DNA of 64,000 nucleotides, from assembly GCA_044892505.1 (NCBI GenBank), contig CM097883.1, positions 198,958,001-199,022,000 on the forward strand. Direction: 5' to 3'. This stretch comes from Schmidtea nova. Its lineage: Eukaryota. The stretch's first letter is position 1; every line of letters starts with the position of its first letter. The notes under the pieces are model-generated. The model ran no database searches and was not told where the DNA came from. It saw nothing but the letters and a program-made list of their open reading frames with translations. Below, piece by piece: positions 1 to 64,000 of the stretch. The position numbers and the translations under genes were made by a program.

Positions 1-699
1 TTGTTTTAACAATCATCAAAACTGTATTTACTTTCTGTCTACACATTTTTAACCTAGCTTTGATTTCGCCCAACTGTCGTGCATAATTGATGAAGTAATT
101 CATGTGGATTTTTAAATGGTTATTTCGAGTTAATGGGAACAAGATTTTCCGACCAGTTCAATATGATTATTTCACTAGGGAATTTGAAACGTTCACTCTA
201 CGATAGGACAATCGACTGACATTCTGTGATTTAAGTCAATTACGAAAATACTCGGAATTCCTCGAGTTATGTGGGTTGTGGTGTAAACATCGACTAAATA
301 ACCCCGTTATACCAACTACATGACGCTGGGAATCGGATTGTTGGCTCTCCCTCACTAGCTGGAATACTTAATATCAATTTAGCGGTTTAGTCGCGGCAAC
401 ATGTCTCGAAATTTTCTGTTCGCTTAGAGTTACCTAATAGGGTTCAGAAAATTATTGCCATCGTTAAGATTTTTGGGAAATGCGATCCCCTATTGAGACA
501 TTCGCCATGGTTACAACTCGGACGTAGTTTCTATGAAAGTAGAGGTTCAATTCAAAGATTCTGAATTTCTACTGCCTGTTCTCCGACATTCACCTTTTCC
601 CTAAGTATTTCTAGTATAAAAACAGGTCTTGACGGAGCAACCTATCTCCGCCCGTGCCGACACACGAAACAGGATAGATCACCCCGGAGAGCCGGCAAC

Positions 700-1290
700 C
701 AACGATATCGCCGCGACTCTCGCGTTATCTATACATCATAAACGAATTGAATAAGGAACACATGAAATTTTGAAAATTTTATTGATTAATACAATTTAAC
801 TTACAATAAAATGCTGTAATACGATTCACAAAGGCAATGGTCCAATTATTCCTCCCGAGTGTTGCTGTAGTGTTAAAAATGAAGTTTCCGTGTGTAAGAA
901 ATAATACTTTAGTGCCTAAGATGACATTAAGAATACTATATAATAAAATCGGCGCTCAGGCAACCAATCAAAATTAAGCTATTGTTTTATTGGTCTAATG
1001 ACCCGATTTATGATGTTATTACAATTTATTTTACTATTTCGTTATTATTTTATTATTTTCTTTTATTTCTTTTATTAATTGCATTTCTTTTCCTCATTTC
1101 TTTATATTTTCTAATTTCTGCTCAATTTCGTATTTTCTATCACTTTTCCTCGATTTTCCATTTTAATTATTGTTTTATTTGTATTGTTTTCTTTATTGAT
1201 TATTTGTATTGTTTTATTATTACCTTAATGTTTTTCTTTGATTATTGACATTTTTTAATTAATTGTTCATTTTCACCATTATTTATGTTT
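700..1290 (-). repeat. Dispersed promoter-bearing cassette, family A copy 1 (solo-LTR-like or virus-like)
   Basis: GGCGCTCAGGCAACCAATCA...ATTGG...CCGATTT at 950-1009, next to TATATA and followed by a ~280-nt T-rich tract. The same layout recurs near 14150 and 25700. Boundaries approximate. Confidence 0.5.
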
Positions 1291-1293
1291 GAG

Positions 1294-3026
1294 CTAACCC
1301 AACACAAGCCTTACAATCAATGAAAGCTGTTCATTTCGACTTTGAGCAGGAGTACAATCAACGATGATGGAATTATATCTAGCTTCTAATATTAAGTTTT
1401 TTATTTTATTAGATATAACATTTGCGATAATTCCTATCAACTCGTTTTGAATGTCCTTACTCAAGTATTTATTTCTTGTTTCTCCAAATTCAATTCTTCT
1501 TAAATGCTCAGATAGAATTGGGTCAAATTTTGCTATTGATTCTATTAATTTTAAAAAATTTCCGTTGTTTTTATCATATAAGTTATCTGAACTACCCCGA
1601 AAAGCTATCGATTGAGTTGATAGAGATTCAACGCAAATGACTAATCTTTTCAACAGTTTCCTCCAATGTTGGATTTCTTTAGACATGATTTTCTGGAACG
1701 AACAATCTATAGTTGTTTCACTGGATATTCTAGATTAAAATTCTTTCTAATGTTTGTAAAATTTTACATGAGCAGAACTTAGTTCATGTTCCTTAAGAAA
1801 TTTTGTTACATGACTCCAGTTATTATAACCCTGTCCTGTAATAGCTGCAGATGAATTTCTTGAAAGTATTTTTCAACAAAAGCAGAATATAGAATCTTTA
1901 GCTAACAAATAAACTAACCAGTTCCGATTTATAACTTCTCCATTGGAGAGATGCCTATTATAATATTTGGGATTTATTTTTCTTCCTGTTTGAGGGAAAG
2001 GATATATTATTTATTTGCTTAGGACCTTTTTTAATTACAGAAGTAATTATATTATCATTTAAAATAGACCAATTTCCTGGATCATTTAAATCTCCTAAAC
2101 ATCTTAAATTACTCAAGGAAGTAGAAGCGCTGTTTGAATTATCTATATTTGTATTATCTACAATAGTTACGTCATCTGGAGTTAACAAATCATTTGATAG
2201 TGGTTGAACAAGAATACTGGAGTCTGGAGAACCAAGTTGAGTTTCAGAAACAGAAGAGGTTTCCACAGGTTGTTCTTTAGTGATGTAACTAAGCAAAGCA
2301 TTTTTTGCTTATTTTTTGAAATTTCTAATATTTTTCGCTTTTGTCTATATGCATAACTTGGTAATTTACGTTTTGTAGCTATTTTTTGTTTCAACATAAA
2401 AAAGAAATACAAAAAATTTAATATAAAATAATTTTTTTTATTTATTTTTTACCTTAAATACTTACAACCTTACAATAAAATAGCCAAATACTAATTAATT
2501 TTTTAATTTTTTAGATAGAGCACAAATAAAAAAACTTTCTTTCTCATTTTCACAATAAAATATTAATAAAGCTTTTGAACAAAAATCATACACTAGCCAT
2601 TTTCACCCGGGAACACCAGGTTTTTTCAACGGCTACTCGCATTGCGACACAAATAGTACTATTATAAACAGCTTTTGCAAATTGTAAAATTTTAGTTTTA
2701 TCTACCATTTAAAAATTTTTCTCTATTTTGCAACAGGTAATAGTAACAGAAATAAAATATGTAATTGAAGTTTTTTTATAATTGCTAATGGTTTTATTCT
2801 TATTTGTAATGAAAATATAATTTACTATTTATTAATATTGCACCAAATAAATACTAATTAAGTATAAAAAAATTAATTGACTTATTAATCATTTTAGTAT
2901 TTAAGTAATTACTTGTTATAAGAACTAATTTTTTGAGTTAGAAATTTATTTTGTGCCCCTAAAATTTTTTTAAATTTAGCGCCCTGTGCAATTGCGCTTT
3001 TTGATCCTTTGGAAGCCTCGGCCCTG
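1294..3026 (-). mobile_element. Truncated hAT DNA transposon (ZMYM1/DUF4371-type transposase remnant)
   Basis: ORF 1294-1686 contains IAFRGS, NNGNFLKLIE, YLSKDIQNELI and SIIVDCTP...EQLSLIVR. A hAT-type terminus CAGGGCCG lies on the minus strand at 3026. The 3' part is missing. Confidence 0.85.
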
Positions 3027-3512
3027 ATTGTATATTAAATGGAACAATAGATTTCCATTTCACCTCTTTCTAACTGCTTCGATAAATGTTTTGGCATTGT
3101 TATCCAAAACACAATTAATGAAATCAAAAAAATTAATTTCTTTTACTTATTTTATGTAACATTATTGTTATCACTGTTGGTGTCTTTTAGGTGGATTTTT
3201 ATAAACTATATAATTTCTAGCATGACTCTTGACTCACATACAACATCATAAAACAATCTTTCCATTCACTTAGCCTGTTTCTTAGCAACCTTAATACTGT
3301 ATCAAGTGATTGAATATGTCTGCAAAAGGTGATCCGCGTCTCCGCAACTGCTAATGTCCAGGCAATTCATTGGTTTCAAGTACCACAGATAGAAGGAATT
3401 GGTACACATATATTTCAGGTTCATTCAAAATTTTATTTATTTCCTTTCTCATTATTAGTTGCGATAATTACCCAAATTAGTAAATAACGAAAATTTCGTT
3501 ATTATTTGACAC

Positions 3513-6304
3513 CAGTGGCGTAGCCAGAAATTTCGGAGGGGGGTGCAAAATGTTTTTTCATCCGAAAAACCCTAGAAATTCTTAATAAATTTTTACCTTC
3601 AAAACCCTAGCAATTTCAAATAAATTTCTTATGTATCTCTAAACTCAGCAATAACATTTATTCTTGATCTAAGGAATTCACACATCAAGTCGACGTTTTC
3701 CTTTGCGGAACTCGTATATAAATTCTTCAAACAAAACTTCGGTATAACTATAAATGCTCAGAAACATTAGTCCATTGAGTCTTTCCTCTCCTGTCTGTTT
3801 CTGTCGCCCGTTTTAAGTTGTTTCATTTTGCTGAAAGAGCGTTCGATGTCAGCGGTTGTTACAGGAATCACATTATAGATTTTCAGTAATTGGAACACGT
3901 TAGGAAACATATCTTGAGGGCATGTTTTTAGGTGGTCCATCGCAGTTTGTGGTTTTATAGTTGCATTTCCCAGTCTTTTCTGCCACATCTCAACTTCACC
4001 GAAAAACATCTGCAGTGATCCGTTCAAATTTTTTGTGTAGAAATGATAAAGTTGCTGAAGACTATTTTGAACTTTGCCGCTTAACAGCCACTCAGGGTTG
4101 AACATAAGATTTTTGAAATTTGCTAGCACTGCGTTTTCTCAAAATTTTTCTTTGAGTTCTCGACTTATTGAATTCAACAGCGGGGTGAACAGGAAACTTA
4201 AATAAAATTCTACAGGCTGCTGGTTCATTCCATCCAATCTCGGCCTTACTCTATTTTTCGGCAATGAAATTTCAATTTCAAAGCAAGATGCAACGTCAGA
4301 TGCTTCTTTGAATAAGGTTTCAAAGTTTTCTTTACTGTTCTGCCTAACTGTCTCAAGCTTTTCGATGAGATCATTGGCCGATGAAATAGCAGTGCTATAA
4401 TCTATTGAAGGCGATTGCAGAAGCCGACTTAACGGAAGGGCAAAGTGAACACGAATTTTAATGTGACAAGAGAGATAATGAAGTCGAAAGTCGACACTGT
4501 GTTAAGGAGGCTTTGAGCTTTCACAGCATCTTCTTTTTTACTCCATTCTGCAATTACACTCAAAACGTCAATTGTTGGCTCGAGAAGTTCGAAGAAAGTT
4601 TTGACTGCTTCGTGACGTTCAACCCAGCGCGTTTCCAAGTGTTTTTAGCTTTCTCCTAGCAGTTTCCGGTGTTGTTTTCTCGATAGATTTGCCAAATTCA
4701 ACTTGTTTTTTCGGTGAGTTTAAGAAGTTGTAGATACTTTTAATTGTGCTAAGACACAGAGATATCTGCTTTACTTTGCAGCTTTCTCCAATGACCAAGT
4801 TCAATCGATGACTGAAGCAATGTACTTAAGTAACTAAAGGAAATTGATGGCGAACTATTGCCGAAACACCTGATTTCTCTCCACTCATCACTCTTGCTCC
4901 ATTTAAGCCAATTCCTCGACACTTTTCCATTCGTAGCTTCATCGGTTTTGCTCCGCTTAACAATGAGTCAGTAAGTCCTTTGACAGTGACATCGCCCAAA
5001 TCTGTGAGCATTAAAAACGCTTCAACAATATTTCCGTCATCAATGTCGATGAAACGGAGTCCAATCGACATTTGTTCTATTCCGGAAACATCCGATGACT
5101 CGTCGGCAAGAATAGAGAAGAATTCGGACTTTTTCACTTTCTGAAGAAGCTTCGTCAACGCAATCTCATTCATCATGACGATTATTTCGTTCTGCATTGT
5201 ACTACTTAAGCAGGTAGCATTTTTCGGCGAACTTTCTAATGCATTCCGGAAAAACTCGTCCCTCATAACAAGAAGTCTAATCAGATTTCTGAAGTTTCCG
5301 TCGTTGATGCCTTTTTGGTCGTTAAAGATACCACCAGAATCTCTGTGTCCTCGGAACGGTAACGACTGTCGAGCGAGATAATTGATGGTGTCAAAAATTC
5401 CTTTCAAAAGAACAAAATTCTGCTTTCGTTCAAGTTCTTTCTGCCTCGTCAACAGTCTTTCAATGGTTATTTCAGGATTTTTGTTGATAACATGAAGAGC
5501 TTTTGCTGTTTCAACTGATCGTAAATGGTACGGCGCTTTTGTATGGTCAGTGAAAGTTTCCCGGCACTTTTGGTAATTCTTAAAAGGTGTTTTGACAAGT
5601 AGTGATCCAACTTGATCTCCGATCGCAAAGAAAAAGCAAAATTTGCAGTAAAGTCCACCTCCTGCAACCGAGTAAATCAGCCAATCAAATTCGCCCAACC
5701 AGTGATAACTAAATTTCCGCTTCCCTGAACCTTTCATTACTGTTGGGAAATTGAAGTGAGGTGGAGGATTCTTAAGCTTGCACAAAGCATCTATGTTTTC
5801 GTTGTCATTTAATTGAGATCGCCGATAAGGCTATATCGTCATCTGAGTTTTGACAAGCGCTGCGTTCCTCGTTCTGTTCATTTTCTTCCTCTTTGTCAGC
5901 CACTGGTAACTCGACGTTATGTTCAGAATCGTTTTTCTCTGTAACAACTTTTGGTGTCTTAGCAAAAAAACTGGAAAGCGAACTTTGATGATGTCTCTTC
6001 ATAGCTTTAAATCAATTAAATAATTTAATATTCAATACAAGTGAAGACAGAAAATATAGTTACTGTTTGCTAAACAATGACGAAATATGAGACTAATTTA
6101 ATCGAACACTAGCTTAATATTGTACAATTATAAGGCCTTTATTGAACTTTGAAAATTTGAATAGGTGAAATCCGTTAGGACAATCATCAACCTCAAAAAT
6201 TTCAGAAGTTTCTTAGCTCAATTTAATGTCTTATTAAAGGAGAGTTTTGCCAAAACCCTAGCGAGGGTGCAAATGTACCCTTGCACCCCCTGGCTACGCG
6301 CCTG
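3513..6304 (-). mobile_element. Full-length hAT transposon with TIRs and perfect 8-bp TSD
   Basis: Left TIR CAGTGGCGTAGCCAG at 3513; right TIR reverse-complement CAGGCGCGTAGCCAG ending 6304. TTTGACAC is duplicated at 3505-3512 and 6305-6312. Confidence 0.95.
3767..6002 (-). pseudogene. Disrupted hAT transposase (TTF zinc finger, DUF4371, catalytic and dimerisation domains)
   Basis: Colinear pieces: WLIYS...LYCKFC, FSILADESSDVSGIEQMSIGLRF, VHCFSHRLNL, ETRWVERHE, PVTTADIERSFSKMK. Broken by in-frame stops (4826-4828, near 4140) and about three frameshifts. Confidence 0.92.
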
Positions 6305-6980
6305 TTTGACACCCTTGAACTCAATTCCTCCGTTTTACTGATCTCCCTATTATTTCTCAGAATTGTTTAAAAGATTATATGAAACAAAGAGTTTATCACA
6401 ATTTTCATTAATTGTACAATACAACCAAAAAATTTAAATTACAATTCAAACAAAAATAATACTATTTTTAAAACTAAATGATGACAAAGGGGCTATAATT
6501 TCAGTTGACCAGCGATACCTGCAAGTTTTCGCAATTTCTTTCACTCTCGTTCCGCTCGTACTGGTTTAGTCCGATGTTTACGGTTCGGGTTTTCAATCTC
6601 TGTATTTGATCCACTGTATTCAGTGGGAAATAGTTTTTCGTTGTATTTAACAGCTGGAGGGCGTAAATCACGATATACTGGACTACCCTTTGATTCAGCT
6701 GATATTAGCTTTCTTTTATTCTCGTTTTAGCTCGCGTATTTCTGTAGGGTCCTTTACAGCTTGCTCCTATATAATGGTTAAGTGTTTTAATCTTGTTATT
6801 CTCAGATATTCACTTGGCCTACGTTTTTTATGCTGAATTAGTGGTAAGTAGATCCTCTAACTCAATTATTCTTTATTAAAAACACAAAAAATAGAAATCT
6901 ATTAAAATTAATATTTATTTTTAATTAACTACTATTTATATATCAATTTGTTGGCAATTATTGTGGGGATAATGTGAAAG

Positions 6981-6982
<2 letters not shown>

Positions 6983-7045
<63 letters not shown>
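6983..7045. repeat. (TA)n microsatellite
   Basis: Uninterrupted AT dinucleotide run abutting the Tigger-like terminus. Confidence 0.95.
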
Positions 7046-7048
<3 letters not shown>

Positions 7049-10000
7049 AAACCTCTCACAACGCGCTAGATACATTCCCCTAAAAGGCCGCGTAGAAGGA
7101 AATCGCGTTGTAAGAGATGTAAATTTTATAGGAAATAGGTCGGTTCCAAATAAGAAGCAGCGTGTTTACTGTTTAAACAAAAACTTAATTGGTAGATATT
7201 CAAAATATAATCAGAATTATATACTATTCAACAAATTTTTATTTAAATTTAACATGATCCAGGTAAAAAAGAAAAATAAATTAAATTAAATTAAATTCAA
7301 GTTAATAAAAAACAAAATAAAGATTTAAGAGAAATGCAGATGCATATTCACTTAAATTCTTCTTCATCACTGCTGACTATAAGTGGATTACGCCGAAAAC
7401 ATTTTTTATTATTTTCAAATCCGATTCTGAACTCGATTCTTCCCCATGGTTGTTAGTTCTTTCGGCCGTTAACGGTTTAAAAAAATCTGTTATCAAAGAT
7501 TGGTTGCTCTTTTTCTTCAAATCTTTATAAACTTCTTCATAAGCTGACAAACAATTTTGCAAATTTTCCTCTAAACTTTTCTGCTCTACGGCTGTGGATC
7601 ATTTTCTAAAAAATATTCGCTTAATTGCATCGCCATATTTAAACCTTTTTCCATACTTTTAACGGTGAAATTTCTGGGTTCTTCTTCGAATTTGTCGTCT
7701 TTACAATTTTCAATCGGAATTGTTTGACTGATTATTGTAATCAAATCTATTTCGTTAAGTTCGGCCTCCGTGACTAGTTCTTGTATGTCATCCATTGAGA
7801 TTTCATTAAAACTATCGCGACCTATTGTGTGAGCAAGCTGAAGTATATTCCTGAATTCATCCACCTGAGTTGAATCAACATTTCCTCTTTGATTGGCCAT
7901 ATCCGGTAATAACACTTTCCACGAGCATTTAGCGTATACTGGCGCATTTCCCTAATTGATGATGCAACCATTTCGACACGATCTAGAATCGAGAACTCTT
8001 TCCAAACATCGCTAGTTTTAATTGTATTTGTAGAAGTGTCATTTTTATCTAGAATTAATTTAAATGATTTACGGATGTAAATTAATTTAAAATTTGCTAT
8101 GATTCCTTGATCCAAAGGTTGTAATAGCGAAGTTTTATTGGGTGGTAAGGAGGATATCTCGACATCTGGATGACTTAAATCGCAGAAATGGGAAGATCCA
8201 TTATCAGAAATCAGTAAAATTTTGAATGCTAAGTTCTTTTTTCAGGTAGTTTTCTATTTTCGGAATAAAAAATTGATGAAACCAAATCTTAAATAACTCA
8301 CCAGTCATCCATGCCTTTTTATTGGCCCTCCAATGCACAGGAAGTCCGGTTTTGTTACAACCTTTAATCGATTAATAAATAATAGCTTAGTCATTAAATC
8401 TCCAGATGCATTACTACAAAAAAATTAAGTTATGCGATCTTTAGCAGCCATAAAACCAGGTGATGTTTTTTCATTTTTTGAAATATACGTTCTAGAGGGC
8501 ATATTTTTCACCATAAACCAGTTTCATCGGCGCTTAACACCTGATCAAGCAAATAGTCATTTTCTTGAATCAATTTTTGGAGTTCTTCCGGATACGTTTT
8601 AGCTGCATCGGGTGCCAGTACCTGTATCGTAAAAATACTTATCGTAATATTGGAACTATATCGTAAAAATACTTTATCGTAAAAGTCAATATTAATTAAT
8701 ATCGTAATTCAAGTTATTCTTTTATATCGTAACAAGCAATATCATACAAAATATAATTACATATATCATCATACTATAATTTAACAGTAATAAATGTTTA
8801 ACTAATGAGCTTTTGCACATAAAAACCATCACAGAATAGGTTCTGCTACTAGGGTTCTGTTCACAGTGTTCTGCCAGCACTGTTCTGCTACTGAATTAAT
8901 TTGATGAAAATAAAAACCATTTGTATCTCATGTGTCTCCAAAGTACAAAATTCGGATAACCCAGTATGTCCATCTTGTGGCGAAAAAATTGAGCTTGTTA
9001 TTAAACCTGTCATTTAATTTGATTTATTTATAAATACATTTTTAGTTTTATTATTTATATTTAAATATAATTTAAGAAGTAGACCATGTCATTAAATATT
9101 TTATTTTGTCTGATTATATAATGTTTATATAATAATATTTACGATTTAGGTCCATTTTTTAATATTACGATATTGCTTTCTTTTTAATCTTTACGATATT
9201 ACGATATTTACGATATTACGATATTTACGATATTACGATATTAATCTTAAGTGATATTACGATATAGGTATGGCCCCCCGCTGCATCTACGTCAATGGAT
9301 GCTTTTTCTCCATGCATTTTAATATTGTGCAATGAATGGCGTTTTTTTGAATTTTCCAAACCATCCATTGCTAGCAACAAACTTAGGACTGGAAAGATCG
9401 TCTGTTGATTCTTCCTTTTCTTGTAAACAGTTGAATATTTTTAGAACCTATTGTTTGATTACATTTCCGTTCAAAGGTAGCCGTTTTCTTCTACCCACAC
9501 TATGAAAGCATGTTAAATTTTTTCCATTACACTTGCTCTTGGAAGAGCCGTAAATTTTGTAAGTACAGATGATCCAGACGCTACAGAATTTCTAATCTTT
9601 TCTTTTGGATTTTTGATGGATCTAATTGTTGACTCATTTAAATTAAAATATCTGGCGACATCTGCTGCCTTTTCTTGATAGTTAAGTTAATCCAAAATTT
9701 GTAATTTTGTTTGGAGTAAGACAAACTTTTGTTTCTTAATAAATCGACATTTTGACGGCTAGAAAAAATGTTTCAATTAATCTAGATTTCAAAAAATTGA
9801 ATTTACTTACTGCTCTGCATAATAGAAAAGTTAATTTAATGATTTTAAATATGTGATTTCAAAATTATACCAAAAATTACATATGGACGTATAAACTTAT
9901 TATATTGCCTATTTAATAATTTAATCTTACTGATATTCACTGTAAAATAAAAATAATTGTTGTGATCCCTTTTGTTCTATGACTGAAAACAAACTAAAAT

Positions 10001-10135
10001 GTAAATCACAAACGATTGAAACCGGTAACGTCTCGTAAAAAGTAAATTTATTTGCTGAATTGGGGATTCCTGTTACGATGTACAAAAGTCGCGTTGTAAG
10101 AAAAAGAATTCGCGTTACAAAAAAAAATTTACATT
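7046..10135 (-). mobile_element. Tigger/pogo-family DNA transposon with decayed transposase (about 9748 to 7377)
   Basis: Minus-strand motifs: HTH (AADVARYFNLNESTIRSI), CENP-B HTH (ASNGWFGKFKKRH), ADETGL, HWRANKKAWMTGE, LPPN..SLLQPLDQGII. CGCGTTGTAAG subterminal repeats occur at both ends. Right boundary approximate. Confidence 0.9.
8610..9279. mobile_element. MITE (MULE- or Merlin-like) inserted in the Tigger transposase
   Basis: TIRs GGGTGCCAGTACCTGTATCGTAA and reverse-complement GGGGGCCATACCTATATCGTAA, with ATATCGTAA-type subterminal repeats. GCTGCATC is duplicated at 8602-8609 and 9280-9287. Removing the insert restores the Tigger frame (SIDVDAAKTYPEEL). Confidence 0.88.
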
Positions 10136-10653
10136 TATAAACTAATGAGTATGTCTTATTATTTTTGTTGGTGTATTGCTCGTTCAAATTTAGACAAAAA
10201 ATATCAACCTTCTACTTCCTTTCACTCAATTATCTTTTACTTTTGCTCTGTTTCCTTTCTATGGTCGCTATACACATAAAAAACATACTGTATATGTACC
10301 CGTGAATTTCCCTATTAATTCACGTTGGAGCTGTACATAACAGCCGATTGCAAGTCAGCAGGTGAGCTCCTTCACAAGAACTACTCCTGACTTGTCGCAT
10401 CGTTCGGGTTCTGACTTGACCGATAGAAGGTCTCGTTCATTTTATTCCCCTCACCCATTCGCAGGTCTCTAGTTTGGGTGGACTTAATACTCTAACCCTC
10501 TCTTTTAGTTACTTCTACATGTTGCTCAAACTTTCCTTCAAGGTTCTATTCACCTCCTCTTGAAACAAGGAAAAACGTTGATGCGACAACATTTATTATT
10601 ACAGATAAACCAGATCAATACACAAACAATTCAGTGATTGATACATGTAAAAT

Positions 10654-11096
10654 TTAATTATTGTCATTCGTCGCATCTCGTCTCGTCACAGTCGCTCCTT
10701 GGATGGTATTAAATGTTGACTTAACCATTTCGTCGGCAAGCTTCTGCTTCAACTGCCTGCGTCTTTGTGCATGGGATTTTCTTCGATTCCGGGATTTCGG
10801 TTTACTCGATTCTACTGTTGCCTTGTTATTCCTTTCCTCGTCGGATAAGTTAGAAAACCATTTGTCGAGAGTCAGGGGTCTGATCTGATCCCTTAACTGC
10901 GCTGCTACAAACTTTTCCGTGATCATGCGTCTACAATCCTGGTAGCTTCTAACTCTATCCTCTGGTCTTCAATCGTCGCTCGCGCTCGTTGTAAATTTCC
11001 CTGGATTTTCTTCATCTCCGCAGGATGAAAATAACTCTCCTCTAGTTCAATTTTACGACATTTTAATTTTCCAATCATCTCGTTTTCCGATGCCAT
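10654..11096 (-). pseudogene. Frameshifted orphan ORF, basic and probably helical (MASENEMIGKLK... then MITEKFVAAQLRDQ...)
   Basis: ATG near 11096, downstream of a TATAGAAA-like box. A frame change near 10925 joins ORF 10654-10926, and AATAAA follows at about 10595. No family recognised. Confidence 0.35.
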
Positions 11097-11331
11097 GGCT
11101 GATCTTAAGAAAATAAGATTTTATTCGTAGTGGTTAACTATCCACCTCAGGGTTTCTATAAGGCGCATTTCACTCCTTCCCCTTTACCTCGTAGTACATT
11201 ATGGTGTAAATACTTTATATTTTTATTAGAATAATTAATTCAATGTTGCGCAAACCCTAACACGAGAAAATGACTAACAACGAATACATAATATTTTAGG
11301 CAACACAAGTTTTAGCCAGCCGACTAGATAT

Positions 11332-11811
11332 TCAGCACAAGTCTATGATTTCGACACAGTCGTTATCCCACTCCATCTCCTGAGGATCCGTTGGGCTGAG
11401 AGGGGAAACGAAACTTTCTTCTGTTAAGGCAGGGCTTAAGACGAATCGGCCAAGACTAAAAAATTCTTCGGTGGGGATTGTCCCGGTGTAAAAGATCTTG
11501 AATCGCCCTGGGATCTCGGTAGGCGATTCCACGAAGTACTTGGGTACGTCTCTTGGATAGTCCCGGCTGACGTCCTCCGGCCAGGCTCGTCTACCGTACC
11601 AGGTTATTATATCTGGACTATCGCGGTGTAAGCTGAATGGGGGCTCCCTGCCCTTCTCTAGGAATGATGATCGGTGCTCGTCTACGATCTGTTGCGCCAG
11701 ATCCGTAGGAATGTCTTTTAGTGGGAGCGCCCACACAAGATAGTTCTCTCTGCTTGCCGATTCCCGCTCGTCAGATCCTCTCTCAGACGTATTCACGTTC
11801 GTCACTTTCAC
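11332..11811 (-). CDS. Orphan 159-aa ORF in a GC-richer island (possible mobile-element or viral cargo)
   Basis: Uninterrupted, non-low-complexity reading frame, visibly more GC-rich than its flanks, followed by AATAAA at about 11225. The true start may lie in the N-gap at 11832-11962. Confidence 0.45.
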   Translation of the reverse strand: MKVTNVNTSERGSDERESASRENYLVWALPLKDIPTDLAQQIVDEHRSSFLEKGREPPFSLHRDSPDIITWYGRRAWPEDVSRDYPRDVPKYFVESPTEIPGRFKIFYTGTIPTEEFFSLGRFVLSPALTEESFVSPLSPTDPQEMEWDNDCVEIIDLC

Positions 11812-12182
11812 GTGTATGCTTATTCGTTCCANNNNNNNNNNNNNNNNNNNNNNNNNNNNNNNNNNNNNNNNNNNNNNNNNNNNNNNNNNNNNNNNNNNNN
11901 NNNNNNNNNNNNNNNNNNNNNNNNNNNNNNNNNNNNNNNNNNNNNNNNNNNNNNNNNNNNNNNGTAGAAATGTTATGTGAGGGAAATATGTAAGGGCCCA
12001 AAAGAGTCTCCCAAAGAAAAATGAGTTGTGGGGACAATTGGGGTGCGTGGTATATATATTTTGCGTGAGAGTTCAACAATTAAATATAACAAATATAAAA
12101 AACAATTTGATTAGCAAAACTATTATTCAATTTAACAAATTTTATTAAAATCTGAACCACAACAGAAAAACTACGAAAAGTT

Positions 12183-12314
12183 ACTTTGATTTTTTTTCTT
12201 GAGTGTGGGAATATAACGTTAGATAATAGTTAATAGTTGGCTGTTGATTGAGTATGATACTTTGATTTTTTTTCTTGAGTGTGGGAATATAACGTTAGAT
12301 AATAGTTAATAGTT
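12183..12314. repeat. Short direct repeat (~56 nt, period 75)
   Basis: TACTTTGATTTTTTTTCTTGAGTGTGGGAATATAACGTTAGATAATAGTTAATAGTT occurs twice. Confidence 0.85.
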
Positions 12315-13899
12315 AAATGTTGATTGAAGGAAACCTGGTTAATATCTCTTGTATTTATTCAATTTTCTATTTTTCACTTTCTGGTTGATTGGTTTTCTTC
12401 GGTTTAGTAGGTTATTGTTTTCAATCTCCCACTTTCGGCTTGATTTATTTTCTTTAGTTTGGTGGGTAATTGCTTGGTTTCGGCTTGATTTATTTTCTTT
12501 AGTTTGGTGGATAATTGCTTGGTTTCTGTTTATTTGTTTTCCTTTAGTTTGTTTGATAATTGTTTGGTTATTAATTTTCAAAATTTTATTTTCTATCGAT
12601 TTTTTTTCTATTGTCAATTTGGCTTACTATAGCTTTTGCTATAGCAAGCCAAATTTGAAAATCAAATTTAAATTATAATTATAATAATAATAAAAATAAA
12701 TATTAGCATTCACCAGAACAAAAGGGAGGGGGTCCCCGGTGACCGCAAAGGCACCGTCCATAACAATGACGGCGCTTACAACATAATACACGAATGTCTC
12801 TAATCATAAAATAAATTAGACCATAAAATTTGACATTCACAATACACACATATATAATACACATAGACATTTTAATTCAATGGATTTTTGTGGGTATATT
12901 GCCCTGTACCTCACCGGGACCCAATTCGCCTATGGTATCGTTCTTATTTGTGTGTCTTTTCTCGTCTAACGCCTGTACGGGGATTCCCTGTTTAGCTTAG
13001 TATGATGTATAGTGATTGGTTTTTATTTACTCAATATTCCCTTAGAAATTTAGGCTCATTTCTATTTAATTTTATGTACCATTTCAACTTTCATTTTTGA
13101 CCCATTGCAGTTTAATTTCACTTATAATTACAGCAAACCAATATTCATTTTAACTCGTCAGATTAGTCTCGAGGGTCGGCTTCAACAGTCGAGAGGCCTA
13201 GTGTATTTTCTCTCCCTGTACACTGAACGCGCCATTCTATCTCGTCACGGCTACTCTTGTGCCTGTCAATCACCTACTTTAGCTCATAGATTTTCTCACT
13301 TGATATGGGCTAGTGCGCACCTCATCAAATTTCTCTCAATGTTGGATAAGTTTTTCCCCACTTCATGTTGAAATTTCCCCCTTATTAATTTATTTCAACG
13401 ATCTGTTCGAGTGGGTTGTAGTGGCATGCATAATCGCGGGTAGGAATATTTCAGGGACGTAATCTGCGGCATGTGCGACAATTGAGTAATTTTAACTTTT
13501 GGTAGAAATAAATGTAGTAACAAAATCATCGTGGCTATGGAATGAATATCGTTTTGTTACTCTATTTCTGAGGGATTTATCGGTGGTTGGGAGTAAAATT
13601 TCATTCAGTTGAATCTTCCCCTTGCACAATGTATTGATGCAGTGTTTTATAAATTAATTCTAGCCACAACACTTCATTCTGTGAAGTAAAATTATCTTTC
13701 TACCACTAACTTAGTCTCTAAGTTTCGCCATTAAATCAGATTGGAAAATCTAATCATGTCGTATTCTCAATGATTTGGAGACAACTCTGTCTCATAAAAA
13801 TTCAAAATTTTCAACCGGGAATCTGCGTCGCCCGGTTTTGATCATTCACCCTGTCCCACAGACTTCACTAAACTAAAAAGGTCTTGTACGGAAATTCTA

Positions 13900-14470
13900 C
13901 CTGATTGTCGAGACCCTCGCATTATCTATATGCAATGAGATGAAAAACAAATATGGTTATCAGCATAAGATTTTATTAAACAACACAAGTAGTTTACAAT
14001 TTCTTCCAAATCACGTTCGAGATAAGATTGGTGTTCCTCCGAGTGTTGCGATAAACTTGATGTGAAATGCGTGCTACACAGGTGTAAATGACAATTGATG
14101 TTGGTATAAATGACATTAATTTGACTGTCCTGAGCGCCTCCTTATATAGTCAAATTGGCGCTCAGGCAGCCAATCAGGATCAAGTAACTTTTCATTGGTT
14201 AAATGGCCCGATTTTTGTATTTATTTGTTTTATTTTATTATCCTAGATTTATTCGTAATTATTGTATTATTTGTTTTATTCATTTCATTTATTTTCATTA
14301 ATTCCTCCTATTTTCTCAATTTCTATTTGATTTCACATTTTTATCTCTGTTTCATCGATTTTTCATTTTTTATTTTTGTTTTAATTGTATTCTTTTTCTT
14401 GCTAATGATTTCTCTATTGTTTCCTAACTTTCATTATTATTTTATTATTTCTTACTGATTCTTTGTCATT
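13900..14470 (-). repeat. Family A cassette copy 2
   Basis: TGAGCGCC-tccttatatagtcaaatt-GGCGCTCAGGCAGCCAATCAG...ATTGG...CCGATTT, then a T-rich tract. Shares GCAACACTCGG(G)AGGAA and ATAGATAA(C/T)GCGAG (minus strand) with copy 1. Confidence 0.55.
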
Positions 14471-14489
14471 TCTTAATTACTTGCTCAAT

Positions 14490-16100
14490 TTATTCTTTAT
14501 TCGTTTTTGTACTAACCCAACATTTTTTAAACTTACGTAAAAAACACTGATTAATATTTTTATAGTGTGATATTTAAAAAAACAGTATCCCTTATGAAGA
14601 GGTACTTCGTAAAATTGGCACATATGACAAGTTAAACATTTTTTCTTATGCGCAGCACAAACACGGCACTGTCTCTGGGGTTTTACTTTTATGCCATCTG
14701 TAAAAATTTTAATCAATTTATTTATCTTTGCATCATTTGATAATCTTGCTGGAGAATCATTTTTTCTGGATGTAGCTGATGTACTTGGTACAGGATCATT
14801 TGCATTTTCCGGAGTTGGTTCGCTTATCCAGTCTTTTTCTACATCATGTAAAAAACATAGTATCACTTTTTTGAATTTGGATTTAATGTTTTCAAAACTC
14901 TAAATGCATTAAATAGTGCATAATTCATTAGAAACATTACATCTCCTTTTGTCTATTTCTTGGTACGACGTACTATCGAGTAATACGACAAATATTAATC
15001 AGTGTGATCAACACCTTTATAATTTTTTTATAATCAATCGGCATATTGACTTCAAATACTTTCTTTTGTCGCTAAATCAATATTGTGGTCTTCTACAATA
15101 TTGGCTGAATGTATTGTCAAAATCATTCGGACAGGTAATTTTGATTGCCAATAGTGTAATACAATGTTTTGCCGACGGCGAAACATGGATTCCTCCTTTT
15201 TTAGTTTCTCATTTAAAAAAGGAATGCCTCTGTTTGTGAGAATAGGGCCACAAGTCCTGAATCTATGTTTTTTTATGATGCCATAAGTTCATATATGACG
15301 GCAGAAGATTTAAAATTGTTTGTTGTAATCGACTTCCTTCTCCACAGTATTTGCGAAAATTACAAATTTAGCCGGGTTTAGCTTCACAAACTATTTTTAC
15401 AAGTATTCCGTATTTTGAAATTTAAAACACAGTATACTTTAGTATAAATGACACCTCTATGTTATGATGCTTTCACCTAGAGACAATTATTTCTTAGGCT
15501 TGTAAACTTCCTGAAATTTTGATAAAAAATAATAAATAGTAGAACGTATTTTTGTAAGGAGATATCTATCATCTCTCATAATTATTGTAAAAATGCCATG
15601 AATACCTTATTTGTTGAAATCGATCCCTGCTCATTATTGGATCGAAAATTGGAGTTTGAATTATCTTATCCGTCTACCAATATTCATCCCTCGTGTCTTT
15701 GCGGACTCTGCCAATAAGTAGAAGTAATACGAGCATTTTTTAAAGTTCCATCACAGACACATCTTTCTACTTTATAGATTTTGCTCTATCTCTAAATAAC
15801 TGTATATTTTGTGCGTGTTAGTGATTTGTTTCTGTCGCTATATATTCAAATAAATCGTCCTCAATAAATAGGTGAACCACACCAACTGCACTCTTCGAAT
15901 ATATTGGCATCACAAAACCTCACTTTGTTTTAACAATTGTTCGATAATTGGCACAATATTATTTTTAGACCAGTCCAGTACTTCATCATTACTTTCTTCA
16001 GAGTCGCTTGATGGTATTGGCAATTTTTCTTCTTGGTCGAAGCAATTACTCGCCACTTTCGCTATAAAACTCAGGGAAATTTCTCATCACTTGAAATTTG
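14490..16100 (-). pseudogene. Decayed piggyBac (PGBD4-like) transposase
   Basis: C-terminal Cys-rich domain RQCRVCAAHKK...LHKGYCFFKYHT (ORF 14477-14866), KYGILVKIVCEAKPG at about 15400 and RFQQIRYSWHF at about 15600. Many stops; no TTAA termini found. Confidence 0.85.
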
Positions 16101-16409
16101 CAACAAATCAACTTTATAGTCATTACTATTGCAATCCATTGTAAATAAATTTATGTAATTAAAAAAAACTTTGAATGAAATATTCTCGAATTAGCCCTGC
16201 GGAGCTCGTGGTATATCTAACGGATACATGTTATCTAATTTCAAAATTATTTTTTTTGTAACACCACACATAATGTGGCAACCCTTAGTAGCTATGTCTT
16301 AATGATTCATAAGCGATAACCAGTATTTGATGCGTCATAAATTTTTCTTGTTTTAGTGTGAAAATTTATTTTGTGCACGTTCGACATTCACTATATCACT
16401 CGAAAGTTA

Positions 16410-17906
16410 TAGGGTTTTCCGACCTATTTAGACACTTTAACGATCAAATTAGACATTTCAAAAAAGTAAAATATATTTCACAATCAATTTAGACAATTTT
16501 TCAATCAATTTAGACAATAAAGTTAAGAATAAGTTTAGCAAATCCACAATGATTTATTCATATATCAATTCCATATTTCTACTTCTTTCGATATAAGTCA
16601 ACATTCTCCTGAAATACCCTCCACAATCTTCGCTTGTTACGATGTTAAATCCCGCCATAATCAAATCATTCAATTCATTTTCGTTGTTTGCATTACCTCT
16701 GAGCACGTGATTCTTCCATTTACTGAAACAATTCTCAATAATGTTAAGAAATGGGGAGTAAGGGGGTAGGTATACAACTTTGATGTTTTCAGCTTCACAC
16801 ATGGAAATAAAACGAGTACAATGATGTATACGGGCGTTGTCGATGATGAAAATTGGATCGGTAATTCCTTGGTTTATGGCTAAATTTTTTAACTCCACCA
16901 TGTAACACAAAAATTTCTCGCCGTTTATAGGACCTGGATTTATTTCATAATTTAGAGTTCCATACTTTGATACTTCTGCAATAACGGAAATATTACGAAA
17001 TCTTGTCGCCGGAGTATTTACAATGACACTTGTACCAACTAAACTTCTTCCCCGTTTGACCCTTGTGCAAACCTGGAACCCAACTTCGTCCACAAATAAA
17101 AATGATTTATCATCATTATTTAAAAGCATACTTACAAATCTCTCCGCGTAGATACGTCTCTTCTCCAATGTCGTGGGATCGTTTCTCTTAACTGGTGAAA
17201 GTGTTACGCATTTCAAAGTATAATGAAAATTGCGTAAACACCGATCAATGGTGGGGATGGATACTTTTTTCCCAATTTGGTTTAACGTCATCTCTACCAA
17301 GTTTTTTAGTGTCATAATTGGGTTTTCATCAACCCATTCTTTAATAGTTTGCTTTTCACTCGGCGTCAATTTCGATCTTTTATCGCCGCCTTTTTTCAGC
17401 GGTGTTATTCTTCCTTCAGATTCCCACCTTTTGACGATGTTATATACACTTGTTCTTTTAATCGCGACCATTTCAGATATGCTGGAAATTGTAATGTTCT
17501 GAGAATAAAGCGAAATCACACGCTCTCTTGCATGCTGGTCAATTGTATCATACTTTTTTACATGCGAATCTACATTAACAGTCGCTTCCAATTCAACAGA
17601 GTCAGTATTTGATTCGTCTCTCATAACATTCGCCATCGGAGATGATGGCTCGTTTGTGTCAATAACGTTATTGATTATGTTCCGGTCATTCGCGTCATTT
17701 ACCGTTGTTTCGTCGTTGTTATGCATGGGTATCAAATACAGAGGAAATGTAGACATATTTAAAATTGATTATATATTATATAAGTATTCTTAACTTTACT
17801 GTCTAAATTGATTGAAAAATTGTCTAAATTGATTGTGAAATATATTTTACTTTTTTGAAATGTCTAATTTGATCGTTAAAGTGTCTAAATAGGTCGGAAA
17901 ACCCTA
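16410..17906 (-). mobile_element. Intact Tc1/IS630-superfamily DNA transposon (DD34E) with long TIRs and TA TSD
   Basis: Near-perfect TIRs of about 120 bp starting TAGGGTTTTCCGACCTATTTAGACAC (one mismatch seen). TA is duplicated at 16408-16409 and 17907-17908. Confidence 0.95.
16554..17756 (-). CDS. Tc1/IS630-like DD34E transposase, 400 aa, uninterrupted
   Basis: Two HTH regions, then FLFVDEVGF (D1), IFIIDNARIH (D2) and PPYSPFLNIIE (E), with 34 residues between D2 and E. Confidence 0.95.
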   Translation of the reverse strand: MSTFPLYLIPMHNNDETTVNDANDRNIINNVIDTNEPSSPMANVMRDESNTDSVELEATVNVDSHVKKYDTIDQHARERVISLYSQNITISSISEMVAIKRTSVYNIVKRWESEGRITPLKKGGDKRSKLTPSEKQTIKEWVDENPIMTLKNLVEMTLNQIGKKVSIPTIDRCLRNFHYTLKCVTLSPVKRNDPTTLEKRRIYAERFVSMLLNNDDKSFLFVDEVGFQVCTRVKRGRSLVGTSVIVNTPATRFRNISVIAEVSKYGTLNYEINPGPINGEKFLCYMVELKNLAINQGITDPIFIIDNARIHHCTRFISMCEAENIKVVYLPPYSPFLNIIENCFSKWKNHVLRGNANNENELNDLIMAGFNIVTSEDCGGYFRRMLTYIERSRNMELIYE

Positions 17907-18579
17907 TATTTGAAGGGTGAGTATGATCGTCATACCTTCGAAGGTCTATGGTGGTTACTACTACAAAGAGTTCAAAACCTTCAAAATTTTTAAACCTTAC
18001 AATTTATATATCATTCGGAAGGTAATTGAGAGGTAGGTATGATGGTCATACCCTCGAAGGTTTATGGTCGGTCAAGAACCTTCAAGGGGTGTCCAAACTT
18101 AAAAGTTTTTCATACCTTACAAGTTATATCATCAAAAGGACTTTTGATGGTGAGTTCAAAAGTCATATCCTCGAAGGGTCCAAAGTTCAAAAATTTTAAA
18201 ACCTCATAATATACATATCATTCGAATGGTATTTGAGATGTAAGTATGATGGTCAAACTTTCGAAAGTTAATGGTGGGTGCTGAACCTTCAAACCTTTAA
18301 AACTTTAAGGGGTCTAAAATCTTTAAAATTATTTAGTATATATATATATATCAAACAAAAGGTAATTGACAGATGAGTATGATGTTATTTTGAAGTTTTC
18401 TAATGTTTCTTGTATTTTATTTGCGCTTGAACAGTTTCTTATGTCTGTTTTTCTTTCTCCTATTAGTAATGCGATTTTGCGTTGAAGTGGAACGTGGCTT
18501 TTCCATGTAGAATATTGTTGGGTTATTAGTGTGAAGTCGGTAGTTTCTGACTCCGGTGTTCTCTTTCAATTACAAAATA

Positions 18580-19400
18580 AACAAAACCCAACACAATAAC
18601 TTTCTTTATTTTTCAAATGATCACAACTCTTTTTATCACAAAAGGTACTCAGGCTCTGCAATCTTCGCGTGAGGGTAGAACACCCAATGGGATATCTCCC
18701 TCTCTGGTACGCAAAAGATTAAGTTCAAGTTCTACCTTTGATTTCCTTTCAACGTCTCCTTTAAATATCTTCTAACGGTTTGAGATTCACTTTACGCCTA
18801 AAATTTATCTTCGACCAACTGGCAATTTCGGCACTTTGCTCTCCGTTTTTATACCATCTTTGTGTTGCCATTCTGTCGGTGTAATTGGATATTGTCAAAA
18901 AGGAAACTAATCAAATCCGCTCGGTTGTAATCGGATCTGATTAGCCCTGCTTGGTCGTAATTGTATCTTTGCCGTTAATAGTTTTTCCGGCTCTCCCCGG
19001 GGCATTCAATTTAATTCGATAGTTTAATGACCTCGCTGATGCCCCGGGTTTCCCACATCGCTCGGGTTTCCCATTAGCTCGGGTTTTCCATTAGCTCGGA
19101 TTTTCCATTGGCTCGGGTTTCCCATTAGAATATTAATTATTTTTAATTAATTTGTATTTTCTTAATTTATCTTTCTGGGGGTCCCTTTTCAATTTTATAT
19201 ACACATATTTGAATTCATCTCATCATTTGCCATTCTCCCATACCAGTTTCCCCCCTTGAATCTTTATTTTTGAATTTTATAAATTTTTAATTAATGTTTG
19301 TACTTCAATTATTATTTTTCCAATTTTCGTATTTTTATCGATTTGCACATAGTTTTTGTGCTTTTTAATATTTTATTTCAAGCCTGTTCAGCCAACCCCA
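18580..19400 (-). repeat. Family B promoter-like cassette inserted in the Penelope-like element
   Basis: A-rich tract, then four to five tandem ~18-nt (C/G)(C/T)AATGG(G/A)AAACCCGAG units. Related sequence lies on + at about 41050 (GAGCCAATGGGAAACCC) and 58485-58720 (GGGAAACCCG; TTGCCAGTTTGGTCGAAG). Confidence 0.45.
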
Positions 19401-20361
19401 ACAATATGATCACTATGTAAACTTTTAGAATTAGCTCGGTGTTTGCAATTAGTGTATCTGGGTCTTTTGTGTAACTTACCATTGTATCTAAAATGGTATT
19501 TTAACTTCTGCGTTCGGTGTTTCATAAGTGAATTGTATATTGGTGTTAATAAAATTTGCACGTGATAGGATTTGATTGACAGGGATTGTGGAGATTGAAG
19601 ATGTCGTCAATGTATCGTTTCCAGAAAAGTATTTTGTCTCCAAAAAAAGATCTTATCTTAGATTCTATAAAGTTCATGTAGAAGAAGGCTAAGATGGGAA
19701 AAAGGTTATATTACCCATGGCTAATCCATAAATTTGTTTGAATGGTTTTTCTTTAATTGTGACAATATTTGAATTTATTGCTAATTTTAGAAGTTCTATA
19801 AAGTCTTGTTTAGTTATGTCAGCGAGGTCAGTGTTGGATTTTTGAGTTTCAAAGAAAGAAGCTGTGATGTCGAAAGTGTTATTCATCGTAAAGAGGAATA
19901 GATCCGTAGAGATTGGATACATCATGAGATCCCCAGAATTACTGTTGTCCTGCGTTTAATAGAAGAGACGTGTTTGTAATTTCAGGGATGAGTTCAGTTG
20001 TGTTTTTAAGATGACAAGAAAACAATAGCAAAAGTGTTTTTAAGGTTTTCTGAAAGTGTTGTGGAAGGAGTGTCTACTGCGGATACAAGAGGTCTGCCTT
20101 TTAAAGGACTTTTGTGGTCTTTAGGTAACATAGTCATATTACTAGGCAAGGGCTCACTACAGTTGCATTTTAAGAGTAAATCTTTGATTTAAAGGATGAT
20201 TTATTTATTTGCAAGTGTTGACAGTTTTTTATTGTATAAAATCTGAGTCGATGCAGGTAAGATTATTTTGTTTATCGGTTCATAGTTCGAGAGATGTTCT
20301 TCAAATAGTGTTGTATTGTTCTGTGTCAAGTGCAATTAGTCGATTGATTTTATCAAATGGA

Positions 20362-20873
20362 AGAATTGTGAAGTAATTGGAATTCTTTATTTTCTTTATG
20401 TTTAAGTAAAAGTTTTTGTGTTTAAAAATGTTTTTCAAGCGTGATAGTTTGTTCTTTGATTAAACGTTTGATTTTAGTTTCTAAAAAGCTGATTTTTCTT
20501 CAAGTTCAGTCGAAAAGACAGACATATTTGGATATGTTCAACGATTTGGATCAAGAAAATGATTGTACTTTTCAGCTAAACTTGAAGATTTGGTGGATGA
20601 ATTTGGTTTTAGATGGTAGAATTGTGAAGTAATTGGAATTCTTTATTTTCTTTATGTTTAAGTAAAAGTTTTTGTGTTTAAAAATGTTTTTCAAGCGTGA
20701 TAGTTTGTTCTTTGATTAAACGTTTGATTTTAGTTTCTAAAAAGCTGATTTTTCTTCAAGTTCAGTCGAAAAGACAGACATATTTGGATATGTTCAACGA
20801 TTTGGATCAAGAAAATGATTGTACTTTTCAGCTAAACTTGAAGATTTGGTGGATGAATTTGGTTTTAGATGGT
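20362..20873. repeat. 256-bp tandem duplication within the Penelope-like element
   Basis: 20362-20617 repeats at 20618-20873; the identical ORFs 20441 and 20697 are offset by 256. Confidence 0.95.
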
Positions 20874-21284
20874 AACATATTTGTCCTCTTAGGTTTATAA
20901 GAGAGGCGTTAGTGATGACTTCAGCTTTTTCTAAATCTTTCATGTTAGACGGAGGCACAAATGATGGTCCTAGAGCGAGGATATTTACTTGTGTTTTGGA
21001 AGAAATGTGATTAGATTTGTTTGAAAATGGAATAATTGAATTTGAGTGTGAGTATGAGTCATTAGTGTTGTTTGAATTTATTGAAAGTAGCATTTCTTAT
21101 GCTTGCGAATATCAAGATTTTTTGAGAAATTTGGCAATATAATTCTTATTAAACCTATTTCATTTAATTAAAATAAACAATCTTATTTAAAAATTATTTA
21201 AAACTTATTAATAAAATAAGACTGAAATACGAATGAAATAATACATTTATTAAAATCATACAATGACAATACATAAAAATGAAA

Positions 21285-21930
21285 CTACATGAAATGAAAA
21301 TACATAAAATGATAACACCTAATATAAAACATATTTATATAATCAATCAATACTATCGAGATATCACAATTTTTGAATTGAGTGTGTTCGGAATCAGGAA
21401 CATCATCTATCTTGCGATGGCAATTATCGCAATCGGGAGATTCTGATGACTGATCGCATTGAGGCGATTGATCGCATTGAGGCGATTGATCGCATTGAGG
21501 CGATTGATCGCATTGAAGCGGATATGGCCCATCGAGAGTTGGAACCGGACTCATTGCAATCTTTCGATTGTTCACATTCTGAAACTTCATTTGGTTCTGG
21601 TGTGGAATTTAGCCATTCTTCTTTTTTATGTTCATCTTTTCTTTATCGTTTTCTTCATCTTCTTGTATGGTTTCCATTAATTCTCTTTCGAATGTTTGTA
21701 ATGCTTTCCGCAATACCCAAACATGAAATTTCTCGATTTGGTCCTGACATATAATGTGTTCGGCCATATGTGGTAGCTCCATATAGATGTTTGCCATATG
21801 ATCTAGCAGGATTTGGTTGATGTCTATTCCCGTAATACGCTGGATCTTGTACGGGAATAGTTCAGGTACCGTGTAGATTAATTTTGAACATCAAGTTTGT
21901 CGATCAGTATGGCCATAAGTTTCTCTAGAA
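21285..21930 (-). pseudogene. Disrupted orphan ORF with (PQCDQS)n repeat and CxxC motif
   Basis: LIYTVPELFPYKIQ...MANIYMELPHM...acidic/basic tract...PQCDQS repeats...CDNCHRK. An 18-bp repeat TGATCGCATTGAGGCGAT spans 21451-21520. One frameshift and one stop. Confidence 0.4.
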
Positions 21931-22029
21931 ATAAATATTATAATATTGAAAAATATTAATTTTCAAAATTACCATTTTTAACAATATTTGTAGCAAGATA
22001 CATTGTAAATTATAAATTACCACAGATTG

Positions 22030-22033
<4 letters not shown>

Positions 22034-22078
<45 letters not shown>
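22034..22078. repeat. (TA)n microsatellite
   Basis: Pure AT dinucleotide run, followed by two CCAATCAG motifs. Confidence 0.9.
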
Positions 22079-22079
<1 letters not shown>

Positions 22080-22271
22080 CCAATCAGATTCGAGTATGCA
22101 GAATATGTCTTTATTAGGAAATACATATTGAACCAATCAGAATCGTGCATTAATATAGCTGGTTTATTGCAATCATGAGTCACATGTTAATATGAAATCG
22201 ACAAAGTCTTTATCTTCAATAATTGATTTTATATCGTTAATAATATTATCAACTATATTTAAATAGTCCCT

Positions 22272-22640
22272 AGTCTTTAAACCTAATATAACCTATTACT
22301 TGCAAATATATTAACACACATGGGGTTATATTTTATTTATCTCAAAACTGAAAATATTTCTGGTTCGTAAACTCATTCTATTAAGTTAGCCAAATTATTT
22401 AAATTATAACTAAATCCCAAGTCTGCCGTTACAGTAATTGACTGGATTGTTAAATCAAAAAACTTTACTTTTTCATCGCTAATAAATTCCTTGCATCCCA
22501 TAATTCTAAATCTCCTCGTCTTAAAATATATTATCGGATAATTACCACTTCTATCAATAATTTGCTGTGGTTTCTCCGTTGGAAATTTCATGTGAGATAC
22601 ATCAGTCTTACCCTTATAATTTATGTTTCTAATTATTAAT
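22272..22640 (-). pseudogene. Divergent TATA-binding-protein-like pseudogene
   Basis: Reading through stops: IIRNINYKGKTDVSHMKF...PIIYFKTRRFRIMGCK...TIQSITVTADLGFSYNLNNLA...*VYEPEIFSVLR*IKYNPMCVNIFAS/VILGLK. This matches both TBP repeats (canonical IQNIVGSCD...YEPELFPGLIYR...LIFVSGKVVLTGAK). Confidence 0.75.
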
Positions 22641-23689
22641 GAACATTTTTTTTAAATATGACAAATAACAACTATTATTTAAAACAAATATAAACAATAT
22701 TAAGAAATTAAGAAAATTAAGAAATGACGCAGTGTTCCGAATTGTTGGCCCGAGTGGGAGTTGAAAAACTTTATTTGTTTGTTAATTATTACAATCAAAA
22801 TTATTCAAATTAAAGTTTAATAAAATTTATTGACATAAGTCAATTTTGTAAAATAAAAATGACTATTATTGTGTTATTTAATGGTTTATTGAGAACGTGT
22901 GGTATTTGTCTGATATTTTTAGAAAATTATTATTGGTTATATATGTGACGAGAACTGTAGAGCCCAACAGAGTATCCTTTAAGAATTACTGTGTAGGGAC
23001 AGTTGAGGTGTATGTTATATAGATGACTGTATATGTGCGTGCGTATGTGAACAAACTAACAAAAGATTATTATCAACAAAAACAACTTTTAAAAATTACA
23101 ATTTTTATTTAACTAAATTTAATAATAAATAACTAGTACTCACGTTGAATAAATGGTGATAAACAGTTCGTCTTATTTTCAATTCGATTTTCTTTCGAAA
23201 TTTTCTTTTTTCTTGTTCGTTTAATTTTTTGTTAATCTCCAATTAAAATCCTAGTTTTCTTTTGAATTTGAAAACAAAGAAACCCGGAAAAACAAATAAA
23301 ATCGGAAAATCGAAGGAACCAGTTTCAAAAACCAGTAATGCACCAACTAAAAAATTACTTATTGATAATATTCCAAAGAGCAATCGTATTCAAAATACTA
23401 TTAAATCAAATCCAAAACCAATACATCATCGTAGTTTCCCATTTTCCAATGCATTACTTAAAGGCTGACTATTTTCAGAAATTTCGTTTAAAATCAATAA
23501 ATAACCGGCTTGAGCTATTAAATTTTTAGGAATTCCAGGTATGTCTTGGAATTCTGCCTTATTAACTTTAGAATCTTCAATTAAGCTCCTCACCGTTATG
23601 GAGACGTATAACTTTTTGAGACGGTATCCGTGGCGGATTAACCTTTGTAAATAAACATTATGTAAAAACAGGTCCGGATATCGCATTGC

Positions 23690-25010
23690 TTTACATATAC
23701 ATCAATAATTTATATGGTTGGGCTTTAAGTCAACCTTTGCCATGTAGTAACTTTGAATGGCCACTTATTAAACAATATAATTGTTGAGTGCACAACAAAG
23801 AAGTGGATTTAGAAATACTGACTTATTGAGAATCTCTGAACCATCGACAAAAAGGATCTGATTTTCAAATTTAAGAACTTTTGGAGTTCTGCTGTGAAAA
23901 AGGACATCTCACACCTTCTCGGGTTTTAGGAACCTTTGCCCAATATTAATCTCTTCACTGACAGTCAACATTGGACACAAATTGGTCATCACAGCAGATC
24001 CGCGTGGCAATTGTTCAAACAGTTCAGTCTGTTCAAATATACTTTCCTTGTCTGACACTTCACAAAGCTTCTTGATTCTGTCAATACACATTTCACATCG
24101 TCCAATCCCATCCGGCAACAGCTTCAGTTCAGTATTAGATGTGTTGAGCCACAAGAGGAACTACGTTCTTCATTACAGACTTCTGCAACTATTTATTAAA
24201 TTAGGTGTAAAATTAGCACATGTCCATCGTGCAATTAAATTTACACAAAATAAAATATTCCAAAATTATATAAACACAAATACGGCGTTACGAGCAGCGT
24301 CAACAAATAAATTAGATAAAAACTTTTATAAATTACTCAACAACAGTCTTTACAGCAAGACTGTTGAAAATTTTAAAAAAACGTATAAATTTATGTTTGT
24401 GCGATTTCGCACAAAAAACTATTAACATATGCTTCGAAACCAACGTTTCGTAAAACCACTAAAATCGACAAAAACATAATTTCTGTTTTTTTAGGAAGGA
24501 ATCAGTGTGTTTGAATTGATCTAGTTACATAGGTCAAACTGTACTAGATTTATACAAACTTCGAATGCACCAGCTGCAGTATGAAGAGTTGCAAAAATAC
24601 CGTGAAGACTTCAACTGCGAAATTAACATCGTTGCTGGTGACACTGATTTCTTCTTTTTGGAAATCAAAAATCTTTCAATTGATGTTCTTTTACTGGCCA
24701 TGATTAGAGACAATATTCTTGATACCTCCAATTATGACCCAAATAATCTTTATACAGTAGGAACCTTGATTCTATCATTGGCAAGTTCAAAGACGAGAAT
24801 AAGGGATTATTGTATAAAGAGTGGGTGTTCCCATGACCTAAGTGTTATTGTTTAATGGGTGACGAGGCGAGTATGAAGGGATTATCATGAAAGTACTGGA
24901 CTAACACATCAGTCGTATCTGGATTGCTATTTAAATAACAAAATATACACAATCCCACAGTTTAGGATAACATCGAAAAATCATCAGCTTTTTGCGAAAA
25001 AGAAAATCAA
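23690..25010 (+). mobile_element. Polinton/Maverick-type protein-primed DNA polymerase B remnant
   Basis: INNLYGWALSQPLP (motif A), NYVLHYRLLQLFIKLG, FYKLLNNSLYSKTVEN (motif B), IVAGDTDFFF (motif C), ILDTSNYDP and RITSKNHQL. Frameshifts and stops; no TIRs, integrase or capsid genes seen. Confidence 0.88.
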
Positions 25011-25479
25011 AAAAATCAAAAATTGAGAATGAACAATTGGCTCTCATCAGAACCACAATCTATTATTGGAAAAAATGTTAAAAAATTATAGATAATGAAA
25101 GAAATCGATTTTAAAAAGAAAACAACCGAAAAGAGCGCCAAAAGATATTAAAAAGATATTCAAAAAGAGATTGAAATGATACAAACAGAGAAAAGATTTG
25201 CGAATGAATAAATTTAGTCAATAAATTTAGTCAGGTGTCACGACGTTAGTTTAAAATTAAATCTCAATTATTCGGTTCTCCGGGGACGTTCCTAGTCCGT
25301 AGGCGCTGTTAGTTCCTATCTAATGTTCTCCCTCCATGCATATTATTATCCCTTTGTGCATTAATTCACGCAGTTATTAAAATTATTCGTAAAACATTTC
25401 AAACCCAACACTGCATTTAATTACTGCGTTTTAACCATAGATTGTTAAACTCATATTATTCAATTATTCTCAAGTGACT

Positions 25480-26040
25480 ACGTACCCATTCCATGAGGCG
25501 CTTGAACAGCTGGCGTTGTACTCAGGAATTCAATTTTCCCGACACTTCCTCCCTTGTTCTCCAATGCACTCATAATTCAAGGGCTGTCCTCACTCGTTTC
25601 CTAATGACGTTCATGATTTGTATTCAGCCCATTTTCCACTCAATGGCCCGCGATACACTATCAACTGACTTGAGCGCTTCCTTTTATATTAAATTCAGCG
25701 CTTAAGCAGCCAATCAGAATCGAGTTAGCTTTTTATTGGCTAGAACTCCGATTTTTTATTATTATTAATTATTATTAGTTTATTTTATTTTTATTTAATT
25801 ATTTTTTCCTGATTATTTTTTCCTATTAATTTTATTAAATTAATTTAATGTTACTTTTTATTCTTTAAACTCTATTTCTCATTTTACTCCGAATTTTCTA
25901 TTTTATTTTTGTTTCAATTTTATCCTTTTTACGGCTATTATTTTCTTAATTTTTATGCCTTTTGTTATTTATTTCTAATTTATCTCTTTAATTCTCGTTT
26001 AATTATTTACTTCTATTAATTATTTTCATAATTTGTGCTT
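25480..26040 (-). repeat. Family A cassette copy 3
   Basis: TGAGCGCT-tccttttatattaaattc-AGCGCTTAAGCAGCCAATCAG...ATTGG...CCGATTT, then a T-rich tract. Confidence 0.5.
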
Positions 26041-26349
26041 ATCCTAAGTATATACTAGTCCAACAGTCTTTTTATGTAAGGTTATGGGTGAAGGATCCGT
26101 AGTACACATAATTAAAGTTTCGAAACCCACCCATCATTTGTTGAGTCATAGATGACTCATATGTCTTTGTTCCCGTATCCACACTTCTACCTACTATCTA
26201 CAATCTATCAAAATGAATTGCTACTTAAACATTACTCCAACATTCTTTGAAGAAAACTTTCCCTCGCAATTTCAAAAAATCATACACCACAAAACACTCA
26301 GAAAGAAACCAAGCATGTTATTGTAACAATCACGTATACCCAAATAAGA

Positions 26350-27060
26350 AATCGCCACAGGGAATTACTATAGACCCGTAGGTTTAGGGAAGAAAAATAA
26401 TTTCTTCAATTAGAAAAACAAGGCTTTGTACGACTTTTGTATTCTCCATGGACAGCATCTTTTCAGATTGCCACAAAAAAAGATTTTAACTAATACTATG
26501 TTGCGAATACATGGGCGTAAATAAAGTAACAGTGTCCAATTCTTATCCCATGCCCCTCATTTATGATATACTACAAAGATTCTAAAGCTGCACTATTTTT
26601 CTCATCATTTGATTTGATCAAAGCTTATCATCAGATTCCGATTGATAAAGAACTTAAAACAGCGGTCACTTCACCATTTTGACTTTTTGAATATATTTGT
26701 ATGTTTTATTACGTCACATTGAAACAATCTTAAAATATATTGAACCTTCTGTGACATGTTGAAGACATTATCACTGCTTCCCCAAACATTAATATACATA
26801 AAAAGGATCTATATGAAACTATCACGACTAAAAAATAAAAACCCTCAGCTAAAACCACACAGCATTTTCTGGACATATTTTTTTCAAGTGACATTAAACC
26901 CTCTATGTGTGTAGACTATAAAAACTTTCCCAAACTCGAAATAATTACTGCTTTACGCAGTTTTCTTTGAACTGTCAATCTTTCGTTTGTGATTGCTCCA
27001 TTAACATAAATTTCCGCTAATTCTATACAGGTCACCGTGTTACAATACGAGTATTGTTAA
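26350..27060 (+). pseudogene. Gypsy LTR-retrotransposon reverse transcriptase relic
   Basis: SPWTAS...KKD, SYPMPLIYDILQ, IFSSFDLIKAYHQIPI, KTAVTSPF*LFEY; heavily degraded. Confidence 0.85.
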
Positions 27061-27356
27061 AAACAATATTCAACCTGAACTTAAGTAAAAATATTTTATT
27101 CTGATCTAATTCTTGCTTTAGTTATTTCGCTTCAAATCTATTTTTGCTTTTTTTAACCAAGTAACGTTACTCTAGGCAAATAAAAATGATTTGCCTTCAT
27201 TTGTGCAAAAATGAAATCACTACAAATGTTGTCAAAATAGTAACACTGAATTGGAATTTCCCCATATTTAGCAAATTATAAATTGTCCGATAAAGAGCTT
27301 TTAAAGCGGCGTCAAGACTTATAAAAGTTTATTTTTATTGACCTAATGCTTATTAG

Positions 27357-30300
27357 ATCACATGGCTTCTGCAAGCTGTTAGTGTCTGCGATATGACAAC
27401 ATTAATGGGCGATGACAGCATAAGCAATGTCAGACGGTTGTGTCATAAATCTCTTAAGCCTCTCTCTTCGAAAACTCGATCAATGTTAAAAGAAAAGTTT
27501 GATATTGATGCTACAAATTTAAGTAGGAAAACTAAAAATTGACTTTATAAATTAGTATTTTTTTACAGATTCAGCGGCTGTTTGTATTTATCCATCGCAA
27601 GTTTCTGAGGTGAAATCGCAACTTAAAATATCAAACATTAATATTGCCTCTGGTTAGTTATAAATCAATCTTGAAATTTAAAATATGATTATGTTGTAAT
27701 AAATGTACTTTAATATTTATATTACAATTGTCGTTATTAATCTAGTCAAATATCGTATATTTACTATGAACCAAGATCAAACTCTATTTAATATATAAAC
27801 AGGTTGTTAATTGGGAACATATCAAATGACTATTATGAAGCATGAATTGATTTTATATTTTGCTTTTGTAACAAATGTTCAACTGTTCTCGATATTTATT
27901 TTAGATGCACGAGTTATTTCTTTCAGCGTAGTTTCAGGAATTTAACAAACCGCGGTAATCAACAACAAATAATCTTGAAATCTTTTTTTAATTTATAATT
28001 TATTAAAAAGTTAATAATTTAATTAATTATATTCTACAATATTTATTGGTGAATTTTTTTCAAATTGTGCCTGAAGCCAATGGATGGAAATGATAAACGA
28101 AAATCAATGGAATTGTTTTTTAAAGATCCATCGTACATCTTTTCTATTCACCTAACTATGTTTTTTTATGTTCAATTGAAATTGCCAAACATGTTTAGTT
28201 CATTTAATAAAAACTATGATGACGCTTAAAAAGTAGTTTATAAATATACTATGCAAAATCATTTTAATTGAACTCGCTAAAAATAATATTAACCCGCCGT
28301 TGGTCGCGCAAGTATCGCTTACGCAGTTGGTCGCGCCGGAGCGAATAGCCGTATCGCAGTTCTTTACGCTTTTAAGTTGAAATATTTAATATTTATTTGC
28401 TTTTTTTATTTCTGGCATATAACCCCCCCTAGAAAAAAATTTTTGAAGTGACCTGGGGAGCCACTATGTTTTTGGGTCGATCTTTTGTATAGGAAAATTT
28501 TTGTCGGTTTTTTGTACAGGTGGCCTGGAAAGCCACTATGTTTTTGGGTCGATCTTTTGTATAGGAAATTTTTGTCGATCTTTTGAATAGGATTTTCTAT
28601 TCCGAGATTTTTCTCGGGCAAAAAGGGACACTGGATTTTTGTCGGTCTTTTGTACAGGTGAGTTGGAAAGCCACTATGTTTTTTCGTCGATCTTTTGTAT
28701 AGGGAAATTTTTGTCGGTATTTTGTACAGGTTAGTTAAAAAGCCACTGTTTTTTGGTCAATCTTTTGTATAGGAAAATTTTTGTCGGTCTTTTGAATAGG
28801 ATTTTCTACTCCGAGATTTTTTCTCGGGCAAAAAGGGACTCTGGAATTTTGTACAGGGATTTTTGGTCTGGTATTTTTGAATAGAATTTTTAGTCTGGTT
28901 ATTTTGAACAGGGGTTTTCTATTCCGAGATTTTTCTCGGGCAAAAAGGGACACTGGATTTTTGTACAGGTGAGTTAGAAAGCCACTTTATTTACATAAAG
29001 AAAGAAGAAAAATAAAATTAAAAATATTTCAAAAGCTAAATATAATTTTTTTACACATAAGATTAAAACTTTAAAAATAACATAAAGCATATATATTATT
29101 CTTGATCTTGATCACTTGAACATTTTTTTGCAATCTGGACATGATACCGACAATGTTTTTTGCATATTGGGTTATAGCACATGTGGTATCTGATGATAGT
29201 TTTGTGATTTTTTTCTTTGGCAGAAATCGCATTTTGGTTGATTTGATCCACTTGGTTCTGGGTTCTGAATTATTACAGTGTCAAGTTTCTCTCCTAAATA
29301 CTCCTGTATTTTTATTCGCATTATTTGCGATAAATTTGGCACGGTCAATTTATTTTTCAAATAAGGACTTAAGAGACTAGATGATAAATTTTTTAAATAT
29401 TTTCTACGAGTAATTATTTCATTTGTATTTATTTTATATATTATCTGGCTATTGATTCCTGCAACATTCAACAAACTGTAAAATATAGTATAGCGGCCAT
29501 CGAAAACTAACTCGTAATACCGAATATTCTGCTTTTAGTCTATCTACCATTTTATGGCTATGGAGGATGTTATAGTGTATATTATTTATGTAGAGTGTTT
29601 ATGTGTGTATTGTTTGCGAGTATCTTAGAAGTATTTGTAGAGCCCAAGAGAGTCTTCCAATAAAAAAAGGTCGTGTGGAGACACTCGGGGTGATTGCTGT
29701 GGTGCGCGAATTTACAATAAAATAAAATAAAGATTTGAAACAAAAAAAAACAACTTTCAACAATCAACTCTATATTTTTAAACAACCAGTTACTCACGTA
29801 TCCTGAGTAAATTGCCTGAGATAACAATAATTGATAGGGACAAGGTGAATTGATGTGTGACTGATTCTGTTATTGGGATTGATAAGATGAATTGTTATTC
29901 GGACCAAGTACGGTTCGAATATTGACTGAAATGTTGTATGGAGAATTCTGTTATTAAGATTGATAATATGAATTGTTTTTCGGACCAAGTACGGTTCGAA
30001 AATTGACTGGAATGTTGTATTTGGTCGATTCGATCCACTTGGTTCTGGGTTCTGAATTATTACAGTGTCAAGTTTCTCTCCTAAATACTCCTGTATTTTT
30101 ATTCGCATTATTTGCGATAAATTTGGCACGGTCAATTTATTTTTCAAATAAGGACTTAAGAGACTAGATGATAAATTTTTTAAATATTTTCTACGAGTAA
30201 TTATTTCATTTGTATTTATTTTATATATTATCTGGCTATTGATTCCTGCAACATTCAACAAACTGTAAAATATAGTATAGCGGCCATCGAAAACTAACTC

Positions 30301-33300
30301 GTAATACCGAATATTCTGCTTTTAGTCTATCTACCATTTTATGGCTATGGAGGATGTTATAGTGTATATTATTTATGTAGAGTGTTTATGTGTGTATTGT
30401 TTGCGAGTATCTTAGAAGTATTTGTAGAGCCCAAGAGAGTCTTCCAATAAAAAAAGGTCGTGTGGAGACACTCGGGGTGATTGCTATGTGGTGCGCGAAT
30501 TTACAATAAAATAAAATAAAGATTTGAAACAAAAAAAAACAACTTTCAACAATCAACTCTATATTTTTAAACAACCAGTTACTCACGTATCCTGAGTAAA
30601 TTGCCTGAGATAACAATAATTGATAGGGACAAGGTGAATTGATGTGTGACTGATTCTGTTATTGGGATTGATAAGATGAATTGTTATTCGGACCAAGTAC
30701 GGTTCGAATATTGACTGAAATGTTGTATGGAGAATTCTGTTATTAAGATTGATAATATGAATTGTTTTTCGGACCAAGTACGGTTCGAAAATTGACTGGA
30801 ATGTTGTATTTGGTCGATTCGATCCACTTGGTTCTGGGTTCTGAATTATTACAGTGTCAAGTTTCTCTCCTAAATACTCCTGTATTTTTATTCGCATTAT
30901 TTGCGATAAATTTGGCACGGTCAATTTATTTTTCAAATAAGGACTTAAGAGACTAGATGATAAATTTTTTAAATATTTTCTACGAGTAATTATTTCATTT
31001 GTATTTATTTTATATATTATCTGGCTATTGATTCCTGCAACATTCAACAAACTGTAAAATATAGTATAGCGGCCATCGAAAACTAACTCGTAATACCGAA
31101 TATTCTGCTTTTAGTCTATCTACCATTTTATGGCTATGGAGGATGTTATAGTGTATATTATTTATGTAGAGTGTTTATGTGTGTATTGTTTGCGAGTATC
31201 TTAGAAGTATTTGTAGAGCCCAAGAGAGTCTTCCAATAAAAAAAGGTCGTGTGGAGACACTCGGGGTGATTGCTATGTGGTGCGCGAATTTACAATAAAA
31301 TAAAATAAAGATTTGAAACAAAAAAAAACAACTTTCAACAATCAACTCTATATTTTTAAACAACCAGTTACTCACGTATCCTGAGTAAATTGCCTGAGAT
31401 AACAATAATTGATAGGGACAAGGTGAATTGATGTGTGACTGATTCTGTTATTGGGATTGATAAGATGAATTGTTATTCGGACCAAGTACGGTTCGAAAAT
31501 TGACTGAAATGTTGTATGGAGAATTCTGTTATTGGGATTGATAATATGAATTGTTTTTCGTACCAAGTACGGTTCGAAAATTGACTGAAATGTTGTATGG
31601 AGGATTCTGTTATTGGGATTGATAATATGAATTGTTTTTCGGACCAAGTACGGTTCGAAAATTGACTGGAATGTTGTATGGAGGATTCTGTTTTAAATTT
31701 TCCAACTCATGCGCGAGTAGATAAATATGAATATGAAACTACTATTCTAAAATCGATTTTATTAATTTGTCAGCTTACTATAGTTTCTTACTATAGTAAG
31801 CTTTATTTTTAAATTTTAAAAATTTAAAATATAATTTTTTAATTAAAATAATCATAATAATAAAAATGATGTTGTCCTCAACACGCAGGGATGGGGGGAA
31901 ATCCAAACTATACATTTTCAATACTAACCATAAAAACACTAAATATAAAAAACAAATTATCATACCTAGCTGTTGGGTTCACCACATACCACATCTACCC
32001 AAATAACGTTCTCTCTCGATCGTTGATATAACACAACTAATACGCAAAACCAAATGTATATAAAATTAGCAAAACATGTTTGAGTCTGTAATATTGAATA
32101 AAACATCATTCTGGAAAGTAGAGGGATCCGCAACTTAATATGTTTCATACAAAAAAACGATAGGGTGAGCACTGTGCCGCCGCGCGACCAACAGCGGGTT
32201 AATATACATTGGGTGACTTGAGTTGACAAACGTGTCCAAAGAGTTAATCAAAATAAAGTAACATGTATTAATTTGATAGAATGTCAAAATATTTGGTAAA
32301 TTTTGAAAATATAGCCAATCTTTGTCTATATTCCTTTTTTGCTCAAGCGTCAATAATGGAAATTTCAACAGATTATAAATGCGATGTTATGTTGAAAGGC
32401 GTATGGTTGAAACCGCAAAGAAAGTTTATGATTATTTATGCAAAGTGTGGTAAGATGTGGTGAGGTACAAAGTATATTGTAAAGATACATGTCGAAAATG
32501 AGTGGATGAAGACAATCAGATTTTGATGAAATGTGCGACTTTAGTAGAATATTAGAATCATTGTCAACATTGATGCAATACGCAGGTTTATTGGAGGTGA
32601 TAGGAGTTTAACAATGTTATGAATTTCAGAAGAAACTAGAATAAGTTGAGGATGTGTTTATAAAGTTATCACAGATAATTTACAGTTTCATTCTTTTAGT
32701 GCAAAATGAATATAAGCCTTTATATACTAAAAGATAATCACAATATAACTGTATTTTGATAGCTCCGTATTTTACAAAAAAATATTCTAATTCACTTTCA
32801 AAAGCAAATATCTAAACAAGAAAACAAAAAGTAGATATTTAAACAACCAAAATTATTTATAAAAAATTGAATTACCAATCAAAATAACATCTTTTTTTCA
32901 TAATACCTCTATATATATCACAATATTATTCACAAACCTTATGGTAAAAAATAGGGGATGCTGTGTATCTGTGTCCTTAGAATACAGAAACAAAAGTCCA
33001 CCAGTAGTCTACTTGTGCTCAATAACTTTGAACCTAAAATAGGAATAATGACGCCACCGACGCAGAAGTTCGAATAAAATGTTTGATCAGATAAAGATAG
33101 TACCAAATTAATAATTTTTTTTAAAATTGTTGAGGATACCTAAAATACAAAATAATATAAAAATAATAAAATTACCTGGGGGAAAACAGTCATGACGAAG
33201 GAGATGGTCAATGAGAACACAGAAAAGAAAACGGAAATAGAAATGAATGAGAAATGAGAAAGAAGAATCAAACAAAAGAAATTAAACAGAAAATCAAAAC

Positions 33301-36300
33301 GAAGGTCAGCACTAATTAATTAGTGCAAAAGGAAAAGGAATTCCAAAATGGGAAAAAACAAAATAACACCAATAATCTTATCTCGACAGCTTGTCAGAGA
33401 TAACGGGAAGAAAAATAAAACAACCAGGAGCGGCAAAAAGAAAAAAACAAATTATCTTGACAGCTATCAATGATAACTCTGCTTGCGAGAAAAACAAAGG
33501 AATTATGTGGAGGAAAAATGGAAAATTAAAGATAAACTTAAGTGCCACAAATTGACGAGGTATAAAAGGAGGAAGCACAGCAGAAGCAGTCAAAAGATTT
33601 TAAACAGAACATTTGGCGGGAGAAAATCACGAGAGACAATTAAACAGAACATTTCCGACAGGCGGTTGAAAAAAATACAGAGGAAATATTGGAGAAATTG
33701 AAAGATTGTGTGAAATTGGAAAAGAAGTTTAGAAAATAATTTGAAGAAAATCCGACGAAATATTAAATCAGAAATAAAGGATGTAACAGAAAATTGAGTG
33801 AAACCCGTTATCATCGATTTATAATCGAGTAAAACTCAACCAGTAAATCCAAGTCAAATCCAGAAGACAACCAGCTAAATTATCTATTGTTATACCCCTC
33901 AGTGGTGAGTGATCGTTCGAACCAAGATTATATAAAGTGCTATTCTTCACCATAGTGTCGTAATAAGCACCGTATAATCAGTTGTTGGTCTGTTGATTTT
34001 GGTCAATTCAGTGTTATTCAATAAAGTTTCCAGTGTTAATTGTTATTGTTGTCAATTAAAAGGCACGCTTTGGAGCCATTTCACCAACAACCCCAGATTC
34101 CAACAAAATTAATTTTCCTTTATTCTTTTTGATATTTAAATTTATCAAATTTATGAAAATTATTATTATTTTAATTCTTGTGTTTTTCCATGTTATTTTC
34201 GTTCTTTTGTTATGTTTATGTCGATTTCTGCTAGACTTTTTGCATTTATCGAATTTTATTTTTGTTTTAATGTATTTTTCTACAATTTGTTTTATTTTAA
34301 TTTATTTCGTGACAAATTTTTGGTTTTAATTTATGGTTTCTCGAAATTATTTCGAATTCACTTCGTGCGGTTTTTTACTTCTATTTCCGCTACATATTTA
34401 AACAAATTTTCAAAATTTGTTTTGCCCGACACTATTCAATTTAGAATTATTTTCATGGATTAAATACGGTATATTTTCTTTCCAGTGGCTACCGGATTCC
34501 CTTCTGGCCAATATCCATTAGCTACAAGGATTCAGGAAATAGAATATTGTATTTCAAACGGAGCTACTGAAATAGATATTGTCATTAATCGATCACTAGT
34601 TCATCAAGGTCAATGGGAAAGTAGATAATTAGCACTAATGAAATTGTGAAAAATTGAATTTTTTTTATTAGAATTATACGATGAACTAGTAGCCATGAGA
34701 AAATCTTGCACTGTCAAATTGAAAACCATTTTGGAAGTTGGTCAGTTAGGTTCATACAATAATATTTATTCAGCTAGTATGGTTGCAATGTTGGCAGGGG
34801 CAGACTTTATTAAAACATCAACTGGCAAAGAATGTTCTGCTAATGCAACTTTGCCAATGTCCTTAGTCATGCTTTTGGCTATTTCAGATTTCTATCGACA
34901 AACTGGAATAAAGGTGAAATTTTTACTCTAGATCAGTGGTTCTTAGTCGGGTGTCGCGAGCTCCCCCTAATTTCGTTACTGAAAATTTATTTATTTATTT
35001 CATATTAAATTATTAAATTTCTAAATTTTCTTATTATAATTTAAAAATTTTTTACATTCACAAGTTTAGTAGTGGAGGTTGATGTTAAAAAGTATTATTA
35101 ATTAAACAGGAATATCTAAATATCAGTGAAAAGCCAACTAAAATTTTGTTACAATTTTCAACATCCAATTTGAGCGAGTCAGGATTTTCTGCACTGGTAA
35201 ATATTACGAATAATAACAGACAAAAACTGAACTCAATTGAGAATGAGTTAAGAGTATGCTTGTCAAAAAACGCGACCTTAATATTAAGGAGATATGCAAA
35301 AAGCATCAAGCTCAAATATCGCAAATTTCACATTAAAATATTATAAAGATTTTTAAAATTATTTTTATTAGATATTGAATTTACAAAATTTCTTGTTATT
35401 TACACAGATAAAATCTTAATTTTACAAATTTTTCGTTTGGGTAGAAAAGGCTGAGAACCACTAGACAAAGAATAATATTTTTAAAATCTTATAATTTAAT
35501 ATAAAATAAACGAAAGAGTTGTCGCAATGGAGATAATTTAATCTTTACAACAAATAAATCAAGCCCGTAGCCACTTCCTTGCCATAGAATCCAAACCGTC
35601 CTTCACATATTCAACCTCTTACAAACCTTGCATGCTAAATACACTTACCTCAGGATCACACGCCTGGTTGAAATGCATTGATTCCACTAACTTGAAGCCC
35701 CGGTATAAAGGTCCCTTCCCCGTCATCAAACTATATAAAAACACGGCTCAACTGCACATCGACGGCGCACCACACATCATAAGCCTGAACCGCTTTTGTA
35801 CTAGCCGATCAGGACAATCAACGTCCCATACTGTTTTAATTGAAAGAACATCGGCGCCCCACCCGGGAGCGCCACATTGGTCATATCATTCTTGTTCATG
35901 AAGGTATAAGCTTCACCAGTTCGACAGGCTCGGCCTGTTCTGCCTTTCGTTAAATCTGGAATATCGAGACCACGAGATGCTACATCCGTAGCAATCATAA
36001 TATTCCTAGTGCCTGATCTCATCGTTTTCAATGCCATTTCTCTTCCTTGTTGATCTAAATCTCCGTGAATTGCACAGGCTTTTACTGCTCCTTTCGGACC
36101 CAATAAGCCTCTCGATCGTTTTAAGAATAACTCAAATGCCAGATCACTACATTGGGCCTTTCTTGTCACAAATATAATGATTTTATCTTCTGGTTTAATT
36201 TCTGACAGTATTCCAACTAATCTCTGAGTTTTATCGTGATAGTTCATTTATTTTTTAATTTCAATTTAATTTGTAATTTAAATTCAACAAAATCCAATTC

Positions 36301-39300
36301 ACTAAATTTATTTAATTTAATTTTTCAAAATTCCTTCCAGATTTATTAATTCAATTCACTATTTTAAACAATCACAAAATAATAATAAATTCCAAAAATC
36401 AAATCGAATTAAATTCGAGTAAAATCCTGATTCCAAAGAGGTAACCTGCGCACACAGACGCGAGAACAAAATCAAAATTTTCAGCGCACACAGACGTGAA
36501 GGAAAATTTATAAATTGCGCACACAGACGCAGTAACAAACCAAAAGGTACAACGCGCACACATGGCTCAACATTGGAGCCACGATTAACCACATACACTA
36601 CCCATCCGACGAAGATTTAATCGAAGACCCCCCATATGACCCAAGCTCTGAGGTTTCCCAATCCCTATCCATTCCACATGCCGAACCATTTCGCGAGCTA
36701 TCTTCACACAACAGCATCCGCCGTCCTCCACAGTATCTCGCAGACTACCATCTCGATTTCCACTCCGACCCTTGATTACCCGTTTTCGTATTTCTCATAC
36801 GCTCCGCGTACTTCGGCGGGGGCTATTGTAGTACCTCCGTCATATATATCTTGATATTGTAATATATTAAATATATACATATATATTAAATTAAAAATAT
36901 GCTTATATATAACAAACAAATCAGAGTTGTTTAAATAATCAAATAAAACCAGCAGAATTTAAAATTAGAGAAAGAAAAAAGCATTTGCAGCATTTCAAAG
37001 TAGAAGAAAATAAAGTACTTTAAGAAAATGTATTCAGATATAGATTTGCAACCTGCTACTGTTGTAGCACTACAAAAACTCAGAGGTTTTTTCACGGATA
37101 CTAAAAAGAACAATCAATGTTACTTAAAAATAAATATTCTATTAGTGTTTATTTTGTATTTTATCTTTTATCCGATTAAGACAAATACAGAACGGGGTAC
37201 AGAAATCCAGAAGCCTACAATTTTTTTTATTTTTCTAGCACTTCAAAAATTTTTATTCTAAAATTTTTTATTCGAAACAAATTTCTATATTATTTTTTAT
37301 TATTTTAAAACGAAATTATTAGTAGGCTTTGTAAATTTTGATTAAAAGAGGTTTTTAATGTTTTCTAAAGCCTATTTTGCAGCAATAAGAGGATCATAAT
37401 TTTCATTAAAAACAGGTTTGGAAGTCTTAACATTAAAAATGAAAATTTCTGAAATAGAAGAAAAGATAATAGATGAAAAAAAATTAATTATGTAAATGGT
37501 AAATATTACTGAAGGCAAATCATCATGGAAAGATCACAGTTGCACAGCGTATAGAAATTGTTAAAATTTATCACAAAAATAATGAATCTATTCGGGTAAC
37601 GGTTCACGCATTACGTAAAATTTCGGTTACACGTAATCGGCCTTCAGAGCTTACTGTTTGTAGTTTATTCTTCAAATTAGACTCAAATAGTAATGTTTGT
37701 CATGTTAAAAATCCAACCCATCAAACATGTACACGTATTGCTGAAAACATCAATGCTGTCAACCAAAGTGTGAAGAAAATTCCAGAACAATCAATTAAAC
37801 GTCGTTCTCAAGAACTTCGATTTTTTATGGCACTACATCCAATATTCTTCATAAAAATTTGCATTTCAAGGCGTGTAAAATCCAGTTGACTGAAGAACTT
37901 TAACCAAATGACCACTTATTCATTGGAAAATTTGCAGATTGATCTTTAGAGCAACTTGAAACAGATTCATTATTTCATGAAAAAATCATCTTCAGTGACG
38001 AAGCTCATTTTTGGTTAAATTATTTGGTAAATAAATAAAATTGGCAATATCGGTGTGAAGAAAACTTAAAACACATTTACATCTACACAAATTAACATTT
38101 TCCTGTGGATAATCGTTAACTAAGTTAATTGGATCGTAATTTTTTGACAAAGAAAATGGCAATGACAAGACATGATTACTGATTATTATCTTTCATGAAT
38201 TGGTTGATTTTCATCTGAAGGATGTTTGGTTTCAACAAGATGGTGCAACATCAACATGCCATAAATCTCGTGACACAATAAACCTATTGAAAGAAAAGTT
38301 CCGTGACTCTGTAATCTCAAGGAATACCGATGTGATATGGCCACCAAGATTCATCGATATTGTACTTTTGTCTCTGGTTATGTGAAATCATTGGTTTACT
38401 TCACTAAACCGCAAACACTCAATAACCTTAAAAACATCATTATTAAAGTCATTGGTAATATAAGTTCCTTTTTAAGTGGGAAAATGATCAAAAATGGTGT
38501 TCCAGATTCGAATTTTTAAAAAAATTCAGAGGTTGTCATTTAATCATTTAGTCATTATCATTTTTTAAACAATTCCTTGAACCAATATTTAAAATTAAAA
38601 AAATCTCATTGATATCTTATGCCGTGTGGTTTTTATTTCTAACTAAAAATATAGGTTTTATTTCACAGCCATATAAATCAGTGGTTCTTAACATTTTTAG
38701 TTACTGGCAACCCTAAAGTTTTCAAATACTTATTCTCAAACACCTTACCCAAAATTATTACATTATATATGATAAAAAACAAACATAATAACATAATAAC
38801 ATAATTTATATTTAAATAGTTATTTATAGAAAATCTGGATCATTTAAAAAATATGCCCCGTTTTGTGCATATGTAAAAAGTAGGCCCCGAAATATTAAAA
38901 AAAAATAAATAAAAAATAAAAAAAGGAACCCATAAAAACAAGTTTTTAATGTAACTCTTTCTTTTTCTCATGTTCTCGGTTAATTTTATTGTTGTTTCAT
39001 TGTTTGGTAGTTTCTTGGCAACAGTAAATTGAAAAATCACATTGTTTCAAAAATTTTCAAAATTTTTCAATGGAATAATTTGTGGGCCACCACGAGTCTG
39101 CTCGCAATTTTTCAGATTGATTGGATATCGGGAAGTGGGTTAAAAATCCATCCAAAGTTTGACAAGAAAACAAACAGAAATTGGAAGTTAAAAGAAAACG
39201 TTAAATAAATTAAATTAAAGATTAACTAATATATATAATAATATATTAATTATTAAAAGAACCATTTATTAATTAATATATAATAATTAACTAATAATTA

Positions 39301-40368
39301 ATAAATAATAATTAATAATAATTAAATAATAATTAATAATAATTAATAATAATTAGTAAAAAATTAGTAATTAATAATAATTAATAATAATAATAATAAT
39401 TAATAATAATAATAATTAATAATAATAATTAATAAATAATAATTAATAATAATAATTAATTCACTCATTTAAATGAAACTTAAAATATATTTAATTATAT
39501 CTTTATTTAAACAAACGAATTATCATGTAAAAAGTATTAATTAACATGTAAAAGTATTAATTACCATATAAAAAGTGGCCCCGACGGGGCCTAGTTTTTA
39601 CATGATCCGAAAATCTTAATTCTTATCTGAAATACAAATTTATGGTTAATGACTTTTTTGTTGTTGCTTTTGTTCAGTTATACTTTTGAAATAACAACAC
39701 GCAAATCATCACTGGCATTAAGTCTATTTCTGGTACTTGTTTTTATATGTGCAAGTGACGAAAACTCCATCTCACACAAATACGTTGTAGCAAATGAAAC
39801 AAAATGCTTAAGTGAAAAAACAAGTGAAAATTCATAGGAGAAGATTTATATTCGTTTCTATGGCGATTTCTTTTGAATATTTTTTTTGTTTTTCACATAA
39901 ATTAATTTATCTTACATATTACAAAAGTTTTTAGTGGATAAAAATAATTCTTACTAACTAAAATGAACTTTTAAGTTTAGATTTTTATTTAACTAGCTTC
40001 ACTTAAATTAAATGTTGAATTTGTAACATTACAATTTGCATCCCCAGATATTCTAGCTCGAACTCCCAAGGAATGCTCGCACCATCGGTTAAGAACCACT
40101 ATTATAAATGATAAAGAGTCGAATGATTTCAAGACTTCATTTAATCGAGGATATTTAGGTTGGATTTAAACCAGCTGGGGGAATTCGAACCTATGATGAT
40201 GCATTGAACCTGATGAAGCTTGTCTATAATGTTCTTGGGAAAGCATATTTAGATAAATCATTGTTTCGAATGGGTTGCAGTTCATTGATAACGAGCCTTG
40301 AAAAACGCATTCTCACAATTCTTACTGGAAATAATTTTGTACACGAAATGGATATGATATTATCATAG
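27357..40368 (+). CDS. DERA: Deoxyribose-phosphate aldolase (spliced; 5' end unresolved)
   Basis: Phase-consistent GT-AG exons: 27357-27522 (ITWLLQAVSVCDMTTLMGDDS), 27569-27652 (SAAVCIYP), 34486-34620 (ATGFPSGQ...GATEIDIVINR), 34672-34913 (LKTILEVGQL...AGADFIKTSTGK) and 40159-40368 (VGFKPAGGIRT...FRMGCSSL...stop). Candidate first exon at ATG 27186-27239. Confidence 0.95.
28293..32198 (-). mobile_element. Internally rearranged piggyBac element in a DERA intron
   Basis: TTAA-CCCGCCGTTGGTCGCGC ... GCGCGACCAACAGCGGG-TTAA. Carries transposase C-terminus (VDRLKAEYSVLRVSFRWPL, LNVAGINSQIIY, CDFCQRKK) and a subterminal repeat array at 28430-28990. Confidence 0.93.
29230..31690 (-). repeat. Three tandem ~789-bp units (transposase 3' half plus 81-bp repeats)
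   Basis: ORFs recur at 29794/30583/31372 and 30386/31175 (period 789). Nested 81-bp repeats translate as NNRILHTTFQSIFEPYLVRKTIHIINP. Confidence 0.92.
33888..34105 (+). repeat. Possible solo LTR
   Basis: Starts TGTTA and ends CAACA, with internal TATATAAA and AATAAA. No matching TSD found. Confidence 0.3.
34934..35463 (+). mobile_element. Non-autonomous Buster/Charlie-type hAT element
   Basis: CAGTGGTTCT ... AGAACCACT termini; left target CTCTAGAT has a central TA. Internal dimerisation-domain fragment SNLSESGFSAL...ENELRVCLS. Confidence 0.8.
35520..36914 (+). mobile_element. 3' end of a Gypsy element (integrase C-terminus, PPT, 88-bp LTR) interrupted by foreign sequence
   Basis: LKPRYKGPFPVIKLYKNTAQLHIDGAPHIISLNRF at 35632-35800. 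Purine tract GGCGGGGGC precedes TGTAGTA...ATATAACA (36827-36914). Confidence 0.7.
35872..36247 (-). pseudogene. DEAD-box RNA helicase C-terminal domain fragment (DDX43/DDX5-like)
   Basis: KIIIFVTRK (motif IV), AIHGDLDQQGRE, IATDVASRGLDIPD (motif V) and GRTGRA (motif VI). The linker between V and VI is missing, and there is no N-terminal domain. Confidence 0.88.
37600..38560 (+). pseudogene. Decayed mariner-like (DD41D/rosa-type) transposase
   Basis: IIFSDEAHFWL, WFQQDGAT, VIWPPR and GYVKSLVYFTKPQT; many stops and frameshifts. Confidence 0.85.
38679..40101 (-). mobile_element. Non-autonomous Buster-type hAT element with nested insert
   Basis: CAGTGGTTCTTAAC ... GTTAAGAACCACTA termini; TSD ATATAAAT/TTATAAAT. 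Minus-strand fragment FATTYLCEMEFSSL...NRLNASDDLRV at 39650-39815. Confidence 0.85.
38830..39594 (+). mobile_element. Helitron/HINE-like non-autonomous insert with an (AAT)n tract
   Basis: Ends in a perfect palindrome GGCCCCG-A-CGGGGCC overlapping CTAG|T (39577-39595), and contains an (AAT)n/(AATT)n tract at 39290-39440. 5' end approximate. Confidence 0.45.
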
Positions 40369-41315
40369 ATACGATTTAGTCAGGAATAGAATTTGATTCT
40401 TTTTGTTTCTTTGTTATTTAAATTATGATAAAAAATACATCATGAATCTTAATCAAGTTTATAATAATAAAATTTAATTATTATGATTCTAATTTTTCAG
40501 AGTCGTATTTATGTTTTCTTTTAAAAACTCACACACACACACTCTGTTGTGCAGGATTTACCTCAATCACATGAATCAATTAAAAAAATTTGTATTTGTC
40601 AATGAAAATTTACTCGTTAAATTTTTTTTCATTATTTCATTACTTATCTTCATTTATTGTTCGCTTTATAAGGTTAACTTTTAAATTTAATTTATATTTT
40701 TTTTAACTATTTGCTATTATATTTAGCAAAACTATCTGTGTATCCATCAAGGTGCCACCCTGAGGGTTATTGCACTAATTTATTGTTTAAAACAATTAAA
40801 TTTATTTTAATTCTATTTTTTATCTTATCTCTGATTTTAACGATATTTTTATGGGATTTTTACTATAACTTTTAATATATTTGTTGGGGGTTTTCTAAAA
40901 AAGTGCAAAAACTATTTGAAAATCATTAAAAACCTGAAAATTCAAATAACAATTAAAGTACAAAAATTAATTAAAAATAAAGATTTGGCAAAGAAGCCGG
41001 TAGTAAGAAAAATATTAATTAAGAAAAATTTATTACTTAATTGTAAGTCTGAGCCAATGGGAAACCCTAACAGTGTGAGAAACCCGAGTTGTCAATTAAT
41101 AAATTTGATCGGCAAATAAAATTGAATCATCATAGACGTGTCAGGAAATCCTGAAATAAAAGAAAACCTGAAGTGAACAACAAAATAATATAATCACCCT
41201 AAACAAATTAGTCAAGAATCCGAGATGTAGGGGTAATCTAAATATCTGCAAAATTAATTTGCTGTAGAAACTCGAAGAACCGCAATGGAATTGAAAATAT
41301 CAAATTAATAAAATA

Positions 41316-41675
41316 CGTGGTGCGGTCAAAAAATTTCCGGCCTACCCCAGAAAAAAGTAAAACCAAGAAACCACAACTATATTTTTATCAACACCAATAC
41401 CATTACTTCTCGAACCAATTACCTCCGGCATCGACACACTTCTGCCAACGACCAGGGAGGGCTTCGAATGCCCCGTGGTAGAATGAGGGTGGAAGCTGGA
41501 CAAAAATCCGATTTACAGCCTCCTCTAAATCGCCTGCATCCATGTAATACTGTCCCCGCAGTTGCTTCTTCAATTCCGTAAATAGGCAGTAATCTGAGGG
41601 AGCCAAATCAGGGCTGTATGGAGGGTGGCTAATGATCTCGAAGCCAAAGTCATTGAGTTTTGCCTGGGCACACAA
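41316..41675 (-). mobile_element. Mariner (DD34D-type) 3' fragment with terminal repeat
   Basis: HPPYSPDLAPSDYCLF...RWQKCVDAGGNWFEK; terminus TA|CGTGGTGCGGTCAAAAAATTTCCGG at 41314-41340. Confidence 0.9.
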
Positions 41676-41679
41676 AAGA

Positions 41680-43330
41680 AGTAAATAGACGAGTTACTTT
41701 GTCAGTTGGTCGAAGAGATTTAAAAATTTTAGAAGAGTACATATAAGTGTCAATAACCAGTATAAAGTTTTGTGATAAATCAGTAAAAGTTATTGTGCTG
41801 GGTATTTTATTCGTTGTTAAATAAAGAGTTAATTCCGACTTTGAAAATAAACCCAACATATTATATTGATTATTATACTACTATTTTTACATTCATTCTC
41901 TTTCGTATTTTTATTATCTTTTCCTACTCCAAATGTTTGTGGTCTTTTCTATGGAAATTCAACCTTCAATAAAATTGTGTGCTCTCTTTTGAGATGCCTT
42001 TTTCATTATTTTCCCTATGTTGATCGACTCATGGAATTCAGCCTGCATGTAATAATTATGCTGGTGCTTGCTATCTATTGCGTTTTATAACTTTAATTTA
42101 TCATTTTATTGATCCTCTTGTATTGTGTTATACTTTGTACTATTTGATGTTTTCGTTGATTTTTGAATTAACTTATTGCTGTGCGTGTGTATATTTGAAG
42201 TACTTAAACAAATTAAAAATTCTTCTTCTGTCAGCCTCAATCACTACGAGACTAGTTAAAATTGCGTCTGCATTCTATTTAGACATGACCCTTAACACCA
42301 AAGTCAATTACATTAACACTATCCTATACATATACTATTATATATTTATGCATATTAGAATTCAAATTAGGGTTTAATGTCAGAAATTTAAGATAAGCAT
42401 TGGTTAAAAAAGGTAACCGGTAAGCTGCATATATAATTCAAATGCATATTTCAGTTTTTTATTAAAATTCACATAATTATTTAGTTTTTGGATCAGTTCA
42501 CCGTTTTAAGGTTCGATTTTCTGTTTCACTATCTTTGTAATTAATTTTCGAGTGTACAGGTTGACGATTGAATTTTATCTGCGTCCAAATATCGGTTTAA
42601 TATCTTTTGTACGTTATTGTTGGTTAAATTTATCGTAATCCTTGTACTTTTGAGATATTTGGGTTCATAAACAATCTCTGTTTACTTCCAAAGAGTTTTA
42701 AGTTGATACTATTTCTTTTCGTTCTGATCTGATAGACTGAAAAGTCTACCTCCAATACGGCTTTTACTTTGATTCAATAAAGGTTTTCATTGAATCTGAT
42801 AAGGTTTACAGTTTTCACATGACTTTCATATTATTCTAAGGGTATTTCCGTTAATTTAGAAATCTTCCGTATTGATTGAACTTGGTATTGTTTGGGTTTG
42901 ATGGTTCTTTTATTGAATCTTAAATATAGAATGCTTGATCTGTTTTTTATTCTGGTTAATCTGATTCTCCTTGAGATTTGGGTTCAATTTTTGATGTCTT
43001 TACGTGTTGTTTGATCGATTATTTTGACGATATTTTGTTCCATTTTTTGTTTTTGAACTATGTATGCATTGAATGGCATATATCCATTTCATTATTGGTA
43101 CATCCGTTTATAATTTTTACTTTTTGAATATTGGTACAATTTGACTACTTATACATTGAATTGATTTCATTATTTACTATTTATCCACAGCAATCCTTCC
43201 TACTATTCAATCTCAACCACGTCCCAGTTCGTGGTGAAAGTTTACTTTTTCTCAACTATTTTTGTTACCTCGGTATATTCTGGCGTCAACTCTTGATTCT
43301 TTTGATTATCCTTTTTTCAAAAGACATGTT
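41680..43330 (-). mobile_element. Decayed Penelope-like element (RT thumb and GIY-YIG region followed by a possible 5' part)
   Basis: Degenerate GIY-YIG-like stretch (..YQIQ*K....ESKSRIGGRL) at about 42740-42810, with A-rich coding-like flanks. Homology is weak. Confidence 0.5.
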
Positions 43331-43494
43331 CGGGTGATAATAGTTTATTCTTTAAGTTGACTATTATTGTTAATTGTTCATTGATTTTCAATTGTTTGTC
43401 TTACATTGAGCAGTTGAGCTGTCGAAATTTATTGCAAAAATATATTTTAAAAAACGGTGTTCTTTTAATTTGAATAAATTGTCATTTTTATTTA

Positions 43495-43534
43495 ATAGTT
43501 TATTATTATTATTATTATTATTTTTTTTTTTTTA

Positions 43535-43569
<35 letters not shown>

Positions 43570-43580
43570 TTTTTTTTTTT
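43495..43580. repeat. (TAT)n and poly-T microsatellite
   Basis: Direct inspection. Confidence 0.9.
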
Positions 43581-43584
43581 AACT

Positions 43585-43695
43585 TTACTTGTTCATCACT
43601 AATAAATTCCATGCATCCCATTATTCTATATCTGCCTGTCTTAAAGTATATTATTGGATACTTTCCCCTTCTATCTACAATGTTTTGTGGAATTT
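43585..43695 (-). pseudogene. Second, partial copy of the TBP-like sequence
   Basis: IPQNIVDRRGKYPIIYFKTGRYRIMGCMEFISDEQVK versus KPQQIIDRSGNYPIIYFKTRRFRIMGCKEFISDEKVK in the first copy. Confidence 0.75.
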
Positions 43696-44517
43696 AAAAA
43701 TTATGATTAATTTGTTTAAAAGAATCTATTTATTTGATCTATATTGGAATGTTTGACTGAAAAGCATCTGATAATGAGAAGGATTTTCTCGAAATAAATT
43801 GTGTGGAATATAATTTTGAATTGGTGCTTTTTTAAATTTTTTTTTAAATAAACAAATTAAATTAAATACTATGAAGATTATCAAAATTATGCTTGAAATT
43901 AAAAAAGGGAAAGAATTAAAAAATAAAACTGAAAATATTTCGATGAGACTAATCCCAATTGAAATGATGTTAGTTTTAATTCTTTCACAAAAACAATGCA
44001 AAAAATTGAGTTAAATTAAAAACATTTGTTGATATTACGTTTACAAGAATTAAAAAAGGAAATCGCAAACAGCAGATCAAATGTGAAAAAGATAAAAATT
44101 TTCAATGATAGATTAAAGTTAATTAAATTGTGCATTGTCACATTAATTAGTCAGGTTTCCACTTGAAAATTTAATTTAATTTCGTGGGAAAATTTTTTCA
44201 TTGGAAATGAAAACATTTTTCAGGGTAACAAACACTAGGTAAATTAAACAATTTTTGTTGATTGTAAATTAAGTAATAAATTAAGCACTACTCCATTTAT
44301 TATGACAGCTGATTGTAATTATAACAAATAAGATCAAATAAAAAACCATGCAGTATTGTGGCAATGACGATTTTGTTATTCACAATTATACATAAATTCC
44401 AAATGCTTGCACCACAATATGCCAATTAGTCTTTCCTTTCTACACAGGCCGTAAGCACCAAAAACGAGAACGTCCAGTATAAATTAATCGAATTGCTCCC
44501 TATTTCTTATTATCAGC

Positions 44518-44802
44518 ATGTCTCTTTTGTCATATTTAGTAATATTTACTATTTTTCTCAATTATATTTCGGCCGATGAATTTTTTGGTTATGGTTACAA
44601 GGATGCTAATGGTAGATTTATAACTATTTAATTATCCATACCAATATTAAACATGCTTTGTATTAGGGAAACCCTTTGTTAAAATTGCCGATCGGATTTT
44701 TGAGGCCGAAACTGCTCGCGAAGTCAAAGTGAGTATAAACTCTCAATGCTACAGATGCAATATTAAACCTGCACAAGTTAAACCTTCGTATGAATGTGAA
44801 GG
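44518..44802 (+). CDS. Orphan secreted protein, exons 1-2
   Basis: TATAAA at 44478. Exon 44518-44611 (MSLLSYLVIFTIFLNYISA-DEFFGYGYKDAN), a 55-nt GT-AG intron, then exon 44667-44802 (GKPFVKIADRIFE...QCYRCNIKPAQVKPSYECEG). 3' end unresolved. Confidence 0.65.
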
Positions 44803-45529
44803 GTTAGTTTATAATTGAATTATCTTTTATATTCTCATTTTTTATTTTACAAGGTAAATTGTAGTTCAATATTAATGGAAATTATTCTTTTTATATTTTT
44901 TATCGTTTTATGATTAAATAACTTTCTGGTTTAAGTCACATCAATAATATAAAAACTTTTGAATTAAAGAAATTAATTAATATACCCTCCGTTACAAAAA
45001 ACTGTCAGATTTTGTCCAAAAAATCTTAAGCCTGACAAAAGAACCAATTAAGCAGTATAGACAAAATCCCTTAAAACCATTGTATAATGGTTCATCATAT
45101 AATAAATAGTATGCGGGACACCTAATAAAAATTATCCTTTTAAATAGAACAATTTTTATTGAACTAAAATTTTTTGATAGATTGGACATTTTTATTAGAA
45201 TNNNNNNNNNNNNNNNNNNNNNNNNNNNNNNNNNNNNNNNNNNNNNNNNNNNNNNNNNNNNNNNNNNNNNNNNNNNNNNNNNNNNNNNNNNNNNNNNNNN
45301 NNNNNNNNNNNNNNNNNNNNNNNNNNNNNNNNNNNNNNNNNNNNNNNNNNNNNNNNNNNNNNNNNNNNNNNNNNNNNNNNNNNNNNNNNNNNNNNNNNNN
45401 NNNNNNNNNNNNNNNNNNNNNNNNNNNNNNNNNNNNNNNNNNNNNNNNNNNNNNNNNNNNNNNNNNNNNNNNNNNNNNNNNNNNNNNNNNNNNNNNNNNN
45501 NNNNNNNNNNNNNNNNNNNNNNNNNATAG

Positions 45530-46890
45530 TAAAAAATAAAAAAACTACTAAGTTAAAAAATAGAATAGCACAGTAAAAAAATTAAATTAACAGTAGAAAA
45601 TGACTATTTTCATTGTAAAAAATATTTTTTTCACAGTTAAATAAAATTATGGTCAATTAATTGTGTATAGTATATAATTATTTTTAACATTATAAATAAT
45701 AAATAAACACACAGTAATTTTTTTTATTTAGTTTAACATGAAAAATAATGTAATTATAATGACTTAATATAAAAATAATAAAAAAGTAATAAAAAAGTAA
45801 TAATATTAATGACATTGACATAGTAAAATGACATTTAATGGACAACAAGCGCCTTTGAAATTTTTTTGGTCGTCCAAGATTGTTAGATATTTTAGCCTCA
45901 GTCCACCAAATGTTTGCATTGCATTTTTTTATTAATGCAGGTTAATTGCAATTACCATAAGTTCAGTTTTCTTTGATATTATGCTTTGGTAATTCTACGG
46001 TCCAAGTCGATGAATCATATCACAAAATCTTCATAAGTTGTCCAATCTTCAGGTTTCAAAGTTTCAGATAATAAAATATTTTTTTTAAGTTTCGTTATTA
46101 ACAATATTATTGGAATCAGATTCAGTTGAATATTCCAGAATTTGTGAAGCCATCACCCTTTAGTAACGTCAACTTTGATTTTTTCTATTTTATTTTTACA
46201 GCTTAAAAGTAACAAAATAGACATCAAATAGAAATCAAAATTTAAACAAGAAATTTGTTTGTAAAAATTTCTAATAATTCTTGTTTTATTTGCTGGTGCC
46301 TTTCAGATTTATTTACTGTGAAATTATAATTTTTACTGTGTTTTTATTTTTTCACTGTGAATTTACATTATTTAATGAGAGAATGAATGCGAATAGAAAT
46401 TTCATTATGAATTTAATACTGAATTTTAATTACAGTAATCCCTCGATTATGGCAATTAATTGGTTTTCTGAAAGTGCCGCCCTAATCGAAGTTAATAATC
46501 AATACAAAATATTTCAGCTTTCAGATTCGATTAATAAGAAATTTAGTTGCAGTTTGGTTTAGCATAATTATTGTACAATTTTAAGTGCACATTCATGAAT
46601 TTCAAATATAGTTACTTTTTTTTAAAAAATCCGTACTAATTCAAATTTTTGATCAGCCCTAATTGGGAATTGATAACTAATAAAAATCCATACGAAATCG
46701 AATTCCGCACTAATCAAAGGATTCCTGTACTGTGTTTTTAATTTTTACTGTGCGTTTAATTGTCAGTGATATATTATTAGAATACTTGTTTAATAATTAT
46801 TTTATCGTTAGAAGATTATTAAAATAATGAATTTAAAAGTGTTTAGCCTTTTTCCGCAATGTTTACTTAGAAAAAATATTTCTATCCCTG
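45530..46890 (-). mobile_element. Probable MULE relic (SWIM-finger C-terminus)
   Basis: CACAGTAAAAA motifs on the left and TTTTACTGTG on the right. Minus-strand WTVELPKHN...GNCN...GLRLK...SKALVVH fragment at 45830-46040. Confidence 0.45.
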
Positions 46891-47081
46891 ANNNNNNNNN
46901 NNNNNNNNNNNNNNNNNNNNNNNNNNNNNNNNNNNNNNNNNNNNNNNNNNNNNNNNNNNNNNNNNNNNNNNNNNNNNNNNNNNNNNNNNNNNNNNNNNNN
47001 NNNNNNNNNNNNNNNNNNNNNNNNNNNNNAAAGTTGTGTTGAATAGAATAGATTTTTCATTGATGTGCTGTCACATCCTAG

Positions 47082-47484
47082 GAGATCTTATGTTTCAAAG
47101 CAACAATTATGAACCAGTATGTCGTGAAAAAAAATTTCGGCGTCGCTAAAGTTTTTGTAAAATGTAATTGAATGAATTTATCTATTGAAACAATATTAGA
47201 ATTTTGGAATTAATATTTATTTCATTAAATATTAATTTTGAAAAGTCACTAGCACAAGTTAACCTATAACATGGAATGTAATACCAACAGTAAATATTTA
47301 TGTATGTGGGATTTTTAACTGCAAATTTTCTCTCTTTACTGGTTTATCTAAACTGTTTCAAATATTTCTCATACATATTTTAGGATTTGAGAAAGCACCA
47401 AATAGAGCCAGAACTCTAAACGGTACTATTGGGAATCGTTTGCAACAAATTGAGAGCGCACCCTTTGGAGCTAATCCACATTAA
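47082..47484 (+). CDS. Three phase-compatible 3' exons of an unknown gene (possibly the gene starting at 44518)
   Basis: Exons 47082-47116, 47253-47289 and 47384-47484 with GTATGT/GTAAAT donors and TAG acceptors give GDLMFQSNNYEP-HKLTYNMECNTN-RFEKAPNRARTLNGTIGNRLQQIESAPFGANPH*. Confidence 0.55.
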
Positions 47485-48089
47485 AGGGTTAAGTGTGTCA
47501 CTTATACAAAAATGTTGAGGACCTCGGTTGGTTTTAAAAGATTAGTTGAACTTCATTGAAGAATCAGCAGAACGAATAACTTTTAATTTACAAAAATTTT
47601 AAAAATATCTGATAAAAATTTTAAAAATATTTGATCTTAAAGCACATTCAGAGTTAACAGTAGTCAATAACTAATTCATATATTTATTTATAAACAAAAA
47701 TCCCATAATTCATCGACGGCATTCTAAATGTCACCCGAAATAAAACGAAATAATAATAGAATAATTCACAACAACTGAAATAATAATTATTGTAATAATA
47801 TTGGCTGTTAACCACATGTTTTATTGTTCAAGTATTTTTAATAATTAATCATAATTTTATTTTTCTCACTAATTAATATTGTTTTGACCAGTGGATTATT
47901 AATTGCAAACTTAAACATAGCTAATTTATTAAATCAAACATGGGCGGCTAAATCTTGTCAGCAAAATTATGTTCCAAAAATAAATAAATATCAATGAAAA
48001 TGGCATTAACTCGCTTATTTTTAGATCAATATTTTTGGAATTTAAAAAGGAAATTATGCATGAAATCTAAACAGTTTATGCTTATAAGG

Positions 48090-64000: not shown

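Follow-up and report, generated by a model that had tools for sequence, protein, structure and literature searches.

Schmidtea nova harbours a high-copy Polinton/Maverick family, 15–16 kb in length, whose intact copies encode a 155-residue protein with a predicted TBP saddle fold (hereafter mini-TBP) and carry a recurrent promoter box, YATAAACR, before the ATPase, integrase and capsid genes. Mini-TBP probably binds this box and recruits host TFIIB and Pol II as a late-gene switch. One internally deleted, dead copy of the element, without special value in itself, lies in the 64,000-nt stretch of DNA analysed here (the window, to which unprefixed positions refer). A preliminary description of the window had proposed an endogenous Polinton-like lineage carrying its own TATA-binding factor. 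Three tests that might have overturned this proposal, concerning fold, linkage to PolB and phylogeny, left the endogenous lineage with its own TBP-fold factor standing; the term TATA-binding needs revision, as the fold is accompanied by an altered DNA face and the candidate site is YATAAACR instead of a strict TATA.

The mini-TBP pseudogene occupies 22176..22636 on the minus strand, a span of 155 codons in intact copies. Both motifs quoted in the preliminary description (IQSITVTADLG and YEPEIF..VILGLK) are present on that strand, although neither represents the N-terminal half: both belong to the C-terminal repeat, the only part matched by Pfam (aa 62–127). The second half-repeat that had been claimed does exist (aa 1–57), but it is trimmed and was recognised by profile and structure only. 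The gene was rightly called intronless, since intact copies have a 155-aa frame from ATG to stop; its size of about 120 aa and its limit at 22272 were underestimates, as it reaches 22176. The relic lacks a start codon at the aligned start, contains in-frame stops at about 22373–22375 and 22337–22339, and is frameshifted near 22290. Its amino acid identity to an intact copy is 82% over residues 1–116 and 85% over residues 117–155, and its nucleotide identity to the closest copy among those retrieved is 89.6%. With the stops read as X, it scores against Pfam TBP at E 9e-5 and 22.7 bits, slightly below the cut-off of 22.9. A separate 110-bp mini-TBP scrap from another copy lies at 43581..43690 (minus strand).

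Other parts of the element flank the pseudogene. On the minus strand, the main exon of an acidic, Cys-containing gene follows TBP as a relic (21402..21881); in intact copies this gene apparently has a short first exon with a GT-AG intron. Its promoter region (22033..22137, minus strand) contains two ATTGG boxes (inverted CCAAT), as seen by comparison with L032, L034, L042 and L190. A (TA)n microsatellite at 22033–22078 occupies the position of a short TATATATA in other copies and represents an expansion of that site. On the plus strand, a TATAAACA box (22689..22696) is kept before the 5′ stub of the packaging ATPase gene (22714..22869), which stands head-to-head with TBP. A fragment of a basic, Lys-rich gene (23271..23463; 85–89% nucleotide identity to L044, L046 and L040) ends at the junction of a deletion of ~9.1 kb that runs to mid-PolB; most of the ATPase gene is also deleted. 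The broken C-terminal half of a protein-primed PolB follows (23464..24996, plus strand; PF03175 E 5e-6), with a ~315-bp unrelated repeat inside it at about 23824–24137, and the right terminus of the element, a TIR end, lies at 26152..26195 (plus strand; 89% over 45–46 nt to the termini of L041 and L042). A PolB relic about 1 kb from TBP had thus been correctly noted, at 0.8 kb and on the plus strand, but this spacing is not native. In intact copies, the equivalent PolB segment lies ~10 kb from TBP, with the ATPase, integrase, capsid and protease genes between them; the short distance in the window is due to the ~9-kb deletion. Because the TBP side resembles one subfamily (85–90%) and the PolB side a second one (86%), whose TBP region is only 71% alike, the window copy may be a recombinant or a member of an unsampled subfamily.

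Within the same genome, a search for mini-TBP returned 15,368 first-look candidates, a figure that is not a copy number; all 150 of those scored matched, and most of them contain an open frame of 170 aa. With MCP as query there were 15,499 candidates, and a distant MCP returned the same element family. For fourteen copies anchored on TBP, 10 kb of flanking sequence was added on either side. All fourteen have the ATPase adjoining TBP, an integrase and a minor-capsid candidate, thirteen have an MCP, and ten have an in-sense PolB within 10 kb, one of them a fragment. From the best matches to the window PolB (40 scored), ten copies were likewise extended, and eight carry TBP ~10 kb upstream; the remaining two are a truncated copy and an inverted duplication. 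TIRs of 0.68–1.07 kb were found in 8/8 pairs, and 6/7 copies examined have a length of 15.1–16.2 kb together with a 6-bp TSD. The suspected association with PolB is therefore borne out in other copies, where the two genes are joined within TIR-bounded elements.

The genes are arranged in two divergent groups. One strand carries an SSB-like gene (orf145), the acidic gene and TBP, and the opposite strand carries the ATPase, the basic gene, orf77, the integrase, the minor-capsid candidate, orf130, MCP, the protease, orf165 and PolB. In intact copies, PolB is of the protein-primed type (PF03175 E 7e-18), with no Pfam match to an OTU domain in the first 400 aa of its large exon, and the packaging ATPase matches Pox_A32 (E 4e-6). 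The integrase, which is deleted from the window copy, combines rve (E 2e-8) with a chromo domain, and the protease is an adenovirus-type cysteine protease (Peptidase_C5 E 2e-5). For MCP, a profile found no match among PDB sequences; its structure model (pLDDT 74.9) is a double jelly roll that Foldseek aligned with the PBCV-1 capsid (E 2e-14) and the mavirus MCP (E 3e-12). The minor-capsid candidate is a 340-aa ORF without a Pfam match, labelled by its position between integrase and MCP only. PolB, rve integrase, packaging ATPase, adenain protease, double-jelly-roll capsid and TIRs are shared with adintoviruses and Polintons as covered in the text of Starrett et al. (2021; PMC8502044; preprint 10.1101/697771).

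Short first exons with GT-AG introns were found in the protease, acidic and PolB genes (L153:340–600, L032:220–495 and L153:1262–1700, respectively); the protease intron falls after the ATG plus two bases and is common to L057 and L064. The ESM Atlas neighbours of orf145 (L152:3609–4049) are viral hypothetical proteins, together with ORFs of yeast linear plasmids and poxvirus I3, which makes up 12% of one cluster. Judging by these neighbours, orf145 is likely an ssDNA-binding protein, a lead with a low recognition score. Subfamilies (L031–L050, L142–L161) diverge far more in PolB (about 48% amino acid identity, L033 vs L037) and minor capsid (52–60%) than in the ATPase (about 95%), which suggests an exchange of modules between them.

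Intact mini-TBP copies match Pfam TBP at E 1e-12 to 6e-18, and hhalign supported the fold at 99.6%. A structure model of one intact copy, built from 96 aligned relatives, reached a pLDDT of 96.4 and a pTM of 0.85. It matched known TBPs in Foldseek (E 2e-9) and could be superposed on the archaeal TBP of M. jannaschii (2z8u) over both repeats (VIA Z 12.4, rmsd 2.2 Å, 135 residues), which agrees with the fold originally proposed. The modelled saddle is reduced and has no extra domains. In its N-lobe, H1 is absent, with no helix between strands 2–10 and 25–28, and H2 has six residues (54–59). Median spans are likewise shorter than in 32 canonical TBPs, namely 38 vs 48 residues from N69 to F116 and 23 vs 35 residues between the repeats.

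Residues were mapped by hhalign onto the yeast TBP positions in Table 1 of PMC12529657 and were counted over the 96 relatives. Kept positions are N69, F116, F190, P191, F207, V213 and the YEPE stirrup, in which the acidic TFIIB contacts are retained in sequence (E91 in 91 and E93 in 94 relatives). Other positions show nearly fixed changes, i.e., V71>N (92), F99>P (94), A101>Q (77), V122>R (95), T124>M (96), N159>S (93), V161>T (82) and L205>N (96). In mini-TBP numbering, the nearly fixed residues of the DNA face are N4 (91), N6 (92), P23 (94), F38 (95), R44 (95), M46 (96), S66 (93), F95 (96), N109 (96) and F111 (96). Three of the four intercalating Phe residues are kept, and the F99 position is Pro in 94/96, so that the DNA bend may differ. 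Of the central Asn pair, N69 is kept in 91/96, and the N159 position is Ser in 93/96. Mini-TBP has N, Q, R, S, T and N at six sites where TBP carries a hydrophobic residue or Asn, giving a polar face. Because these DNA-face substitutions are fixed, DNA binding appears to be retained with a new specificity. Intact copies are under purifying selection: over 27 distinct uninterrupted copies (NG86, broken copies excluded), dN/dS was 0.38 at dS<0.1 and 0.16–0.25 at dS>0.1, beside 0.05–0.16 for the ATPase. Compared with cellular TBP (PF00352; 2z8u, yeast 1ytb and human 1cdw), mini-TBP shares the two-repeat saddle in the model, the equivalents of F116, F190, F207, P191 and N69, and the stirrup. It differs in being encoded by a mobile element, in its 155-aa size, missing H1, short H2 and shorter spans, and in F99>P, N159>S, V71>N, V122>R, T124>M and L205>N.

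Relatives of mini-TBP are widespread. A protein database search yielded 73 proteins, 65 of which ranked above the first canonical TBPs and which are mostly 145–175 aa long; among 50% representatives there were 105 matches at E<=1e-10, the majority belonging to the short type. A relative is encoded by 174 metagenomic stretches. Of 80 such stretches kept, 57 carry at least one other element gene and the other 23 are contigs of at most 4.4 kb. The co-occurring genes are ATPase (27), orf145 (20), integrase (18), minor capsid (14), MCP (12) and PolB (8), and the position of mini-TBP varies, lying after orf165 in L074, L082 and L090. A search of viral contigs yielded one TBP (L131), of the canonical two-repeat type and outside the mini-TBP clade, and no relatives of the ATPase or MCP; a phage collection yielded none. 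Polinton contigs were also seen inside GTDB bacterial MAGs (L182–L186), one of which (L183) has a mini-TBP; they are likely mis-binned eukaryotic or viral DNA. Another related Polinton contig (L064:225–719) has at its left end an ORF that by eye resembles a ubiquitin-conjugating enzyme.

The host genome encodes a TBP of its own, with introns, as well as paralogues. In an unrooted tree of 63 rows, a 100/100 branch splits 30 mini-TBPs from 33 cellular-type TBPs, four of them from the host, which sets mini-TBP apart from the TBP of the host and from its paralogues; the host TBP is represented by one exon, the cellular rows are mostly unnamed, and long-branch effects are possible. Among the divergent host paralogues (L163–L166), L165 and L166 form long branches and have no introns in the core region. 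Nucleocytoviricota also have TBP-like proteins with a viral TBP fold in BFVD (best E 8e-8, Heterosigma akashiwo virus 01), which unlike mini-TBP are mostly 190–500 aa long and are 13–22% identical to it.

The second component of the system is the box. Among 148 distinct regions upstream of the ATPase, basic, integrase, minor-capsid, orf130, MCP and orf165 genes, 135 contain ATAAACR, and the base before it is C or T in 76/80. Within 120 nt of the ATG, it was found for the ATPase in 12/12 own and 25/25 metagenomic regions, for MCP in 12/12 and 7/7, for the minor capsid in 9/10 and 7/9, for orf165 in 8/8 and 8/11, and for the integrase in 7/7 and 9/16, where shuffling predicts 0.1–1.7 each; the metagenomic contigs are partly redundant and were chosen for the presence of TBP. 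The box persists even in elements whose ATPases are ~37% identical. For the five genes that begin directly behind it, the box lies 31–49 nt before the ATG in 86/95 cases and at least 31 nt before it in 94/95. From this clustering, we infer a TATA-position element with a short leader.

The box is also strongly oriented. Across 13 TBP-bearing contigs of at least 5 kb, YATAAACR occurs 108 times in sense and 6 times in antisense, and in one 10-kb own locus there are 12 sites vs 4.0 expected, a number reached in none of 200 shuffles. Canonical TATAAAA and TATAAAT number 24 and 30 on the sense strand vs 51 and 48 expected. Four partial loci without TBP in the part covered gave two sense and two antisense sites, a weak control in that three of the four come from one GC-rich clade (GC 0.51–0.56); a fifth locus recovered in that scan carries TBP as well as the box. 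Upstream of MCP, the box falls within coding sequence and is read there as Ile-Asn on ATA-AAC, even though ATA makes up 26–39% and AAC 15–55% of those codons.

Several genes depart from this pattern. ATAAACR precedes TBP itself in 0/12 own and 2/65 metagenomic regions (expected 0.6 and 2.8), and no promoter box was found for this gene. Own copies carry TATAAATR before the protease, where some relatives have ATAAACR; the acidic gene of one subfamily is preceded by TATAAACA and a CCAAT box, and the SSB-like gene has TATAAATA, one base off the box. ATTGG together with TATA-like sites precedes orf145 and the acidic gene, and also PolB in the single copy read for that gene. One YATAAACR site occurs in the long stretch upstream of PolB in 3/4 copies, with two sites in one. 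For orf77, one box lies 7 nt before the ATG and another at about −98; the former was assigned to the integrase behind orf77. The TIRs of the one copy scanned contain no YATAAACR.

These observations allow a mechanism to be proposed. Host machinery would transcribe the replication genes and mini-TBP first, the replication genes presumably having host-type CCAAT+TATA promoters that would be early in timing. Mini-TBP would then bind YATAAACR, and its kept YEPE stirrup would presumably recruit host TFIIB and Pol II, switching on the virion, packaging and integrase genes. The convex-face helices of TBP are targets of TAF/TFIIA/Mot1-type control, and their loss may allow an escape from it. The TBP N-lobe reads the 3′ half of the TATA box. 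In mini-TBP it is this lobe that has been rewired (V71>N, F99>P, A101>Q, V122>R, T124>M), and it is in its 3′ part that the box differs from TATAWAW, which makes a changed specificity plausible. More tentatively, a widespread Polinton clade could possess a minimal two-part late-transcription system, in which the smallest two-lobed TBP, without host regulatory surfaces and re-tuned to YATAAACR, reprograms host TFIIB and Pol II to the capsid genes without any other viral transcription factor; this wider claim is slightly less likely than not. If it is true, the result is an orthogonal TBP–promoter pair, convergent with but far simpler than the six-protein complex of herpesviruses, and evidence for an autonomous viral gene cascade in these "transposons."

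A precedent for a viral TBP with its own late box is provided by the vTBPs of beta- and gammaherpesviruses (KSHV ORF24, EBV BcRF1, HCMV UL87), which have a polar saddle. Like mini-TBP, they are TBP folds encoded by a virus, their DNA face is polar, and a TATA-like box of non-canonical sequence stands before the structural genes (PMC12529657). ORF24 has 752 aa and a Pol II-binding N-domain, keeps all four Phe residues, lacks the acidic TFIIB residues, requires five partner proteins and reads TATTWAA (PMC12529657). Mini-TBP, on the other hand, is a saddle of 155 aa and nothing more; it retains the stirrup for TFIIB and has YATAAACR as its candidate box. It would work like ORF24 in function only and is not a family member. 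The element described here has no RNA polymerase. In this it is unlike Nucleocytoviricota, which mostly bring their own.

An alternative is that host TBP reads the box and that mini-TBP is a decoy or repressor, which occupies TATA-like sites or sequesters TFIIB and so times viral genes or damps host transcription. Only one or two bases separate YATAAACR from canonical TATA, and an AdMLP TATA box with the C(−25) change presumably reads TATAAAC. Host TBP may read the box, since cellular TBP has been crystallised on that C(−25) variant (title of 1qn3). A decoy would also fit a protein that keeps its TFIIB stirrup while other partner surfaces are trimmed, in a host that has a TBP and paralogues of its own. 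This reading is nevertheless unlikely: with host TBP as reader, it is hard to explain why canonical TATAAAW falls below expectation while the C-variant is strongly enriched across elements with ~37% identical ATPases, and the box is missing from the four TBP-less loci (a weak argument). Mini-TBP might instead bend DNA for a non-transcriptional purpose, such as a replication origin in the TIR, condensation or packaging, with something else reading the box. Its location by the ATPase in many elements and by the SSB-like gene in 20/81 related loci would suit such a role, as would the reduced N-lobe surfaces. We consider it improbable, given that >90/96 relatives retain the acidic stirrup, which is known for contacting TFIIB, that the position of the gene is variable (after orf165 in L074, L082 and L090), and that YATAAACR is absent from the TIRs of the scanned copy.

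The forkhead consensus is RYAAAYA, and ATAAACA fits it, so the box could in principle be a host forkhead site unrelated to mini-TBP. There is very little room for this explanation: the preferred GTAAACA is not enriched (13 sense and 12 antisense sites vs 14.7 expected) and replaces the box in 0/13 upstream regions without one, ATAAACG, which does not fit the consensus, has a 24:1 strand bias, and the orientation and minimum distance of the box are fixed. That the window gene is intronless and broken could also point to a decayed host TBP/TRF retrocopy beside Polinton scrap by chance. This idea is refuted by the 150/150 scored genome matches, most with long open frames, the ATPase adjoining the gene in 14/14 extended copies, the purifying selection and the 100/100 branch separating 30 mini-TBPs from 33 cellular-type TBPs (four from the host), and its probability is close to nil. 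Mini-TBP as a late-gene switch acting on YATAAACR remains the preferred reading.

The proposed switch addresses the timing of capsid genes in Polintons and the self-sufficiency of animal Polintons as viruses. With a dedicated TBP and a fixed promoter box, these questions can be tested using a single small protein and a site of 8 bp. Mini-TBP is also a natural experiment that shows what the saddle can lose and which substitutions on its DNA face may alter specificity, and it could serve as a compact orthogonal core-promoter tool. Because the genome holds very many intact copies, any expression of mini-TBP could affect host transcription; the one sequencing run with reads over the host TBP gene showed them unspliced and therefore represents DNA. 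In the literature searched, the only link between TBP and such an element is a "TBP" label in the legend to Fig. 5 of Starrett et al. (2021; PMC8502044), whose text, in the sections compared here, gives no description of the gene, its structure, range or promoter. Nothing in the open-access text that was searched describes the clade, its trimmed fold or the box. Two TATA mentions proved not to be prior reports: PMC10675990 concerns other elements without PolB or capsid, and in PMC12220804 the match is an author name.

The window contains further repeats around the Polinton relic. An apparently intact Tc1/mariner-type element lies at 16408–17908, with 124-nt TIRs (99%) and a 404-aa frame containing HTH and DDE_3. 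A different repeat (19404–21137), by eye presumably Penelope-like, abuts the left side of the relic and includes a 256-nt tandem duplication at 20357–20868. Directly after the right terminus of the element, a decayed Gypsy-like reverse transcriptase was recognised by eye (26170–27100). Finally, three to four near-identical 789-nt tandem units at 29233–31575 contain a coding fragment that we take to be piggyBac-like.
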